This document shows positions 1 through 64,000 of a stretch of 64,000 nt of DNA, one piece after another (the first letter of the stretch is position 1; each line of letters starts with the position of its first letter). The position numbers were made by a program, and so were the translations under genes. The notes under the pieces are model-generated. The model made no database searches. It saw only the letters and a program-made list of their open reading frames with translations, and had not been told where the DNA came from. The DNA is from a virus (taxonomy: Duplodnaviria > Caudoviricetes). Location of the stretch: the IMG/VR virus record IMGVR_UViG_3300021399_000003, positions 64,001-128,000 of that record. One strand, 5' to 3'.

Positions 1-15
1 GGAGATTTCTCTCCC

Positions 16-1251
16 TCATATAATTTTGGCTAAGTCAGCAGTTTTACTGCGTTCTGTTTTTAATAATTTGACTGTTCCTGCTAGAGTGTTATCTTTTAAG
101 GAATTAATTAAGCGAGCTAGCCCATTATTTTTTTCAAATTCTGCGCTATCGGTCTGTAGTATGTCCCCATTAACCCATAATTGGCTATTTTGGCCGCATC
201 GACTTACTAGTAACTTATAACCGCCGCCAGTAATATTTTGTCCTTCAGAAACATAAATAATTGTGTTATCCCAAGAACAACCACGAATAAAACCAAGATT
301 AGCAGCTTCAATAAGACCCTGATCCTGATATTGAGCTAATCCTTCTTCTCCTAAAATACTACTTATGGGGCCCAGTCCCCAAGCTATTTTTTCTTGCAAG
401 TCTCCCGCGAGAAATCCTATTTCTGGTGCATCTTTAAATGGAACTAAATTACGTATAAATATAATTTTTTCCATGATGCCTTTTTGAATAAGATCTAAAG
501 CATGCAATAGCATTAAATAATCTTTACCACTTCCTGGTACTCCGTATAAAATTTTAACCGGAATATCCATATTTTGAAGTAAATCAAATGCCATTTTTTG
601 TTCTAGATTATATGGTTGTACTTTCTTGTTTAGAAAATTATTTTTAAAATTATTCCATTTAAGAGGGACATATTTATCGCCAGTCCATCTTAATACATCT
701 TTTAATTCTTCATTTTCAAATATTTCACAATATTCATTAATATTTGCTTGAAGAATATTTACATTTGGATTTGAATATAAAGAAACTAATTCTTCTTCAT
801 TTGGAGTAAATTTGCGCCAACCAGTATATTCTTCTATCGGCTTTTCTTTTTTTATCCAATAATAACATCTAATGTTGGCAATAGATGCCGCGCATATATT
901 ATATAAACTAGCATCGCTAGTAATAAAAGTTACTTCTTCGTTTTTTTCTTGTTGTAAGAAAAAAGCTGAAGCAAGAATATTATGATCTGGAATATCCATT
1001 AAACATGGATGATGTTTAATGAATCTTTTAATTTTATTTAATGGTGGAAAATAGGTATGATATTGAGATGAAAAGACTATATCGCGTGTTGCTTTTCGTG
1101 CGAGATATTTTACTTCTTCATCTTTATGTACATTGGTCTTTATAGTCTCTAATTCTGTAATAACTAAAGGGCTGATCCAAATATCATCATAATACTCAGA
1201 ACAGCCATTTAGAATTGCAGAAGTATCTGCAAAATAAAGCAATATTATCAC
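16..1251 (-). CDS. phoH: PIN-domain + PhoH-family ATPase (PhoH2-like)
   Basis: N-terminal PIN signature (DTS..., DHNIL, ITSD); C-terminal Walker A GVPGSGKD, IGFLAGDLQEK, RGCSW, SRCG..GD..Q.D PhoH motifs. Confidence 0.9.
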   Translation of the reverse strand: MIILLYFADTSAILNGCSEYYDDIWISPLVITELETIKTNVHKDEEVKYLARKATRDIVFSSQYHTYFPPLNKIKRFIKHHPCLMDIPDHNILASAFFLQQEKNEEVTFITSDASLYNICAASIANIRCYYWIKKEKPIEEYTGWRKFTPNEEELVSLYSNPNVNILQANINEYCEIFENEELKDVLRWTGDKYVPLKWNNFKNNFLNKKVQPYNLEQKMAFDLLQNMDIPVKILYGVPGSGKDYLMLLHALDLIQKGIMEKIIFIRNLVPFKDAPEIGFLAGDLQEKIAWGLGPISSILGEEGLAQYQDQGLIEAANLGFIRGCSWDNTIIYVSEGQNITGGGYKLLVSRCGQNSQLWVNGDILQTDSAEFEKNNGLARLINSLKDNTLAGTVKLLKTERSKTADLAKII

Positions 1252-1844
1252 TTCCCAATTATTTCATTTACTAAACCGTATTCTAGCATTTCTTCAGCAC
1301 TAATATACCACTGTTTACGATGATGTTGCTGATAAAGCTCTTCAGTAATATTAGTATTTTGTACTACATATTCTTTAATTTTATTATCAACACTGCGATT
1401 AAAATCAATTACATCATCTACAGAAGTAGATTCACCGCCAACATAAGTTTGACCAGAGTGAAAAAGTGCGAAAGAAAAAGGATAACATTTCTTAGTAACG
1501 TTGGGATTTTTATTACCTGAACAAAGTATTATAGTTCCCATACTACAAGAATAAGATGGTACTATAATTTCTAATGGCTTTGTATAATTGTCTATAATAT
1601 TACAAAGCATTAGTCCATCCGCGACGGAACCTCCGGGTGTATTTAAAATTAATGTAATTGGATCAGGAACACTATCTTTTTCAAAATCTAATAAAGGAAT
1701 AACAACAGTTTCTAAAATACTATCATCAATTTCTGCATTTAAAACTATTGTTCGTTTATTAAGTAGTTGATTAAAATATTGATACATAATAGGGTCGAGT
1801 GTGCTAACTTCATTAGCAAACCCTAAAAATTCTAAATCACTCAT
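1248..1844 (-). CDS. clpP: ATP-dependent Clp protease proteolytic subunit
   Basis: LNTPGGSV, catalytic-Ser region SCSMG, H in ALFHS, WYISAEEMLEYGLVNEI. Confidence 0.88.
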   Translation of the reverse strand: MSDLEFLGFANEVSTLDPIMYQYFNQLLNKRTIVLNAEIDDSILETVVIPLLDFEKDSVPDPITLILNTPGGSVADGLMLCNIIDNYTKPLEIIVPSYSCSMGTIILCSGNKNPNVTKKCYPFSFALFHSGQTYVGGESTSVDDVIDFNRSVDNKIKEYVVQNTNITEELYQQHHRKQWYISAEEMLEYGLVNEIIGK

Positions 1845-1886
1845 TTAATCCTCCTCGTTGTCGGAGGGACAACTTATTTATTTATA

Positions 1887-3014
1887 TTAAGAAAGAATTT
1901 TTGATAGAGTACAGTCTTTTGGATCTATATCATTCTTTCTAATACTTTTTATATAAGGATGGCGAATTGATATGCCGGTACCATCACTTTCTGCCTGTGC
2001 GGTTGAAACCATCATTCCACCGATAGTTAATGGACACATATACCATTCATCAAAATTATCACGCAATTCAGTTTTAAAATCTTCTGTAAGACCCGCAACT
2101 TTACATAGTGGAATAATATTACCATTGTCGTCATAGACGCTAGTATAAATAGCACCCGGCCACCCATAAAAATAACCTTTTGATACTGGACGGATAGCTC
2201 TACCATTACGATATTCGCCGTAGAGTTCGCCAGTTAGCTTTTCGCCGCTGCGTTCATCCTCCCACAGATTCCACGAACCAATATCTTTGCCTGTATAATC
2301 TCGTACTGCTGGTTCGGTGCCTGTAATAAAACAATCAACATCTGCGGAAATTTCTTGTTTTACCTTACAGGTTTCCCAAGCAGAAGGGCCACGCTTTCCT
2401 GGAATGTAAATGGAAGAACGTTTATAGCATACAGCACCTTCGCCGCCATCCATAAAAATATTGTTTAAATCATCAAAGAAATCTTCGTCCATATAATGAT
2501 AATCAATTCCAGTAACTAATGGGCTATTAATCATTTTGACTACTTCTGGAATAAGTTTTACACGTTCTTCAACGCCGCAATTCATCATATCTTTGCCATT
2601 AAGAGCAAGAATATCAAAAATGCGCCATTCTAGTTTCTTATCTTTTTGCCGCGCCAATGCTTTTGGATCAAGGCAACGAAGAATGGAGCCGACATCTTTA
2701 TCAATACCGCCGGGAAGATAAACTTCACCAAGTATAACAGTAGTATCAGTAAATGTCTTTACTACATCTTCCCAAAAGAAAACTTTGTTTTGAATTTCAC
2801 CATAAGTTCCAGTTTTCTTGCTGATACCGCGAGTTTGAAGGGCACTACGATCAGGCGTAATAACAGCGCGAGACCAATTGCCGTCATACTTACGGCTCCA
2901 TATGTATTGGCCACCAGCAATCATCTGTTCCAAATGCTGACGTTTAACAGCTGGAGACATAGAACTCGCGGGTGCCCAATAACGCATCGGTTCACTAGTA
3001 AAATAATCAATCAT
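1887..3014 (-). CDS. ATP-dependent DNA ligase
   Basis: KYDG motif I, LGEVY, IFDIL, EGAVCY, YIPGKR, KVK, C-terminal IRHP. Confidence 0.85.
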   Translation of the reverse strand: MIDYFTSEPMRYWAPASSMSPAVKRQHLEQMIAGGQYIWSRKYDGNWSRAVITPDRSALQTRGISKKTGTYGEIQNKVFFWEDVVKTFTDTTVILGEVYLPGGIDKDVGSILRCLDPKALARQKDKKLEWRIFDILALNGKDMMNCGVEERVKLIPEVVKMINSPLVTGIDYHYMDEDFFDDLNNIFMDGGEGAVCYKRSSIYIPGKRGPSAWETCKVKQEISADVDCFITGTEPAVRDYTGKDIGSWNLWEDERSGEKLTGELYGEYRNGRAIRPVSKGYFYGWPGAIYTSVYDDNGNIIPLCKVAGLTEDFKTELRDNFDEWYMCPLTIGGMMVSTAQAESDGTGISIRHPYIKSIRKNDIDPKDCTLSKILS

Positions 3015-3585
3015 AAAAATGCTCCTCTTTCATAATTTCGTCTACGCTGCCTTCAAGGTCTTCAAGTCCCCTACAATTCTCTATAATCCAATTAAACGCG
3101 AAATTATCAAGCTCACATTCACTAATATGATTTAATTGGTCAGAAGTCATATTTGGATTTTCCCAATCTAAACCATTTTCATCATATCTTATTATGCGAA
3201 TAGTAATTGTTTCATTGTTCTGAATAGCGGCATAATCGTATACTACTTCATATTCATTTATAAAACGCCAATCAGGAATTAAAATGTAATCAAAAAAACT
3301 ATGATCTGGAATTGTATAGGCATCAATAAACTTTCCAATTATTTCAGCCCAATAAGTTGGATAGCGGCCGCGCATAACTGTTGTGCCAATTTCTTGTAGT
3401 AAACTGCGACCAGCTTCATCTTTTTCGCCATTCCAATTAAAATACTGGACTGCGTAATACTTAACTAAATCAGCAAAGTGCATTACAAGAACACGCTTTC
3501 CAGTATTTTCTAGCTTTTCTTTCATAATGTTTGCTACGGTATCTTTGCCCGACATACTTTTTCCACTAATCATTACTATTTTCAT
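3007..3585 (-). CDS. deoxynucleoside monophosphate kinase-like P-loop protein
   Basis: SGKSMSGKDT, FADLVK, RSLLQEIGT, DWRFINE, HISE. Confidence 0.8.
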   Translation of the reverse strand: MKIVMISGKSMSGKDTVANIMKEKLENTGKRVLVMHFADLVKYYAVQYFNWNGEKDEAGRSLLQEIGTTVMRGRYPTYWAEIIGKFIDAYTIPDHSFFDYILIPDWRFINEYEVVYDYAAIQNNETITIRIIRYDENGLDWENPNMTSDQLNHISECELDNFAFNWIIENCRGLEDLEGSVDEIMKEEHFYD

Positions 3586-3770
3586 TTCTTAATTGCTCCA
3601 ATCTTAATCTAAAATAAAAGTCCACAAAATCTTTTTCTTCTTCTGTTTGACAGGAGTTTGCGAAATTAGAAACCATTTTTACACCTTCAAATGGATTAGG
3701 TTGTTGTAATGCTAAATCAACCCAATTTTTTGCTAAATCTCTAATATATCCAGGAACATTTGGAAATAAT

Positions 3771-4112
3771 TCAATCATTTTGTTTTTCCTCTTGTATTTT
3801 TTTAATAGCGTCAAAAAAGGCTTGCACCTCTTCTTTTGAATTAAGAACTAATTTTCGCACTGGTATAGGTGGTCTTCGCTCGTCATCATCCGGCATTTCA
3901 AAAATATAATACTTTTCTGGTTCTGGTTCTCCAAAATCAGCCGAATAAAAAATACGGCTACATAAACACTTACCAGTTTTGTTACTATATATTTTTGCCG
4001 CACTATGAGTAGTCCCTATTTGTTCTAGTACAACTTTGCGGCATTCGGGCTTAATTTGTTCTACAAACCCCTTATAATCGTTTCTTGTAACTTCAAAAAT
4101 ACTATTATCCAT
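3771..4112 (-). CDS. hypothetical protein
   Basis: ORF in tightly packed operon. Confidence 0.6.
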   Translation of the reverse strand: MDNSIFEVTRNDYKGFVEQIKPECRKVVLEQIGTTHSAAKIYSNKTGKCLCSRIFYSADFGEPEPEKYYIFEMPDDDERRPPIPVRKLVLNSKEEVQAFFDAIKKIQEEKQND

Positions 4113-4113
4113 A

Positions 4114-4614
4114 TTAACCTCGCCAATGTATTTTTAGTGTTTCCGCTTCTAGTTGTGCAAGTTTATCACATTGTTCATTCCAGTAATTTCCAGTGTGTCC
4201 TTCTACTTTGCGGAAATCATACCAAAAATTATCAAAGAATGGAATAATTTCTTGCCACAAATCTTGATTTGCAACAGGTTGGTTTTTAGAGTTTTGCCAG
4301 CCATTAGTTCGCCAACTTGTATACCATTCTTGTTTATAGCAATTAATAGCATAAGCAGAATCACTATAAATAATTACTTTTTCTCCTTTTTGTCGAATAC
4401 CTTGAGCATATCTTAGCGCTTCAAGGATAGCCATTAATTCCATACGTTGATTAGTAGTCATTGGAACTCCGCCTGATTTATGATAGAAGTCATTTCCTTC
4501 GCGTAAAGCATAAAAAGCCCATCCACCAAAAGTGGATTGTTGTCCCATATGTTTTAATGAACCGTCAGTGTAAATTTCTAATGGAATAATTTTTTCCTTG
4601 CTTCGCTTTTCCAC
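4114..4614 (-). CDS. rnhA: ribonuclease HI
   Basis: YTDGS, TNQRMELMA, YSDSAY, NQDLWQ, VEGHTG..NEQCDKLA. Confidence 0.93.
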   Translation of the reverse strand: MEKRSKEKIIPLEIYTDGSLKHMGQQSTFGGWAFYALREGNDFYHKSGGVPMTTNQRMELMAILEALRYAQGIRQKGEKVIIYSDSAYAINCYKQEWYTSWRTNGWQNSKNQPVANQDLWQEIIPFFDNFWYDFRKVEGHTGNYWNEQCDKLAQLEAETLKIHWRG

Positions 4615-4681
4615 AAGATATCCTCCTTTTATTCTTTATATTTATTATATAATAAATTATAAAAAAAGTCAAGGAAGAAGC

Positions 4682-4924
4682 TTATGCTTCTTCCTCTTCT
4701 TCAATTTCATCATCATCTTCATCTTCATATTTTTCTAGTTCTGGTAATCCAGCTATACTAGTTAAAAGACTAAGAATACCAGCCAATACAGAAGCAGATG
4801 CCACAACTGCCCAATTTACTTCAGAAAGAATTGCACTTGTGCCTATAGTTGCTACAGCTGTTTGAGCTACGGTTTTAATTGCGCGGATGCCTGCTGCCGC
4901 GAACCAACGTTTAAAGTTGAACAT
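4682..4924 (-). CDS. holin (r1t-type)
   Basis: [15 protein letters not shown]...[11 protein letters not shown], two hydrophobic helices, acidic tail. Confidence 0.85.
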
Positions 4925-4936
4925 AATAATACCTCC

Positions 4937-5413
4937 TTATTTTAAAAAGCCATCTGTTTTTAATAAATCTTCATAAAGTGATTTTATATAATTAAATTCC
5001 ATTTTAAATACTCCATTTTTATCATCGGTTTGAGCTAATAAAATGGTATATTTATCATTTAATTCAATTATATGTTTAAATTCATCTTTGGTATGTTGTC
5101 TACCATTATGACAAGAATTAGCAAAATCTAATATTTCCCATCGTATACGGTCTTTTTCATTTTCTTTAACTTCTCTTTCAATTATATTTATTTGTTTAAC
5201 CAAGTCATCGATTTTTCCGCACGCTTCTCCCATTATTGTTTTGCCAATCCATTTGATGATAGTAGACCAAGGATTTACTTTTATTGGAGCAATTTGGATA
5301 AACAAAGAACCAACTAGTATTATTTGCCATAGGTTCTTTCCTATCCACTCCCATATTTGTTGAGCATTTCCCACTGGCCTTCCCCTCCATAAAAAGAATA
5401 AATGAGATTTCAT
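4937..5413 (-). CDS. phage membrane protein (holin-adjacent)
   Basis: IQIAPIKVNPWS and R.EILDFANSC motifs; true start probably downstream GTG. Confidence 0.6.
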   Translation of the reverse strand: MKSHLFFLWRGRPVGNAQQIWEWIGKNLWQIILVGSLFIQIAPIKVNPWSTIIKWIGKTIMGEACGKIDDLVKQINIIEREVKENEKDRIRWEILDFANSCHNGRQHTKDEFKHIIELNDKYTILLAQTDDKNGVFKMEFNYIKSLYEDLLKTDGFLK

Positions 5414-5465
5414 TTCTCATGAGATATGTAGTGTGTGTAAAGAAGGGATTGAATAAAATGTTCTA

Positions 5466-7592
5466 TTAAAAACTCATTGCTTCATTTATATTACTTAATA
5501 TATCAAGTATGCCAGCAAGGAAATGCATATCTAGTTTTGTTGCTCCCATAGCAGCTTCACTTGTGGCTTCCCAATCAGATGTTTCTAAATGGCCGTCTGA
5601 ATTTATTGGTCCATTATTATATGTATATAATGTTGCTTTTATTCCGCCTTTTAAATTTGATTTAATATCTGCGCTTGCTTTTATTAATGTATTGTAAGTT
5701 TGTTGTAATATAAAAGAATTTGGCATATATATTCCATTAATAGTGTATAAATGAATATCATTCGCGCCAGTATCATTATAGCCTATTTGTTTAATAGCAT
5801 CTTCAAACATTAACTGAGCATCATTAAACATTAAAAAACCAATCATTGTTGAAAAATAATTCTCTAAAGAACTTTTATTATTTTGACCTATTGCTCCACT
5901 GCCAGCATTTAACATAGCAAACAGTAACCAGTTAATATCAGTAGAAGTAAGAAAACCATTCATTGTTTCTTGTATAATGGATAATTGTTCAAAGATGTTA
6001 GAACCGAATGACGCTCCTTGTAATCCTTGATATTCACGATTGTTTTCTCCAATACTAATATATCCTTTAATAGAGCCATGAATATTTACGCTATTTAAAA
6101 AATTATTAATGATTCCTTCCTCATCTTCTATGCTTTGCAATGTTTGTTGAATAATGATATTTTGTTTTGTTCGTAAATTTCGTAAAGTCGTAATATTTGC
6201 TCTATAGCTTGCCAAATCAGTAGTAGTTTGAATATTTTTAAAGGCGTCTTCTCTTCGAGAAGATATTAATTTTTGAGCTTTTTCAATTTTTTGATTTACT
6301 TTTTCATTTTCTGTAATTGTAAAAAATAATCTTCCAGCCAAATAGTCATTAGTAGGGTTTTTATTACCACCTAAAGTTCCATCTAATCCAGCGGCAATCA
6401 TTTCCATGAGAGTTATTTGTTCACTGGCATAGTAATGTTGAATTGATACATTTTGACTGCTTAAATACATTTGTTTAAGTGTTTCATCATCAGCCCCTAT
6501 TTCTTTTCTCCATTTATCGAAATTTTTTCCGCGCCTGCCGTGGGGCCTAGTTTGCTTGTAAGATTGAAGTAAACGATTTTTAATTGTTTCTATTTGTTGT
6601 TCTATATTCTCTATTTCTTTAACATTTTTATCCATACCCATTTGTTTTGCCATAGAAGTCAAAGCTGGTTTTAAAGCAGAAGATTTTTCTAAAGATTCAA
6701 TAAAATTGGTAAACTCTTTTCCTTCTATTATTTTTTCCATTTCTTCTTGATATTGTGGGATATTATCTTGTGTTTTTATTTTGGTTGCTTCTATTCCTTT
6801 AGTTATAATAAATATTTCATTAGCTTTATCAATAAGGGTTTTTAATAAACTATTCATTTCACTCCCATTTAATTCTAATTGTTTTCTTATTGTAAACAAT
6901 TTGCTCCCATATTTTTTTATTATTATTTCTGTTAATATACTTATATTACTTTTATTAGAAAAAATACTATTAATGACAGTGCTTGTTTTCCCTGTTTTAT
7001 CATCATTTTGAAAACTGCTTAATTGAGTACGATTAGAATAATAATGCTCTGATTTTATCTGACTGCGCTCTTTAGAGTCCGTTATATCTTTTACTAAATT
7101 TTCTGCTTCTGATATTAATTTTTTTCTTTCTTCTGCTCGTGCGAGTTCTTGTTCTAACTGTTTTTTAAATGGTTCAAAATTTTTTATTATACTATTTAAT
7201 TTAATAATTAACTTCATATAATCATCTTTAACACTTTCAATACCAAGAGGAAGTTGCTTTTCAGGAAATTGTTTTAAAAAATTTTCTATAAATTTTTCTT
7301 CTTTAACTCTTTCATTAGATGCAGCTTTTTGTAAATATTGAAGAGCTATGTCCATTTTTGTTTGTGGCTCTCCATTTTTAGAGGATGTTAATTGCCCTAA
7401 TCCGCTATTTAAATAATTTACCGCGTCATCATAAGCTCTTACTCCTTGGGGAGTTTTTACATTAGCTAATGATGAATAATAAACGTATCTTGCTCCGACC
7501 GTAAATGGGTATCCATTTTCAGCCATAAAATATTTTGAATAGTCTATTTTTGTTTTTTTCGCGTTAGTTTTTCCCATTCCCTCACCCCACAT
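5466..7592 (-). CDS. large hypothetical protein (708 aa)
   Basis: long ORF, coiled-coil-rich, no recognised motif. Confidence 0.75.
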   Translation of the reverse strand: MWGEGMGKTNAKKTKIDYSKYFMAENGYPFTVGARYVYYSSLANVKTPQGVRAYDDAVNYLNSGLGQLTSSKNGEPQTKMDIALQYLQKAASNERVKEEKFIENFLKQFPEKQLPLGIESVKDDYMKLIIKLNSIIKNFEPFKKQLEQELARAEERKKLISEAENLVKDITDSKERSQIKSEHYYSNRTQLSSFQNDDKTGKTSTVINSIFSNKSNISILTEIIIKKYGSKLFTIRKQLELNGSEMNSLLKTLIDKANEIFIITKGIEATKIKTQDNIPQYQEEMEKIIEGKEFTNFIESLEKSSALKPALTSMAKQMGMDKNVKEIENIEQQIETIKNRLLQSYKQTRPHGRRGKNFDKWRKEIGADDETLKQMYLSSQNVSIQHYYASEQITLMEMIAAGLDGTLGGNKNPTNDYLAGRLFFTITENEKVNQKIEKAQKLISSRREDAFKNIQTTTDLASYRANITTLRNLRTKQNIIIQQTLQSIEDEEGIINNFLNSVNIHGSIKGYISIGENNREYQGLQGASFGSNIFEQLSIIQETMNGFLTSTDINWLLFAMLNAGSGAIGQNNKSSLENYFSTMIGFLMFNDAQLMFEDAIKQIGYNDTGANDIHLYTINGIYMPNSFILQQTYNTLIKASADIKSNLKGGIKATLYTYNNGPINSDGHLETSDWEATSEAAMGATKLDMHFLAGILDILSNINEAMSF

Positions 7593-7594
7593 AC

Positions 7595-7620
7595 AAAAAA
7601 TTCGCCCGCAAACGCGGGCG
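7595..7620 (-). terminator. intrinsic terminator
   Basis: CGCCCGC-GTTT-GCGGGCG hairpin followed by AATTTTTT. Confidence 0.7.
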
Positions 7621-7668
7621 TTCCTCTGTATATAAGTATTAAATTATCATTTTATTTACATCATTTTC

Positions 7669-7914
7669 TTAATGAACCCTATCATAAAAATACTTTAAAA
7701 GATAGGCTTCATCTGCTAAGTCCATACAAAAAATTTCATATTCATCGCCATGAGTATCAGCAAGCTTTCCAAGTGCAATAAACTCAGATAACTTACTTTT
7801 AAGATTAAATTCTTCAGTTCCATCTACACTACGAAGAATTACATCTCCTCTACATTGTCTAATTGCAGCGCGAAACGCTTCTAGATCACTAATATTCTTT
7901 AAAAACCTACTCAT
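7669..7914 (-). CDS. small hypothetical protein (HPr-like fold possible)
   Basis: CRGDVILRS..FNLKS pattern. Confidence 0.55.
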   Translation of the reverse strand: MSRFLKNISDLEAFRAAIRQCRGDVILRSVDGTEEFNLKSKLSEFIALGKLADTHGDEYEIFCMDLADEAYLLKYFYDRVH

Positions 7915-8213
7915 TACTCAATCACATCCCTTATTATTCTTTCATAGTGTATTGGATCAATATTTTTATAATCTGACCACTTTACTAAGTTATCAACAGA
8001 TTCTGCGTCACTTAAATCATATTCTTGACGCCAACCTGACCAATCGTAAAACTTATCAAAGTTACGGAAAAGGAAATGTCCCTCTACAAGGTCATACCAA
8101 ATTTCTCCCTTAAATCGCATCTTAAGAATGCGCGCAAAGTAGTAACAGTTTCCTTCTAACCAATCACAGTTTGATGGAAAACGACGGTTAATAAATTCCT
8201 CTATCTTATCCAT
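7914..8213 (-). CDS. hypothetical protein
   Basis: ORF with RBS; GNCYYFA..H..YD motif. Confidence 0.6.
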   Translation of the reverse strand: MDKIEEFINRRFPSNCDWLEGNCYYFARILKMRFKGEIWYDLVEGHFLFRNFDKFYDWSGWRQEYDLSDAESVDNLVKWSDYKNIDPIHYERIIRDVIE

Positions 8214-8238
8214 TCCGAATACCTCCTAGAATAATTAC

Positions 8239-8309
8239 TAGACGCCTTATAAATAAAATAAAAATGGAGCCAAAATATAATTGCTGTTGTTGTGGCACAA
8301 TGGCGTCTA
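8239..8309 (-). ncRNA. Y-RNA-like family member (ACAGCAA motif)
   Basis: terminal stem TAGACGCC/GGCGTCTA enclosing ACAGCAA. Confidence 0.45.
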
Positions 8310-8313
8310 AAAT

Positions 8314-8390
8314 TAGCAGGCGTGGCTGGATTTGAACCAGCGAATGCATGGGTCAAAGCCATGTGCCTTAACCACTTGGCTACACGCCTA
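8314..8390 (-). tRNA. tRNA-Gln(TTG)
   Basis: cloverleaf; CATGG-CTTTGAC-CCATG; GTTCAAATC T-loop; ends GCTA. Confidence 0.92.
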
Positions 8391-9108
8391 TAATTTTATT
8401 ATACCATTCTATTAGTTCTTTTTTCTTAGACGGAATATTATTTTTTACACACCATTTTACAACTGCTTTATCAGAAACTCCATATTTTCTGCCTACTGCA
8501 GAAAAACTAGATTCAACAATTTCTTTTGCCAGTTGAATACCTTGCGGGCGTGCAGATATTTTTTCTTGTCTTTCTTGTATTTTTTGTTCTTTTTGACGTT
8601 GTTTTTCGTTTCGAGCAATATCTATTAAAGACGGTCTAATAGGATAGATTAAATAATCTTTTCTCCAAGAAGCTCCACTATTAATTGCTCGAATAGTTCT
8701 TCCAGAAACATTATATTTTGCACCAATAATATCGCTATTATCTAATGTATTTTTTAAATCATTAACAATATTATTAAAAATTTCGTCCGTCATTTTAATT
8801 GCATGAGGAGCATTTTGACCACCTTCTGTTCGATTATATCCATTATTAAAACTGTCATAATAAGAAATCCAATATTTTTCTTTTTCATCTAATTCGGATA
8901 CAAGACATTCTTCTAATATTTCAAAAGAAAAATTATTTAATCCATACAATCTCATATCTTTATATAATGGATTATTATAATTGACTATATTATTACCTAA
9001 ATAATCTGTTCTATGATTTCTCCAACGAGTTTTAATATCTTGTGCTTGACCAATATAAACTAATCCATTTATTAAATTAGTTATTTTATAAATACCACAT
9101 TGTACCAT
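8380..9108 (-). CDS. GIY-YIG homing endonuclease
   Basis: GIYKITN..VYIGQ, R...H, E..WI, GYN..GG. Confidence 0.88.
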   Translation of the reverse strand: MVQCGIYKITNLINGLVYIGQAQDIKTRWRNHRTDYLGNNIVNYNNPLYKDMRLYGLNNFSFEILEECLVSELDEKEKYWISYYDSFNNGYNRTEGGQNAPHAIKMTDEIFNNIVNDLKNTLDNSDIIGAKYNVSGRTIRAINSGASWRKDYLIYPIRPSLIDIARNEKQRQKEQKIQERQEKISARPQGIQLAKEIVESSFSAVGRKYGVSDKAVVKWCVKNNIPSKKKELIEWYNKIIGV

Positions 9109-9136
9109 AATATCACTCCTATTTGTGATTTAAATT

Positions 9137-9205
9137 ATAATATTGGCTTAATGAATAGGCATTATTATCTCAAAAGTTAATTACTCTTTTGCTACCCAAT
9201 ATTAT
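9137..9205 (-). promoter_or_regulatory. structured anti-SD leader of homing endonuclease (copy A)
   Basis: 3-way junction shared with 10406-10462; loop CCTATT complementary to AATAGG of RBS. Confidence 0.6.
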
Positions 9206-9206
9206 T

Positions 9207-9283
9207 TGGTGCGAGTAGAGGTAGTCGAAACCTCATCTCCTGGGTGGAAGCCAGGTATTCGAGCTGTTGAACTATACACCTGC
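9207..9283 (-). tRNA. tRNA-Gly(TCC), imperfect acceptor stem
   Basis: CCTGG-CTTCCAC-CCAGG; T arm GAGGT-TTCGACT-ACCTC; ACCA end. Confidence 0.7.
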
Positions 9284-9466
9284 ATAATGCCACTTTAACC
9301 GCTGTGGCCGCGTGCTCCCCAGGTACGCTTGAATCAGAGGCGCGGGCAAGTCTATCAACAAAGTCGCAAAGCGACTTTTCCGCTCTTTCTACACATGGTA
9401 GATGAGCTATGTAGTAACCCCGTGTTTAATGAGCTTTCTGCACGCTACTCTGGCCAGCTCAATATT

Positions 9467-9624
9467 TGTGGTGTGCTATTACGCCAAATCTCATGTTCCC
9501 ATTATCCGTAGGCACATCATACTCAAAAGGGCGTTCCACAATCGTAGCCTTTTGATACATTTCGCACCCACGGGAGAACTTAGAACTCCTTAGCTGGTGG
9601 CTGCTTCTAAGCCAACAGTCCACA
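9467..9624 (-). ncRNA. 23S rRNA H43/H44 (GTPase-associated centre) mimic with 100-nt hairpin insertion
   Basis: TGTTGGCTTAGAAGCAGCCACCA...GAGT[insert]GCGTAATAGCACAC closed by TGTGG/CCACA. Confidence 0.65.
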
Positions 9625-9626
9625 TT

Positions 9627-9722
9627 TGGCGACAGGCTTCGGACTTGAACCGAAACATCAGTATATACTAATTACTCTCTGATTAGCAATCAGATGCCTT
9701 ACCAAATTAGGCTTAGCCTGTC
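9627..9722 (-). tRNA. tRNA-Ser(GCT)
   Basis: TCTGA-TTGCTAA-TCAGA; long variable arm; GACAGGC/GCCTGTC-GCCA. Confidence 0.88.
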
Positions 9723-10387
9723 TTATCATTATCTTGCCATTTCCAAATATAGCCATAAGCGATATTCCTTAGTCCTCGTGCGCATTGACTAATATGGTTA
9801 CTACCTGATTCTTTTCCTAAACTTTTTGCAGCAGAATAACAAGAATAAAATTTATTGATTAAATTACCATTTAAATCATATTGACATAAAATATTATAGT
9901 TATTTTTTATTTGTTTTTCATTAAATAAATCATTTTTTAATTTTATTTCTTTGTTCAAAATAGTAGATAAAACATTCTCTGCGGTATAATTTTCAATGAA
10001 AAAATTAACATTTTGATTTTTTTGTATAGGTGTAAAACTTAAAGTGATTTTATTAGAATAATTTTCACATTCTTGAACAGGAATTAAATAACATTGATTA
10101 TTAAAGTAAGTTGCAAATAAATCAATTTCATTACTAGAATAATTATGTTTAATGTTTTCTTTACCTGATGTTGTTAGACTATATAAATTAAATTCAATTC
10201 CAGTATCTTTTTCTTTACAAGTTTTTACTTGTATTTTTAACAATTTCAACTTAATATCTAATATCATATCATATCTGCAATCTTCTCCAATTGGAATGCT
10301 TATATTATATCCTAAAGAAGTAAGATATGCTTGACATAATAATTCTGTTGTGATTCCTTTAATTTTAGTATCTACCATTTTTATCAC
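9713..10387 (-). CDS. PD-(D/E)XK homing endonuclease with NUMOD1-like C-terminus
   Basis: KG..TE, RYDMILD..KIQVKT, EIDLFA, QYDLNG...AYGYIWK. Confidence 0.82.
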   Translation of the reverse strand: MIKMVDTKIKGITTELLCQAYLTSLGYNISIPIGEDCRYDMILDIKLKLLKIQVKTCKEKDTGIEFNLYSLTTSGKENIKHNYSSNEIDLFATYFNNQCYLIPVQECENYSNKITLSFTPIQKNQNVNFFIENYTAENVLSTILNKEIKLKNDLFNEKQIKNNYNILCQYDLNGNLINKFYSCYSAAKSLGKESGSNHISQCARGLRNIAYGYIWKWQDNDKTG

Positions 10388-10405
10388 TCCTTTGATAAAA
10401 CTTTG

Positions 10406-10462
10406 TAGGGCTTGCGAAGGAGCGCATTATCTCATCAGTTAATTACTCTGATGCTACCCCTA
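10406..10462 (-). promoter_or_regulatory. structured anti-SD leader of homing endonuclease (copy B)
   Basis: same junction consensus as copy A; loop CTCCTT complementary to AAGGAG RBS. Confidence 0.6.
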
Positions 10463-10606
10463 GTGCGCCATCACGGATTTGAACCGTGGACTCCTTGATT
10501 AATGGTGGAGACCGCCAGAATTGCACTGGCACTATCAGTTTGTTCCTTTACTTCAATGCGCTTGCAGTCCCCAAGTCAAGTGCTCTACCAACTGAGCTAA
10601 TGGCGC
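10461..10606 (-). tRNA. tRNA-Lys(TTT) split in the anticodon by a 70-nt tRNA-like insert (10503-10572)
   Basis: exon1 GCGCCATTAGCTCAGTTGGTAGAGCACTTGACTT + exon2 TTAATCAAGGAGTCCACGGTTCAAATCCGTGATGGCGCA gives canonical cloverleaf. Confidence 0.88.
10503..10572 (-). ncRNA. nested tRNA-like element, Ala/tmRNA-TLD-like
   Basis: GGGGACT/GGTCTCC acceptor with G3:U70, A73, CCA; T arm GCCAG-TGCAATT-CTGGC. Confidence 0.75.
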
Positions 10607-10607
10607 A

Positions 10608-10682
10608 TGGCGTCCTTACTAGGAGTCGAACCTAGATTTTGAACTTAGAAGGTTCAAGTCCTATCCTTTAGACGATAAGGAC
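10608..10682 (-). tRNA. tRNA-Arg(TCT)
   Basis: TGAAC-CTTCTAA-GTTCA; GTTCGACTC; GCCA end. Confidence 0.9.
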
Positions 10683-11008
10683 ATTCTTTTATAATATTTT
10701 TCTTCATCTTTTCCGCAATTATCACACCAAGGAAGAATCCAACCAGTAGAATATTTTGTAGCAGGTTGGCCGCAAACACAACACGTTCGTGCGCTTAATT
10801 CTTCGTATTTATTTTCAATTGCATCTATTTCACGCCAATAAGTCATATCACATCTTGCAATTACATCAAGACTTCCCCATTTCTCTTTTAGGTCACAAAT
10901 GTAATAAGTTGGGTCAATAGCTTCACACTCTTCTATCATTTTTCGCGCAAGTTCAATCCAACCAGAAGGAATTGAAGAAAGCCATTTATAATTATTTACT
11001 TGCTCCAT
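10661..11008 (-). CDS. hypothetical protein (KEKWGSL motif, C-terminal CxxC pairs)
   Basis: ORF; GW..L, KEKWG, CCVCG, CDNC. Confidence 0.65.
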   Translation of the reverse strand: MEQVNNYKWLSSIPSGWIELARKMIEECEAIDPTYYICDLKEKWGSLDVIARCDMTYWREIDAIENKYEELSARTCCVCGQPATKYSTGWILPWCDNCGKDEEKYYKRMSLSSKG

Positions 11009-11430
11009 TCTTTTAACTCCATACCATGCTCTTTAAACCACCGAATAAGAGGCCATCGTTCGGAACAAATATTATCATATTTTTCATAGACTAACAACGC
11101 AAAATCTACATCATTAAATTGTTCTCCAATTTTTATGGTCTCGCTTAATACTTGAAGATGCTCCATCAACATATTGAAATCTATTTTATCTAGTTGTTTT
11201 TTATATTCGTGCAGGAAATCACAATTATTTGGATGCTTAGGAGAGCACTTGCCATTACATAGCCCATCGCAACTCTTTCCGGGCTTCAGCGGTGGAATAT
11301 CTAACCAAATAATTCCATTTTGACTTCTTCCTTTTTGAAGCCATTTTGGATTCCAAACCGCAGTAGAAAGCCCGACCAAATTAGGCGGGAAGTTACGAAT
11401 TTGAGCAAAATAGGAAATATAAATCTTCAT
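10996..11430 (-). CDS. DUF488-like hypothetical protein
   Basis: IYISYFA, LLVYEK..CSER pattern. Confidence 0.55.
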   Translation of the reverse strand: MKIYISYFAQIRNFPPNLVGLSTAVWNPKWLQKGRSQNGIIWLDIPPLKPGKSCDGLCNGKCSPKHPNNCDFLHEYKKQLDKIDFNMLMEHLQVLSETIKIGEQFNDVDFALLVYEKYDNICSERWPLIRWFKEHGMELKEWSK

Positions 11431-11444
11431 AAAATCCTTTCATC

Positions 11445-11556
11445 TAGGCACATTATTTTCTATTGCCCTACCTGCTGGGCGACATGCTAAATTTAGCACA
11501 ATCGGACTCGAACCGATGACTCATAGATTACCTATGTAAGTTGCTGTGTGCGCCTA
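11445..11556 (-). ncRNA. Y RNA (YrlA-like), circularly permuted tRNA domain
   Basis: terminal stem AGGCGCA/TGTGCCT with ACAGCAA; T arm, loop-closed acceptor stem, then D arm. Confidence 0.7.
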
Positions 11557-11636
11557 TTTATTATAATTTTAATTCTGGTTTCTTATTAAATTTGGCTTGC
11601 GGTTCTGCGATTGGTTTTTTAATGAAAATCCAATAG

Positions 11637-11711
11637 TAGAGGTCCCGAGCGGCCATGATCCGCTAATTGAAGATTACAAATCTACTATTTTGCCAATTAA
11701 ATTACAGGACC
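11637..11711 (-). tRNA. tRNA-Thr(TGT)-like, degenerate T loop
   Basis: GGTCCTG/CGGGACC; GTAGA-TTTGTAA-TCTTC; T loop ATCATGG. Confidence 0.55.
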
Positions 11712-11717
11712 AAATTC

Positions 11718-11800
11718 AAGGCACTAATAATTTACTTTAATATACTATTCAAATCTATATTTGTATTTGTAATTATAAAAGTAATTGCTGTATGTGCCTT
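11718..11800 (-). ncRNA. Y-RNA-like family member
   Basis: AAGGCAC/GTGCCTT stem followed by ATACAGCAA. Confidence 0.5.
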
Positions 11801-11814
11801 ATTTGTAATAATAC

Positions 11815-11915
11815 TAAGCCGTTTATTGTTTAATTGTGATGGACTTGAACCATCTCTCATTTTGTTTCTCAATCAAAATAATTTATCCACTTAAAAAGAT
11901 TGCTGTGACGGCTTA
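11815..11915 (-). ncRNA. Y-RNA-like family member with internal T arm
   Basis: TAAGCCGT/ACGGCTTA stem, CACAGCAA, GATGG-TTCAAGT-CCATC. Confidence 0.55.
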
Positions 11916-11919
11916 AATT

Positions 11920-12147
11920 TTAAGATTTCTTAGAAATAAATTTCATTTCGATTTTAGTATTTGCGGGAATAGAATATAAATCAAAATAATCCGCGGGCAA
12001 TTGACACATAATACTAGAACCCTCAATAGTAAAACAATCACTATACTCTTCTTTATCATTCTGTTTAAGAGTATTCATAAGCCAATGATGAATTGACTTA
12101 ACAAATTCAGCTTTGGTTGCTTGCGCGGACAATTCTTTCTTATCCAT
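11920..12147 (-). CDS. hypothetical protein
   Basis: ORF with RBS and own sigmaA promoter. Confidence 0.6.
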   Translation of the reverse strand: MDKKELSAQATKAEFVKSIHHWLMNTLKQNDKEEYSDCFTIEGSSIMCQLPADYFDLYSIPANTKIEMKFISKKS

Positions 12148-12260
12148 AATATTTATTTCCTTTCCTTTGATATATTTATTATATCAAAAATTCTAGAAAA
12201 AGTCAAGAAAGAAAGGGGAAGATTTTACGGTTGGGATAATCTTCAAACCCAGTTTTTAAA

Positions 12261-12337
12261 TAGTCGGAATGACACGATTTGAACGTGCAACCCTACGCTC
12301 CCAAAGCGTATGCTCTACCAAATTGAGCCACATTCCG
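12261..12337 (-). tRNA. tRNA-Pro(TGG)
   Basis: TACGC-TTTGGGA-GCGTA; canonical arms; ends ACTA. Confidence 0.92.
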
Positions 12338-12338
12338 A

Positions 12339-12414
12339 TAGCGAGCCTAACAGGATTCGAACCTGCGATCTTCCGGGAGACAACCGGATATTCTAGCCGC
12401 TGAACTATAGGCTC
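12339..12414 (-). tRNA. tRNA-Asp(GTC)
   Basis: TCCGG-TTGTCTC-CCGGA; canonical arms; ends GCTA. Confidence 0.92.
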
Positions 12415-12427
12415 AAATTAGAGTGGC

Positions 12428-13012
12428 TTATGGCCACTCGCCTAGAGGCATACCAAGCCCCGCGCGCTCTACATTGGTATTATAAAATACACCTTCAGTA
12501 GCAGGGCCAGTTAGAAGCTCATCAGCAATAATCTCATATAGAGTACTAATAACACCATGACAATCATTTAAATTATCTGCCGCGAATTGTACTACGCAAT
12601 TATTAAATACTACATAAGTAGTTCCAATCCACTGATAGCCTTCTTCAGCAGGACATACAGAATATGCATAAGCAGGATTACCCTTGAAAGCTGTATCAAA
12701 CAATTCAACCTTACTGGTAAAAGCGCGGTTAGAAGGAATACCATCTACATTTACAGCCAACTTAATATTACCAAAAGAAACTTCTGAAGGAAGAATTTGC
12801 TGCAGTGCGGCGACCTTATCACCATTATTACATGCTAGAACAATAGAAGGATTAGAGCCGCCAAAATTACAATTACAAGCAATCTGTGGGTCACCATCAA
12901 ATAGAGCCTCAAATTTACGAATAGCTATAGTCCAAGGTGGTAGAATCTTTAGTCTTACATCACTCATTTTGTTTTCTCCTTTAATATGAATCGTAGAATA
13001 ACAAATAAACAT
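12428..13012 (-). CDS. hypothetical protein
   Basis: ORF; likely start MSDVRLK after AAGGAG. Confidence 0.65.
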   Translation of the reverse strand: MFICYSTIHIKGENKMSDVRLKILPPWTIAIRKFEALFDGDPQIACNCNFGGSNPSIVLACNNGDKVAALQQILPSEVSFGNIKLAVNVDGIPSNRAFTSKVELFDTAFKGNPAYAYSVCPAEEGYQWIGTTYVVFNNCVVQFAADNLNDCHGVISTLYEIIADELLTGPATEGVFYNTNVERAGLGMPLGEWP

Positions 13013-13397
13013 CAGGGTTATTTTTCATAAATGAAGCGATTAATGCCAAATTTATGATATCTTGCTGTAAAATAGGAAGTATTTCATCATAATCCCAAAT
13101 GGAATCACCATCTTCTTCCCAAGTTTCTTTGTTCATAAAAGAAACAATAATGCGAATTAGCTCAAATACTTGCTGCGGAGTTTCGATAAGATAGTCATAG
13201 CCAGTATCTTTATAAATTGGAAAAATATTTACTACCTTATTTCTTAAACCCCAATTCTTTCGCCAATAAAGAATTTCTACTCCTCCATCTTGATTATCAA
13301 ATTTTTCATCCAAAGGGTATACCATTCCTTCTGGTAGTATTTCACGCGTAATCTTGCGATGATTTGAGCGGGCAATTATACCATTATCCAATCCCAT
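12981..13397 (-). CDS. hypothetical protein (MGLD...YWRK family)
   Basis: ORF with RBS; MGLD/YWRK motif common in phage small proteins. Confidence 0.65.
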   Translation of the reverse strand: MGLDNGIIARSNHRKITREILPEGMVYPLDEKFDNQDGGVEILYWRKNWGLRNKVVNIFPIYKDTGYDYLIETPQQVFELIRIIVSFMNKETWEEDGDSIWDYDEILPILQQDIINLALIASFMKNNPDVYLLFYDSY

Positions 13398-13667
13398 GCT
13401 TATTACTCCTTTTATGAAATAGCTTTAAGATCAGCTAACCGCGCATCCGTTTATTTGCTATCGTGATGGTGATAGGCTTTTCTTAGGAACCTAACGAACC
13501 TATACTCTTTGCCAGCTACATTAGGCGGCTCATGGCACCGCTTATCCCCGTAGACCATTTTAGGGGTTCCTTCGTACTTCGGAAGGGCTAGCTCTCTTAT
13601 GTGACTTCGCGCGTTCACATAAGTGAGACATTGAGTAAGCATAGAGAATAAGTCCTCTATGTGACTA

Positions 13668-13744
13668 TGGCGGCCCGCCACGGACTTGAACCGCGGACAT
13701 CTTGCTTAACAGGCAAGCGCTCTAACCAACTGAGCTAGCGGGCC
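13668..13744 (-). tRNA. tRNA-Asn(GTT)
   Basis: CTTGC-CTGTTAA-GCAAG; GCCA end. Confidence 0.93.
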
Positions 13745-13812
13745 AAGGAGGTCCCGTTTATTACTCTAACGGGCAAGAGTGAGGTCATATCAAAGAACAC
13801 ACATTAGGGCAA

Positions 13813-14396
13813 ATACCCTATTTAATAAAACCGTTGCGGCCTTCGCCGTACTTGTATTATCCTTCTAACATATTCAACCACGTTGGAGATGAAGGCTGAG
13901 CCACGGGTAGCAATTCCGGACTTCTTCACCCCGTCTTTCGACCAACAACGGAGAGACTGTTTACTCTCAAATTTCACCTAAACCATTCAGCACAATAATA
14001 TCTAATCAAATCTATTAGATTCATTGTCGTTTTGGGCTACTTTTTCTGTGAACCTCGCTTATATCCTATTTCTAGGTTTCAACGACATCAAGCGTCTTGT
14101 TGGCATTTCCAAGGTTTGCGGTGGTAGCCAGCCACATCTAAAACGCCTAACTTGGATTCAGGTCACGCTTTTAACGCTCACCTTCTATTGCGACGCCGCG
14201 AGGAGCCAAGTTTTTGTTAGCGGATAACCAAGCACCTATCCTTAACATTAGGAGTTTCTCCATATCGCTAGTCATTACTGATTTCGCGGCCTTGGCTTGA
14301 AAGTATCCCATCAAGTTTGGGGCTGTTATTCAGATAGTCCAAGCAGAGTGGTTAGCTCTTCTTCACTTGGTTCAACCATTTTATTAAATAGGGTAT
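13813..14396 (-). ncRNA. large structured ncRNA, ROOL-sized candidate
   Basis: 584-nt ORF-free region closed by perfect 18-bp terminal helix; dedicated promoter at 14424-14452. Confidence 0.5.
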
Positions 14397-14423
14397 CTAC
14401 TTCCTTTCCTTGTTTCTATAATC

Positions 14424-14452
14424 ATTATAGCATGATTTTCAGAAAAAGTCAA
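14424..14452 (-). promoter_or_regulatory. sigmaA/sigma70 promoter
   Basis: TTGACT-17 nt-TATAAT with extended -10 TG. Confidence 0.75.
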
Positions 14453-14972
14453 ATATTAAAGTGAGCTGTTTTCATCGTGGCCGGTCCACTCTTATCCACG
14501 CTTTCTTGTACACCCCGGGTTCCCTTATACGGGTGCTCGCACCCGCCCAATATCACTGGGGAGCTCTTTGGCATTTCTACTCGCTGATCAGGACGGGAAA
14601 TGCGCTCTTTAATATTTATTGTAAAGATTAGTCTCAACTACGCCACCAGACGGGCTTATAAGAAGCAATCAAATGCTCTGATTATTTGGTTAGTTGATTA
14701 ACAGCATCGCCACGAGAAGGCTCTTTACTTGATGCCGTAACATCCTAGGATTTGTTCGCTGAGTATTAAGTCCAATAACGAGTCAGGACTCCTAGAATGT
14801 GATAGTTACAGCGGTCGCTACATACGGTTAGCGCCGTTGGCCTGGCTTCTTTTATTTTATAGTCGCGTTTTCCCAGCGTAACTAACAAACGAATGTTAAC
14901 GCGACTTGTCACATTAGCGGGAGGTGACTTGCGTCTGATAGGTTATCATCGCAAACCATTCAGACATAAACT

Positions 14973-15037
14973 AGGCGGATTTTTAGCTATATAGTTTACA
15001 AAATCTATTGCTTAAATAATAGTTGCTGTGGCCGCCT
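14973..15037 (-). ncRNA. Y-RNA-like family member
   Basis: AGGCGG/CCGCCT stem, CCACAGCAA. Confidence 0.5.
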
Positions 15038-15211
15038 TGTATCTTATCATTGTAAAGAATTGAGACATATAAATTGTGCTAAAGGACTTGCACCTTTAGG
15101 AGCAGCGACTGACTTGATTGCGCACATCACATCAGTAGGGCTTTAATCATAATCTTCTATTTTCCACTCAACTGCTTTTTCATACTCTATGTTTTTAAGA
15201 GATTTTCTTTT

Positions 15212-15285
15212 TGTTCGAAGCATTGCGATTTGAACGCAACCTTGCCCCTCACAGCGGGGCCGTGCTGCCGCTACACTATACTTCT
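15212..15285 (-). tRNA. degenerate tRNA (loop GCTGTGA; His/Thr ambiguous)
   Basis: D arm GTGT/GCAC, GCCCC/GGGGC stem, T arm TTGCG-TTCAAAT-CGCAA. Confidence 0.55.
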
Positions 15286-15628
15286 AATCTCTGCCGCACC
15301 ATAATTAGGCTGTACGGGCCTTAATATATGGGTTGTACGTGCGACACATTTCATATGGCTTTATACTCACTACACAATTTTTCTTACATATTTATTATAG
15401 CAGATTTTCTGCTAAAAGTCAATTATTTTTCTTTTCTATTTTGTCAACAACTGGTGCCCATTCGCCGCAACCTTCACATAGCCAAGGCTCTTCAGAAAGA
15501 ATAATTTCTTCATCTTCTTCAACTGGGCCAAATAGTTTTAGAAAACAATCTTTACAAAACTCTGCCATTTTATTATCCTTTCCCTTTACTATAATTATTA
15601 TACTATAATTTTAAAAGAAAGTCAAATA

Positions 15629-15844
15629 CTACTTAGTTGGAATCCAAGAAAACTTTCCGCGGCCTCCGTTCCACGCCTGATTCTCTTCTACAAGTTCAAA
15701 AGATGCACAACTACTCTCCTTAAAATAACCATCACCATATTTTTCAAATAGATGGTCAATAGTATCCTGATAAATAACGTTATCTATATTTTTATAAAGC
15801 TGGTCAAGAAGATATGATAGCTAGCCCTTAGTTAATGCTTGCAT
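15629..15844 (-). pseudogene. 71-codon ORF interrupted by in-frame TAG at codon 8
   Basis: AGAAAGGA RBS, MQALTKG*LSYLLDQ...WIPTK*. Confidence 0.5.
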
Positions 15845-15900
15845 AATTGTTTCCTTTCTCTGCTATAATTATTATACTATAATTTTAGAAGAATGCCAAA

Positions 15901-15978
15901 TGGTAGCACCGATGGGATTCGGACCCATACTGAAATCATTTTGAGTGATTTGCCTCCTGCCAATTGGGCTACGGTGCC
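15901..15978 (-). tRNA. tRNA-Leu(CAA), short variable loop
   Basis: AATCA-CTCAAAA-TGATT; ACCA end. Confidence 0.85.
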
Positions 15979-16084
15979 ATAATGGTTATTGTTCCACTAT
16001 CAACTACTTACAGGGTTCTCTTACCCAAGCCATATTACTTCTAATCAGTTTATATAGGACGTATGAAGTAAGAACAGTAGTCCT

Positions 16085-16218
16085 TGGTGCCCCAGACGGG
16101 ACTTGAACCCGTACACCCTCACGGATAGCGGATTTTGGTCGTGGGAAGGAGTGCTGCTCTCCAACAAGCCACTGGGCCCACGTAAGTCCGCTGCGTCTGC
16201 CAATTCCGCCACCAGGGC
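16085..16218 (-). tRNA. tRNA-Leu(TAA) split in the anticodon by a 47-nt minihelix-like insert (16136-16182)
   Basis: GCGGA-CTTA|AAA-TCCGC restored on removal; Leu D loop GGAATTGGCAGAC, long variable arm, ACCA. Confidence 0.88.
16136..16182 (-). ncRNA. nested tRNA minihelix-like element
   Basis: CGTGGG/CCCACG-ACCA; T arm GGAG-AGCAGCA-CTCC. Confidence 0.7.
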
Positions 16219-16938
16219 ATAAAAACCTGATGTAACCCTCACGCAGCTAGATGGTTACTTTGAATAGTACTTTAAGGTATACTGCTAATATATAGGCTAT
16301 CAGGCGTAGCCTTAACAAGTAAATGTGTGGTTGTTCGATATTTGCTCCTTTTATTTCTGAACCACACTAAGAAGCCCTTAAATCGACACTCCTCGAACAG
16401 GGTGCGTCCGCGACCATCACGCCGCTATGCATTGTTAACAATGGGCGATTTTTATCGTTGTTCGCCGCAACTACCTAGGTAATAAGTCTCCTAGTGGTGC
16501 GCTTCTTTGAGAGGCGTAAGGAGAACATTTGCGGTGGCGCCTCACAATTAACCGCAATTTCCCTTATAAAGCCCAGTGGGTGGACTCTGGCGCCGAAGTT
16601 TTATTTTCTAGTTTGTGGTGAACTTCAAACCCTTTATAAACTCCATTAATTGCTTCATACTAGAAAAGTAATTAATTTCATCGTTTCATAATCATCTTGT
16701 GATTATGCCGAATACGCTTTCACGTATTCTAAAACTCCTTGTACGCTTGGTACATGAGATAGCGGTGACGCCCTTCAAAAGTACTGGCCGCAATTTTTCG
16801 TTCAGCGTCTAATCCTGCCACTCATCAAGCTTTTCAGCTTGCTCACGGCGAGTCCAAGAAGAAGAAAATACAGTACGAGAAGTCTTACGCACAACTATCA
16901 TTCCTTTCCTTGTTTCTATAAATATTATATCACAATTT

Positions 16939-17313
16939 CTATTCTTCGTCAAATAATTCTTTTAGTTGATTTTCACCATTTTGAATTTTACGTTTATCTG
17001 CGGGAGACCAATTTTTAGAAGGATTATAATTTCCATAGGCATTACGATGTTTGCCCTTGTTATTAGTCTTATTCCGTCTTTGATAATAAAATTCTGGTTT
17101 AGTTTTTGAATAGTAATGAATGGGCTTAAAATATTCTAGAAATTTTTCGCCCCATTTTTCGCGCAATAATTTATAGTTGCGCTTGGCATGACGCCAATCA
17201 TTTTTTCTTTTTTGAGGAGATTCGTCTATATGAATCTCCTCTTCATATGTATACCAGTCATTTCCAAATTCATCACTTTGAGGGCCAATAAGAAAATCAT
17301 CAAATTCTTCCAT
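16939..17313 (-). CDS. hypothetical protein
   Basis: ORF with RBS and promoter. Confidence 0.6.
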   Translation of the reverse strand: MEEFDDFLIGPQSDEFGNDWYTYEEEIHIDESPQKRKNDWRHAKRNYKLLREKWGEKFLEYFKPIHYYSKTKPEFYYQRRNKTNNKGKHRNAYGNYNPSKNWSPADKRKIQNGENQLKELFDEE

Positions 17314-17370
17314 AAATGATTTGCTCCTTTCCTCTTACTATAATAATTATACTATAATTTTTATAGAAAG

Positions 17371-19086
17371 TCAATCATTTATTCTATAATATTTTATCGG
17401 GACAAATTTTTCTTCCTCTAATTCTTGTAAAAATTTATTAATATTAGCATTAATTTTAGAAATATTATAAAATCGTTGTTTCATTTGAACTAAACAACTA
17501 TGATAACATAAAGACAAAGTTTTTGGAGCGATTTTCATATATTGACGATAATGATTAAAATAAAAGTTTTGAATTATATTCCACTCATCTTCAAGTAATT
17601 CCGGACGTTCATAAGCGATAGCAATAAAGAAGAAATATTCTTGTGCTAAAATATAATTATATTCATCAATTAAATTTTCTATTTCGACATTATTATTTTT
17701 AGCAATGTTTATTGCATGAAGTCCATTGATAATAATTCCTTTACTTAATTTAGTATAGAAAAATTCATTATTATTTTTTTTCGTTAAGGAATTTTTATTA
17801 ATGTGTTCATAGAGAACAGGAATTTTAATTAACTTTGTCATAGGCCAAAATCCATACTCTTCTAACTGATTTAAAATTATTCTACAAGCGCGGCTAAAGC
17901 CATAATCTTCATTAGCATATGATCCTTCTTTATTAAAATGAATATTATACATTTCAATAAAAGAACGTTTATATACAGTACCAATGGTTTTATCATCTTT
18001 ATAGTCAACTAAAATATTTTTATCATCATATACATACGACCAATCATACATTTTAATATAAGTATTTTGTTGAATTTGATTTAAAATAATATTTATACCA
18101 TTTTCATAAAAATAATCGCCTGTATCAACAAAAATAAAATAAGTTCCATTACTATGTTCAATACCAAACTGTCTTGCCATTCCAGGCCCTTGATTTTTTT
18201 TGAGTTGATATAACTGTATTAATGGATATTCATTAATAATATCAGTATAATCTAAATTAGAACAGTCATCAATAACTATTGTATTAATTTGATTATAATT
18301 TTTAAAATCTTTAGTAAAAATTGAATTTAATGTTCTTCTTAGTTCTTTTTTATTTTTATATGTAGGGATGATAATATCTAATACTATATTATCTTGCTTG
18401 TTTCGTTGAATTTTTTCAATCGGTAAATTTTTATAATAATTAAAATGAGGAAAATTTTTTAATTTATAAATGCCAGCAAAATGAGTAATTTTTTCATGTA
18501 TAGGCTCATTTGCTTGTATACAACAATTATAATCCGCAGGAAGAATTAAAACTTTTCCTCGTAATAATTCATTGAAACAATCTTGTTCTTTATATCTATA
18601 CCAATAAGTATTAACCGCATTAATTAATTCGTCATCTTTTTTATCTTCTCGCATTTTATGTAAATTTAACATTACTACACCCATATTAAAATAAGAACCT
18701 TCTTTTTCAGTCAGAACTCTTTCTTCAACTGCGGCTAGATAATAATTGGATAAATCAATTTCCCATAAATCAGATATATTTTCATTTACTATTGTATCCA
18801 TATCAATAGATAAAATTTTATCTAAATGTGGAAAAAATTTAGTATAGGCCGCGCGCAAAAGAACCATATAACTTAAAACATTATCATAATTAGGTCCTGT
18901 TGAAGGGAAATATTGCTGGTCACTAATATTTATACACTCTATTTCTGCTGGAAGTGAATAGGGAAAAATATCATCTTCTATAAGAAAATATATTTTTTCT
19001 ACATTTGAATGTTCGAGTAATGATTTAGCGGAGGTTAACATATTTTCGTATATATTATGCGTTCCACTATAGACAGCCGCGTTCAT
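17371..19086 (-). CDS. bifunctional glycosyltransferase GT8 + GT2
   Basis: DMDTIV, YFNMGV, EQD, HFAG (GT8); IIIPTY, IDDCS, GPGMARQFG (GT2). Confidence 0.85.
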   Translation of the reverse strand: MNAAVYSGTHNIYENMLTSAKSLLEHSNVEKIYFLIEDDIFPYSLPAEIECINISDQQYFPSTGPNYDNVLSYMVLLRAAYTKFFPHLDKILSIDMDTIVNENISDLWEIDLSNYYLAAVEERVLTEKEGSYFNMGVVMLNLHKMREDKKDDELINAVNTYWYRYKEQDCFNELLRGKVLILPADYNCCIQANEPIHEKITHFAGIYKLKNFPHFNYYKNLPIEKIQRNKQDNIVLDIIIPTYKNKKELRRTLNSIFTKDFKNYNQINTIVIDDCSNLDYTDIINEYPLIQLYQLKKNQGPGMARQFGIEHSNGTYFIFVDTGDYFYENGINIILNQIQQNTYIKMYDWSYVYDDKNILVDYKDDKTIGTVYKRSFIEMYNIHFNKEGSYANEDYGFSRACRIILNQLEEYGFWPMTKLIKIPVLYEHINKNSLTKKNNNEFFYTKLSKGIIINGLHAINIAKNNNVEIENLIDEYNYILAQEYFFFIAIAYERPELLEDEWNIIQNFYFNHYRQYMKIAPKTLSLCYHSCLVQMKQRFYNISKINANINKFLQELEEEKFVPIKYYRIND

Positions 19087-19098
19087 TTGGTTTCCTCC

Positions 19099-20046
19099 TT
19101 ATTCAACTGGGACATTTATATATTCCAAAACCTCACGCAAACCAAGTCCACCTTCATCCCAAGATCTCATACAATATTCCCAAATTTTTGGATGAGTTTC
19201 TTTTAATTGTTGAAAACGATTAGGACATTTTTCTCTATGGCACCCAAAACCACAGAAAATACATCCAGTGCGGTGAATACCAGTTGTGGTCCAATTTCCT
19301 TTTTTGTCCTTGACAATATCACCATACAATGAACAATATGGAATTTCAAATTTAGTTATATATTCAAAAATATCATTATCTGTCCAAAATGAAATAGGCT
19401 TACTAGTCGGCTTTTTACTATCAAATAAATTACATCCACTACGCATCCATTCATTACGACGAGCAATGGATTCACAGGCTAATGTTCCAAGAATTGGAAA
19501 GCGTCCAGTTTCTTTAGAATAATGGTGATTTGGTTGTTTTTTCATTACATCGCAGCAGTAATCACTAATTTTAAATGGAGCATCTACTAAGAAATTCCAT
19601 TTGCCATTACCAAAGCCAAAAATTTTACTGTCATATTCGCCACTAAGAAATTTAGCCCGAGCAGAATTAGGATTACGTTTAGCGGTAGCCACATATCCTG
19701 CTATTTTTTTACTAACAATAGGATAACCAAATTCTTCAATAACCTGCCTGAATGTTTTTTTAGGACGAATTACCTCTACATTTTCATGTGATTTTACAAA
19801 TTGCTTAACTTCAGGATATTCTAAACCGGTATCAATAAAAACAGCAGGACAATTAGGCCATACTCGCCGCACTAAATCAAGTAACACGGTGCTATCTTTT
19901 CCGCCACTAAAAGCTACAAATATTTTATCTTCACCTAATTTAAGTCCATACTCAAGTATACGGGTTTGAGAAACTTGAATTTTACGTTCTAATGGCCATT
20001 GTTGCATTTCTTTTAAATCAGTAGCAGTATACTTATTTTCTGCCAT
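19099..20046 (-). CDS. PAPS reductase-family protein
   Basis: FSGGKDS PP-loop, DTGLEY, CCDVMKK, RTGCIFC. Confidence 0.85.
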   Translation of the reverse strand: MAENKYTATDLKEMQQWPLERKIQVSQTRILEYGLKLGEDKIFVAFSGGKDSTVLLDLVRRVWPNCPAVFIDTGLEYPEVKQFVKSHENVEVIRPKKTFRQVIEEFGYPIVSKKIAGYVATAKRNPNSARAKFLSGEYDSKIFGFGNGKWNFLVDAPFKISDYCCDVMKKQPNHHYSKETGRFPILGTLACESIARRNEWMRSGCNLFDSKKPTSKPISFWTDNDIFEYITKFEIPYCSLYGDIVKDKKGNWTTTGIHRTGCIFCGFGCHREKCPNRFQQLKETHPKIWEYCMRSWDEGGLGLREVLEYINVPVE

Positions 20047-20187
20047 AATTATACACCTCGCTTTATTTATAATAGGCCTGGGCCTACCTTTATACATAAT
20101 TATAACAGAAAATAAAGAAAAAGTCAAGTATTTACTTGACTTTTCTTTAAGAAGGCCGTTTGAATATTAAGCTTTAGAAATAATGAA

Positions 20188-20258
20188 TACTGCGTAGGGG
20201 AATTGAACCCCTCTGTCGAGATTGAAAGCCTCGTGTCTTACCACTGGACTAACGCAGC
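20188..20258 (-). tRNA. tRNA-Glu(TTC)
   Basis: CGAGG-CTTTCAA-TCTCG; AGGGG-TTCAATT-CCCCT. Confidence 0.85.
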
Positions 20259-20323
20259 ATATTGCGGCTTTAAGCCAGCCGCACGGCTGATTCGATTATG
20301 GCGATTTATAATGTTTATAAATA

Positions 20324-20965
20324 TTATGTGCTATTTTTATCGTATATCATATATTCCCATTTATATCCGCCAGTAGTCTTACGTTTTCCATTACATACTT
20401 CTTGAATATGATTACTGCGGCAACCAATAGCTTCTGCTGCCTCTCGTGCCGAAGAATACACTTTAATTAATGTACCATCTTTTAATAACTGTTTAACAGG
20501 TTTACTATACAAATGTTGCATAGTTTGATAACCTCTTAATATCCGTTCTTGTGATGGAATATCTTTTAAAGCTTGAGATACTGTTGTATCACAATATCCA
20601 GTAATTTCTTTAATAGATTTTTTACTATATCCCTCATTCCATAAATTAATAATTAATTCATAGCTGGCATAAGGTTTTCCATCGCCGCCAATAGTAGCAT
20701 TATAACCATTAGAAAATGAATTATAACTTTCAATCCAAAAACGTTCTTTTTCATCTAGTTCTTCCAAAGTGCATTCTTCTACTATTTCAATATGAAAATT
20801 TTCAATTCCATATTTATTCATGGCAGAATATAATGGACGATGTTCTTTTGATGACCGTTTTGCGTCTTTACAATGTTCTTTCCAACGACGTTCAATAGTA
20901 AAAGCAGTTTTGCCAATATAAATTTTTCCATTAATATCATTAATAATTTTATAAATGTATGGCAT
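20324..20965 (-). CDS. GIY-YIG homing endonuclease with NUMOD1-like C-terminus
   Basis: YIYKI..YIGKT, RWKEH, GYN..GG, GGYKWEY. Confidence 0.87.
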   Translation of the reverse strand: MPYIYKIINDINGKIYIGKTAFTIERRWKEHCKDAKRSSKEHRPLYSAMNKYGIENFHIEIVEECTLEELDEKERFWIESYNSFSNGYNATIGGDGKPYASYELIINLWNEGYSKKSIKEITGYCDTTVSQALKDIPSQERILRGYQTMQHLYSKPVKQLLKDGTLIKVYSSAREAAEAIGCRSNHIQEVCNGKRKTTGGYKWEYMIYDKNST

Positions 20966-21488
20966 AGTTAAATACCTCCTATTTATAATAGGACTAAAGT
21001 GGTTTGATTATAAAGTATAGTTTACTAAGTTCATAGATAAACACTTCTCCCAATCCACTTGAGTCCTGAAAATTCAGGAAATTTTAAAATCTGTGTCTAC
21101 GGACACTTCCTCCCGAATCAATAACATTTGATAACCCAGCTGCCTACTGGGGAGCCAGGGTAACTTTGCTACAGGTGCACCGGTATTACCGCTCATGTCG
21201 CTCCTAACGACTTAATTACATAAATCAACCGGTTGTTTTAAATGAAGTGTCTTCTATCATAGGTCATGACTTCTATGGCAGTTATTACTTCATTTAATAT
21301 GCTGTATTTAATTGGTTTTTCCTATTTATATAGCGCCGATAAGACCATTTGGAGTAACAGTTTGCTCTCCTTTTGCGCTCTAACTTATATTGCACCCTCT
21401 GCTTCACAGGAATCGAACCCGATATAAGTTAGAAACTTATCTTTTAGATAAGATTAAGTTTTTCACAGATAAAACTTTAAAAACTGGC

Positions 21489-21561
21489 TGGTTGCAGGGG
21501 TGGTTGCTGCCACCACGGAGTCTGGTTTATGAGGCCAGATTGAATACTGATTCTCCCTGCA
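21489..21561 (-). tRNA. tRNA-Met(CAT)-like, non-canonical D and T loops
   Basis: TGCAGGG/CCCTGCA-ACCA; CTCATAA loop; T loop GGCAGCA. Confidence 0.65.
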
Positions 21562-22042
21562 TTATTTGGTGAGTTCCCTCACCTTGTATAATAATTATAT
21601 CAAAATTTTTAATAAAAGTCAAGTATTTTCTTCAGCTAAAATGTCCTTAATTTCCTCATCACACATACAATCTTCACATTCATATACTTTTACGGTATTT
21701 ACATTAGTTTTTCCGTAGTAGTCAACTATTCTATCTACCGCAGCGCCTAACGTTGTTCCTATAGTAAATCCGCCCTCTGTATGACAAGTTTTATCAATTT
21801 CATCCCAAAATTCAATTATATAACGCACTATCATAATATTTTCTCCCATATAGTATAAATACTATTATCGTCATATTGATTATTAGAAAATTGTTTAATC
21901 AGATCAATTGAAGTCATATGTAAAAGTCCATCTGAAGTTTTCCATGAAACCATTTTATTCTGCATTTTATTCTTATCTGCGGCGATAAGAATAATAAAAT
22001 CTTTAATTGTTATTTTTTCTAGTCCGCGTACTTTATTCCATC

Positions 22043-22693
22043 TCATACAAACTCTTTCATATCTTCCCATTTAATTTTTACAATTATACGTTCGCCGCGA
22101 CGATTGCGCAATTCAATAGCAGGTCTACATACTACTCCTTCCATTTCACGTTCCTCTTCCGCGATTACAGAATTAGGATGGGTCTTTACATATTCTTCTG
22201 CTGCGTATAAGGAACCAGTGCCTACAATAGGCACAGCCTTAATTCCGAACATTTTTGCAGTTGTTTCTACCCATTCGCGCTCCTGATAGTTATCGCCAAT
22301 AAGCACATCAAAGAGAATAAAATCTACACCGTTGGGAATATACTTTCCACCGCCCTTCTGAATCTTGCGGCCATAACCTTCACCGAAAAGAATAACTTCC
22401 TTTTCGCCAAAAACCTGTTCAAAAATCTGAGCATTAACCTCACCGCCGAACAACTCATTCAAACGAGTAACAAGTTCTGCGGGAATAGCAGCATTATCGG
22501 TGCGACCACCAAAGGTAACAGTATGGCCATCCCAACATACGCGAATGTTAGTGCCATCAACCTTCTCAGTCCAAATCCAGCAATTATCGCTGAGATATTC
22601 TATAGTTGGGTCACGAAATACTCCCGGAAGTAGCTTTTTAGTTCCAGTTGTGTCTCTTTGATAGAGAGTATCAATCTTTTCATACTTTCTCAT
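22043..22693 (-). CDS. ATP-dependent RNA ligase (Rnl2-like)
   Basis: TEKVDGTN motif I, FGEGYG, FDV, EGVV, KIK. Confidence 0.82.
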   Translation of the reverse strand: MRKYEKIDTLYQRDTTGTKKLLPGVFRDPTIEYLSDNCWIWTEKVDGTNIRVCWDGHTVTFGGRTDNAAIPAELVTRLNELFGGEVNAQIFEQVFGEKEVILFGEGYGRKIQKGGGKYIPNGVDFILFDVLIGDNYQEREWVETTAKMFGIKAVPIVGTGSLYAAEEYVKTHPNSVIAEEEREMEGVVCRPAIELRNRRGERIIVKIKWEDMKEFV

Positions 22694-22755
22694 GTGTTTT
22701 GTTCCTTTCTACTTACTATAATAATTATAGCAAAAATTATATAGAAAGTCAAATA

Positions 22756-23109
22756 TTAAATTTCCTTATATCCATAATGAGTAAGAAGTTGCCGCATATT
22801 TGCGACACCAACAGGATTCATGCTATGGATATGAAAACCTACAAGTGGAATTTGATTTTCTACAATATATTTACAAATATCATAACCTGATTTAGCAAGA
22901 GTGTCATCTATTTCATGCCCTTCACCCAAATCATGGTCAAGGTCAATAATTATATTATAAAACTCCTCATTATAATAGTTTAGAAAGAAAATTGCTTCTT
23001 CTACGCTACGGCAAGTAATAGGAATCCATTCCATATGGGTATAGTTACCCAACGTCTTGAAGAAAGTATCATCTTCACGAATATCATCTACATAGATATA
23101 AATATTCAT
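22756..23109 (-). CDS. cyclic-phosphate-processing receiver-domain protein
   Basis: YVDDIR, DLDHDLG, SGYD, IHSMNPVG. Confidence 0.75.
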   Translation of the reverse strand: MNIYIYVDDIREDDTFFKTLGNYTHMEWIPITCRSVEEAIFFLNYYNEEFYNIIIDLDHDLGEGHEIDDTLAKSGYDICKYIVENQIPLVGFHIHSMNPVGVANMRQLLTHYGYKEI

Positions 23110-23179
23110 ATCTCTCACCCTTTCTATAATTATTATACTATAATTTCTATATTTAGTCAAGAAAAAAGAAGATGAACTT

Positions 23180-23965
23180 TCATTCATCTTCTTCTTTCAC
23201 TAAATATTCATCACTAAATAACATTTCAAGAGTAATATTATCGCGTTCCCAGTATGGAATGCGAACGAGAGGAATGTTGTGGGAAAGGGCGTATTGATTT
23301 TTTTCTTTATCGCGTTGCTGCTGCTCTTTTAATCCATTTCGTGCCTGCCATTTGCCCCATGTTTCTTGATAATGTTGAATACCATCAAATTCAATTAAAC
23401 GGATTAATTCATTATTTTTATTATATATTCCAAAGTCATACCAATAAGGATGTTTATTTTTTCCTAGCAAATTATCAAATCGTACTTCAGGTTTAAAATT
23501 GATATTATTTTCTTTTAAAATTTTTGTTATATTAACTGCTCCAACTGATTTTTCTCTTTTTATACACCCACAAGAAATCGTATGTAAACTACGTAAATTA
23601 TTAGCATCTACATCGCATTCATTTCCGCAAGCACATTTACAATGCCATATGGCATTTTGACTTATGTTACTTCCAGTTTTATAAAGAGCAGTTAAATATC
23701 CAAATGTTTGACCAGTAATATCTTTAGTTAATTTATCACCTATAATTTTACTTTTCATACATCCACAACTGGTATCTCTTTGTAAATTACGAAAATTCTT
23801 TACACAATAATTTCCGCAATGTTTACATAAACAATTCCAAAAGGTATGAGTACCTTTGTTGGGAGCTCGTCCTATTATTTTAAAATTCTCATCTTCATAT
23901 CCAGTTCTATCTTTAAGTGTATTACCTGCTACACCATTAAACCACTGTAATTCTTCATATAACAT
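23180..23965 (-). CDS. putative homing endonuclease (Cys-rich repeats + Vsr/DUF559-like nuclease)
   Basis: CxC.CG/SCGC repeats, YDF, IEFDGIQH, RD..K, RIPYW. Confidence 0.7.
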   Translation of the reverse strand: MLYEELQWFNGVAGNTLKDRTGYEDENFKIIGRAPNKGTHTFWNCLCKHCGNYCVKNFRNLQRDTSCGCMKSKIIGDKLTKDITGQTFGYLTALYKTGSNISQNAIWHCKCACGNECDVDANNLRSLHTISCGCIKREKSVGAVNITKILKENNINFKPEVRFDNLLGKNKHPYWYDFGIYNKNNELIRLIEFDGIQHYQETWGKWQARNGLKEQQQRDKEKNQYALSHNIPLVRIPYWERDNITLEMLFSDEYLVKEEDE

Positions 23966-23989
23966 AACATCACCTAAAAGAGCCCGTTC

Positions 23990-25522
23990 TTAATGAATGG
24001 GCTCATATCTCTTACTGTTCAGCTTTTCATACATCATGTCCTCAGCCTTCTTGCCAGACATAATCATTTCAAAGATTACAGGAGAGCAACCAGAAACAGT
24101 AGTTACGTCAGGGCCAACGTCCAAAACTGTATTATTACGTGCGTTTACATTCCAAAAAACAAGAGAAGGCATCTTGTATCCAGAATGGCTCCACTTATCA
24201 CGCATCTTATCCATAAAGGTTTGTACCTGATTGGCACTGTAGCCATTATTTCTATTCCAAGAGGAATATCCCTGTGCGGAATCAATTTCTTGGTCACTGA
24301 TAATGACAATGGTTTCAGGCATATCTGCCTGACGCAGATGATTCCGAACAGCAGTATTCAGCACAAGGTCAAATACAGACTGTAGATTGGTGTTTTCGCA
24401 AAGATTCGTCTTTACGATACGGTCAACCTTGTCGCAGAAGTCCACGCCGCGAGTCTCAACAAACTTCGCCGTGCGGCTGAAGCTGATGTAAGAGTTTGCG
24501 AAAGGTCCCTTATTACGCTCTGCGGCATAAAGAGCAAGAGAGACTGCGACATCAATAGGAGCAACGCTACCAGCACCACTCGTCATACTTCCGCTTGTAT
24601 CGGCGACAACAAGGGCATTCAGGGACATGCCATGGAAGTAATCAGTTAGATTCTCCCAATACTTGTTAATCATCAGGCGGTCGGTATTGTCAAGGGCAAT
24701 ATTACTGCCACGGCCATACCAGCTATAGTCCGAACCCATAAGCTTAATGGCCTTAGCAACCACATCATAAGGATATAGTGCGGCTGCATTAACCTTGGTA
24801 GAGGTATCCTTGGCAAACGCTTCATACTTCGCCTTGATTAGATCACGACGAGCAAAAGCGTTCTTATAAATCAGGCCAGCACGAGAAGGAATCTTGTCAA
24901 ATTCAATCTCATTCCAGCGATTTGTGGACATAAGGCGCTCCAGTACACGAATACGCTCACGAAGGTTAGAAAGCAGTACACGATACTGACGAGAGGTTAG
25001 ACCCATAGTATGGGCAGTTAGACGTCCATAACGCTTAGTCTTGGCAGAAGAAGCGTTCTCGGAAGCTGCCCACTTACCAGCAAGGGAAATAGCACCCTTG
25101 GTCTTGTAGTCAAGGGCAAGCTGCTTACCAAGAGCATATAGAGCCTCATGCTCACAGGAAGTCCCTACGAGAGCATATAGGTCGTCCCAGCGGCCATACT
25201 CAGCAATCTGGTCAAGATTGCGAAGTACAGCATCACGATCTACATCAGCAAGCCAATGTAGGCATACACGGAAAAATCTTCTTTCCCCTTGGCCGCCGCG
25301 CACGTCCCGCTCGTAGAATAGGCACTTTAGGGCATATACAGGGTTCTCCTGATAGGCTTCCTTAAAAAGCAGAATACAATCACTTTCGGTGCGCTGACGA
25401 TAAGCTGCGCCGAAAGAGAAGAGGTCATATAGCTTAGAGCTAGTAGTGGTTCGCGCAACAGCATGATTTTCGGTATACTTATAAGTATTTTGAGAAGCCA
25501 TAGCATTGTAAAGACGATTCAT
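23990..25522 (-). CDS. DUF2828 / Ro60(TROVE)-like protein with vWA domain
   Basis: RDVRGGQGER, YGRWDDL, MIDAS DTSGSM, ISDQE, FWNV. Confidence 0.8.
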   Translation of the reverse strand: MNRLYNAMASQNTYKYTENHAVARTTTSSKLYDLFSFGAAYRQRTESDCILLFKEAYQENPVYALKCLFYERDVRGGQGERRFFRVCLHWLADVDRDAVLRNLDQIAEYGRWDDLYALVGTSCEHEALYALGKQLALDYKTKGAISLAGKWAASENASSAKTKRYGRLTAHTMGLTSRQYRVLLSNLRERIRVLERLMSTNRWNEIEFDKIPSRAGLIYKNAFARRDLIKAKYEAFAKDTSTKVNAAALYPYDVVAKAIKLMGSDYSWYGRGSNIALDNTDRLMINKYWENLTDYFHGMSLNALVVADTSGSMTSGAGSVAPIDVAVSLALYAAERNKGPFANSYISFSRTAKFVETRGVDFCDKVDRIVKTNLCENTNLQSVFDLVLNTAVRNHLRQADMPETIVIISDQEIDSAQGYSSWNRNNGYSANQVQTFMDKMRDKWSHSGYKMPSLVFWNVNARNNTVLDVGPDVTTVSGCSPVIFEMIMSGKKAEDMMYEKLNSKRYEPIH

Positions 25523-26142
25523 ATTTTATTTCTCCTTTTCATTTGGTCAGCCCTGGACTAGGGCTCGTTTCTTTCTTACAATATTATTATAGCAGAATTT
25601 TTAGTAAAAGTCAAATAATTTTTCTTAAATGAAATCGCCAAATTTTTCTCTTTTGCTTTATTTCATTACGCTTGGATTTTTCAGTAAGATGAAAAAATTG
25701 AGCTTGCAATTCATTGAATTCTTGCAGCAACTCAGTATGCGCTTGCTGTAATTCATTAAATTTTTCTTTATATTCTAATCCAAACATTTATTGCTCCTTT
25801 GGTCCAATATAGGTATCCCAAATATATTGTAAAACTTTTTGCTCCGCTCCCTTACAGCCATAATTCATACGATAAATGACATCTACTGGTGCTTTTCCAA
25901 AGAAAACGCGATAAGCATAATTGTATACGTCTTTCATCGCATCATATAAATTATCATCTTGAATAAACATAATTACTCCTTAGTAAGTTGTGTGGGAGAA
26001 ATTGAAAACATTTCATGCGTTCTCGTGTCCTCTACATAACAAATCATTCCTTTTTCAGTTAAATTAATATCTAATATTTTTCCGCCCTTCATGAATCCGT
26101 CATACCAAAATTTAATTGAATCAAACTTTTTAATATCTTCCA

Positions 26143-26604
26143 TTATTCATGTTCCTCCATAATTTTAGCGGTGTTTATTAAAATTTGAGTCAATTGATTA
26201 CTAATGCCAAAACGTTTGGCATTAATTTCTATACTTTTAAGTAAATTACCCGACTGTTGTCGTTCAGCAGATGCTTTCCAATCAGCCATCATTTCAATTA
26301 AATCTAACAAAGACATGTCATTTATGCCTTCTTTCCAATGCTGTGGATGGTGTTTATTTACGGCATAATGATGGTCAAGTGCTGGTTTAAGTGCCTCTAA
26401 TTCTTTTTTATATTCTTCTGAGCCATATTCAATTTTATTCAAATTTTCTGTATGTTCTGCGAATAATTCTACTTCAGGAGAGACTAATTTACTAGCATCA
26501 TGTTCTACACCACGAGTAGTTAATCTATCAGTAAAAAAGCGGATATACTTACGCACTTTTTCTATGTGCTTTTGAGTTTCCACTCTACATTCGTCAAGTG
26601 TCAT
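26143..26604 (-). CDS. HD-like (DUF5662-type) protein
   Basis: HDASK, HHY..NKHHPQHW, EMMADW. Confidence 0.7.
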   Translation of the reverse strand: MTLDECRVETQKHIEKVRKYIRFFTDRLTTRGVEHDASKLVSPEVELFAEHTENLNKIEYGSEEYKKELEALKPALDHHYAVNKHHPQHWKEGINDMSLLDLIEMMADWKASAERQQSGNLLKSIEINAKRFGISNQLTQILINTAKIMEEHE

Positions 26605-26861
26605 TGTTCTTTACCTCCGAAAGGATAAAAGCCTTGAAAGCATTATATCTTATGAACCAATAGTCATTTATACTATTATAGAAAGATACTCCTTCTTTCT
26701 TTTCTTCAAAATTATGAATATTTTCAAAAGTTTCTCGATTGTTATCAGTGTTAATAAAAATAACGTTCATAAAATGCTCCTTTTCTTTTATATAATAATT
26801 ATACTATAATTTCTACTAGAAGTCAAATAGAAAAAACGCACGGTTTCCCGTGCATTTTGAA

Positions 26862-26931
26862 AGCGTCCGGTCAGTGCTGCCCTGACTATCAAGCGGGTTA
26901 CAGCCGCCGTTTGCTGATTCGGTACGGACGC
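26862..26931 (-). tRNA. tRNA-Tyr(GTA)-like, non-canonical
   Basis: GCGTCCG/CGGACGC; GGCGG-CTGTAAC-CCGCT; T loop GGCAGCA; no long variable arm. Confidence 0.6.
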
Positions 26932-27250
26932 ATTATTTTGTCACTTCAATTATTGTACATAGACACATTAAAAGGCAACCTGCTAAATTAATGCCACGCA
27001 CCCATGTAGCATTATCTTTAAAAGTATAAAAACAAAAAAGATTTAAAGCCGCTATAAAAGCATAAAATAGTTTCATCGTCCACTAAAATCCTCCAAAAAA
27101 GTCATAAAAGACATCATCCACGCGGAACCATACACTACCCAAAATTGCCAAGTTTTGATATTGAAACCAATATTAAACATTACTACTATAAGAATGGTGC
27201 CAAAAATAATGCGACCAAATTTGTATTTGTTCATTATGTTCTCCTTTGAA

Positions 27251-27404
27251 TAGTCGGGAACCTGGGACTCGAACCCAGGACACACGGCTTATTGGTCATG
27301 AAGGATAGATTTGAACTATCATTATCTTCTGCTAGACAGAAGTAGTTTTCCAATTTAACTTACTTCATGAAGGCCGCTGCTCTGACCTACTGAGCTAGTT
27401 CCCG
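27251..27404 (-). tRNA. tRNA-Ile(TAT) split in the anticodon by a 77-nt full tRNA (27293-27369)
   Basis: GCGGC-CTT|ATAA-GCCGT restored on removal; canonical D and T arms. Confidence 0.87.
27293..27369 (-). tRNA. nested cloverleaf with CTA (amber) anticodon
   Basis: CATGAAG/CTTCATG-ACCA; D arm AGTT/AACT; CTTCT-GTCTAGC-AGAAG; GATAG-TTCAAAT-CTATC. Confidence 0.72.
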
Positions 27405-27815
27405 ATAAATCTCGCGGCTTCTTCTCCTATTGGCATCTTCCGGGCCTCAATCCATCCGAGCCGCCACTTGATTCCACCGCGAATGTCGTTATGAAGGAGC
27501 AAACACTCGCGTTGTGTATACTCCAAGAAATATTTATGTATCATTTGCTCTTATTGGTAGATACTAGACCTCACCGCCTATTTTTCACGCACGGATTCGT
27601 GGCCACCACTAACGAGGACGACTTCCGCTGAATCAAATTATCACGGCCGACCCAGATACCGGGCAACCTCTTGTACTATTCCGGACTAGCTCTCGGTGCA
27701 AGCTCACCGGCATTCTATTCAGAGAATCATATTGTCGCGTTTGCCGTTTCAACAATATTAGCTATATCTGCTTATTTCTTTTGTTCGCGATACTGGCAGA
27801 AATAAGAACAGCCAT

Positions 27816-27889
27816 TGGCAGGAACTGAAAGATTTGAACTCTCATCTGGCGGGTTGGAGCCGCATATGTTGCCATTACACCAAGTTCCT
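27816..27889 (-). tRNA. tRNA-Trp(CCA)
   Basis: GCGG-CTCCAAC-CCGC; GCCA end. Confidence 0.88.
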
Positions 27890-27941
27890 AAATTACAATC
27901 TCTCCCTATAATCTTTAGTTATTTTTCTGTTCTCTTTTCTA

Positions 27942-28029
27942 GGCACGAAAAACTATCCAATTATAGGGAGATTGTATCAAACCATCTACATTTCTTAATA
28001 CTTATGTAAAAAGTATTGCTGTACGTGCC
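27942..28029 (-). ncRNA. Y-RNA-like family member
   Basis: GGCACG/CGTGCC stem, TACAGCAA; promoter just upstream (28068-28096). Confidence 0.5.
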
Positions 28030-28099
28030 AAAAGAGATTTTTTTGTTTCCCTCAACCTTACATAAATATTATAGCAGAATTTTAATCAAAAGTCAAATA

Positions 28100-28780
28100 T
28101 TATGGAAGTGTAGTTTTTGCCGCGGTTTCTATAGCCTTTTTATGCTTGGGGCATACTTTATTGCTACAGTGAGTTCTTGAATTTGTAAAATGAATACAAT
28201 GGTGTCCAGGGAAATTATTATTTTTAATGGAACCATTACCATGTGGCTGGCAATTCATAGAAGCCGCGTAATTTACTCCTTTAATAGTAACAAAAATCGC
28301 GCGACGTTCCCATGACCATTTTTTACAAGCTTTCTTAAAAGCAGCAGTATCTGCTGCGGTACAAGGCTGACAATCGGCATGATTTGTGCCGCCCTTGCGT
28401 TGTTCGCGCCAAGATAAGCCGGTTTTTACATCAGTAATAGTTGCTACTGTACCTTTAGAAAATATTTTTCTAATATCTGATTTCCACCAATCCATCTTTT
28501 TTGCAGTACCGTGAGCAGGTTCACAAGTGCTTCCTGCTTTTCCAGTAGACTTTGGTATTTCATACTTTTTAGCTTCTTCTGAAAATAATTTAGCTTTTGT
28601 TTTTGGGCCATATATTCCATCTGCGACTAAACCATTTTGAGATTGAAATGTAGTTACTGCTTCTTGAGTTAAAGATAAATAATTACCTCTAATTTCTCCA
28701 GTAAAATATCCTAATTCTTTAAGGCGTTTTTGTAGCTCTTTTACCGCATCGCCTTTGTCACCATATTTGAGTGATGCCAT
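28100..28780 (-). CDS. peptidoglycan-binding domain protein with His/Cys-rich C-terminal domain
   Basis: LKYGDKGDAVKELQKRL...DGIYGPKT; GHHCIHF. Confidence 0.75.
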   Translation of the reverse strand: MASLKYGDKGDAVKELQKRLKELGYFTGEIRGNYLSLTQEAVTTFQSQNGLVADGIYGPKTKAKLFSEEAKKYEIPKSTGKAGSTCEPAHGTAKKMDWWKSDIRKIFSKGTVATITDVKTGLSWREQRKGGTNHADCQPCTAADTAAFKKACKKWSWERRAIFVTIKGVNYAASMNCQPHGNGSIKNNNFPGHHCIHFTNSRTHCSNKVCPKHKKAIETAAKTTLP

Positions 28781-28837
28781 AAAATCACCTCATAAAATAA
28801 TAAAGCCCGTGTTTTCCACGGGCTTGTGTAAAATGAT

Positions 28838-29140
28838 TTAAGAGAAGATATTAAAAATGTCGTTAAAAAGGGTAGGAATATCACTTACATCCTTTGTTGA
28901 ATAGTGATATGTACCATACTTCTTACAAAAGGCTTCTAGTTCCTTCTTATAATTAGATTGGGCCTCTGTCATTGCCTTACGCGCGGCTTCAACCTTGTCC
29001 GCGGCAGCCTTGCGTTCTGCGGCCTGACGTTCCTTCTCATACTTTTCCTTGTCGCGCTTTGCGATTAGCTCTCGTTCCGCCGCGAGACAATCGTTAGCGT
29101 TGTCATAAAACTTTTTAGTTTCTTCAGAATAATACTTCAT
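28838..29140 (-). CDS. hypothetical coiled-coil protein
   Basis: ORF with RBS. Confidence 0.6.
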   Translation of the reverse strand: MKYYSEETKKFYDNANDCLAAERELIAKRDKEKYEKERQAAERKAAADKVEAARKAMTEAQSNYKKELEAFCKKYGTYHYSTKDVSDIPTLFNDIFNIFS

Positions 29141-29227
29141 ATAAGTTCCTCTCCTTATATATTTTATTTATCAGATAAGAGTTCCTTTCCTCTCTCTGAT
29201 AATAATATTATAGCATGAATTTGATTA

Positions 29228-31330
29228 TTAGTCAAGTGTTAAACCATATGATTTGCGAATTATTTTTTCTATGTTATCTTTATTGGTGATAAAAGCAGTA
29301 CAACCGGCTTCATAAAGTTTTATTATATCTGCTGTACTAGTATTTTCTTGTATTGTCCAAGTACTTACTTTCATACCGTAGTTCGCGGCAGTTCCAATAA
29401 TGTCTATATTATTATTATCTATAGCACTAATTAAATTACCAGAAGAAGGATTAAAGAAAACATTTTTTACTGTTTTTCCTTCAAGATAGTCTGCGGCAGT
29501 TTCTATTGCCCCTTCACTTGCTTCGCCATTGTTAATAATAATACAAAAATTTTGTGCACCCGCGCCAGCTGCTTCTTCTATAACTTTGTTTGCAACAGCA
29601 TATGCTATTATATAAGCATTATCTAACATACCATATTTTTTAATTATATTGACTATATTTGTTACTTGTCCTGTATATTTAGTATCGTTTAAAGAAAATT
29701 TAGGCTCAATAAATACGGTGGCGCCAGCTGCTTTAGCTAATAATAAAAATTCTTGAAGAGTTGGAATTTTTTCATCTTCAAAACCAGAAATAATTTCACT
29801 TGGTGGAGTTGGTGGATTAGTACTATAACTTCCTGCAAGACAACCAAAATTATATTGTCTAAGATCCGCTAAGGTTTTTTTAGAAATTTTTATTATATTA
29901 TCTCCCTCATAAGGTAATTCATTGCCATTTGCATCGCGAGCATGAATATAAATATTGTCATCATGACATAAGACATAATCATGTTTAGTTGCACCTTCGG
30001 TCATGTTTGTAACCATGATGTCACATTCCCAATTCATGATATTATTTTTATAATATTGCTTATACAAACCTAAAGTATTTGGAGGCCAAACTTTTGTACC
30101 GCCGTGGCCTATGGATAAAATTTTAGATGGAGCCGGACTAAAAGCAGTAGTAAAAGGTGTAATTATTGAAGAAACATTAAATTTTACATCGTTCATAAAG
30201 TTATTGATATCTAATTTTTCTGAAGTATTCGTTTCTGGCTGAGTACGAAATAAAAGACGATAGTGAATATTTGGTTGTAGTATAACTGAAGTAGTCCAAC
30301 TAATATCACCATTAGTTATATATTCACCATTATCATTAAAAGTTTGACAAAAAATACGATAAGTAGAGTTTGTAAAAGTAATTTCTACTGCGTGTTCAAA
30401 AGTTAATATAGACTCACTAACAATACGATGAGTCTTTGTTTTGTCAACTACTCCTTTATCATTACTATTGCCATTAATAAGTGTTAATTTTTTCCAAAAA
30501 GTATCGGGGAATAAAGCACCATAAGGCTCTATCGCGGCGATCCGTAATGAATTTATGCTGGTTGATAATTCAGTGTTTGTTAGTGCATTAAAAATCATTG
30601 GATGAACTGTTTCCTCATCAATTTCCATTCCACTAGCGACTCTTAATTTTATCTCAAGACCTTTTACATTTGGGCCAATAGTATATTCTTCGTTTTTATA
30701 TATTACTGTAATTACTGATGTTCCGTCTTGTTTGTACTCTGTTAATGAAAGCCCAACTTTTTCGCCGGTATATTTTATATAATATGTCTTACCAATTTCA
30801 AATCCAGCAGGAAGACTTGTCTGACTACCATATAGAGTTTTAGCGCGAGTTAAGGCTACAGTATTAGATGAAGTAGTAACAGTCCATGAACCATCATTGT
30901 TATTTGTAAATGTAACTTCTTGTACAGTACCTGATGCCGCAGGTGGTAAATTATTTAATATGTTATAAGCGCTGTTTTCTTCTATCGTAGCAATGTTTTC
31001 TTCTATCGTAGCGATATTTGTAGTAAGCGATGTTATATCAGACGCTTTGCCTGCACCAATATTTGACCTCGCTTGTGTTTTTTGTGCGTCTGTAAGAGAT
31101 TGAGGTTCATTAAAAAGCACTACGTTATTATTATCATTTAATAACATCCAAGGGGCACCTGTAGCACCAGGACGATTATCATCTTTACTCTTATTCTCAG
31201 CAGTAGCTATATAACTGGCATTATTGAAAGTGACTATATCTAATTCTTTATATTCTATTCCTTTATTGCTCCAAGCGCCTTTTGGTTTCATAGCTATTTT
31301 ACCTAAAGCGACAAAATTTTCATTGGCCAT
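29228..31330 (-). CDS. tail-associated protein with glycerophosphodiester phosphodiesterase (GDPD) domain
   Basis: QKTQARSNIG; IGHGG..PPNT, ECDI, LCHD, IPTLQE, IEPK, WTI. Confidence 0.75.
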   Translation of the reverse strand: MANENFVALGKIAMKPKGAWSNKGIEYKELDIVTFNNASYIATAENKSKDDNRPGATGAPWMLLNDNNNVVLFNEPQSLTDAQKTQARSNIGAGKASDITSLTTNIATIEENIATIEENSAYNILNNLPPAASGTVQEVTFTNNNDGSWTVTTSSNTVALTRAKTLYGSQTSLPAGFEIGKTYYIKYTGEKVGLSLTEYKQDGTSVITVIYKNEEYTIGPNVKGLEIKLRVASGMEIDEETVHPMIFNALTNTELSTSINSLRIAAIEPYGALFPDTFWKKLTLINGNSNDKGVVDKTKTHRIVSESILTFEHAVEITFTNSTYRIFCQTFNDNGEYITNGDISWTTSVILQPNIHYRLLFRTQPETNTSEKLDINNFMNDVKFNVSSIITPFTTAFSPAPSKILSIGHGGTKVWPPNTLGLYKQYYKNNIMNWECDIMVTNMTEGATKHDYVLCHDDNIYIHARDANGNELPYEGDNIIKISKKTLADLRQYNFGCLAGSYSTNPPTPPSEIISGFEDEKIPTLQEFLLLAKAAGATVFIEPKFSLNDTKYTGQVTNIVNIIKKYGMLDNAYIIAYAVANKVIEEAAGAGAQNFCIIINNGEASEGAIETAADYLEGKTVKNVFFNPSSGNLISAIDNNNIDIIGTAANYGMKVSTWTIQENTSTADIIKLYEAGCTAFITNKDNIEKIIRKSYGLTLD

Positions 31331-31333
31331 ATA

Positions 31334-31741
31334 TTATGCCACCTCCTTCCAACCAGCTGGATAAGCAGAAGGAGACCAAATATTATTTGCAATTACACAT
31401 TCATAAACTTTTCCTTCAAACATAACTTTATCGCCAATTTGATAGGCATTTGTGCTATCTGGTTGCTCCCACTCTGGTATTATTTCTGGGTCTGGAATTA
31501 ACACTTTAGCCCAAAGACTTGGAGCTGAAATTGGACTCCAAGTAGGTTGAGCAATGTGGTCTTGTAAACAGCGATAGAGTACATTATGAAAACGTACTCT
31601 ATCACCTGTTGTATATTTTGCGCTATCATTCCATTGAGGGAATAATTGCACAGCTTCCAAAGCATCTGTATCATCTAAAGCAATTGCTGCTTTTTCAATA
31701 TATGGGCGGAGTTTAACCGCTAAATCAACTAAAGTACCCAA
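31334..31741 (-). CDS. CBM5/12-like tail-associated protein
   Basis: LFPQW..YTTGDRV, PSLW, EWEQPDSTNAY. Confidence 0.7.
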   Translation of the reverse strand: MGTLVDLAVKLRPYIEKAAIALDDTDALEAVQLFPQWNDSAKYTTGDRVRFHNVLYRCLQDHIAQPTWSPISAPSLWAKVLIPDPEIIPEWEQPDSTNAYQIGDKVMFEGKVYECVIANNIWSPSAYPAGWKEVA

Positions 31742-32005
31742 TTACTCCACCCCCAATAATATTTTTGCTGCTTGAAGTTCTTCTTGTAATGCTGCGATAT
31801 CTTGTTGATTTTGAGAGAGAATAGTAAGATATTCATCTTTATCATATTCTGTTAAGGTGTATTGATAGCAATGTTCAATTGTATCTTCCACTTCACGCTC
31901 AATTTCTTGAATATCAGAAGCGATAAAAACTTTTGTTGCAGTTATATCAATTTTGGGTGGTTCTATTGTAGAATAGGTAAAATTATAGGTTTTCATTTTA
32001 ACCAC
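31742..32005 (-). CDS. small tail-fibre assembly-type protein
   Basis: YDKDEY..., AKILLGVE, module context. Confidence 0.55.
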   Translation of the reverse strand: MVKMKTYNFTYSTIEPPKIDITATKVFIASDIQEIEREVEDTIEHCYQYTLTEYDKDEYLTILSQNQQDIAALQEELQAAKILLGVE

Positions 32006-32008
32006 CTC

Positions 32009-33880
32009 TTATGAATTTATCCAAGCATGATAGTTATTTAATTCAATAGTTGAACCTGCGGTTGGGATATACATTACTCGTGCAGAATCACTACGATAAT
32101 GATAATTAGCTTTTGCTACATTAAATCCATAATAGAACGGTCCGCAATTATCCTGTGAACTAATTAAGCCACCAGCAAGACCAGAATTTATAGTTGTACT
32201 ATTAGTTAAATGCGCATAGTCGCCTATTGGTAAAGAACTATTGCCTTCGCATTCTATTGGTAAGAACACCCACTTATAATTTTCATCATAGCCAAAGGCG
32301 CTAATCCATCCAGGAACTGCTGGAAGTTTAAAATTAACTTCCTCTCCATTATATGAAAGCACACGACTTTTTACTTCTACTCCACCAATAAAACGCCAAA
32401 TATTGCCATATGGATTTTCTAATCCACGATAACTAATAGCGCACTTGCCTTCTTCACTATATACATTTGTTGCTCCATTGGTAATATTTGTAGTGCTCTC
32501 TGCTCTACCAGATTCATTTAATAATGAATGTGTAGAACCAGAAATAGAAGAAATATTTGTTTCGCCATTGATGCTAATGCGCGAAAGACCTAAATCAAAT
32601 GTATTTTGTAGATTCATAGAACCATATTCAATACTCATTAACATTTGATGCAATGACTCAAAGCGTAAGTCAGTTAATTGCCACCCTTCGCCATTGTTTT
32701 CAGCCATTTGTTGCGCGGCGTCATAAGTAAAGCTTTGAGTATATCCACTTATTGGTTTAGTATTAACTATTGAAACTAATTTATCGGTAGAAAAGACAAC
32801 ATCTTGCTTATCATCTTTTACAAACTCACCATTCGCGCGCAATGTGCCGCTTTCATATGCTGGTAATAAAATATATTTAACTTCATTACCGTTTTTATCT
32901 TTAAAAATCGGATGTAATTCAAAACCAGCATATTTCGTATCAGAAAGATAAATTTGCTCTTTATTTATTTTAATACCATTTGCTATTATTGTTGTAGATA
33001 TGGGGACACGCATGTAATAACAAGCTGGTTGATATACCATAATACGTTTATCAACTACATCTTCAATGGTATCTGAAGCTGTTAAGAAGCGAATAATGCT
33101 GCCGTCTTCATTTACTAAACAACGTTTTCTTCCGCCCAGCATAGTATATTTATCAAAATCATGACCTGCGGTTTTATTTTTTGCGCCTTGAAGACGAGTA
33201 AAGACTTTATTTGTATAATCTATTTCTAAGCCAATAATATTATCATTTTGATAAGTACCCGTAATGATTTGAGTAAGAATTATATCTTCCTCTGTTATTG
33301 TACTTGGAGTAATATTGCCATTATCATCAACCGTAACCATTGAACCAGCATCCTCCGCTGAAATATTACCAGAGATATTGCCAGAGCCACTTCCAGAACC
33401 GCCGCTGTTTTTAATTTTATTTTCTAATTCGGTTTTTTGCGCACTTAAAGCATTTGTAATTGCTTTTTGTGTCATACTTCCATCCTCGTTTTGACCTGTA
33501 GAAGTATAGTTTTTCATAGTATCATATGCTTGGATAATGCCCTTTTTGCGCACCCGAGTTTTCTTAATTTTTGCCGCGGAAGTATTGTCATCTATTACAT
33601 CAACCTCAGAAACCGCTTCTGCGGTGGCTGCTTGAATTTTTTCATCTATAATATTATTTACTGCCGTATCAATATCTTGTTGAATTTCATCAAGATTATT
33701 TGCTACTTCTTGCGCGCGAGTATTGGCTGCTTCAGCCGCGTCCAATGCCTCCTGTGCTTCATCAATCTTTGCAGCGACTTTATTAGCTTTAGCCATCGCA
33801 GCTTGTGCTTGCTTAGTTAGCTTAGCTGTTTCTGCTGTAAAAGATTGATTTTTTGCTATTAAAATATCAATAATATCCAT
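32009..33880 (-). CDS. tail fibre / structural protein
   Basis: coiled coil, MTQKAIT motif, YRGLENPYGNIW. Confidence 0.65.
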   Translation of the reverse strand: MDIIDILIAKNQSFTAETAKLTKQAQAAMAKANKVAAKIDEAQEALDAAEAANTRAQEVANNLDEIQQDIDTAVNNIIDEKIQAATAEAVSEVDVIDDNTSAAKIKKTRVRKKGIIQAYDTMKNYTSTGQNEDGSMTQKAITNALSAQKTELENKIKNSGGSGSGSGNISGNISAEDAGSMVTVDDNGNITPSTITEEDIILTQIITGTYQNDNIIGLEIDYTNKVFTRLQGAKNKTAGHDFDKYTMLGGRKRCLVNEDGSIIRFLTASDTIEDVVDKRIMVYQPACYYMRVPISTTIIANGIKINKEQIYLSDTKYAGFELHPIFKDKNGNEVKYILLPAYESGTLRANGEFVKDDKQDVVFSTDKLVSIVNTKPISGYTQSFTYDAAQQMAENNGEGWQLTDLRFESLHQMLMSIEYGSMNLQNTFDLGLSRISINGETNISSISGSTHSLLNESGRAESTTNITNGATNVYSEEGKCAISYRGLENPYGNIWRFIGGVEVKSRVLSYNGEEVNFKLPAVPGWISAFGYDENYKWVFLPIECEGNSSLPIGDYAHLTNSTTINSGLAGGLISSQDNCGPFYYGFNVAKANYHYRSDSARVMYIPTAGSTIELNNYHAWINS

Positions 33881-34001
33881 TGTTTGTCCTCCTTATACTG
33901 CTGTGGCTTGTGTTAACGTTTCAATCCAAACACTAATTACAGCAGTATCTCCTTCTTTATATCCGTTATTTGCACAATAATTACAGAAGAACCATTGCTA
34001 G

Positions 34002-34256
34002 TTATGGTTTGTCTCCTTCTTCTTCTTCATCTTCTCCAGAGCTAGAGCCGCCGCTCATAGTAGAAAAAGCATTCCACTGTTTATCAGAACCAGCAATGTA
34101 AATTCCCATTCCATTATTTTCATCTTGTAGAACTATGGCAACTGAACCTAAAGTAATTTGGTCTTTAGGAATATTATTTAAATCCGCCTTTGTGTCACAA
34201 TAATGTTCGTAGGTAACAACATTATCCAATGAACCACGTTTTGTCATTACATTCAT
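34002..34256 (-). CDS. short paralog of 37010-38047 N-terminus
   Basis: MNVMTKRGSLDNVVTYEHYCDTKADL. Confidence 0.6.
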   Translation of the reverse strand: MNVMTKRGSLDNVVTYEHYCDTKADLNNIPKDQITLGSVAIVLQDENNGMGIYIAGSDKQWNAFSTMSGGSSSGEDEEEEGDKP

Positions 34257-34257
34257 T

Positions 34258-34671
34258 TTAATCTCCTCCTTCTATGCTCCATCCATATACACCAGGTTCC
34301 CAGACATTATTATCTACGTCGCTTATCCAAGTACTATTATTATGTAGTACTTTATCACCTTTCATATAGGGATTTGTGCTATCAGGTTGTTGCCATTCTA
34401 AAATTTGATTATCTATTACTAATACGCGAGCGAATAAAGAAGGAGAATTATCTGGGGTCCAATTTTCTTGGGAGTCATGTTCTTGTAGAACTTTGTATAA
34501 TATTTTATTGTATTGTACTCTATCATTTATTTGATAATGATAGTCTGTTTTCCATTGCGGGAAAAGTTCTACTGCTGTTAAAGCAATTTCATCTGATAGG
34601 GCTGCTGAGCTAATTTCAATTGCTTTGCGCAAATTTAAAATTTTAGTCCGATTCATTAGTATCACCACCAA
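34258..34671 (-). CDS. CBM5/12-like tail-associated protein
   Basis: LFPQW, PSLFA, EWQQPDSTNPY, VWEPGVYGW. Confidence 0.7.
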   Translation of the reverse strand: MVVILMNRTKILNLRKAIEISSAALSDEIALTAVELFPQWKTDYHYQINDRVQYNKILYKVLQEHDSQENWTPDNSPSLFARVLVIDNQILEWQQPDSTNPYMKGDKVLHNNSTWISDVDNNVWEPGVYGWSIEGGD

Positions 34672-34867
34672 GTAGTATGTTTAATGCTTCTTCTGGTGTT
34701 ATATCATCTTCAGTAAGAATGTTTGTCTCTATATATGTGTAACCACTGTTTTCAATATCAATGGCTTCTGCATATTCTATGCCGGTTTGTTCTTGCCGAA
34801 TTAAAAAGCCGGAATCAGAATATGTCTTAATCAAATTGCGCCCTTCTATACGCTCTTGAACAATCAT
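34643..34867 (-). CDS. small tail-fibre assembly-type protein
   Basis: TYSDSGFLIRQ..TG.EY.EAID. Confidence 0.55.
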   Translation of the reverse strand: MIVQERIEGRNLIKTYSDSGFLIRQEQTGIEYAEAIDIENSGYTYIETNILTEDDITPEEALNILLGGDTNESD

Positions 34868-35850
34868 GCTGCCACCTCCATTTCCTCAACATGCCTGAGC
34901 CACGCGTCAATCGTTATAGCTTCCATCATCATACCTTCCATTACGCTGCGTTGCCTGACCTGATTCGAAATCATCATCTTGTCACCGACAGGGAGATCAT
35001 TCCACATACCCTTATGTTTGGCATAGTATGCGGCAAATCGTCTTTCTGTGCTATCCCTATATTCCTGATTCTCTTGATTCATCCATTCAGGCTTGTTCAT
35101 AGTATAGTAGGCATCAAATATCATAAAAGCGGTAAAGAACATTGCCTTGTCCTGAACACCACGCTTTATGAACTCATCTACAAGCGCATCATTGCTATCC
35201 AGCATGTTCCGATAGGTTTTCAGAATATACTTCGGGTCGTGTCGGCACACACTCTCGTCGCGCCATTTCCAGAGATAGAACGGTGTCGGGCAATATTTCA
35301 CGTTTTCAGATAGATTCTGACAGAGAATGTTGAAATAGCTGTCCTCATGAATCGTAAGCTTGTCATTCCAACGAATATGCTTGTCAATCAGGTATTGACG
35401 CCTGTGAATTTTGCCATGAACGAATGTACTGTCCATTTCATGATTAATATACTCAACAGCCTTCGTATCTGGTCGCCTTGTTTCCTCAACGAACATGCTA
35501 ACCAGCGAATCAAAACCCGTTTCCATCTCGCGGAATATCATCCACAATCCGCAAGCGTTATAAAACATGTCGTCCGCATCGCAAAACATTACATAATCTG
35601 CTGTTGCGTAGTCAAGACAGGCGTTACGAGTACCGCTAACGCCACGATGTGGTTCATGATAGTATGCTATTTTGAATGGATAGGCAGTAATCAAATCATC
35701 TGACAGGAACACGTCACTACCGTCGTTGCAGATTATTACGCCGATTTCGTCAAATGGTACGTTCTGTTGAATTGCAATACTATCTAATAGCGGCTTTACA
35801 ACATCATCTGTTTCTTTATACTGCGGTATCAATATCTGTAGTTTCATCAT
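34864..35850 (-). CDS. glycosyltransferase family 2
   Basis: LIPQY, CNDGS, GVSGTRN, FCDADD, HEDS. Confidence 0.85.
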   Translation of the reverse strand: MMKLQILIPQYKETDDVVKPLLDSIAIQQNVPFDEIGVIICNDGSDVFLSDDLITAYPFKIAYYHEPHRGVSGTRNACLDYATADYVMFCDADDMFYNACGLWMIFREMETGFDSLVSMFVEETRRPDTKAVEYINHEMDSTFVHGKIHRRQYLIDKHIRWNDKLTIHEDSYFNILCQNLSENVKYCPTPFYLWKWRDESVCRHDPKYILKTYRNMLDSNDALVDEFIKRGVQDKAMFFTAFMIFDAYYTMNKPEWMNQENQEYRDSTERRFAAYYAKHKGMWNDLPVGDKMMISNQVRQRSVMEGMMMEAITIDAWLRHVEEMEVAA

Positions 35851-37010
35851 GCTCCCTCCAATTCGGCAATTTCTTCGTCAGTAAGGCCGACTATTCGTGA
35901 ACTATAGTATATCCAGTTGGTTGCAGACTGGAATGCGGTTAACAGAGATGTGCGAACGTAAATAGAACCTGAAACTCCACCTGTATAGACAGTGGTGCCA
36001 TCTATCGGCGTATTTTTAAATGCGTTTGAAGCATATAAGGCGACAAGAGAGGTAGATAATAAATATACACTAATTAACTTTCTACACGAAAAAAAAGCAT
36101 TCCCACCTATATAACTACACTCTGGCAAATAAGCATTTGATAAATTGTGACACGATGAAAATGTTTGGCCGCCAACTGATTTGCAGAGTGGTAAGCTAAT
36201 ATATTTCAAAGAGATACACTGTTTAAATGCGCTACTGGCTGCCGTCAAACATTTCGGCAAATATATTGTCGTTAATTGTTCACAGCTTAGAAAAGCTTCA
36301 TTATTTATACGTTCAGTAATCGGTAAACTGATATTTGTTATTCTTGTGCAACCATAAAACGCAGAAGATCCTATGCTTTCACAGTTTTCTAAATTCACGT
36401 CTTGCAATCTTTGACAATATCTAAATGCAGTACCACTAACCAGACTACAAGAAGGCATGATTACCGATACGAGCGAACTACAGCCTTCAAACGCGCCATA
36501 AGATATTAGTTTAACAAGCGATGCTTTTATATTATTTAATTTACTGCAAGAGTAAAATGTATATCTGTCAATAATTGTACAAGATGGGAGGCTCACAGTT
36601 ATTAAACTCGTGCATAGCCCGAACGCTTCCTCTCCAACACTAGAAACATTTTTTAGCTCAACATTTATAATATTGCTTTGGCCGTAAAAGGCATATGATT
36701 GTAATATGCTAATTCTGCTATTAGAATAATATCCCGATAAACTGCCAGTAAGTAATTCATCTTCTAAATCTGTTCCTCCGCCGCTCCCAGCAACGTCAAC
36801 AGTAACCTGACTATAACCGTGTCCGCTGGATGCAGTATATGTACCATTCTCGGTAACACTGAGTGAGCTAAGCTTTACAGCATCCGGAAATGCAGAAACA
36901 GCACTGACAAATCCAGTTGGCCACGTAAGGGATGCGCTGGTATTGCCTTTTGCACGAATGGCATTTGCCACAGAAGTTAAATCGCTATCTGAAACAATAT
37001 AATTCGCCAT
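35847..37010 (-). CDS. BspA-type leucine-rich repeat protein
   Basis: tandem AF..C..L..I.LP repeats. Confidence 0.82.
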   Translation of the reverse strand: MANYIVSDSDLTSVANAIRAKGNTSASLTWPTGFVSAVSAFPDAVKLSSLSVTENGTYTASSGHGYSQVTVDVAGSGGGTDLEDELLTGSLSGYYSNSRISILQSYAFYGQSNIINVELKNVSSVGEEAFGLCTSLITVSLPSCTIIDRYTFYSCSKLNNIKASLVKLISYGAFEGCSSLVSVIMPSCSLVSGTAFRYCQRLQDVNLENCESIGSSAFYGCTRITNISLPITERINNEAFLSCEQLTTIYLPKCLTAASSAFKQCISLKYISLPLCKSVGGQTFSSCHNLSNAYLPECSYIGGNAFFSCRKLISVYLLSTSLVALYASNAFKNTPIDGTTVYTGGVSGSIYVRTSLLTAFQSATNWIYYSSRIVGLTDEEIAELEGA

Positions 37011-38047
37011 TAGAAATTCACCCCCGTAGCAGAAGTAAGAGAGAGTAGGTTCTGTAGCGCGACTTCAGTTAAAGTCGTTGAACCCAATGTTAAAGAATTA
37101 GATGTAATTGCTGGCTTATTAGCAATATAGCCAGGTGCGCCGCTTGCCGCATTCCAATCTGGTGTTGGAATAAATTTACTATCTATTTTTTTAATTTGAG
37201 GAGTTGCTACACTACGATAAATATCAATAGTGTGCTCACCATCATCTATATCATCACAATGTATTGTCAATGATTTGCTTGAACCAGAGGTGTAGTCAAT
37301 CCATAATGGCTGACTATGCAAGGTATTAGCATATGTATTACTCAATACTTGGCTTATAGTGAAATCAACAATATAATAGTCGTTTTCATCTACTTCTACG
37401 CGCACGTTTTTTAATTCACCATATTGTATTAGTTCATCATGATTATTAGAATCAGAATAACTTCCATTAGAAAAATTACCAGTAATAGAAGTAAGATATT
37501 CTAATTCATATGTTTCATATTCATAACAAATGCGATTTTGAATATAAGCTGGACTAGTTGTGTCATTTTCATTCCAATTACTCTGTGGAATTTCAATTGT
37601 AGCGCTTTCGCCGCCACCAAATTTTTCCCAACTTTCATTTGCATAAATCCATTCATCAAACAAATTATTTGAACTACCATTATTGGGTACTAAATAAATA
37701 ATATTTTCTTCAGGTTCATCAATAGTTGGTTCTCCTGTTTCGCTGTCATATTCATCACTAGTACAAATATGAAGCAAATTAAAAGTACTGCTTTGTCCCT
37801 CATCGCTGCCGCTAGATGACATAGAAATAGCTACCCATTCTTTTGTAGAAGTCGCTATATATACGCCCAAGCCATCATTTTCATCTTTAAGAACAATAGC
37901 AACTGAGCCAAGCGACATTTGACTTTTAGGAATATTTGCTAAATCTGCTTTTGTATCACAATAATGCTCATAAGTAATAACATTATCTAATGAGCCTTGT
38001 TTAGTCATAACATTCATTCTATAACCTCCTTTACTCGCCGTCCCCAA
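37010..38047 (-). CDS. tail-fibre-related protein
   Basis: NWN.....YIQN / DWN.....YIANKP repeats; likely start 38017. Confidence 0.6.
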   Translation of the reverse strand: MGTASKGGYRMNVMTKQGSLDNVITYEHYCDTKADLANIPKSQMSLGSVAIVLKDENDGLGVYIATSTKEWVAISMSSSGSDEGQSSTFNLLHICTSDEYDSETGEPTIDEPEENIIYLVPNNGSSNNLFDEWIYANESWEKFGGGESATIEIPQSNWNENDTTSPAYIQNRICYEYETYELEYLTSITGNFSNGSYSDSNNHDELIQYGELKNVRVEVDENDYYIVDFTISQVLSNTYANTLHSQPLWIDYTSGSSKSLTIHCDDIDDGEHTIDIYRSVATPQIKKIDSKFIPTPDWNAASGAPGYIANKPAITSNSLTLGSTTLTEVALQNLLSLTSATGVNF

Positions 38048-38475
38048 GAAAAGCGTTTATTATAAAAATCTTCTAATAAGGTAGAAATCACAACTCCTTT
38101 ATTTTTACGACTGGAAGAACAATGAATGAACTCTCCATCGCCTAAATAAATACCAACATGGTCACATAAATCTTTATCGCGCACAGTATTGAAGAATACT
38201 AAATCCCCTTCTTTGAGTAAGTCAATACTTGTAATTTTTTGATATTCAGTATTATATCCTTGTGCCTTAGCTGTACGTGGTAATTCTATATCTAAAGTTG
38301 TTTTAAAACAATAATAAGTAAAACCAGAACAATCAAATGTTTTAGGGCCTTCTGTACCCCAAACATAAGGCTTACCTAAATGAGTCATGGCTTCATCAAT
38401 AACCGATAAGGTTGCTTGAGCAGTAAAGCAGAAGAGCAATAAAGCTACGATTATTGCTGCAAGGAATTTTTTCAT
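38014..38475 (-). CDS. NlpC/P60 peptidase with signal peptide
   Basis: PYVWG..FDCSG, GDLVFF, HVGIY, FIH. Confidence 0.9.
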   Translation of the reverse strand: MKKFLAAIIVALLLFCFTAQATLSVIDEAMTHLGKPYVWGTEGPKTFDCSGFTYYCFKTTLDIELPRTAKAQGYNTEYQKITSIDLLKEGDLVFFNTVRDKDLCDHVGIYLGDGEFIHCSSSRKNKGVVISTLLEDFYNKRFSWGRRVKEVIE

Positions 38476-38530
38476 TTATACCACCTCAAAAAGAGAAGTG
38501 GAAAGCCTACCTGATTGTTCTGGTTTTTTA

Positions 38531-39463
38531 TTATACCAAAGTGCTAACTGTATTTCTTACCCAACCAATTTGTCCATTAAAGTCTATTTTCATCCAACCA
38601 TCTGCGGTTGTTTCATTAAGATAGAGGAATAGAGAATCTTTTTTTACAATTTCAATAACATTATAGCCAATACCGGGGCCTGTACGTATGTTTACGGTAT
38701 TACCGATTATTTTTACTTTTCGCGCCATATTGATAATTTTATCAAGAAGGGCTTCAGTAATGGTATCATATTTTCCGGTCATTTCTATGCTATATTCTTT
38801 TTGAAATTCTAGAATTGCGGCCATAGTTTCAGAGCCATAATTACCATCAGCGCCATACTTGGGTAGGCATTCAGGGTTCCATTTGAGCAGTTTGAGTTGT
38901 AGTTCTTTTACTTGTTCGCTTGTTTCTCCCGCGCGAATCCCTTGTTCATCGGTAATAAAACGACGGACTTTAATCAATTGCGCGCGGCCTAATGGTGTTG
39001 AAGTCTTCTGATTATAACGCTTTTTACAATAAGTGTTCATATCCTGCTTTTTAGGGGTACTATATCCGTGGCCATATAAAGTGTATTTAGTACCATTGAT
39101 TTCTCCCACCATTTCTACATGGCCGACATAACCTGAAGATTTGCGCGACTTATCTTTTCCCGCAAATAAAAGCATATCGCCTATGCGTAAGACTTCTGGA
39201 TTTTGAATAATACCATTTTTAATTACTACAGGAACATCAACTAATTTTTTACTATTATACATACCTACTGTGTTTAAAATGCCAAAACTCTCTCCCGCCT
39301 GTTTATAGCAGTACGAGATAGAGCTTGAACAATCGGAATAATATTTTCCGTCTTTATATTTTTTAAAACAGTAGTTACGCAATGCTTGACTATATTTGTT
39401 ACGACCTAATATTGAACGATATTGGTCGCGTACTTCTATTCTGCGTTCACTAGCTGTTGCCAT
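38531..39463 (-). CDS. cell-wall hydrolase: NlpC/P60-like + PG-binding + SH3b
   Basis: DCSS, GHVEM, LPKYGADG.YG, VNIRTGPG. Confidence 0.8.
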   Translation of the reverse strand: MATASERRIEVRDQYRSILGRNKYSQALRNYCFKKYKDGKYYSDCSSSISYCYKQAGESFGILNTVGMYNSKKLVDVPVVIKNGIIQNPEVLRIGDMLLFAGKDKSRKSSGYVGHVEMVGEINGTKYTLYGHGYSTPKKQDMNTYCKKRYNQKTSTPLGRAQLIKVRRFITDEQGIRAGETSEQVKELQLKLLKWNPECLPKYGADGNYGSETMAAILEFQKEYSIEMTGKYDTITEALLDKIINMARKVKIIGNTVNIRTGPGIGYNVIEIVKKDSLFLYLNETTADGWMKIDFNGQIGWVRNTVSTLV

Positions 39464-39468
39464 TTAAA

Positions 39469-40236
39469 TCACTCCTCAATTAGAGTCCAACCTGCTGGAT
39501 AGGCTTCTGGTGACCATGTATTATTGTTAATGGTAGACTCATAGATTTGACCATTATACATTACACGGTCTCCAATAGAATATGGATTTGTAGAATCAGG
39601 TTGTGTCCACTCTGGAATAGTTGTTTCTTCCTCTTCTTCTTGTCCTTCTACTTTCCAAGGCGCACCAACACTACCAGGCTCCCAGACATTATTATCTGCT
39701 GTTGAAATCCAGATAACGCCGCTATGAAGTACGCGGTCATTTAAAGCATATCCGTTAGTAGAATCTGGCTGTATCCATTCTGGCACCACAGAAGGGTCGG
39801 GATTAAGTAGAATAGCGAATAGGCTGTGCGCAACTGTTGGCTCCCAACCTGCTTGTGAAGTGTGAGCTTGAAGGACTTTAAAGAGCCCTTGTCCATAACG
39901 AATGCGGTCGCCTACAATATAGGCTACGCCCGCGCGCCATTCTTTGAAGAGAATTGGATATTCAATAGCGGTTTCGTCTGTAAAGGAAGAGGTTATTGAG
40001 TCTAAAGAGGTGCGTAGTATTTCTACTTCTTGACGATTATCAATACCAAGTTTAGTGTAAATTTGTTCTGATTCAGAACGAGAATATAAATTACCGTTGC
40101 TAATATATAAATCAAAATAGTTAATAGCTTCTTGGATGCTATCGGTTGGAGTGTAATTTGCGGTTGGGGTATTGCCATTAAAAGCAACAATTAAACCTGC
40201 ACGATTGTTTGAATAAGTTTCTTTTATAAAGCCCAT
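39469..40236 (-). CDS. CBM5/12-like repeat protein
   Basis: EW.QPDSTN.Y repeats, WSPEAYPAGW. Confidence 0.7.
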   Translation of the reverse strand: MGFIKETYSNNRAGLIVAFNGNTPTANYTPTDSIQEAINYFDLYISNGNLYSRSESEQIYTKLGIDNRQEVEILRTSLDSITSSFTDETAIEYPILFKEWRAGVAYIVGDRIRYGQGLFKVLQAHTSQAGWEPTVAHSLFAILLNPDPSVVPEWIQPDSTNGYALNDRVLHSGVIWISTADNNVWEPGSVGAPWKVEGQEEEEETTIPEWTQPDSTNPYSIGDRVMYNGQIYESTINNNTWSPEAYPAGWTLIEE

Positions 40237-40248
40237 ATTGGTTCCTCC

Positions 40249-43044
40249 TTAATTAGATACTATACCATTCCAATAAAAATGTATGTATAAACCACTTTCT
40301 GTATTGCTTGCATCATAAGGCACGCCACACATTGTTATAGGAGAATTATTAGTAACACTAGTAAAAGCGGTATCAGCGTAGCTGCCAGTACGGTCTAATT
40401 GTATGTTAATAATTCCTAATTGATAATCTATAATTGTTGTTGTCGCAGTTAATTTAGCTGCTCCTGTAGGCAAAGTACCAGTTGTTTCTTTGTCAGTTAC
40501 TTGCCAAGGATCACTTCTTGAATTTAAATATCCAGAAGCTCCTCGTAAATATACATATCCATATGTTTCAGCAAGACAACTATAATCAATTGGTCGTCCT
40601 AAATATATAGTAAATAATAATATATTGGTACTACCAGAAATAATTCCTGGGATTACAATATGACTTTCTTTATCTAAGTGAACGTAATCGTCCTGTCGTA
40701 TACTCATACTATGCCAAGCTTCATCATAAGTAGTAGCACCAGTACCACCACGTTCTATAGGAATAATACTATCAAACTTTCTAAAACACCCATTGTTGTA
40801 CCAATAAATTGGATTATCGGCTTCAAGCGCAATATGATATGTGTCATACGCTGTACCTAGATAGATATAAATAAATCCATCTTCTGATGCGGGCTCAGTT
40901 TGAGTCCACCAACTATTCGCGGGTGAAGAGCGTAATTTAAAACTATCATTATATATGTTATATGTTCCTACAAGATATACGGGTTCGCGCGCGACCAATG
41001 TAGTACCGCAATTGGTACTATAACGTAAATCTACATTGTTCTGTGTAACAGTGGCATTACCATGCGTATCGGTATTATTATTAGCAGCAATATCAGTAGA
41101 AATATTCCAAAAATATACTGGACGATTTAATTTAAATTCAGCATTGCTATTTAATACATGTCCTGTGCCGGTATTATTAAATGTAGAAGTAATACTCTGG
41201 AATTTTCCATCTGCATCTTCCATAAATAAAGTATAACGTCCTAATCCTACAGCTCCAGTATTAACACGCTTAGTACCTAAACTAATATAATGTCCCCAAG
41301 AATCAGCATCACCAGTTTCCTGTAAGCCAGTACCAACGCCACTCATCTCACCACTACTGTAATATGTAGCATTATATAGTGAAGCGTAAGTAACAAGTGA
41401 ATCTTTGAATGCTACGCTACATCCGTAAGTCTCTAATATATTAATTTTATATGTCCTAGCAAGAGAAGTAGCATTATACGCTGATTGTATTCTTATTCCT
41501 AAATGTGCTCCTTGAGCACTATAACCAGATTTTGGGGCTAAAACCCGATGATGATATATGGGATAATAAGATGTGCTATAAAAATGATTAAATATTTGAT
41601 AACGTGCTTGGTCACCACAATATCCAACCCATACATCATAAAATCCTTGACATTGCGTAGTGGAAGTAGATACATCAATAGTATAATGTACCCACCAAGG
41701 TGCATAATAATTACTTGTATTATTTAAAGTAACAGTACCAAAATAAATTACACCGTCATTAGCATCATTTTCTGTAACGGTATAATCGGAATAAGTTTTA
41801 GTGAATATTGGATTTATATCTGATGTTTTAATGTTTGCCCATGAAGGCGCGCTAGTACCGTTAGATTTAAGGAATTGACCACTTGTTCCTGCTGTAGTAG
41901 AAGCATACGCGGTAGCGGAAGAACCATAGATAACACCGCCTTGTGTTGGTGCGGTTGATGTACCCGTGCCACCTGTCTCTACTCCTATAGTACTTCCGTT
42001 CCAAGCTCCATTTAAAAAAGAAATGTTGTTATTTGTGTCTATGGTAATAAATGATTTAGCAGTTCCTGTGCCGTGTGCTGTAACTGCTAATCCACGGTTG
42101 CCGTTACCGCTAGAGTTACCAGTAGAATACATATATAAACCACCAGAATTAGTGAGAACCTGAGCTCTAGACTCAGCAGTACGATCACTACTTCCTGCGC
42201 GTAATTCCAAAGTTGTATAAATAGAACCATTTGAAGCTATCCTGGCAGTATCAGATTCGTCATAACCGATACGAAGCTCTGAGATAGCAGTACTACCACT
42301 AATATATTTATTTGTACTTATTATATAATCATTTTTTCCAGTAGTACTAATAGCACCATATTTGATAAAAAGCCTATCAGACGATGCTGTGCCAGTACCG
42401 GTTTGATATACAGTTTCCGTGGCATAATATGAAACACTAGAAGTGCTAGGTGTTGTGCCTTTAGTATAAGTGGTTCTCCACTTTTTTGGTACATAGTCAG
42501 ATGCTGTTTCAGTCGCCATGCTACCTAAACCCAAATTTGTCCTTGCTTCTGCCGCAGAAGTCGCGCCTGTACCGCCGTGGTCTATTGCAACGGTGCCTGT
42601 TACATTTGTGGCAGTGCCTGTTAAATTACCAGTAATAGTATAATCACCAGTTATAGTTTTATCATAAGGATCAATTACTAGTGGAGTACCAGTACCGGTT
42701 TTAGTTACACCATCAATGGAAGGGCTACCAAAAATACGAAAATCGCCATAGTAATTATCTAATACTATCCCATTAAGAGTGGTTTCTGCCGTAGAGGCCG
42801 CGAGTTCTATTTCGCCGCCCTTTCCGGTAGCAGGTTTAAGTGTCAGATTACCAGTTATTGTGTCTCCACTTTTAGAAACTTTTGCGCTTGCTAAATCATA
42901 AGCACTTTTAACTGCTTTAGAAGAAGCAGAAACATCTGACGAACTACTATTTACTGCATCACTAATAGAACGCCAAGTATCTTTTAAATTACAAACATCA
43001 CCATTAGGTAATTTTATTTTGCTTATTGTATATTCATTTGCCAT
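40249..43044 (-). CDS. tail fibre protein
   Basis: ASSKAVKSAYD, KSGDTITG, GGTGATSAAEARTNLG. Confidence 0.8.
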   Translation of the reverse strand: MANEYTISKIKLPNGDVCNLKDTWRSISDAVNSSSSDVSASSKAVKSAYDLASAKVSKSGDTITGNLTLKPATGKGGEIELAASTAETTLNGIVLDNYYGDFRIFGSPSIDGVTKTGTGTPLVIDPYDKTITGDYTITGNLTGTATNVTGTVAIDHGGTGATSAAEARTNLGLGSMATETASDYVPKKWRTTYTKGTTPSTSSVSYYATETVYQTGTGTASSDRLFIKYGAISTTGKNDYIISTNKYISGSTAISELRIGYDESDTARIASNGSIYTTLELRAGSSDRTAESRAQVLTNSGGLYMYSTGNSSGNGNRGLAVTAHGTGTAKSFITIDTNNNISFLNGAWNGSTIGVETGGTGTSTAPTQGGVIYGSSATAYASTTAGTSGQFLKSNGTSAPSWANIKTSDINPIFTKTYSDYTVTENDANDGVIYFGTVTLNNTSNYYAPWWVHYTIDVSTSTTQCQGFYDVWVGYCGDQARYQIFNHFYSTSYYPIYHHRVLAPKSGYSAQGAHLGIRIQSAYNATSLARTYKINILETYGCSVAFKDSLVTYASLYNATYYSSGEMSGVGTGLQETGDADSWGHYISLGTKRVNTGAVGLGRYTLFMEDADGKFQSITSTFNNTGTGHVLNSNAEFKLNRPVYFWNISTDIAANNNTDTHGNATVTQNNVDLRYSTNCGTTLVAREPVYLVGTYNIYNDSFKLRSSPANSWWTQTEPASEDGFIYIYLGTAYDTYHIALEADNPIYWYNNGCFRKFDSIIPIERGGTGATTYDEAWHSMSIRQDDYVHLDKESHIVIPGIISGSTNILLFTIYLGRPIDYSCLAETYGYVYLRGASGYLNSRSDPWQVTDKETTGTLPTGAAKLTATTTIIDYQLGIINIQLDRTGSYADTAFTSVTNNSPITMCGVPYDASNTESGLYIHFYWNGIVSN

Positions 43045-43066
43045 TTTATCACCTTCCTAGTGATAA

Positions 43067-44002
43067 TTAAGAAACAGTAACGCTTTTATTTGTTCCAGTA
43101 AAGGTTGGCTGCGATACAGTACCAGCCGCGGTTGTTGTTCCTGCGAGTTGTACTTTCGTTCCTGTAAAGGTTGGTTGAGAAATTGTTCCACTTACTTGTT
43201 CGGCTGTACCACTAAATGATGCGGTTTTAGGTACAGATATATTTCCAGTTACTAATCGTACATCATCGCCCGTAAAACTATAAGATGCATCTCCTGTTTT
43301 TACTGGAATATCATTACTCATAGTAGGCAATGTACCCGCGCTCCAACCAATAGTTAACGTTTCATTTACTACATTAGTTGTTAAATTTGGTAAAGACCCA
43401 ACGCCGGTAATTGAATTAACTGTTTGTGTAGTACCAGCAATATCTATACTAATAGAACCACTTGGTGTGTATGTTTTAGGATTAGAGGCATTAATTGTAG
43501 TAGTAGAAACTGTTGCAGTTTTATTTTCATTTGTGAAAGATATGTTTCCACTTGGTGTAAAATTATTGCCTGTAAAGGTCGGTGTACTTACTGTACCGGC
43601 AGGCTGATAGTTTCCATTTGTATTTGTAGTAGAAGTTATCGTTACATTAGAACTACTACCAGTAAAAGTTGGTTGACTAACCGTACCTTCAGGTTTATAG
43701 CTGCCAGAAGCATTATCTTTATAGGCTAAAGCTTTTAATGAAGTATTATCGCCTAACTCATGCCACTTATTATCACTTGTAGAGAAAACAAATTCTTTAC
43801 TACCACAAACAACCATATCGCCATTTGCAGCCGTAAGATTGTTTGTGCCTATTTTATAAGTAGTAGTATCGGCCCCATCGGTTAAGGTAGTAGTAGTAAC
43901 GCCACGAAATTGTAGCCCACCGCCCGCAGTTTCACGGGCTATTGCGTCTTTTATGTCATACGTAGTACCCGAAGGTAATGTTATTTTACTAATATCTGCC
44001 AT
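43067..44002 (-). CDS. T/G-rich fibre-like structural protein
   Basis: GTVSQPTFTG repeats. Confidence 0.65.
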   Translation of the reverse strand: MADISKITLPSGTTYDIKDAIARETAGGGLQFRGVTTTTLTDGADTTTYKIGTNNLTAANGDMVVCGSKEFVFSTSDNKWHELGDNTSLKALAYKDNASGSYKPEGTVSQPTFTGSSSNVTITSTTNTNGNYQPAGTVSTPTFTGNNFTPSGNISFTNENKTATVSTTTINASNPKTYTPSGSISIDIAGTTQTVNSITGVGSLPNLTTNVVNETLTIGWSAGTLPTMSNDIPVKTGDASYSFTGDDVRLVTGNISVPKTASFSGTAEQVSGTISQPTFTGTKVQLAGTTTAAGTVSQPTFTGTNKSVTVS

Positions 44003-44014
44003 ATTTTTTCCTCC

Positions 44015-44536
44015 TTAATTGCGGGTTAAAACAAGAGTTTCATTTACTATATTGTCATTGCAATTTAATTTACCATTCCATTTAGTACGTTCTGTTGCGG
44101 TAATATGAACTGTTGTATTATTTATATGAGATAGCAAATCTGCTGCTATATCATCTCCAACGAATGGTAAATCTATTCCATAAGCTAAGCCATCACCTAT
44201 TTTTATACCCGGCACAGTTGTAGTGCTATTTATCACTGTTTTATCAGTATATAAAATGATATCGCCTTTTTTTGGAATATATCCAATTTTTGATTGCCAT
44301 TCTTCTGTTGAGCCTACTTCTATAGTTTTTCCATTTATTGTAAAAGCATCAATAAATGGTAAATTTATTACTGTTGTATTTCCGTCCCCTACCTTTAAAC
44401 GAGAAAAAGGGTGAGTGTCATCAGCTGAATAAATGATGACCTCACCCTGCCGTGGAATAAAATTAATAGCCTTATTCCAATTAACTTCAGTATCATTTTT
44501 CAACTGAATTCTCGTTTTTATGGTATTTTCTGCCAT
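44015..44536 (-). CDS. Mtd-N/hyaluronidase-N-like repeat protein
   Basis: two K(V/I)GDG...LPF repeats. Confidence 0.65.
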   Translation of the reverse strand: MAENTIKTRIQLKNDTEVNWNKAINFIPRQGEVIIYSADDTHPFSRLKVGDGNTTVINLPFIDAFTINGKTIEVGSTEEWQSKIGYIPKKGDIILYTDKTVINSTTTVPGIKIGDGLAYGIDLPFVGDDIAADLLSHINNTTVHITATERTKWNGKLNCNDNIVNETLVLTRN

Positions 44537-44559
44537 AAAATCACTTCCTTGGCATCATT

Positions 44560-45438
44560 TCAGCCAATTAATTTCTTTATGGTCTTAGGCCCGCATACGC
44601 CATCAACCGTTAAATTATTATCTTTTTGGAATTGTTTTAATGCGGTTTCCGTATCAGTATCAAATAAACCATCATCGCGGCCGCATAGATATCCAAAACT
44701 ATTTAAAAGTAATTGTAATTCTTTAACAGCTTCTCCATTATCATTTTTTCTTACTGTTGTATTTAAAAGATAAAATAAACTATTTTTTAAAGGTGGTTCA
44801 ATTAATAAAGCATCGTTAATAAACCAATTTAAATCTTTATTCCCACATAACTTACTCAAATCCACTCTACCCGCAATTCCATTTATATGGCCATAACTTG
44901 TATATTGCCATAAATCACATGGAAATTTAGGCGCATATTTTTCATCTGCTTCTCCAGTGTTTTTGCCCCATCGTGGAATCCAAATAAAATCATATTCATT
45001 TTTAATATCTTTCATATAAGAGTAGCGAGTCTGTCCTATGTATATGCCAATTTTATTTACGCCCAAATTTTTTAATGTTTTAGCAATAGAAGCACATACA
45101 GGCTTAGTTGTTTTAGAAGTTTGAGTACTATATTCTATATCAGCACAATAAAATAATGGCTCAAGTTCTTCTTGATGCGCACATTCATAGAAAAATTTGG
45201 TTTCTTTTTCTGCTTCTGCAGCAGTGCCTGCTTTATAAAAATGATATACTCCAAATGGTATTCCACAATTTTTAGCATTATGTACATATTTTGTATCTTT
45301 TTTGTTTCCTACACTCGCGCGAAAAATAACAAAATCTAATTCTTTACGAGCGATTTCCCAGTCAATATTTCCTTGATAAACGCTTATATCGGCAATCTTC
45401 ATATTATCGCCTCCTAAAAGAAAAAGGCGGGTTTTCAC
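44560..45438 (-). CDS. GH25 lysozyme endolysin with PG-binding domain
   Basis: DISVYQG, GVYHF, DIE, WQYTS..VD; likely start 45402. Confidence 0.88.
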   Translation of the reverse strand: MKTRLFLLGGDNMKIADISVYQGNIDWEIARKELDFVIFRASVGNKKDTKYVHNAKNCGIPFGVYHFYKAGTAAEAEKETKFFYECAHQEELEPLFYCADIEYSTQTSKTTKPVCASIAKTLKNLGVNKIGIYIGQTRYSYMKDIKNEYDFIWIPRWGKNTGEADEKYAPKFPCDLWQYTSYGHINGIAGRVDLSKLCGNKDLNWFINDALLIEPPLKNSLFYLLNTTVRKNDNGEAVKELQLLLNSFGYLCGRDDGLFDTDTETALKQFQKDNNLTVDGVCGPKTIKKLIG

Positions 45439-45443
45439 CCGCC

Positions 45444-46358
45444 TTATTTATAAAAGATAAAATATTGCTTGTGTGCGTTTTGAACTTCTTTTTCTGTTCC
45501 TTTAGCACGAGTAGATGAAGCACTTGCTGGGTCATTTATATAGAAGTATTTACCATCCCATTTCCAAATGCAACAAAAATGGCCCAGTTTAGTCCATTTT
45601 GAATGACCAAATGATACTACGGCGTAGGCACCATTTTGTAATGCCGCCTTTAAAGTCGTAGTTGATGATGTTTGTACAAACTTACTCGCGCCATATTTAT
45701 TAGCACAATATTTAAAGAAACCCCAAGCAGTGCCACTATTTGTAGTACGATATCCTTGCTTAACTGCTAATGCCGCAAGTGTTTTTGGTGTGGCTGCGAC
45801 GTCCCACCATGTAGCAACTATATCAGCCATAGCGGTAGGGCCACAACCTGAATTACGTATTGTTTGACGTTTATTGTAGGTATTGTTACGTGTATAAACT
45901 GTAGAGCCCCACTTGCTATCATATTGTTTGAAATTTTTTGGCTGTGCATTTTTCTTAGTTGTTGAAGGAACTTTTTCGTCTAATTCTGTAGAAAAAGCTT
46001 TTAGCCAAGTAGATGGTGCAACTATTCCATCTGCTAGTAAGTTGTTTGTGCTTTGATATGCTTTTGTAGACGCTTTTGTCTGCGCGCCAAAAATACCATC
46101 CGCGGTAATATTTAAAATTAATTGCCACATAGCGACATATTTATTTTTATCATTCTGTTTAATGGTTGGCAGAGTTTTAGATAAAATAAGCCAATCATTA
46201 GTGCTCATAATTCCATTGACTTCTAAACCCATTTCATTTTTCCACGCATTTAAAGCGGAGGTAGTTTTGGGGCCAAAAATACCATCTGCTTCAATACCTA
46301 AAAAGGTTTGTAGTATGGTTACTTCAATCCCTTTGCTTTTATTTTTAATTGCTTGCAT
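45444..46358 (-). CDS. PG-binding repeats + C39-like peptidase
   Basis: ADGIFG repeats; Q.D..W, SGCGPT, GHF, INDP. Confidence 0.8.
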   Translation of the reverse strand: MQAIKNKSKGIEVTILQTFLGIEADGIFGPKTTSALNAWKNEMGLEVNGIMSTNDWLILSKTLPTIKQNDKNKYVAMWQLILNITADGIFGAQTKASTKAYQSTNNLLADGIVAPSTWLKAFSTELDEKVPSTTKKNAQPKNFKQYDSKWGSTVYTRNNTYNKRQTIRNSGCGPTAMADIVATWWDVAATPKTLAALAVKQGYRTTNSGTAWGFFKYCANKYGASKFVQTSSTTTLKAALQNGAYAVVSFGHSKWTKLGHFCCIWKWDGKYFYINDPASASSTRAKGTEKEVQNAHKQYFIFYK

Positions 46359-46485
46359 TATTATCCTCCACCTTGACTAATACTCCTTTATCATTTTGTA
46401 TCCAAATTTCATCAAGAGCATCAGTTTCTTCAAAATCATTGGGCTCTGTTGCTACATTAAAGTTAAATAATATCATAAGCCCTCC

Positions 46486-47952
46486 TTAGGCAGTATAATT
46501 GTCTACCAAAGTGCTAGCGGTGCCGCAATCAAATATAAGACATTTAGTACCACTAGGATTTGTTACTGTATTGCTGCCTTCTTGTAAATCATATATACTT
46601 ATATCTTCTACATTCTCATATGCGGCAGTTCCTAATCCATGAATAGAAACGGTTTGAGCTGTTCCACCAGATGGTGTCACAGAAAATGCTCCATCTGTAG
46701 TTCCTTCTGCAAAGGTATAAGTAGTGTTATTATCTGGAATAGTAATTGTAGTTGGCTGTGCGCCAGTTGCTGAGGAAGTAAAGGTTAAAACGTGTCCATC
46801 GTTACTATCTTGTGTAAGAGTATAAGTAGTATTGGTAACAGTTTCGGTAGCAGTTCCTACACCAGTAATATGACCAAATTTATCTGTAGTAATTGTTTGA
46901 ATATATGTGCGGCCGCCAGATGTGCCTTTTGTGCTCGCACTGGCACCATTAGGTACAGCGTGTGTAATAGTTCTATTAGCACTTATATCACCGCCACCAG
47001 TTAAACCATCTCCACCACTAATAGTTATACTACTTAAAGCATAAGAGCCTTCATTACCAAGTTCACGCCAATTTGTCCCATCATACACATATTCTTTATT
47101 TCCAAAAGTAACAACATCACCAGAAGCATATGTACCTGTAGGAGTTGTTTCAGTTGGGTCTGCCGCGACACCCCCACGATAGTGCATAGCACCGCTTAAA
47201 CCAGCTGTTTTAGATGCCACATAAGTAGCAACTTGTGCTTTAGTTGGCAAATCAGTACTTGAGTCATTATCAGTAATTGCTGTTGTAGCAGTATTGGAAG
47301 ATATTGCAGTACCAGCATCAGTAATTTGATTTTTGGTTATAGCAATGTCTTGGAAGGTTGCAGCAATATAACCATCTTGTTCAGTTAAAGTGGCTAAAGT
47401 TTTATTAGGAGCAAATCCAAGAATGTGATGAGAAAGTGTACTTGTCCCACCATTTTCAGTATCTACATTATCAACATCTAAATCAGCTAATGCGTTTGCT
47501 ATTTGGGTAGAAATACTACCTGCTCCACCTGATAATCCATTAATATCATTTGTTAAAGCTTGTAACCAGTCTTGAATAGATGGTTGTGTCCATTTATTCT
47601 CATTAGTTAAATCTGTTGAATCTTTTCTAGTAGCTGTAATTTCATTACCTGTATAAGTTGGTTTGGTAGCTGCTTTAGCCCATGCATAAACATCTCCTGC
47701 TATTCCTTGAATCCAAGGTAATTTAATAAAAGTATGCGTTCCGTCACCAACTTTAATAGCTATCGCCGGTGGAGTCATTTGAGCTTGATTTGTAGTTTGA
47801 GTATCTGCTTGAGTAGCAGAACCAGGAATTTCTACAATACAAATCTCACCACGTAAAGGTATAAAAGGAGGAGTAGTTTGTGCGCTAGTAATCCAGTTAG
47901 CCAGCGTATCATATTTAGACTGTATTCTAGTTTTAATAGTATTTATAGCCAT
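46486..47952 (-). CDS. tail-fibre-related structural protein
   Basis: KVGDG..LPW N-terminus, GDGLTGGG, D.FGHIT. Confidence 0.7.
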   Translation of the reverse strand: MAINTIKTRIQSKYDTLANWITSAQTTPPFIPLRGEICIVEIPGSATQADTQTTNQAQMTPPAIAIKVGDGTHTFIKLPWIQGIAGDVYAWAKAATKPTYTGNEITATRKDSTDLTNENKWTQPSIQDWLQALTNDINGLSGGAGSISTQIANALADLDVDNVDTENGGTSTLSHHILGFAPNKTLATLTEQDGYIAATFQDIAITKNQITDAGTAISSNTATTAITDNDSSTDLPTKAQVATYVASKTAGLSGAMHYRGGVAADPTETTPTGTYASGDVVTFGNKEYVYDGTNWRELGNEGSYALSSITISGGDGLTGGGDISANRTITHAVPNGASASTKGTSGGRTYIQTITTDKFGHITGVGTATETVTNTTYTLTQDSNDGHVLTFTSSATGAQPTTITIPDNNTTYTFAEGTTDGAFSVTPSGGTAQTVSIHGLGTAAYENVEDISIYDLQEGSNTVTNPSGTKCLIFDCGTASTLVDNYTA

Positions 47953-47964
47953 AATTACACCTCC

Positions 47965-48918
47965 TTATGCGTTACCGCCATTTAAAATAAATTCATCTCC
48001 AGTAGGTACATAAAGCTTTGTAGTAGATACACGATTTAGAGACATAACACCAAGAGAATTAATTGAAATACTATTATCTGCATTACTAGAAAGAACTCCA
48101 CCAAGAATAGTATCTGTAGCGACTCTAAGCAATCCTACTTCACTAGCAGCTATTCCACTATCTACTAAACTTCCATCCGCCGCAACACTTAGTAAATTTC
48201 CTTCTGCTTGAACAGTTGGTTTTTGTACATAATTAGTTAAATCAACAGAAGTATCACCTATCAATACCATTTCATTATTAATAAGTAAATATTCTTTATA
48301 TTTATCTGCACCAGTAGCATTAACATCTTTTAACATATAAACAGTGTTTTTATCTGCATAATTAGCACTTGGTATTTCTGTTACTATTTCTCTACGTAAA
48401 TGAGAAGCATTCGCAATTTGTGTAGTAATAGTATCATCAACATACTTTTTTGTAGTAGCTTCTGAATTAGTACGTGGTTCACGTGCGAGAGAAACTATCG
48501 CGCCACTAATTATACCTTGTGATTTATCAAAATTAAAATTATCTGGTGGCTTTACCCATTTTGCTACTCCATTAGTAATATCTAATTCTACTACGCTTGG
48601 CCAGGGATGAGTAGAATCTACCGTTACTTTATTTTCAGTACCAGTACTATAATCATAAACATAATAATATTTACCATAATTCGCAACAGTAAATTTATTA
48701 TTTACTAATGTAACTAATGCGCCATCACCTTCATGGCCACCGCCACCTTCATTTATATAATTTAAATCATTATATGGGAGCGTGCCATCGCCTAATTTTA
48801 ATAGACCAGTATCTATTTCAGCTCCAATTTCGCCTTTAGCTAGTATAGGATTTCTAGACACCCAAGTATCTCGCGTATCATTACGTAAAATAAGTCTTGC
48901 TCTAACTGAATATGGCAT
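47965..48918 (-). CDS. Mtd-N-like tail protein
   Basis: NPILAKGEIG.E.DTG..KLGDG, ATTKKYVD. Confidence 0.7.
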   Translation of the reverse strand: MPYSVRARLILRNDTRDTWVSRNPILAKGEIGAEIDTGLLKLGDGTLPYNDLNYINEGGGGHEGDGALVTLVNNKFTVANYGKYYYVYDYSTGTENKVTVDSTHPWPSVVELDITNGVAKWVKPPDNFNFDKSQGIISGAIVSLAREPRTNSEATTKKYVDDTITTQIANASHLRREIVTEIPSANYADKNTVYMLKDVNATGADKYKEYLLINNEMVLIGDTSVDLTNYVQKPTVQAEGNLLSVAADGSLVDSGIAASEVGLLRVATDTILGGVLSSNADNSISINSLGVMSLNRVSTTKLYVPTGDEFILNGGNA

Positions 48919-49382
48919 TATGCTTCACCCCCATTAACAATAGTGTTGGTAATAAGCATTGCATTAACTGGAATATATTCATTATCCCAATAATATAGTA
49001 TTTTTTCAACTTGATCAAAATAAAGTTTTGAAGTTGAACCATAAACAGGAAAATTATCATAATTTTCAAAAATAATTTGTTTATCAGAAACATAATTAAC
49101 AAATCTATCTAAAAATTCTTTTTCAGTTCCAACAAATCCATTAATTAAAGCAACTTTATATAATTGATTTGAAAAAATTGATAAAGAAGTATTTTCCCAA
49201 GGATAAATTAAAGAAATATTTTGTTGTATCGGAATTGGTATTGTAAGTGTACCTTCGTCTGTTGGCACGGTCGCGCCCCAACTATATATATTACCCAAAC
49301 CTGCGGTGCGAGGTTTGGGCGGTATAATATGAGAATCATATTCAAGAAGTAAATCTCTTGTGCGCCATCTTTCTTTACACAT
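48918..49382 (-). CDS. hypothetical structural-module protein
   Basis: A..NGFVGTE.EFL motif. Confidence 0.55.
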   Translation of the reverse strand: MCKERWRTRDLLLEYDSHIIPPKPRTAGLGNIYSWGATVPTDEGTLTIPIPIQQNISLIYPWENTSLSIFSNQLYKVALINGFVGTEKEFLDRFVNYVSDKQIIFENYDNFPVYGSTSKLYFDQVEKILYYWDNEYIPVNAMLITNTIVNGGEA

Positions 49383-49758
49383 CTTGAGTCACTTCCCGAA
49401 TATCACAAATTGGAAGAGAGAAGGCTGCATAATATGAATTAATTTCATCACCATCTATAGGGCGTATTTGCTCTTCATCGCCTTCTTCATATTGCGGATT
49501 CTTATATAAAACTATATCCCAAAGATATTTTTTAGGTTCTAAATTAGCTGTATCTTCACGAATAAAATTAATTGTAATAACATCACCATCAATAGTACCC
49601 TTTATAGCATGAACCGATTTTTTAGTCATTGGGTCATATATATAAAAAACCGCTGTATCATTTCCTTCCACCGTTCCCTGTAATGGGATAGTAAAAGAAC
49701 CGGTGTCACCGCGAGGAATGATTAAACGACGTTGTATCAGCCTAATCATCTTCATCAC
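49375..49758 (-). CDS. BppU-like baseplate-associated protein
   Basis: RGDT, DT.NL...Y.WDI, EVT. Confidence 0.55.
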   Translation of the reverse strand: MMKMIRLIQRRLIIPRGDTGSFTIPLQGTVEGNDTAVFYIYDPMTKKSVHAIKGTIDGDVITINFIREDTANLEPKKYLWDIVLYKNPQYEEGDEEQIRPIDGDEINSYYAAFSLPICDIREVTQDV

Positions 49759-49764
49759 CTACTT

Positions 49765-50628
49765 TTAACGATAATACCTACGATTGTCGCGCATATAATC
49801 ATATCTATAATATCCGAAATTCTCTTCATCTTCATCATCATCGTCATCATTGAAATTATAATTGGCATAATTACCTTCACCGCGACGACGGAACTGAGAA
49901 TTTTTTTCATTCATAGTACGTATTTTATCAGCGTAATGACGCTTTAATTCATCTTGCTGTTGTAGAATATAGGCCATATCATAACCAGTGCTTTCAAGAT
50001 TCATCATCTTGTTTTCAGCAGTCGCAATTTCTTTCTCTACATGCTCAATTAGATGGTCTAATTTACGTGCGGCTTCACGCTCATTCATTTGCTCTAAGCG
50101 TTGTGCCATTTGAGATAGATATTGACGAGTTTCTTTCTCATATTCAATCCATTTCTTAAAACCGTCTTTAACCGCATTGCGCTTGGTTCCTTGGTCTACA
50201 TCATAACGAGTATAATTATACCAATTTGTAGGAATAACATTATTAGCATAATTTTTACCAACATTGGCCATGCTGGTCATACCATTGGTATTATTATTCA
50301 TACCAGTGTTATTCATACTATTTTGGTTATTATTATTGTTTTGGTTATTATTTTGATTATTATTGGCCATGTTAGCCATATTAGATAACATGCCGCTTAC
50401 CATATATGTAGGTTGTACTAACTGATTGTACTCTTTCATATACATATCTTTTGCCTTACGATATGTAAGTAGTTCGCAAAGCATTTGATACTCATGGCAC
50501 TTCTGATAACCAGGTAGGTTTAAGAAAGCATAATAATCAGCAAGTTGTTCGTGCATCTCCACACCCTGCTTCATTCTATTAATCAATTCAGAGTAGAGAG
50601 TCTGTAGTTCTTGATTATTTTGAGCCAT
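49765..50628 (-). CDS. ferritin-like helical protein with N/Q/M-rich insert
   Basis: G..MH.QLADYY.FL.LPGY..CHEY, W..YE.ET. Confidence 0.6.
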   Translation of the reverse strand: MAQNNQELQTLYSELINRMKQGVEMHEQLADYYAFLNLPGYQKCHEYQMLCELLTYRKAKDMYMKEYNQLVQPTYMVSGMLSNMANMANNNQNNNQNNNNNQNSMNNTGMNNNTNGMTSMANVGKNYANNVIPTNWYNYTRYDVDQGTKRNAVKDGFKKWIEYEKETRQYLSQMAQRLEQMNEREAARKLDHLIEHVEKEIATAENKMMNLESTGYDMAYILQQQDELKRHYADKIRTMNEKNSQFRRRGEGNYANYNFNDDDDDEDEENFGYYRYDYMRDNRRYYR

Positions 50629-50640
50629 AACTATCCCTCC

Positions 50641-51102
50641 TTAGCAAAGTTTAGTAACAATCATATTAATATGACCCTCAGTTACATCACCTGCTCCTTC
50701 AGGATTTATAATACTTAAATTAGTTGCAGAAGTAGTCCAATTGCAAGGACAATCGGTTTGAGCTACAGTAACTAAAGTAGTAAAGCTACCAGAAGCAACA
50801 CTATTCGCGGCAGCTGTTGTGGTGCTAATAGCCTGTGGTACTGGTACGCCGTTTTGAGCTAATTGGATGGAATAGACTCCATCAGCTGCGACAGTACCGA
50901 AGCCATCAACTTGAACAACATAAACGCCTTTTTTATCTAGAGCAATAGAACCAACAGCATTTTGGACCGCAGTCTGACCTTTATAAAAAGTTACATTATT
51001 GAGTGGATAAGTTCCACCAGCAGCAACAGATACACCATTACTATAAACTTGAATCATAATAATTCCTCCTATAATAAAAAAGAGGCACTTGCCCGAAAGC
51101 AA
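50641..51102 (-). CDS. BclA-C-like beta protein
   Basis: GVY.V, LAQNGVPVPQA, VTKLC. Confidence 0.5.
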   Translation of the reverse strand: MLSGKCLFFIIGGIIMIQVYSNGVSVAAGGTYPLNNVTFYKGQTAVQNAVGSIALDKKGVYVVQVDGFGTVAADGVYSIQLAQNGVPVPQAISTTTAAANSVASGSFTTLVTVAQTDCPCNWTTSATNLSIINPEGAGDVTEGHINMIVTKLC

Positions 51103-51108
51103 GTGCCT
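51076..51108 (-). terminator. intrinsic terminator
   Basis: AGGCACTTGC/GCAAGTGCCT hairpin + T tract. Confidence 0.7.
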
Positions 51109-51149
51109 TTTGTATTAAACTAGATACACTAAATGCATTCGGTGTTTAA

Positions 51150-51869
51150 TTACATATTGCAACCACAGCCGCAACCGCAGCCATTGTTGTTGCAGAAAGG
51201 ATTGTTACCAGCATTATAGGTCCAGCCGCTTGGATAACGGACTACACCATTTAGAGCATTCTGTAGCTGTAGAGCATCAATTTGATTCTGCATATCAGCC
51301 ATACGATTACCAGTAATAGCATCAATAATCTTCTGAACACCAGCATTGGTAGTCTGGTTGATAGAAGCGGTATTCATAGCATTCTCGTAACGAGCCTGTG
51401 CTAGATTAGAATTGATGTTATTGCCAACTTCATTAATTAGCATACGAGTATCGCAGCAGCACTGGTTCTGATTTGCAAGTAGAGTCATTTGATTAGTACG
51501 AACATCATTAATTTGGGCACCAATAACAGCTTGAATATCCTTCATTACATTAATATTGTCGTACTTTGCTTGAGACGTGGCAGCAACTGCTTGCGCAGTA
51601 CCATTGGTAATTGCATTCATAATGTCACGATTTTGGTCCTGTAAGTCGGAGAAGTTCATTCCATTCTGTACGAAATCCTGTGTGGCGTACTGTGGATGAT
51701 AGCCATTGCCACCAAAGCCACCGTTGCCCCAGCCGCCCATTAGGGCAATAATTGCGAATAACCAAATCATGCTACCCCAGCCTCCTTCCATACCCCAGCC
51801 ATTGTTATTGCCGGTTAATAGAGCAACATCAGAAGCAGTTAGTCCTTCATTACCATTCATAAGGGACAC
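51150..51869 (-). CDS. conserved Firmicute-phage protein (Gly-rich TM, QCCC, GCGC tail)
   Basis: GGWGNGGFGG, NQCCCD, CGCGC. Confidence 0.7.
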   Translation of the reverse strand: MSLMNGNEGLTASDVALLTGNNNGWGMEGGWGSMIWLFAIIALMGGWGNGGFGGNGYHPQYATQDFVQNGMNFSDLQDQNRDIMNAITNGTAQAVAATSQAKYDNINVMKDIQAVIGAQINDVRTNQMTLLANQNQCCCDTRMLINEVGNNINSNLAQARYENAMNTASINQTTNAGVQKIIDAITGNRMADMQNQIDALQLQNALNGVVRYPSGWTYNAGNNPFCNNNGCGCGCGCNM

Positions 51870-51943
51870 CTCTCTAATTTTATTATATATAATAAAAAAT
51901 CCGTTTTAACGGATTTTGGCATAATAAAAGAGCCAGTAATAAA

Positions 51944-52231
51944 TTACTGACTCATTAATTCACGCATAAATTCTGCGGGGTCAATGCCTTTTTGTTTTGC
52001 TAATGATATAAAAGCTGTTTGAAGATTTCCTCCGTTTTGTTTGATTAACTCTAATGCTGGTTTAACATTAGGGTTATTCATAAGCATTTGATTCATCATA
52101 GCTTGGGGATTTCTTAAACTCATTACCTGTTGTAATGCTTGTTTAGCCTGCTGTATTTGAGGTTTCGTCAAATTGTTCATTGCGGGCATTTGACTTCCGC
52201 TGTTTATTTGCTCCATTATAGGATTTGGCAT
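51944..52231 (-). CDS. hypothetical Q/M/N-rich protein
   Basis: NPQAM, LAKQKGID. Confidence 0.6.
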   Translation of the reverse strand: MPNPIMEQINSGSQMPAMNNLTKPQIQQAKQALQQVMSLRNPQAMMNQMLMNNPNVKPALELIKQNGGNLQTAFISLAKQKGIDPAEFMRELMSQ

Positions 52232-53277
52232 ATATCTTTTCCTCCAATGCTGCTAGCCGTTGTTCAAGAGAATTTAAATCAACTGGCGGGGCTGGTTGAA
52301 ATGGCGTAATGGTATATGGAGTTATTGTTTTGTATCCCGCACCATCTGTCTGTACAAACCAGACTAGAGGATCATTTTCATCTAATAATAGAACTTTACT
52401 GTTAGGCGCCATTTGAAAAGCATCTGCACCATTTTGGCCCTTAACCTTAATGATGTCATAATGAGGAAAGCTATTTACACTCATGCGAGACAAATAATCT
52501 TGTTGTGGCATAGTATTCATTCCATTCATCATGCCCATTAGGTTATTATTATTCATCATACCATTATAACTATTCATATGTGGTCCTCCGAATATAAATA
52601 TCCTTCATTGAAAGTGTATGAAGGTTAAAAAGCGTTCATCACAATTTCTTCTTATATAAATATAAAAAGAGTAAGGCTGAACCTTACTCTTCCTCACCAT
52701 ATTCGCGGCCACAATAAGGGCAAAAATTACATACCCTCATATTATTCGCCGCATCTAAAAAGAATAATTCCTTATTCTTTTTCTTTTTCTTATCCCAGCA
52801 AAAACCGCATCCAAACTCTTCTTCAATTTTTGCTGGGGATTGTCCTTGTGAAGCCAAATAAGATTCTTCGTCGTAAAACTTCATTCTCTATCTCCTTTGT
52901 TTGCAGAACAAAGTGCTATAAGCATTATTCCACAAATTTCTCCAATAATAAAAGTAGGAATTAATATCCACCAACTTACCATACAATTACTCCTGCATTT
53001 CGCCGCAGTCGGTTATATTCGCCCTGAGATACCCAACGAATAATGTCAAAGGAACGCTTTGAATAAGTGTTATTAATAGCAATTTCTTCAACATCAAGAA
53101 CTCCAACTTTTACCTTATAGGCAATAAAAGGAGTTTCATAATCACCAAAGTCCTTAAAAGTAACGGTATCCAAAATAATCCAGTTATCCATGTCATAATA
53201 ATTAGGCCGCAAATTCTTCATACTCCCTTCCCCTTTCTGATAATATTATATCAGAATTTTAGTTAAAAGTCAAATAT

Positions 53278-53823
53278 TTATTTTGTAAGTCCATAATCAA
53301 TTATACGCAATCCAAACACTGGATGATAGCCAATATTTGTAGGATTATATATTATATCTTCTTCATTTAATTCTAGATAATCACATACATGCTGTATTGC
53401 GCGTAAAAATGTTAACACATCGGTTTTATCTACTTCTAATTCTTTTAGCCGCATGCCAACTAATATAAGGTTTTCATTATTATTATATTTATATACTTCT
53501 TCTTCATCTATTAATGGAGTAAATCTAGGAAAAGTTAATATAGGAGTATTAGAATATTGATCCCAGCCAGTACCAACAATAGGAGCCAAATATTTACGTA
53601 TATCTTCTGGACTATTAAACCAAGAATACCATTCATAATATTGTTGTTCAATAGCCGTTTTAAGTTCCGCGCCCAAAGAAGATGGAATATTTAAAACTTG
53701 CTCATTCTCATATTCATCAAAAGTGGGCAGCTTAAAACCAATTCGTAATGGGTCAACAGAAATTATTTTTTGAATATATTCCTTGCTGTTATTATAATAA
53801 GGAACTACTGCGCGACTGCCCAT
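53278..53823 (-). CDS. protein-kinase-like fold protein
   Basis: FKLP, EDI..NIG..IIDYG. Confidence 0.45.
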   Translation of the reverse strand: MGSRAVVPYYNNSKEYIQKIISVDPLRIGFKLPTFDEYENEQVLNIPSSLGAELKTAIEQQYYEWYSWFNSPEDIRKYLAPIVGTGWDQYSNTPILTFPRFTPLIDEEEVYKYNNNENLILVGMRLKELEVDKTDVLTFLRAIQHVCDYLELNEEDIIYNPTNIGYHPVFGLRIIDYGLTK

Positions 53824-54260
53824 TACTTTTCTCCTAGTAGAGTAGAAATCTTTTCATGTCTACGAGCTGTATTGCGCTCAATCTTATCACCATATTGGTT
53901 AATATTTACTACTGCTTCTGTTAGCCAGTCATCAATAGTATTAATATAGGTATTAGCACGCTTAAAGAAGCTCTTATGAATCTTATCCTTTGCGCGCGAA
54001 TAAGCTATCATCTTTCCTGTTTCAATAGAAAATTCATCTTCTGGGTCGCATGAGGCAATACCAATAAACTTATTGGGCATTGTTAACTTAGGATAAAGCT
54101 CACCATAGCCCCAAAGAGAATCACAAGTGGGACTAATCTTTGAATTTTGGTCTATATAGTTTATAAACATATCAGAAGTTCCTTCAAAAATACAAATAAC
54201 CTTTCGTGCTTCTTCATTAACAATAAACTTTGCCTGATTCTTAGTAATATTTAGGTTCAT
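53823..54260 (-). CDS. hypothetical protein
   Basis: A.C.PEDEFS.ETG..IA motif. Confidence 0.6.
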   Translation of the reverse strand: MNLNITKNQAKFIVNEEARKVICIFEGTSDMFINYIDQNSKISPTCDSLWGYGELYPKLTMPNKFIGIASCDPEDEFSIETGKMIAYSRAKDKIHKSFFKRANTYINTIDDWLTEAVVNINQYGDKIERNTARRHEKISTLLGEK

Positions 54261-55222
54261 TCTTTTTTTCTCCTTTTTTCTTTTATTATACTATAAATTT
54301 TATTAAAAGTCAATATTGATAGGAGCAATATTAAAATTTTTCACCAGTGAAGGAGGAATTGTAGTATTTAACCATTCAGTAAAACAACTAGCAGATGAAT
54401 GTGCATTATAGTAAAGATTATGCAGCCATTCATTCCAAGTTGGATAACGCGGAACAGGATGATTTATTGCCCAATCTGTAACTAATTGCACGCATTCCTC
54501 TGGAAATAAATTTGCCATTTGTGTACAGTCTTCATATTGATTAAGTTTATCAAATTTATAAAACGGGCATTCATTACATAGTCTGTCTTCATTACCTTCA
54601 TACTCACACATACGTTTTTGTTCCTTTAAATATTCAACAGCATCCATTGATAATATTTCCTCCCTGTTCTTTATATGAAAAAGATTTATTACATGCTAGA
54701 CAAGTACATTGATGTATAGAATAATTCCTATCTGGATTAATATTAATACCATCTTTATAAACAGGTGGAAAATATATTGCTGTTCGTGTTACATAATTCT
54801 CCATATAATAACTTTGCCCGCAAAACGGACATTCAATATTTGTATCCATTCTTTATCTCCTTATAAGTACGAGTAATATAAAATGGAGTTTCAATTTCTT
54901 CTCGTATTGGTCGTTGTTCAATCCAATTCATTATTCCTTCTACTCCAGCGGCCAGTACTACGGTTCCACCAAAACAACAAATTAAAGATAGCCAAAACAT
55001 CAATTTTTTCTCCTTTTCTTTTTCTACATCTATTATATCAAAAAATAAAGAGGAAGTCAAGTAATTATTACTTAACTTCCTTCTCAAGATTACGCTTCTC
55101 TCTTTGAAGTGCGGCAATAAGCTTGAGATTCATCATCTCATTACGCGCCTTCATCAGATTGATACGATATTCAATACGCTTAATCTCGGTTTCCTTATTA
55201 TAAAACATACTCCTTTTCCTCC

Positions 55223-55753
55223 TTAAATCCATAGCATACTATGATATTTAATTAGTTGTACATATGCATCTTGTATTATTTTTTCACGCTCTTCAGCTAG
55301 TTCTTGCTCACGTTCATGATATAATTGACAAATTTCATCGGCTTCTTCTTTTGTCATAGTAGTTGTCATGGTAATGTTTGGATGCGGATGACGGACTAGA
55401 AAGGCTTCTTCAAATTTATCTGCCCATTCATTGCGTCCTTCATACCAATTTTCTTCCCACACAGATTCAAACACATCGGCTAAAGAATTACACCAATCTG
55501 TCCACTTCTCTGGAGTTTCAAAAGGTTCAACTCCTGGATAAGCATATCCATTAGCTATGTCTCGCAACATGGAAGGGATAAGATGAAGCAAATATTCATC
55601 CATTTCTGCTGAATCGCGCCAAGCGTGACCTTTTCTCACGCGAGCAACACCGGCCTTAAAATTCCACCATATTTCTTGAAAAAATCGCCAAGGATGAGTT
55701 AAATAATAACGCGGCCGATAAGGGAAATCATTCCATGCATTCATTAAGCTCAT
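55223..55753 (-). CDS. hypothetical protein
   Basis: ORF in operon. Confidence 0.6.
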   Translation of the reverse strand: MSLMNAWNDFPYRPRYYLTHPWRFFQEIWWNFKAGVARVRKGHAWRDSAEMDEYLLHLIPSMLRDIANGYAYPGVEPFETPEKWTDWCNSLADVFESVWEENWYEGRNEWADKFEEAFLVRHPHPNITMTTTMTKEEADEICQLYHEREQELAEEREKIIQDAYVQLIKYHSMLWI

Positions 55754-56332
55754 ATTCTAATCCCCTCTATTCTTTTTAAATTACTTATATATTGTTGGGC
55801 TTCTTCTATTGTTTTATATATATAGTAATTATTAAATTCATCTTCTATATTTTTTTCAGGAAATACAGGTTGACCCCATTCAAAAGTTGTTATTTCTCTA
55901 ATACAATATGAAATGCCATGTACTTTGAAAATAGAAATTACATTTGTATTCTTTTGGTAAGGTGAATATAGGTCAATGATGTAGCCTACGGAGGGCACGG
56001 GCAAACGCCTCTTCTTCTTCATAATCTTCAAACCGCAAGAATACATCATTTTCAATCCACTCTGTATAAATGTCATCATATTGTGCCTTATTCATTTCAA
56101 TCTCTTCCTTATATTTTGTATCCGTAGAATTTATAGAATATATTTCCATCAGTAATGTGGTCAACCTGCATTACTATTCCATGATGTTCTGCCCAAGGGC
56201 GAACTAATTTTAAATCACCTTCAGTAAGAAGATAGTAAAAAGAATTTTCTTTATTTTCACGCGCGATTTCTAGACGGTCTTCAAGCAAATAAATAATTGC
56301 ACTTTTATTTTGAGGCTTCTTTTTAAATAGTG

Positions 56333-57052
56333 TCATAGTTCTTTCTTTAAATATCCTTTCACAATATTTTTCATACAGGTAGCCAAATCATCGTTCCAAG
56401 CCGCGATTAGATTAAGTTCAGATTCAGAATACATAAGATGATGATAATTACGGCAATTATCAGCAAAACGTTTCATATCTTCAAAAGTCGCAAAGATTGC
56501 TTCTTTTGTAGGGAGTTCCTTATCTTCATTGAAGCGCAATTCACGAGCATCGGCAAATACCTGTTTCTCTCCCCAAGTCGTATTGTCCATAGCAAAGTCA
56601 TGTTCTGCTACAAAATAACAAAGATTGATAAGATATAACGCGCGCGAAGCAGATTTACGGTTGACCCCATAGCGGTCAAGTGAATTTTTAATCATACCTT
56701 CTACTGTGGCCATAAAACTATCCCATACAATAAAAAGATAACCTTCTACATATGCGCGTTTTGCCGCATCAATATAAGTTTCAATGTTGCCCGCACATTT
56801 AATATAATGAGAGAAAAGCATTTCTAAGGCATTGACATTACCTTTACGAACATTCTTATCAAAAGTAAGAATACTCATGACATTACAATGTTCTGGGTCA
56901 TATCCATCAGGTAAATCATTTTTATCTACTTTGTGGTAGTTATAAAAATCATTGAAGTCGGGCATCATAAGAAGTTTATAATCAAAATCAGAATCAGGGC
57001 CATCTAAATAATAATTCTGGGAACCTACCAACATCTGTGCTACTGGTTTCAT
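56333..57052 (-). CDS. Pol-beta superfamily nucleotidyltransferase (RlaP-like)
   Basis: GSQNY.LD..DSDFD, GN.NALE.LF. Confidence 0.72.
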   Translation of the reverse strand: MKPVAQMLVGSQNYYLDGPDSDFDYKLLMMPDFNDFYNYHKVDKNDLPDGYDPEHCNVMSILTFDKNVRKGNVNALEMLFSHYIKCAGNIETYIDAAKRAYVEGYLFIVWDSFMATVEGMIKNSLDRYGVNRKSASRALYLINLCYFVAEHDFAMDNTTWGEKQVFADARELRFNEDKELPTKEAIFATFEDMKRFADNCRNYHHLMYSESELNLIAAWNDDLATCMKNIVKGYLKKEL

Positions 57053-57053
57053 A

Positions 57054-57512
57054 TTATTTTCCTTTCTTATAATATTTTTCTTCTACATATCCTCCCGCGT
57101 CAGTGTAACAAACTGTACGCACTCCTAAATTTCGCAAAAGTTTTTCACAGCTAGGGCAACACTTCGCGAGAGCCATTTGTCCATTCTTATGTTCTCTATA
57201 AATATAGACTACCACATCTTTGAAATCAATATCCAAATAACGAATTTTTCTATAAAGATTGGTTTCAGCGTGCGCACGGGCAGGTTTCAGCATTATATCG
57301 CTTTTATCTTCTATACGATAGCGATTATAATAATATTGAGTGGTATTGGTTTTTGAAGTATTATGCGCGCGAGCAAGTATAAATTTATCTTTATATACTG
57401 CCAAAGCGCCCAAGTGTGCACCATGATAATCAGACAAATGACTTTCTTTTTTGGCTTCTTCAAAAAACCGCTCTTTCACTAAATATTTTCTCCCTTCCGT
57501 TGATATAATCAT
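57054..57512 (-). CDS. cytidine/dCMP deaminase-like zinc protein
   Basis: HAE and CCPSC. Confidence 0.75.
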   Translation of the reverse strand: MIISTEGRKYLVKERFFEEAKKESHLSDYHGAHLGALAVYKDKFILARAHNTSKTNTTQYYYNRYRIEDKSDIMLKPARAHAETNLYRKIRYLDIDFKDVVVYIYREHKNGQMALAKCCPSCEKLLRNLGVRTVCYTDAGGYVEEKYYKKGK

Positions 57513-57535
57513 TATATCATAAATTTAAGAGTTAG

Positions 57536-58357
57536 TCAAATATTGACTAACTCATTTATATACTCTGGATGTTCTTGGAAAGAAGGAATATGCGTTGCTA
57601 CTTCCCAACGTTTACGCGCGACCTTAATAGGCTCTTTACCGGGAATTAAACAAGTTTCTGTGCAATCATATTTTCGCACACAAACACCTTTACGGTAGAA
57701 AGAAGGAATAAGATTCCAATCAACCTTATGCTGTTCTTGCATCATTTGCTTGCGTTCTTCTGTTGATTTACCTTCAAGCTCTTTATCAGAAAATAATGTG
57801 CGCGCGACCATACTTACAGCGTTACGTTCGCAATCTTTCTGCCGCCAAAGGAACGCATTATTTACTTCATCTTTAGGAAGAACAAAAGCGCGGCAATCAA
57901 AAACTGCTAATTTATTTTCCTGCGCCTTATAATGAGCTTCAATCCATTCAGGAATAATATAATCATTTTCCTCACAATTTTCAATATAGTCTTTAATGGC
58001 AAAGTCATGCGCTTTATAAAAGAACACAGAGGCCATACTTGCTGCAACACTACACATTTTCTGCAAATTCTTACCAAACCACGGCTCCGTTTCAAGTGTG
58101 TCGTAGTCTGTCAGAAGAATAGAGATTTCATCACTTTGAACGTAAGCCATCTTCGCGCCAGAAATATTCTGACACAGTTGCTTTGCTGTGTCCCATATAG
58201 CTTCCATAAATACGCGGTCAAAAGGTTTATTAAAACCCTTTGTATAACTATGAAAAGCCTTACCATCCAGCCGCAGAATACAAGGCATCCTCCTTGGAAG
58301 ATAAAAACGATTTACATTCTCATATGCCTTGAAGCGGTCGCCCATTTTATCAATCAT
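57536..58357 (-). CDS. tRNA(His) guanylyltransferase Thg1-like protein
   Basis: RLDGKAFHSYT, YVQSDEIS, FDCRAF, WRQ.D..RN. Confidence 0.92.
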   Translation of the reverse strand: MIDKMGDRFKAYENVNRFYLPRRMPCILRLDGKAFHSYTKGFNKPFDRVFMEAIWDTAKQLCQNISGAKMAYVQSDEISILLTDYDTLETEPWFGKNLQKMCSVAASMASVFFYKAHDFAIKDYIENCEENDYIIPEWIEAHYKAQENKLAVFDCRAFVLPKDEVNNAFLWRQKDCERNAVSMVARTLFSDKELEGKSTEERKQMMQEQHKVDWNLIPSFYRKGVCVRKYDCTETCLIPGKEPIKVARKRWEVATHIPSFQEHPEYINELVNI

Positions 58358-58372
58358 AATTAATTTCCTTTC

Positions 58373-59143
58373 TTAAAAATCACTATCAGTGCTATAACTA
58401 TCATGATAACCAGAATAGTCAATTGCTACATAATGGCCTTCTACATCACCAAAATTAGCAAAATGCAAATCATTGATATTCTCTTCATACATAAACTCAG
58501 TGACACGCGAATATTCCTCTTCTCCATATTCGCGAATAAAATCAATTGCTACGCACAAATTGCTATCACGCATAGGAGAAGCGATGCGCTGCGCCTTCTG
58601 AATATACTCATTTTCATTAGTAGTACCAGAAGGCAGATGAGGTTTGGCTTTAGGATAACCATACAAAGGAATACTGATAGTTATAGAATGTATATCTCCA
58701 AACGATTCCTCGTTAGCCAAGAAATCTCGCTCAAAATCCTCCCAATTATATCCAAACCAATCAATATTACGCTCTATTTTATCATAATCATAGAACTGAA
58801 TGGTTTTGACATAAGTGCCCAAGAACTTTGCTTCTGCAAAGTACTGGTTCAAATTATATTCTTTCGCGCGCGAATAAATACTAATTTCGCGCTCACAGCA
58901 GGAGCCCATATTATCAGGTTCTACATCAAATTTGCAGACGTAATCATAATCGTCGTCTACAATACAACCACGAGTCGCGCCAAAACGTATCTTGAGATTA
59001 TCAGGCATAGCCTCATCATCTATAGAGCCGTAAAAATTTTCTCCACCACAGGGCTGCTGAAAATAAGTGCAGAAAAACAGAGAATGAGCAAGCATATTGT
59101 CCAGAATAGAAGAGAAGTGCGCGAAAACCTCGTTTTTATTCAT
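58373..59143 (-). CDS. protein-kinase-like fold protein
   Basis: GATR, VCKF, E, DLHFANFG, IDYS. Confidence 0.55.
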   Translation of the reverse strand: MNKNEVFAHFSSILDNMLAHSLFFCTYFQQPCGGENFYGSIDDEAMPDNLKIRFGATRGCIVDDDYDYVCKFDVEPDNMGSCCEREISIYSRAKEYNLNQYFAEAKFLGTYVKTIQFYDYDKIERNIDWFGYNWEDFERDFLANEESFGDIHSITISIPLYGYPKAKPHLPSGTTNENEYIQKAQRIASPMRDSNLCVAIDFIREYGEEEYSRVTEFMYEENINDLHFANFGDVEGHYVAIDYSGYHDSYSTDSDF

Positions 59144-61026
59144 AGAATGAATATCTCCTTTTCACTTTCTATAATAATTATATCATAGAATTTAGAAAAA
59201 GTCAAATATTTTTTATTAGTATAAATCTTCACTGAACAATTGGGTTGGCTCTTTCCATTTTGGAATTTGATTTGCTATTTGCGCCCGTTTAAAGGCTTCC
59301 ACGCGCGAAACAAATTCTTCTTTTTGTTCTAATTCATTCCAATCAATGAAGCCTTGTTCTACACTTGCTTTATCATAATCCACATGTAGAAGTTTCATTG
59401 TTTCAAAGAAATCGCAGTGGCGATGACATTTTATTACAACGACCTCATTATTATTTATTATTGCCCGACATGCGGCAGAAGTAATCATTCTTCATTGCTC
59501 CTTATTCCTTGTTGTGGAATGCTATTTTGTGCGTCTAAAAGCATTCGTAATGTCGCTTCATCACTTGCCTGTATAGCCTTTTCTAAGCCATATATATCTG
59601 GATTTGTCATGAAATCTCTAATGTAAGATGGCGGTTGACCATTTATTGTATTAAATACTGGAATAGATAAACTGGTACCAGTTAATTCATCGTACCATAC
59701 TGCTAATTCTACTCCGCAGCAAGGACATCGTGCTAATCCATAACCTGTCATAGTGACTTACCTCATAAATCTTCGTCATCATAAAAATCATGGCATATAA
59801 TATTATTTAGTGCTGTAGTATTCACATAATATTGAGGATAAGGGTCGGCCGTAGTATCGCGTAAATATTTTTTCCACCATTCTTTATCGTTTATTGTAAC
59901 ATCAGTAGTAGCGAAACCGGTTCGTCGCACATCATTACAATAAGGACATTCACTAATGTGTGGTGCGAAACTCCTACCACATTTTCCGCAAACCCAACCA
60001 CTGTTTCCTATTATGCCATTATAATCAGGATTATACATAACTATCACCTCAAAATGGCATCAGTAAGATGCCATAATCAATCATTATTGCCGCGAAAGCG
60101 GTACTTAAAAGGCTCCAAAATAATCGGTCTTGGATAAGAAAATAGAAGGTGCTAAATAAGGCTCCGGCCGCAAAGCCCCAAGCAATTAAATCAAGAATCA
60201 CTTTTCACTTCTCCTTCATAGTTTTTATCATATTCTAATATATTTTGATGTTTACAAATTGGACAGTATACTAAATTGGCGCCATAAATATCGCTCTTTT
60301 GTATATTAGATAAAACAGCACCACAACCCTGACATACAATTATTATGCCAGGGTATTTTTGAGATAAAACTTCCATATTACACGCGACCTCCCGGCCATG
60401 TGCCATCATGTGTAGATTCATAAATTATAAAGAATATGATAAATAATATTACCAAAAAGCTAATACTCATCTTCTATATCATCCTCATTACAAAAACTAT
60501 TTTCATTGACATAAACGTAATAAGGTGTTTCATCGTCATAAGTCCGATAATAAGACATTCGCCGGCACCATCCTGTCTCTAAGGAAGGATTTTTCTGCCA
60601 GTAATGCTTCTCAAACATAGGGCAGTCGCGGCAAAACCGTATATTGATGGGAGTAAATTTCTTTTGAATAACTCTCCTATCACGTATGTCAAGAACAGAA
60701 TTTAAATCTGTTTCACTATAATAGTTCATTATTTTATTTCTCCAATTTTATCCTCATTACAGAAATCTGTGTCATCTACACGAACATAGTAAGGTACATA
60801 TTCATCTGAAAAACGAAGACATCTACCGTGAATAATACCGGGGTCAGGTTGAATACCATTTATATCAAATAAAGGGCAATCGCGGCAGAAACGTACATCA
60901 ATACTTGCGGAAACCGTTTTATCTTCTGTAATAGAAGGTTCGGTTTCATCTATAATATCTAAAATCTTATTTAAACGAGTATCTTTAAGATACTGTTCTA
61001 GAATTTCGCGGCTGTAATATCTCATA

Positions 61027-61911
61027 CTAATGCGCGGCTTCATCATATTGATGAAGTTCCACTACCTCCTTCCAAAGTTTTTCACCCATACGAGAACGCC
61101 AAGTATCCTGACACTTCTGGTCAGTATAGGGTATCATATGGTATGCTACAAGTTGTGCTACGTGAGCATTATACCCCATAGTAAGAGCCATATAACAAGA
61201 TACATTTGCATGATTAGGATAATGAAGTTCCCTGTAATCATCTTTTCCCCATCTGGTAGCAGTCCAAACCTTGCCATAATCATGAATATAGGCTGCGCGC
61301 ACAATATTGGCATTGGATAGCCCCAACAGCGCTATGTCTCCGCAAGCATGGCAATGCTCCTGTAGTGTAAGAGAATGATGGCTATTGCCCTGTTCTCCAT
61401 ATTCTTTTACAAGATGAGCATAAGAACGACGATAATAATCCCTATCATATTCTGGCGCGTAATCATACCGGATAAGAACCTTATTCCATCCTTCGCCTTC
61501 GCACGGCATCTCAAATTGCCGCAGCATGCGGTCAATAACATACGAAGGGACTACTCGTTCACGAGCACCATTGCGCTCATGGCATACATCAATAGGAGTA
61601 GCCATGACTACACAATAATAATGAATATCAGGGAACATCTTCTTCAAAGACTTCACGAGATTCATACGACGACGAGAAGAGAGATTAGTAGCATCATAGA
61701 AAACAGTATGATTAGTTTCTAACGCAGCGCTAGTGCGCTGGAACATAATGTTAAAAATGCGAGCGTTGTCTTCTTGGACCGAAGCATCTCCATATAATTC
61801 TTCTCTAATAGAGTCACTAGATACAATTACATCATAGGGCTTTGCCTTTTTGCGTGCCCAATAACTTTTCCCACTGCCAGGAAGACCACAAAGCATGTAA
61901 AAAATAGTCAT
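61027..61911 (-). CDS. polynucleotide kinase (AAA_33) + HD domain
   Basis: GLPGSGKS, SSDSIR, DATNL, RN..RER, HDYGK. Confidence 0.85.
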   Translation of the reverse strand: MTIFYMLCGLPGSGKSYWARKKAKPYDVIVSSDSIREELYGDASVQEDNARIFNIMFQRTSAALETNHTVFYDATNLSSRRRMNLVKSLKKMFPDIHYYCVVMATPIDVCHERNGARERVVPSYVIDRMLRQFEMPCEGEGWNKVLIRYDYAPEYDRDYYRRSYAHLVKEYGEQGNSHHSLTLQEHCHACGDIALLGLSNANIVRAAYIHDYGKVWTATRWGKDDYRELHYPNHANVSCYMALTMGYNAHVAQLVAYHMIPYTDQKCQDTWRSRMGEKLWKEVVELHQYDEAAH

Positions 61912-61959
61912 TTAATCTCCCCTTTCTATAATTAATTATATAATAATTTTTATAAAAAG

Positions 61960-62910
61960 TCAAGTAACTAAAAATGTATCATTCATTATATTATCAATTG
62001 TGATATTATCTAATTCCCAATATGGAATACGTTTTAATGGTATATTATTTTCTTTGCACCATTGATTTTTATATTTATCTCTTTCTTGAGTTATTTTAAA
62101 ACTTTCTTCGTTATTCCATCCAGAAGTTGATTTAAAATGCTGTATACCATCAAATTCTAATAAAAAATTATTATCAATATAAAAATCAAATCTTGATAAG
62201 TTCGTTTTAGAATTAAAATAGCATGAAGAAAAAGTTTTTTGTTCTTCAAAAAATACATTATTTTCTTTTAATATTTGTTTTATTTTAGCTTCTCCAATAG
62301 AATGCAAACAACCGCAACTTTTTGTTTTTCCTGTTGTTAAATAATGTCCTTGTACTTCTTTATAATTACCACACTCGCATTTACAAAGAAAAATTGCTCT
62401 TGAATCTTCTATTTTTAGAAACTTTTTAACATATAATTTTCCAAAGGTTTGTCCAGTTAAATCATTATATGTTCTTTGTCTTGCTAAGTTATCATTACAT
62501 TTCTTACACCTATGTATTTTATTTTGTTTAATTATTTCACCAGTTGTGGAAAATATCTCACCACAATCACATCGACATTTAAAGGCCGTTTTATACACTG
62601 CATATGTTTTATTTTTATAAAAATCTTTATCTACTTCAATTACTGTGAAATTATTTATATGCTTTCCCAATAATTCTTCTATTAACTCTTTTGATTGTAA
62701 TTCCTTTTTATAACATCCACAAGATTGTGATTTACCATTCCGTAAATTGTCTCCACATACGGATTTAATTTTTCCACACTTACATTCACATATCCAATAT
62801 GGTTTTGGTACTTTTATATTATGTTCTTTACAATAATCAAAATCTTGTTTTATAACGGTCCAATATCCAAATTGTTTTCCTGTTAAATCAATAAAATTAT
62901 GTGCTATCAT
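61960..62910 (-). CDS. putative homing endonuclease (paralog of 23180-23965)
   Basis: DLTG.FG/CxC.CG/SCGC repeats, FDF, LEFDGIQH, RIPYW. Confidence 0.7.
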   Translation of the reverse strand: MIAHNFIDLTGKQFGYWTVIKQDFDYCKEHNIKVPKPYWICECKCGKIKSVCGDNLRNGKSQSCGCYKKELQSKELIEELLGKHINNFTVIEVDKDFYKNKTYAVYKTAFKCRCDCGEIFSTTGEIIKQNKIHRCKKCNDNLARQRTYNDLTGQTFGKLYVKKFLKIEDSRAIFLCKCECGNYKEVQGHYLTTGKTKSCGCLHSIGEAKIKQILKENNVFFEEQKTFSSCYFNSKTNLSRFDFYIDNNFLLEFDGIQHFKSTSGWNNEESFKITQERDKYKNQWCKENNIPLKRIPYWELDNITIDNIMNDTFLVT

Positions 62911-62916
62911 TATTAT

Positions 62917-63114
62917 TCACTTCAATATAGACGAAAGTTCATTCGCCATTATTTTTAGAGTGGAGTAAAGCAATTCTTCATTTTTATGAGTAATACCTTT
63001 TTGACCATTGAGCCATTTAGTTAAAGTGGGAGCACTTACTTTCATTCTTTTTGCTACATAAGCAATAGATACTCCATGGTCAGAAAAATACTGTAATTGT
63101 TCTTTTACTGTCAT
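62917..63114 (-). CDS. XRE-type HTH protein
   Basis: VAKRMKVSAPTLTKWLNG. Confidence 0.7.
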   Translation of the reverse strand: MTVKEQLQYFSDHGVSIAYVAKRMKVSAPTLTKWLNGQKGITHKNEELLYSTLKIMANELSSILK

Positions 63115-63206
63115 ACTTTATTCCCTCCATATGACTAGTATTGACAAGATAATAAAACTGGTATAATTTATTCCAGAAAAAATAACTTTGTAGAGAATCT
63201 ACAAAG

Positions 63207-63596
63207 TCATTTATCTCCACATGCTCCTTTCTGTATGAAGTACGCATTCTGCTTAAAAATCTTGTGCTTGGATTTCGGGACATCGCCGATAAACCACAGA
63301 GAGCGAGTATCTCTTACAGTTCCATCTTTAAATTGTATTACATAATAACGACCGCTCATTCCTCGCGGCATATCATCATTACTTCCAATCTGATAAAGTT
63401 TACCGTTGGCAACAAAATATTCATGCTGTCCCGGCGCTATATATCTAGCCGCAAGCAAATCCCAATGATACTTATCGCGGCACTCATCACTAAAACAAGT
63501 AAAAGTGTTAGGAGCAACACAATAATAGGGTTCATGCTCCTTAATCTCGCGGCCACAAACGCAACAAAACTTACTCACTGTATAGCATCCTCCCAA
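63207..63596 (-). CDS. hypothetical protein with N-terminal CxxC
   Basis: CCVCG, F.DG......LW. Confidence 0.55.
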   Translation of the reverse strand: MGGCYTVSKFCCVCGREIKEHEPYYCVAPNTFTCFSDECRDKYHWDLLAARYIAPGQHEYFVANGKLYQIGSNDDMPRGMSGRYYVIQFKDGTVRDTRSLWFIGDVPKSKHKIFKQNAYFIQKGACGDK

Positions 63597-63865
63597 GAAA
63601 CATTCATAATACGACTATCAGGGTCATAATATTTTTTACCGTTCTTCTCATTAGGCATAAACTTTACATTATATCCAAGAGAAGTAAGATAGTCAAAAAG
63701 TCCATCTTGAATCGCAGGAGAATCAACTTGAAAGTTGCATTCAAATTGGCCCGCAGAAACACTTGCTATAATACGAGCATCTATCATGTTAATCATGCGT
63801 AGGCGCTTGGCTTCAATAGCCTCAATCGTCTTTGCGCGTGCGGTAGTCGCCTTCATGATTTCCAT
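63575..63865 (-). CDS. hypothetical protein
   Basis: ORF with promoter and RBS. Confidence 0.6.
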   Translation of the reverse strand: MEIMKATTARAKTIEAIEAKRLRMINMIDARIIASVSAGQFECNFQVDSPAIQDGLFDYLTSLGYNVKFMPNEKNGKKYYDPDSRIMNVSWEDAIQ

Positions 63866-64000
63866 AAGAAATTATCCCCTCTCTCTTTACTATAATAATT
63901 ATAGCAGAAATTAGGGATTTTGTCAAATATTATTCTTCATAAATTAACAAGAAATGTGTGTAATGGCCTGTGCCTGTATACTTAATATCTATTAGTTGTT

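What the first reader, a model, noticed from the sequence alone, without database searches (positions are those of the whole stretch)
22043..25522. RNA-repair gene cluster embedded in the tRNA island
Seen: an Rnl2-like ligase, a cyclic-phosphate-processing receiver-domain protein and a Ro60-like DUF2828 gene lie together between the nested tRNAs. DUF2828 has visibly higher GC and host-like codon use, suggesting high expression. Inference: these are the healing, sealing and chaperone components for the split tRNAs and for repairing host anticodon-nuclease damage.
Basis: partly seen in the sequence, partly recalled or inferred. Interest (0 to 1): 0.75.

Follow-up and report, generated by a model that had tools for sequence, protein, structure and literature searches.

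The report
Phage Ro60-like RNA repair gene cluster
An uncultured 169-kb phage keeps three RNA-mending genes (a Ro60-shaped RNA-binding protein, a putative phosphate-trimming enzyme and a stripped-down RNA ligase) inside its tRNA gene island; the genes are real and conserved, the kind of cluster is already described, and the idea that it re-joins the phage's split tRNAs remains possible but unproven.

Summary
On the minus strand of 22043-25522 lie an Rnl2-type RNA ligase (216 aa), a cREC receiver-domain protein, and a DUF2828/DUF7788 protein whose model matches Ro60 over its full length.

- **Ligase:** it has only the nucleotidyltransferase domain. All catalytic motifs are invariant, and about 216 aa is the native length of a very large family.
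- **Transcription:** each of the three genes has its own exact TTGACT-N17-TATAAT promoter.
- **Composition:** DUF2828 is GC-rich (0.46 against about 0.30 in its neighbours), and its orthologues share this. "Host-like codon use" could not be tested.
- **Wider context:** a YrlA-like permuted tRNA mimic (11439-11561) travels with DUF2828. A separate kinase-HD protein and an Rnl1 ligase lie 36-45 kb away.

The best reading is a phage counterpart of the bacterial rsr-yrlA-rtcBA tRNA repair module. The cREC-ligase linkage and phage Ro60-like proteins were already described by Iyer et al. 2021.

The link to the three tRNAs split by CCA-ended tRNA-shaped inserts is not refuted, since every insert-bearing phage I examined has such a ligase. 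It is also not specific, since the same ligase family occurs in phages without inserts. Earlier notes of this scan raise the same splicing idea for at least 35 other genomes.

The parts
23990..25522 (-). DUF2828/DUF7788 protein, 510 aa: a Ro60-like helical ring plus a vWA domain with an intact MIDAS motif
   Evidence: Pfam DUF7788 127 bits and DUF2828 95.8 bits; PHROG 850 'RNA-binding protein' E 1.7e-118. AF2 model pLDDT 82, pTM 0.84. The top 12 Foldseek PDB hits are all Ro60/TROVE/Rsr, including Thermus phage phiLo Ro60, E 1e-7 to 9e-5, TM about 0.5. D308, S310, S312, T378 and D410 are invariant in 34 homologues.
25586..25614 (-). Promoter-like site TTGACT-N17-TATAAT in front of DUF2828, followed by a 5'-UTR hairpin and a ribosome-binding site
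23180..23965 (-). 261-aa homing-endonuclease-like ORF inserted between DUF2828 and cREC; an optional, mobile gene
   Evidence: PHROG 559, 374 and 9084 (HNH / homing endonuclease), E 7e-30 to 5e-22; no Pfam family. Absent from the same position in L005, L006, L008, L009 and L018. It follows a terminator-like hairpin at the DUF2828 stop codon.
22756..23187 (-). cREC (cyclic-phosphate-processing receiver) protein; the ORF gives 143 aa, but the likely true start is the ATG at 23109 (117 aa)
   Evidence: PF20274 60.7 bits; 61.6 bits for the 117-aa form. Motifs DD, DxDHD and HSxNPVG are conserved down to 28% identity. A promoter at 23160-23132 and a ribosome-binding site precede the ATG at 23109.
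22043..22693 (-). 216-aa ATP-dependent RNA ligase consisting of a nucleotidyltransferase domain only (Rnl2-like fold, no C-terminal domain)
   Evidence: PF09414 60.5 bits. T4 Rnl2 is the nearest PDB sequence and the nearest fold: 1s68, E 2e-10, TM 0.62. K44xDG, FGE105, FD129, EG186 and K206xK208 are invariant. 7901 homologues were found; the 120 best listed are almost all 213-224 aa. Scores 25.9 bits against the Rnl2 equivalog cut-off of 197.
22724..22752 (-). Promoter-like site TTGACT-N17-TATAAT in front of the ligase gene
21619..21849 (-). Small ORF (76 aa) of unknown function, kept just downstream of the ligase in most relatives
   Evidence: tblastn 42-62% identity next to the ligase in L002-L005, L008, L010 and L018. 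No Pfam family and no Atlas lead.
11439..11561 (-). YrlA-like Y RNA (circularly permuted tRNA mimic closed by a stem), the likely RNA partner of DUF2828
   Evidence: Rfam YrlA match below threshold, 34.3 bits, E 3.5e-4, full model length. 13 of 23 pairs show compensatory changes. The covariance model R1 finds full-length hits of 60 bits or more on the DUF2828 strand in about 26 distinct DUF2828 contigs. The DUF2828-negative control loci give no full-length hit above 30 bits.
61027..61911 (-). Polynucleotide-kinase-like P-loop kinase fused to a weak HD domain (294 aa); the candidate healing enzyme, outside the cluster
   Evidence: AAA_33 76 bits, HD 18.7 bits (below cut-off), bacterial Pnkp kinase module 57 bits. 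Same promoter type at 61963-61935. Conserved in G001-G003.
27253..27404 (-). Context: tRNA-Ile(UAU) interrupted between nucleotides 34 and 35 by a 77-nt tRNA(CUA) that ends in ACCA
   Evidence: Deleting the insert restores the uninterrupted allele of L006.
16085..16218 (-). Context: tRNA-Leu(UAA) interrupted in the anticodon by a 47-nt acceptor plus T-arm mini-helix that ends in ACCA
10463..10606 (-). Context: tRNA-Lys(UUU) interrupted between nucleotides 34 and 35 by a tRNA-like element of about 70 nt that ends in ACCA

Best explanation
The stretch holds a phage RNA-repair and RNA-quality-control module made of three separately promoted genes.

1. DUF2828 is a Ro60-type ring protein with a vWA/MIDAS domain. 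It most likely forms a ribonucleoprotein with the YrlA-like permuted tRNA mimic encoded 12 kb further along the same tRNA island.
2. cREC is a divergent receiver-fold protein. It is predicted, not shown, to open 2',3'-cyclic phosphate ends.
3. The third gene encodes a 216-aa ATP-dependent RNA ligase that is only an Rnl2-like nucleotidyltransferase domain. By analogy with the isolated T4 Rnl2 N-terminal domain, it probably needs a partner or a pre-organised substrate such as a nicked tRNA to complete sealing.

With the kinase-HD protein encoded elsewhere under the same promoter type, the set can in principle heal and seal tRNAs cut by host anticodon nucleases. It is a functional counterpart of the bacterial rsr-yrlBA-rtcBA operon, with an ATP-dependent ligase in place of RtcB.

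What is shown: gene identities, folds, conserved catalytic residues, conserved synteny, promoters, and the association of DUF2828 with the Y-like RNA. What is inferred: substrates, the cREC activity, any physical complex, and any role in joining the exons of the interrupted tRNAs.
For: - Family and fold assignments.
- Invariant ligase motifs and MIDAS residues, and conserved cREC acidic and histidine motifs.
- The order DUF2828-[optional endonuclease]-cREC-ligase is kept in 11 of the 18 related IMG/VR loci found with the ligase, with DUF2828 57-91% identical, and always among tRNA genes.
- Three identical consensus promoters, one per gene, and the same type before the kinase-HD gene. There are 21 exact copies in the window against 0.03 expected.
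- The Y-like RNA shows covariation and sits near DUF2828 on the same strand in about 26 distinct contigs, with no full-length hit above 30 bits in the DUF2828-negative control loci.
- Literature: cRec-RNA ligase operon linkage and ROT/TROVE proteins in jumbo phages (PMC7824862); YrlA RNAs next to Ro60 in bacteria and phages (PMC4201824); the rsr-yrlBA-rtcBA operon responds to tRNA halves (PMC7790460).
Against: - No biochemical activity is known for this 216-aa ligase family, for cREC or for DUF2828.
- The three genes have separate promoters, and DUF2828 ends in a terminator-like hairpin, so co-transcription is not shown.
- In other clades the same ligase family stands alone without DUF2828 or cREC nearby.
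- DUF2828 usually lacks this ligase within 10 kb, so the triad is specific to one clade.
- A complete classical pair (kinase-HD plus Rnl1) exists elsewhere in the genome. This leaves the need for a second ligase unexplained, as it is for T4 Rnl2.
Confidence: 0.6

Rival explanations
1. The cluster, and above all the 216-aa ligase, is the exon-joining machinery for the tRNAs split by tRNA-shaped inserts. RNase P cuts at the first base of the insert and an endonuclease cuts after its CCA. The still base-paired tRNA halves then carry 3'-OH and 5'-P ends, which the ligase seals, perhaps while held by the Ro60-like protein.
For: - The cluster lies between interrupted tRNAs.
- The inserts run exactly from an acceptor-stem first base to CCA, and deleting them restores 7-nt anticodon loops and the uninterrupted allele.
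- Every insert-bearing genome I examined has a PF09414-type ligase: G000-G003 and G006 have the 216-aa type, G007-G010 have an OB-fold plus NTase type, and all 15 Lak megaphage records match the 216-aa type.
- No relative of this phage's Rnl1 was found in G007-G010 or Lak-C1, so a PF09414 ligase is the common denominator.
- CCA-type inserts make up 11 of 136 tRNAs in loci with the adjacent 216-aa ligase against 7 of 518 without it.
- Lak phage tRNA introns, one of which may itself encode a tRNA, are published without a proposed mechanism (PMC6784885).
Against: - The 216-aa ligase family also occurs where ARAGORN with introns allowed finds no interrupted tRNA: Streptomyces phage Faust (32 tRNAs), crAss-like cr116_1 (16 tRNAs), Campylobacter phage WX1 (2 tRNAs) and the complete 92.5-kb G004 (4 tRNAs).
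- Ligases are near-universal in this phage group whether or not inserts are present, so co-occurrence does not discriminate.
- The enrichment rests on a single clade.
- Inserts are gained and lost among relatives that all keep the cluster.
- This genome also has Rnl1, and by T4 precedent Rnl1 is the enzyme specialised for anticodon-loop breaks.
- No spliced tRNA has been observed.
- cREC would have no role with 3'-OH and 5'-P ends.
Confidence: 0.22
2. The genes are neighbours but do not work together. DUF2828 with its Y-like RNA acts on its own, either in RNA decay with a host exonuclease as Rsr/Y RNA does with PNPase, or as a tRNA-shaped decoy against anticodon nucleases. The ligase and cREC are independent residents of a general RNA-metabolism neighbourhood around the tRNA island.
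For: - Each gene has its own promoter, and DUF2828 has a terminator-like end.
- DUF2828 is found in 694 GenBank phage records, the 216-aa ligase in only 65, with very different taxon lists.
- Most DUF2828 loci have no 216-aa ligase within 10 kb.
- A decoy role for YrlA has been suggested in print (PMC7790460).
Against: - The order of the three genes is kept across the clade down to 57% DUF2828 identity, despite endonuclease insertion.
- cREC-like genes recur within 10 kb of DUF2828 in about a dozen more distant loci.
- In G007-G010 the RNA ligase lies about 10-15 kb from DUF2828.
- The cREC-ligase linkage is independently reported.
Confidence: 0.13
3. cREC is not an RNA-end healing enzyme. It instead destroys soluble cyclic signals such as cyclic ADP-ribose or 2',3'-cyclic nucleotides that host defence systems use, so the 'healing' step of the reader's model is absent from the cluster.
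For: Iyer et al. 2021 propose either cADPr or 2',3'-cyclic nucleotides as cRec substrates and link the domain mainly to NAD/ADP-ribose-processing enzymes. A kinase-HD protein that could do the healing exists elsewhere.
Against: Here and in relatives cREC sits directly beside an RNA ligase, and no NAD-processing gene was seen in the cluster. The same paper reports several cRec-RNA ligase operons.
Confidence: 0.05

Closest known systems
cRec-RNA ligase operons and ROT/TROVE proteins of jumbo phages (Iyer, Anantharaman, Krishnan, Burroughs, Aravind 2021, Viruses 13:63, PMC7824862)
   Same: The same Pfam cREC domain sits next to an ATP-dependent RNA ligase in a tRNA-rich phage. A Ro60-related RNA-binding protein is present. 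The paper proposes the same role, repair of tRNAs attacked by host RNases.
   Different: This is a 169-kb uncultured phage, below the usual jumbo size. All three genes are adjacent. The ligase is NTase-only. A homing-endonuclease-like gene splits the cluster. A Y-like RNA and tRNAs with tRNA-shaped inserts share the island.
Bacterial rsr-yrlBA-rtcBA RNA repair operon (Chen et al. 2014, PMC4201824; Hughes et al. 2020, PMC7790460)
   Same: A Ro60-type protein, a tRNA-mimicking Y RNA, an RNA ligase and an enzyme acting on 2',3'-cyclic phosphate ends are encoded together and are tied to broken tRNAs.
   Different: No RtcB is present, and an ATP-dependent 3'-OH/5'-P ligase takes its place. cREC is predicted to open cyclic phosphates, whereas RtcA makes them. 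DUF2828 is a separate Pfam family from TROVE. The Y-like RNA scores only 34 bits against the YrlA cut-off of 69. No RtcR-type regulator was seen; the genes have constitutive-looking consensus promoters.
T4 RNA ligase 2 (Rnl2; PDB 1s68, 2hvq)
   Same: Closest sequence and closest fold. Motif I lysine and motifs III, IIIa, IV and V are conserved.
   Different: The helical C-terminal domain of about 90 aa is missing. In T4 Rnl2 that domain is needed for adenylate transfer to the nick (my knowledge of Ho et al. 2004). The protein scores 25.9 bits against the equivalog cut-off of 197. It belongs to a separate, very large family of about 216 aa.
T4 Pnkp plus Rnl1 repair of PrrC-cut tRNA-Lys
   Same: A phage-encoded answer to anticodon nucleases. 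This genome also carries a kinase and an Rnl1.
   Different: Those two genes lie 36-45 kb from the cluster. The phosphatase module is a weak HD domain, not the HAD type. The cluster's own ligase is not Rnl1.
'Enigmatic' tRNA introns of Lak megaphages (Devoto et al. 2019, PMC6784885)
   Same: Phage tRNAs interrupted in the anticodon loop, one intron possibly encoding a tRNA. All 15 Lak records also encode a relative of the 216-aa ligase (33% identity).
   Different: The paper proposes no mechanism and mentions no ligase. The Lak-C1 inserts I looked at do not show the clean end at CCA seen here.

Membership tests
Rnl2 family RNA ligase (T4 Rnl2 type) | Nucleotidyltransferase domain with the motif I lysine and motifs III, IIIa, IV and V | tested here: met
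   PF09414 60.5 bits. K44xDG, FGE105, FD129, EG186 and K206xK208 are invariant in 27 sequences. The best fold match is 1s68, E 2e-10.
Rnl2 family RNA ligase (T4 Rnl2 type) | Helical C-terminal domain appended to the NTase domain | tested here: not met
   The protein ends at residue 216. The model shows one domain. The alignment to Rnl2 ends near residue 230 of 334. The homologues listed are almost all about 216 aa.
Rnl2 family RNA ligase (T4 Rnl2 type) | Score above the NCBIfam equivalog cut-off (TIGR02307, 197 bits) | tested here: not met
   25.9 bits.
Rnl2 family RNA ligase (T4 Rnl2 type) | Seals 3'-OH/5'-P nicks in duplex RNA | not testable with these tools
   Needs enzyme assays.
Ro60 / TROVE ribonucleoprotein | Ring of helical repeats followed by a vWA domain with a MIDAS motif | tested here: met
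   AF2 model pTM 0.84. Full-length Foldseek matches to Ro60, Rsr and a phage Ro60, probability 1.00. DxSxS, T and D are invariant.
Ro60 / TROVE ribonucleoprotein | Sequence membership in Pfam TROVE (PF05731) | tested here: not met
   Pfam reports only DUF2828 and DUF7788. phmmer finds no PDB sequence match. The resemblance is at the fold level, 10-16% identity.
Ro60 / TROVE ribonucleoprotein | A cognate Y RNA encoded nearby | tested here: met
   YrlA-like RNA at 11439-11561. The covariance model finds it near DUF2828 in about 26 contigs, with no full-length hit above 30 bits in the control loci. Binding itself was not tested.
cREC (cyclic-phosphate-processing receiver) domain | Pfam PF20274 above cut-off, with the conserved acidic residues of the receiver fold | tested here: met
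   60.7 bits against a cut-off of 27. DD, DxDHD and HSxNPVG are conserved down to 28% identity.
cREC (cyclic-phosphate-processing receiver) domain | Gene-neighbourhood link to an RNA ligase or to NAD/ADP-ribose enzymes | tested here: met
   Directly upstream of the ligase here and in 11 related loci.
cREC (cyclic-phosphate-processing receiver) domain | Phosphoesterase activity on 2',3'-cyclic phosphate | not testable with these tools
   This is a published prediction only (PMC7824862).
rsr-yrlA-rtcBA RNA repair operon | RtcB ligase present | tested here: not met
   No PF01139 match in the 169-kb genome, while the control genomes matched.
T4-type heal-and-seal pathway (Pnkp plus Rnl1) | 5'-kinase, 3'-phosphatase and Rnl1 ligase encoded by the phage | tested here: inconclusive
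   The kinase (AAA_33, 76 bits) and Rnl1 (PF09511 62.7 bits, TIGR02308 88 bits) are present but outside the cluster. The phosphatase is only a sub-threshold HD match, 18.7 bits against a cut-off of 22.

The most novel reading that the evidence does not exclude
The 216-aa domain-minimal ligase is the sealing enzyme of a tRNA splicing route not known in any organism. It may be recruited to its substrate by the Ro60-like protein and its Y-like RNA. In this route ordinary tRNA end-processing enzymes excise a tRNA-shaped, CCA-ended intron from the anticodon, which releases a second functional RNA (here an amber-suppressor tRNA). The phage ligase then rejoins the 3'-OH and 5'-P halves of tRNA-Ile(UAU), tRNA-Leu(UAA) and tRNA-Lys(UUU).
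Probability: 0.22. Interest if true: 0.85.

Novelty: new variant of a known kind. Interest (0 to 1): 0.5.

Why it matters
The cluster brings together, in one phage tRNA island, every part of a Ro60/Y-RNA-type repair system built around an ATP-dependent ligase instead of RtcB. The ligase is the bare catalytic domain and belongs to a very large family that has not been assayed.

That offers a compact system for three open questions:
- What Ro60-like proteins and Y RNAs do in bacteria and their viruses.
- Whether cREC really processes RNA ends.
- How a ligase without a substrate-binding domain finds its substrate.

If the same ligase also rejoins tRNAs split by tRNA-shaped inserts, it would define a new protein-dependent tRNA splicing pathway in the bacterial world. 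It would also explain the 'enigmatic' phage tRNA introns reported in 2019. If it does not, the cluster is an ordinary, already predicted counter-measure against host anticodon nucleases.

Tried and rejected
1. **Truncated ligase.** I considered that the ligase had been cut short by a nearby mobile element and that its C-terminal domain was encoded by the downstream small ORFs. I rejected this. About 216 aa is the native length in the homologues listed, and the 76-aa and 79-aa ORFs match no family.
2. **Recent horizontal transfer as the cause of high GC in DUF2828.** Rejected as the sole cause. Orthologues down to 57% identity keep GC at 0.42-0.49 in loci of 0.33-0.40.
3. **Co-occurrence tests.**
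   - GenBank phages carrying the ligase family show no interrupted tRNAs, except Lak.
   - A PF09414 scan of 34 large DUF2828 phage records finds ligases almost everywhere, so it cannot discriminate.
   - The enrichment is significant by Fisher's test but rests on one clade.
4. **Pfam family scan for Rnl1 in relatives.** One search gave a false negative. A search with this phage's own Rnl1 protein found orthologues in G001-G003. Empty family scans through the genome search should not be trusted without a positive control.
5. **Rfam tRNA scans of whole records.** They missed several interrupted tRNAs that ARAGORN found (against 23), so I switched to ARAGORN on fetched DNA.
6. **Stop-codon recoding.** I tested whether the nested amber-suppressor tRNA signals TAG recoding in the GC-richer region at 136-158 kb of the genome, which has only short ORFs. 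Reading TAG or TGA as sense does not open long frames there.
7. **Literature.** Searches for 'nested tRNA' with phage, DUF2828 with RNA ligase, and tRNA intron with RNase P, RNA ligase and phage found no paper describing such a mechanism. The Burroughs and Aravind 2016 NAR paper was not held.
8. **Megablast of the cluster against GenBank phages:** no match.

Full report
**What is there**

The window is bases 64001-128000 of a 169,459-bp virus record with direct terminal repeats. All of the genome's tRNA genes lie at 8.3-27.9 kb of the window, on the minus strand.

- 23990-25522, 510 aa: Pfam DUF7788 (127 bits) and DUF2828 (95.8 bits); PHROG 850 'RNA-binding protein'.
- 23180-23965, 261 aa: no Pfam family; PHROG HNH and homing-endonuclease families at E 7e-30 to 5e-22.
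- 22756-23187, 143 aa: cREC_REC, 60.7 bits.
- 22043-22693, 216 aa: RNA_ligase PF09414, 60.5 bits; PHROG 548 'RNA ligase'.

The fourth gene was overlooked.

**The Ro60-like protein**

An AlphaFold2 model built on 34 homologues has pLDDT 82 and pTM 0.84. Its twelve best Foldseek matches in the PDB are all Ro60, TROVE or Rsr structures aligned over the full length. They include a Ro60 from Thermus phage phiLo. E-values run from 1e-7 to 9e-5 and TM-scores are about 0.5. After them come vWA/MIDAS domains.

The MIDAS residues (D308, S310, S312, T378, D410) are invariant in the alignment. Sequence searches against the PDB find nothing. 'Ro60-like' is thus true at the fold level but not at the level of the Pfam TROVE family.

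**The ligase**

- The nearest PDB sequence is T4 Rnl2, at a weak E of 0.006.
- A confident model (pLDDT 91.5) is closest to the isolated Rnl2 adenylyltransferase domain 1s68 (E 2e-10, TM 0.62). Naegleria NgrRnl, TbREL1 and archaeal Rnl3 follow.
- K44xDG, FGE105, FD129, EG186 and K206xK208 are invariant in 27 sequences.
- There is no second domain. The protein scores 25.9 bits against the Rnl2 equivalog cut-off of 197.
- 7901 homologues were found, and the 120 best listed are almost all 213-224 aa. It is therefore a native, domain-minimal ligase and not a fragment.

From my knowledge of T4 Rnl2, the isolated N-terminal domain can adenylylate itself and can seal a pre-adenylylated nick, but it cannot transfer AMP to the nick. 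This family may therefore need a partner or a pre-organised substrate.

**cREC**

Orthologues and distant relatives down to 28% identity keep the motifs DD, DxDHD and HSxNPVG. The annotated N-terminal 26 residues overlap an exact TTGACT-N17-TATAAT promoter, which is followed by a ribosome-binding site and the ATG at 23109. The protein is therefore probably 117 aa. Its proposed activity on cyclic phosphates is a published prediction only (PMC7824862).

**Transcription**

DUF2828, cREC and the ligase each have their own exact TTGACT-N17-TATAAT site (25614-25586, 23160-23132 and 22752-22724). The window holds 21 exact copies on the minus strand against 0.03 expected. One of them stands in front of the kinase-HD gene.

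DUF2828 ends in a hairpin followed by a run of T. The endonuclease-like ORF follows that hairpin with only a ribosome-binding site.

**Composition**

DUF2828 has GC 0.459 and GC3 0.434. Its neighbours have GC3 of 0.15-0.24, and the genome-wide gene mean is 0.29 with sd 0.14. The ligase is also raised, at GC 0.416.

Orthologues down to 57% identity keep GC at 0.42-0.49. This is an old, maintained property and not a fresh acquisition. GC at codon positions 1 and 2 is raised as well. The host is unknown, so host-like codon use and high expression remain untested.

**Conservation**

A search of IMG/VR with the ligase gave 18 loci. In 11 of them the order DUF2828-[endonuclease]-cREC-ligase is kept, always among tRNA genes. 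The endonuclease-like ORF is missing from that position in five of them, as expected of a mobile gene.

In the more distant ligase clade (56-63% identity) and in GenBank phages that carry the family, no DUF2828 or cREC is nearby. Those GenBank phages are Streptomyces phages, crAss-like cr116_1 and IAS virus, Campylobacter phage WX1 and the Lak megaphages.

DUF2828 is much more widespread: 694 GenBank phage records against 65 for the ligase family.

**The RNA partner**

- Rfam gives a sub-threshold but full-length YrlA match at 11441-11535: 34.3 bits, E 3.5e-4.
- Nine homologues align with compensatory changes in 13 of 23 pairs. These cover the closing stem, the T arm, the acceptor-like hairpin and the D arm.
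- A covariance model finds full-length hits of 60 bits or more on the DUF2828 strand in about 26 distinct DUF2828 contigs. The DUF2828-negative control loci give no full-length hit above 30 bits.

Y RNAs next to Ro60 orthologues in bacteria and phages are published (PMC4201824).

**Other repair genes**

- The genome has no RtcB.
- It has a P-loop polynucleotide-kinase-like protein fused to a weak HD domain at window 61027-61911.
- It has a 380-aa Rnl1 at genome 130833-131975, outside the window.
- Both are conserved in the close relatives G001-G003. An earlier Pfam scan for Rnl1 in those relatives was a false negative.

**The split tRNAs**

ARAGORN with introns allowed, and over-long Rfam tRNA hits, show three interrupted genes. 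In each, the insert runs from the first base of a 6-7-bp acceptor stem to ACCA. Removing the insert leaves a 7-nt anticodon loop.

| tRNA | Loop junction |
|---|---|
| Lys-UUU | CTT\|TTAA |
| Leu-UAA | CTTA\|AAA |
| Ile-UAU | CTT\|ATAA |

For Ile, the exons joined in this way equal the uninterrupted allele of a relative apart from one substitution. Relatives carry either form, so the inserts are gained and lost. The insert in Ile is a complete tRNA with anticodon CUA.

**Does the cluster serve these tRNAs?**

In favour:
- Every insert-bearing genome I examined has a PF09414-type ligase. G000-G003 and G006 have the 216-aa form. G007-G010 have an OB-fold plus NTase form. All 15 Lak records match the 216-aa form.
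- No relative of this phage's Rnl1 was found in G007-G010 or Lak-C1.
- Inserts are enriched in loci with the adjacent 216-aa ligase, 11 of 136 tRNAs against 7 of 518.

Against:
- That enrichment rests on one clade.
- Ligases are near-universal in this phage group regardless of inserts.
- Four phages carry the 216-aa family but no interrupted tRNA: Faust (32 tRNAs), cr116_1 (16), WX1 (2) and the complete G004 (4).
- With the ends expected from RNase P and a cut after CCA (3'-OH and 5'-P), neither cREC nor a kinase would be needed.
- Rnl1 is an equally good or better candidate in this genome.

The test also has little power.

**Comparison with what is known**

The cRec-ligase linkage and ROT/TROVE proteins in large phages were described by Iyer et al. 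2021. The bacterial rsr-yrlBA-rtcBA operon is the closest functional parallel. Lak phage tRNA introns, one of which may encode a tRNA, were reported without a mechanism or a ligase link. No paper in the searchable library describes excision by tRNA-processing enzymes followed by ligation. Notes of this scan already raise that idea for at least 35 other genomes.

**Verdict**

This is a real, conserved, three-gene RNA repair module of a known kind in a new arrangement: an NTase-only ligase, a Ro60-like protein with a Y-like RNA, and cREC. I put 0.6 on the general repair reading and about 0.2 on a dedicated role in splicing the interrupted tRNAs.

Noticed in passing
window 13818-14394 (-): A full-length ROOL RNA (Rfam RF03087, 298 bits) lies in the tRNA island between tRNA-Asn and the next promoter.
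   Followed up: no
window 16591-16686 (-) and 16487-16523 (-): A drum RNA (RF02958, 60 bits, above the gathering score) and a sub-threshold abiF RNA match (32.5 bits against 37) sit next to the interrupted tRNA-Leu.
   Followed up: no
window, minus strand: 21 sites from 4644 to 63696: An exact TTGACT-N17-TATAAT promoter motif occurs 21 times on one strand (0.03 expected). Many copies share the spacer ending TGNTATAAT. This looks like one temporal class of phage promoters driving the tRNA island, the repair genes and the kinase-HD gene.
   Followed up: partly
window 27293-27369 (-): The insert in tRNA-Ile(UAU) is a complete tRNA with anticodon CUA (amber suppressor; ARAGORN calls it Pyl). Reading TAG or TGA as sense does not open long frames in the ORF-poor, GC-richer region at 136-158 kb of the genome, so its use is unexplained.
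   Followed up: partly
genome 136000-158000 (outside the window): A stretch of about 22 kb has GC 0.41-0.45 against about 0.34 elsewhere, and only short ORFs (70-240 aa) on both strands. Some have GC3 up to 0.84.
   Followed up: partly
L005:8980-9767, L006:8224-9505, L018:8762-9550: These relatives lack the endonuclease-like gene here. A short piece matching cREC residues 1-41 (1-28 in L006) sits right after DUF2828. A gap of about 320 bp in L005 and L018, and about 770 bp in L006, separates it from the main cREC body. This may be the conserved promoter region plus an unrecognised small insert.
   Followed up: no
window 20324-20965 (-) and 23180-23965 (-): Two different homing-endonuclease-type genes (GIY-YIG with NUMOD, and the 261-aa ORF) flank the ligase region. 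Copies of both appear at other positions in relatives, which points to active endonuclease traffic in the tRNA island.
   Followed up: partly
L055:2533-2649, L060:2187-2306, L097:2185-2303, L104:4100-4219: These 117-130-nt tRNA-like genes have normal acceptor and T arms but a long internal segment containing GTCAGCAAT or GTCTGCAAT and no CCA-ended insert. The first form contains the CAGCAA motif that is invariant in the Y-like RNA, so they may be another kind of tRNA-derived RNA.
   Followed up: no
The genome search with PF09511 against the protein search: The Pfam family scan missed Rnl1 orthologues of 60-80% identity that a protein query found. Empty family scans of virus records need a positive control.
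   Followed up: yes

Follow-up and report, generated by a model that had tools for sequence, protein, structure and literature searches.

A 77-nt element on the minus strand of the 64,000-nt stretch of phage DNA analysed here (the window) is best described as a complete-cloverleaf member of a little-described class of tRNA-shaped introns. We consider it probable that this element is an optional intron, itself probably mobile, lying in the anticodon of a functional tRNA-Ile(UAU), which it would leave by the excision route proposed below. The property essential to the insert is best explained as its likeness to a tRNA, from nucleotide 1 to CCA. Its CUA triplet is more likely a passenger, or a harmless residue of an origin as a suppressor in recoded relatives, than the carrier of a needed function in this phage.

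The window is the middle part of a complete phage genome of 169,459 bp (35.7% GC, with direct terminal repeats) and holds all tRNA genes of the phage, on its minus strand, as well as one ROOL and one drum RNA. The tRNA cluster also contains free-standing endonuclease genes of the GIY-YIG, HNH and PD-(D/E)XK types. ARAGORN in standard mode reported 13 tRNAs in the window, among them the one at 27293-27369, which it labelled 'tRNA-Pyl (cta)'. Rfam gave three additional tRNA matches of 131-151 nt that span the full model, that is, tRNA genes with a large insert. The nested gene belongs to a unit flanked by a promoter-like site (28096-28068) and a terminator-like site (26858-26833), which comprises a tRNA-Trp gene, a 410-nt spacer, the nested tRNA-Ile gene and two small membrane ORFs. 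No match was obtained for the upstream spacer in Rfam, or for the region in BLAST searches of GenBank phages in near and distant modes. Relatives were taken from IMG/VR and ENA, and 79 related loci were recruited through the neighbouring gene for a Ro60/TROVE-like protein. The features discussed below are collected in the table.

Table. Location of the nested tRNA gene, the other interrupted tRNA genes and the RNA-processing genes (window positions unless marked otherwise)
Feature	Position	Strand	Evidence
Outer tRNA-Ile(UAU), 5' exon: acceptor 5' strand, D arm, anticodon stem 5' strand, C32 U33 U34	27370..27404	-	Rfam
Insert, a tRNA-shaped intron of type A: full cloverleaf of 77 nt, CCA encoded after A73	27293..27369	-	ARAGORN, Rfam, R1 model
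CUA triplet, positions 34-36 of the inner tRNA, in the loop G32-U33-C-U-A-G37-C38	27333..27335	-	
Outer tRNA-Ile(UAU), 3' exon: A35 U36 A37 A38, anticodon stem 3' strand, variable loop, T arm, acceptor 3' strand, A73; no encoded CCA	27254..27292	-	
tRNA-Lys(UUU) with a 70-nt insert (10572..10503) after U34	10464..10606	-	Rfam 58 bits, whole model
tRNA-Leu(UAA) interrupted by a minihelix of 47 nt (16182..16136) with ACCA at its end	16088..16218	-	Rfam 40.6 bits
Rnl2-type RNA ligase, candidate exon sealer	22043..22693	-	PF09414 60.5 bits; phrog_548
cREC_REC (cyclic-phosphate processing receiver domain), RNA-repair gene cluster	22756..23187	-	PF20274 60.7 bits
Ro60/TROVE-like RNA-binding protein (DUF2828 + DUF7788)	23990..25522	-	Pfam; phrog_850 E 1.7e-118
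Polynucleotide-kinase-like P-loop kinase fused to HD, candidate end-healer	61027..61911	-	PF13671 76 bits; phrog_505
T4 Rnl1-family ligase	genome 130833-131975		

A preliminary description had placed a 77-nt cloverleaf with the loop GTCTAGC inside another tRNA gene, and ARAGORN, Rfam and a reading of the sequence confirmed it on the minus strand. The inner tRNA (27369..27293) scores 50.1 bits against the Rfam tRNA model (RF00005, E 3.9e-10, gathering score 29) and 56.7 bits against R1, a custom model built from 97 phage tRNAs. It has a 7-bp acceptor stem (CATGAAG/CTTCATG) followed by U8 and A9, a D arm (AGTT...AACT) with G18G19 in its loop, a 5-bp anticodon stem (CTTCT/AGAAG) closed by GTCTAGC, a 5-nt variable loop (ATAAT) and the T arm GATAG-TTCAAAT-CTATC, which contains the GTTCRA motif. 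Both cloverleaves are intact in the minimum free energy fold of the whole 152-nt precursor (-49 kcal/mol, z = -3.9), and the inner one is genuine rather than a chance match. RNAfold also pairs G32 with C38 and U33 with G37, which turns the anticodon arm into a 7-bp stem with a CUA triloop, so the earlier remark that a G32-C38 pair could shrink the loop holds. The element is not a tRNA-Pyl, a label that ARAGORN gives because of the CUA anticodon only. The hallmarks of tRNA-Pyl are a 6-bp anticodon stem, a 3-nt variable loop, a small D loop lacking G18G19 and a single nucleotide between the acceptor and D stems. The U8 A9 spacer, G18G19, the 5-nt variable loop and the TTCAAAT T loop of the inner tRNA reject that identity.

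The outer tRNA (27404..27254) matches the whole Rfam tRNA model, positions 1-71, with 50.8 bits. CGGGAAC...GCGGC-CTT precedes the insert and ATAA-GCCGT...GTTCCCG-A follows it. Five insert-free relatives (L001, L002, L003/L007 and L095) read CTTATAA between the same flanks, where the window reads CTT, 77 nt and ATAA. The outer gene is therefore a tRNA-Ile(UAU) split between U34 and A35, and the claim that the cloverleaf is nested inside an Ile tRNA with a UAU anticodon is borne out by these insert-free loops. The same relatives make the boundaries exact to the nucleotide: the insert is precisely the inner tRNA, from nucleotide 1 to CCA. When the exons are joined in silico, the 7-nt loop CUUAUAA is restored and ARAGORN calls Ile(tat). 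When the window is compared with L005 and L011, which represent two other diverged lineages with inserts, the outer acceptor, anticodon and T stems show compensating substitutions. This tRNA is the only one that the phage encodes for ATA, which accounts for 30% of its Ile codons (24.4 per 1000), and the codons of the other interrupted tRNAs are also heavily used (TTA 35.5 and AAA 49.2 per 1000). Since the helices of the outer tRNA are maintained and the interrupted tRNAs read codons in high demand, we argue that the inserts are removed precisely.

Inserts with the CUA loop (type A) occur in four sequence variants, namely that of the window, one shared by L005, L094 and L096, one shared by L011 and L086, and that of L088; one metagenome scan contributed one type A variant. 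Their sequences agree to at least 94%. All have the same loop GTCTAGC, T arm and variable loop, and variation is seen at position 26 and in the D loop; at pair 1:72, C:G is replaced by G:C, and pair 30:40 is C:G, U:A or U.G. A 74-nt insert (type B) occupies the same site in L004 and L009, whose flanks are nearly identical to those of the window, and in L013. It shares its ends with type A (CACGAAGTA... and ...GGTTCAAGTCC..CCTTCGTGACCA), with covariation at pair 3:70, so that the covarying pairs of the insert are 1:72, 3:70 and 30:40. The middle of type B folds into a 6-bp hairpin, whose 6-nt loop is CACCAC in some copies and AATTAC in others and cannot be an anticodon loop. Comparison of the anticodon among homologues, proposed in the preliminary description, thus gave a divided answer: it is fixed in the close homologues of type A, and absent and variable in the more distant ones of type B.

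The site carries no insert in L003 and L007. In a TAG-recoded lineage the insert is present in L094 and L096 and absent from their sister L095, which has the same tRNA-Ile. On these sequence comparisons, the insert is optional and dispensable in standard-code and TAG-recoded phages alike, and it is probably horizontally mobile. The window and L005 differ at 4 of the 77 insert positions and at 13 of the 74 exon positions (Fisher p = 0.02); the better conservation of the insert fits either its horizontal movement or a stronger constraint on it. A free-standing homologue of the inner tRNA was not found among the 519 tRNAs in related loci, where the nearest scores 18 against 77 for self, and a scan of 185,579 prokaryote genomes returned only unrelated tRNAs sharing the T arm. 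A 9-nt direct repeat at both junctions (CCTTCATGA) was considered as a target-site duplication and rejected, as it stems from the palindromic CATG of the acceptor stem; it is inexact in type B inserts and absent from other inserts. The earlier suggestion of a retired tRNA reused as an intron comes close to the evidence, given the fit to an intron class and the existence of near-identical phages with a non-decoding homologue or with no insert.

Three tRNA-shaped, CCA-ended inserts are present in the 169-kb phage, in tRNA-Ile(UAU), tRNA-Lys(UUU) and tRNA-Leu(UAA), each with an acceptor helix first and ACCA last. The Lys insert consists of an acceptor helix (GGGGACT/GGTCTCC), a T-arm-like hairpin and the ACCA end; the Leu(UAA) insert is also found in L009. 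Across the phage group, we counted at least nine independent inserts, located after nucleotide 34-36 of interrupted (host) tRNAs of the Ile, Lys, Leu, Asn and Glu types. Their sequences are mutually unrelated and their layout is constant: a 6-7 bp acceptor-like helix opens at the 5' junction, mostly there is a T-arm-like hairpin with a 7-nt loop stacked on this helix, and nearly all close at the 3' junction with a single-stranded NCCA. The 77-nt insert shares the sequence and structural features of the class, as it lies in an anticodon loop, its exact removal restores a 7-nt loop and it runs from an acceptor helix, through a T arm, to a single-stranded NCCA. A second class of inserts, which carry an ACAGCAA motif and are not tRNA-shaped, is found in tRNA anticodon loops of more distant relatives. 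The inner anticodon arm has a 10-mer (TTCTGTCTAG) in common with ACAGCAA-type inserts, which is probably a coincidence, as about 0.8 occurrences of the 8-mer CTGTCTAG would be expected in the window.

Bacteria and their phages are not known to remove tRNA introns other than by self-splicing ribozymes. Group I introns of bacterial and plastid tRNAs, such as the one that splits tRNA-Leu(UAA) between positions 34 and 35, resemble the present insert in position, optional presence and likely mobility, but they are self-splicing ribozymes that measure about 200 nt or longer, have a conserved core (P3-P9) and end in G. The length of 77 nt, the final A, the tRNA fold and the lack of any Rfam match other than tRNA reject a group I intron here. 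Archaeal and eukaryal tRNA introns are likewise short, lie in the anticodon loop and depend on proteins, a splicing endonuclease and a ligase, for removal and joining; they differ in having a bulge-helix-bulge and in lying at position 37/38, whereas the insert lies at 34/35 in a bacterial phage. In a bulge-helix-bulge, a helix of 4 bp lies between two bulges of 3 nt each, which hold the splice sites. The inner acceptor helix is bordered by 3 unpaired nucleotides on its 5' side and 8 on its 3' side, which excludes this motif.

The only remark that we found in the literature on a mechanism or a name for tRNA-shaped introns concerns Lak megaphages, whose tRNA introns were called 'enigmatic' and one of whose inserts 'itself may encode a tRNA' (Devoto et al. 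2019, Nat Microbiol, PMC6784885, Fig. 4, Table S6). As in our phages, the Lak inserts lie in anticodon loops of phage tRNAs, are highly conserved, and alleles with and without them differ exactly by the insert (PMC6784885). They differ in being longer (79-141 nt), in having a leading hairpin before the tRNA-like part and in ending in ...GCA or ...CTA rather than CCA; in the 'Thr(TGT)' case the inner loop is not a clean anticodon loop (PMC6784885). Neither a mechanism nor an amber anticodon was reported for them (PMC6784885), whereas the insert described here is solely a complete cloverleaf with CUA and CCA. A search of the literature for published evidence that such inserts are removed and their exons joined found none.

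TAG is an ordinary stop in the genome studied here, which is not recoded. It ends 25 of about 240 ORFs (~10%), with read-through tails of 0-31 codons; neither long ORFs joined by TAG on a coding strand nor TAG-interrupted genes were found in this genome, and reading TAG as sense increases ORF coverage no more than reading TGA as sense. An excess of back-up stops after TAG, a signature of suppression, was not significant (p 0.12-0.17). Two earlier observations, that TAG leaves long genes unfragmented and that several ORFs end in it without genome-wide recoding, therefore stand. The wider phage family includes TAG-recoded members, and the type A insert was found in one such lineage. Most genes of L005, L094 and L096 contain in-frame TAG, six of them in the case of a radical SAM gene (phrog_1802, E 1e-53), and no gene among those listed for L094 and L095 ends in TAG. 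In addition to the nested tRNA, L005, L094 and L096 encode a canonical long-arm CUA tRNA; L095 is equally recoded and has the canonical suppressor, but not the insert. One TAG site in an L094 gene corresponds to a normal Gln codon in the orthologue of this genome, and Gln is the commonest match of TAG when the recoded relatives are aligned to this genome, a result that is not robust.

The inner loop GUCUAGC (G32, G37, C38) stands apart from the CTCTAAA or CTCTAAC found in 13 of 13 free-standing CUA tRNAs of the relatives, so that three of its four flanking positions differ from those of the genuine suppressors encoded by related phages. It also departs from the context of an efficient decoder (Y32, U33, A37, A38). 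Among the 434 distinct tRNAs of these phages, G32 occurs in eight, four of which are this insert, and a G:C or C:G pair at 32:38 is otherwise seen only in two aberrant tRNA-Pro; G37 after A36 is found in 10 other tRNAs. Changes at positions 32, 37 and 38 of the 'extended anticodon' strongly reduce amber suppression. Suppressor tRNAs of TAG-recoded phages (crAss-like and Lak phages; suppressors linked to theta ribozymes, PMC10879173) are phage-encoded CUA tRNAs as well. They are free-standing, with the loops CUCUAAA or CUCUAAC, in genomes full of in-frame TAG, whereas the present CUA tRNA is nested, has the loop GUCUAGC and lies in a genome with TAG as stop.

A first alternative, which we judge unlikely, is that the inner tRNA, once excised, is charged with an amino acid and decodes UAG to a biologically useful degree, so that one gene gives both tRNA-Ile and an amber suppressor. 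Such a tRNA would extend some TAG-terminated proteins of the phage or its host, or act in co-infection with TAG-recoded relatives. Its fully canonical core and mature CCA would suit this role, and the same type A insert is found in L005, L094 and L096, whose genes hold many in-frame TAGs. In this phage, however, there are no TAG-interrupted genes, the read-through tails are short and back-up stops are not in excess; the closest relatives have no insert or a non-decoding homologue, and the recoded L095 dispenses with it where a canonical suppressor exists. The constancy of CUA and of the entire loop across four variants, with compensating changes at 30:40 and 1:72, speaks for decoding, although variants this similar (at least 94%) could owe a constant CUA to recent spread. 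G37 following A36 occurs in 10 other tRNAs of these phages. Against decoding, G32:C38 and U33.G37 can close the loop to a triloop.

The preliminary idea of a conditional suppressor released by splicing is accordingly not supported for this phage, given the normal use of TAG as a stop, the lack of any need for read-through, the atypical loop and the dispensability of the insert. The invariant CUA loop, the compensated anticodon stem and the presence of the insert in a phage that reads TAG as sense leave it a small probability. The freed inner RNA would be at most a weak, non-essential amber suppressor in this phage, and a weak or auxiliary role in suppression is possible in the recoded phages. 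We regard it as distinctly unlikely that the insert is a mobile tRNA-shaped intron which brings along an amber suppressor that works and carries it between phages with TAG-recoded and standard codes. If true, the element would modify the genetic code in portable form and could be a stepping stone when codes change; a single gene would give rise to two tRNAs, with splicing by RNase P, a 3' endonuclease and a phage RNA ligase.

In the reading that we prefer, of a tRNA-shaped intron, the nested gene would be transcribed within the unit running from tRNA-Trp through tRNA-Ile to the small ORFs. Bacterial RNase P would cut at the 5' end of the inner acceptor helix, leaving U34 with a 3'-OH, and a second endonucleolytic cut immediately after the inner CCA would expose the 5' end of A35. 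The exon halves, held by the helices of the outer tRNA, would be sealed by a phage RNA ligase of the Rnl1 family or the Rnl2 type, with the kinase/HD enzyme involved where ends need healing. The products would be a mature tRNA-Ile(UAU), reading the abundant AUA codon, and a free inner tRNA whose CUA would have no required decoding job. RNase P is proposed because the conserved features of the class are known recognition elements of the bacterial enzyme, which cleaves acceptor/T-arm minihelices and uses a 3' RCCA and a U at -1. The inserts of the class often have a U at -1, here U34 of the host tRNA.

The weakest step of the proposed route is the second cut, behind the CCA. An encoded CCA blocks many RNase Z enzymes, although some RNase Z cut after CCA, and exonucleolytic trimming of the 3' end would destroy the 3' exon. 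Neither an RNase Z-like protein, a CCA-adding enzyme nor RtcB was found among the proteins encoded by this phage. The constraint on the anticodon arm, with its invariant loop and compensated stem, counts against a pure processing handle, which would not need it.

Four enzymes of the phage are candidates for healing and sealing, namely the Rnl1-family and Rnl2-type ligases, the cREC protein and the kinase-HD protein. For the sealing step, T4 Rnl1 offers a precedent, as it seals breaks in tRNA anticodon loops. In the repair system of phage T4, a break of this kind made by the anticodon nuclease PrrC is likewise sealed by a phage kinase/phosphatase and a ligase (Pnkp and Rnl1); there the break is damage inflicted by the host, whereas here it would be programmed, as part of how the gene is expressed. 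The Rnl2-type ligase is present in four of the four insert-bearing relatives tested, a sample biased by the recruitment of loci via a neighbouring gene, and its gene is adjoined by the cREC gene, near the TROVE-like gene. Rnl1 is present in only one of these four relatives and was not found in the complete 181-kb genome of L013, which has inserts. In the kinase-HD protein, the HD match is weak and phrog_505 corresponds to polynucleotide kinase.

The same intron could also be removed by other chemistry, which we rate as unlikely. A dedicated endonuclease of the phage or the host, for instance the PIN-PhoH protein encoded at 16-1251 or an anticodon-nuclease-like enzyme, would cut both junctions to leave a 2',3'-cyclic phosphate and a 5'-OH, which the kinase/HD enzyme and cREC would heal before an Rnl ligase seals the exons. 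The tRNA shape would then serve folding, stability or a later role of the intron rather than recognition by RNase P. The phage has a full heal-and-seal set, with a cyclic-phosphate-processing domain beside the ligase, and a cut after CCA has no obvious match among known bacterial enzymes. Moreover, the ACAGCAA inserts of relatives occupy the same position without being tRNA-shaped, which implies that a route independent of RNase P exists or is additionally needed. Against this, the conserved acceptor helix, T-arm-like hairpin and NCCA are the determinants by which RNase P and tRNA 3'-end enzymes recognise their substrates, and none of the candidate nucleases shows a link to the inserts. No bacterial machinery is known for introns of this kind, as would suit a dead gene in which the insert disrupted tRNA-Ile and neither RNA functions, but this is very unlikely given the compensating changes that maintain all outer helices in three diverged insert-bearing lineages, the role of this tRNA as the only one for ATA (30% of Ile codons), the presence of such inserts in three high-demand tRNAs of one genome and their nucleotide-exact boundaries.

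Inserts that mimic a tRNA from the first base to CCA imply a protein-dependent route, made up of tRNA end-processing enzymes and an RNA ligase. We know of no demonstration of splicing by this combination for any tRNA. The present case would be its cleanest test substrate, because the insert is purely a perfect tRNA, insert-free alleles exist in nature and the ligases are encoded by the phage. The occurrence of the same CUA element in TAG-recoded and standard-code relatives also bears on how suppressor tRNAs spread, be it before or after a change of code.

These genes also affect annotation. Standard tools return 'tRNA-Pyl/suppressor' and miss tRNA-Ile, tRNA-Lys and tRNA-Leu, which could mislead calls of genetic-code recoding. 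In intron mode, ARAGORN assigns Arg(UCU) to the outer tRNA, Thr(UGU) to the Lys gene and Val(UAC) to the Leu gene. We rejected these isotypes because the insert-free alleles and the ACCA ends show that the junctions it chose are one to two bases off.

The tRNA-Lys(UUU) gene that is interrupted in the window is also interrupted in L002, a locus of a related phage, where the gene (12693-12841, minus strand) holds a different, 73-nt, CCA-ended insert. This insert lies after nucleotide 36, unlike that of the window, and contains GGAAAGCAAGGGCC, which is also found directly downstream of tRNA-Ile in the related loci L001 and L003. The tRNA-Lys insert of the window (10503-10572, minus strand) has an acceptor end composed of G1-G2-G3:U70-G4 and A73-CCA, the minimal alanine identity set, common to tRNA-Ala and tmRNA. 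The insert might be chargeable as a minihelix. More distant relatives carry another kind of short insert, 30-57 nt long and situated within the anticodon loops of tRNA genes. Their shape is not tRNA-like, and most contain the motif ACAGCAA 3' of a hairpin, with a partial motif in a few.

The CUA tRNA nested within tRNA-Ile(UAU) encodes its own CCA, in contrast to the outer tRNA-Ile formed by the exons, in which A73 is followed by CTA (27251-27254, minus strand). The outer gene does encode CCA in three related loci (L004, L009 and L011). A spacer of ~410 nt (27405-27815, minus strand) separates tRNA-Trp from the nested gene; no convincing ORF was found in it and it had no match in Rfam. The block GGATTGAGGCCC..., immediately upstream of tRNA-Ile, is kept in L001, L003, L004 and L086.

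In many relatives of the window's phage, TAG seems to be a sense codon. Their structural, radical SAM and GIY-YIG genes contain in-frame TAG, their ORF coverage rises greatly when TAG is treated as sense, and they carry canonical CUA tRNAs, several of which have a long variable arm. The window's phage follows the standard code, as do its nearest relatives; code usage thus switches within the group.

Free-standing homing-endonuclease genes are scattered through the tRNA cluster of the window, and three are listed in the table together with a ROOL RNA and a drum RNA. The interrupted tRNA-Lys is followed, 77 nt downstream, by the start of the PD-(D/E)XK gene. An RNA-repair-like gene cluster (22043-25522, minus strand) occupies the centre of the tRNA region; it encodes an Rnl2-type ligase, a protein with a cREC cyclic-phosphate-processing domain and a Ro60/TROVE-like protein (DUF2828 + DUF7788), and an HNH homing-endonuclease-like gene is inserted among these genes.

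Features of the window and of related loci (L-numbers)
Feature	Locus	Position	Strand	Detail
GIY-YIG homing endonuclease	window	8380-9108	-	
PD-(D/E)XK+NUMOD1 homing endonuclease	window	9713-10387	-	
ROOL RNA	window	13818-14394	-	298 bits; within tRNA cluster
drum RNA	window	16591-16686	-	60 bits; within tRNA cluster
GIY-YIG homing endonuclease	window	20324-20965	-	
HNH homing-endonuclease-like gene	window	23180-23965		
tRNA gene with 30-57 nt insert	L017	597-726		
tRNA gene with 30-57 nt insert	L020	482-611		
tRNA gene with 30-57 nt insert	L039	4536-4665		
tRNA genes with 30-57 nt inserts	L052	9487-9603, 9676-9804		two genes
tRNA genes with 30-57 nt inserts	L066	9685-9800, 11777-11890		two genes
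tRNA gene with 30-57 nt insert	L075	13853-13987		
Apparent TAG-as-sense relative	L094	1-20339		
Apparent TAG-as-sense relative	L095	1-20339		
Apparent TAG-as-sense relative	L005	558-1856		
Further apparent TAG-as-sense relatives	L024, L026, L041, L039, L023, L017, L034
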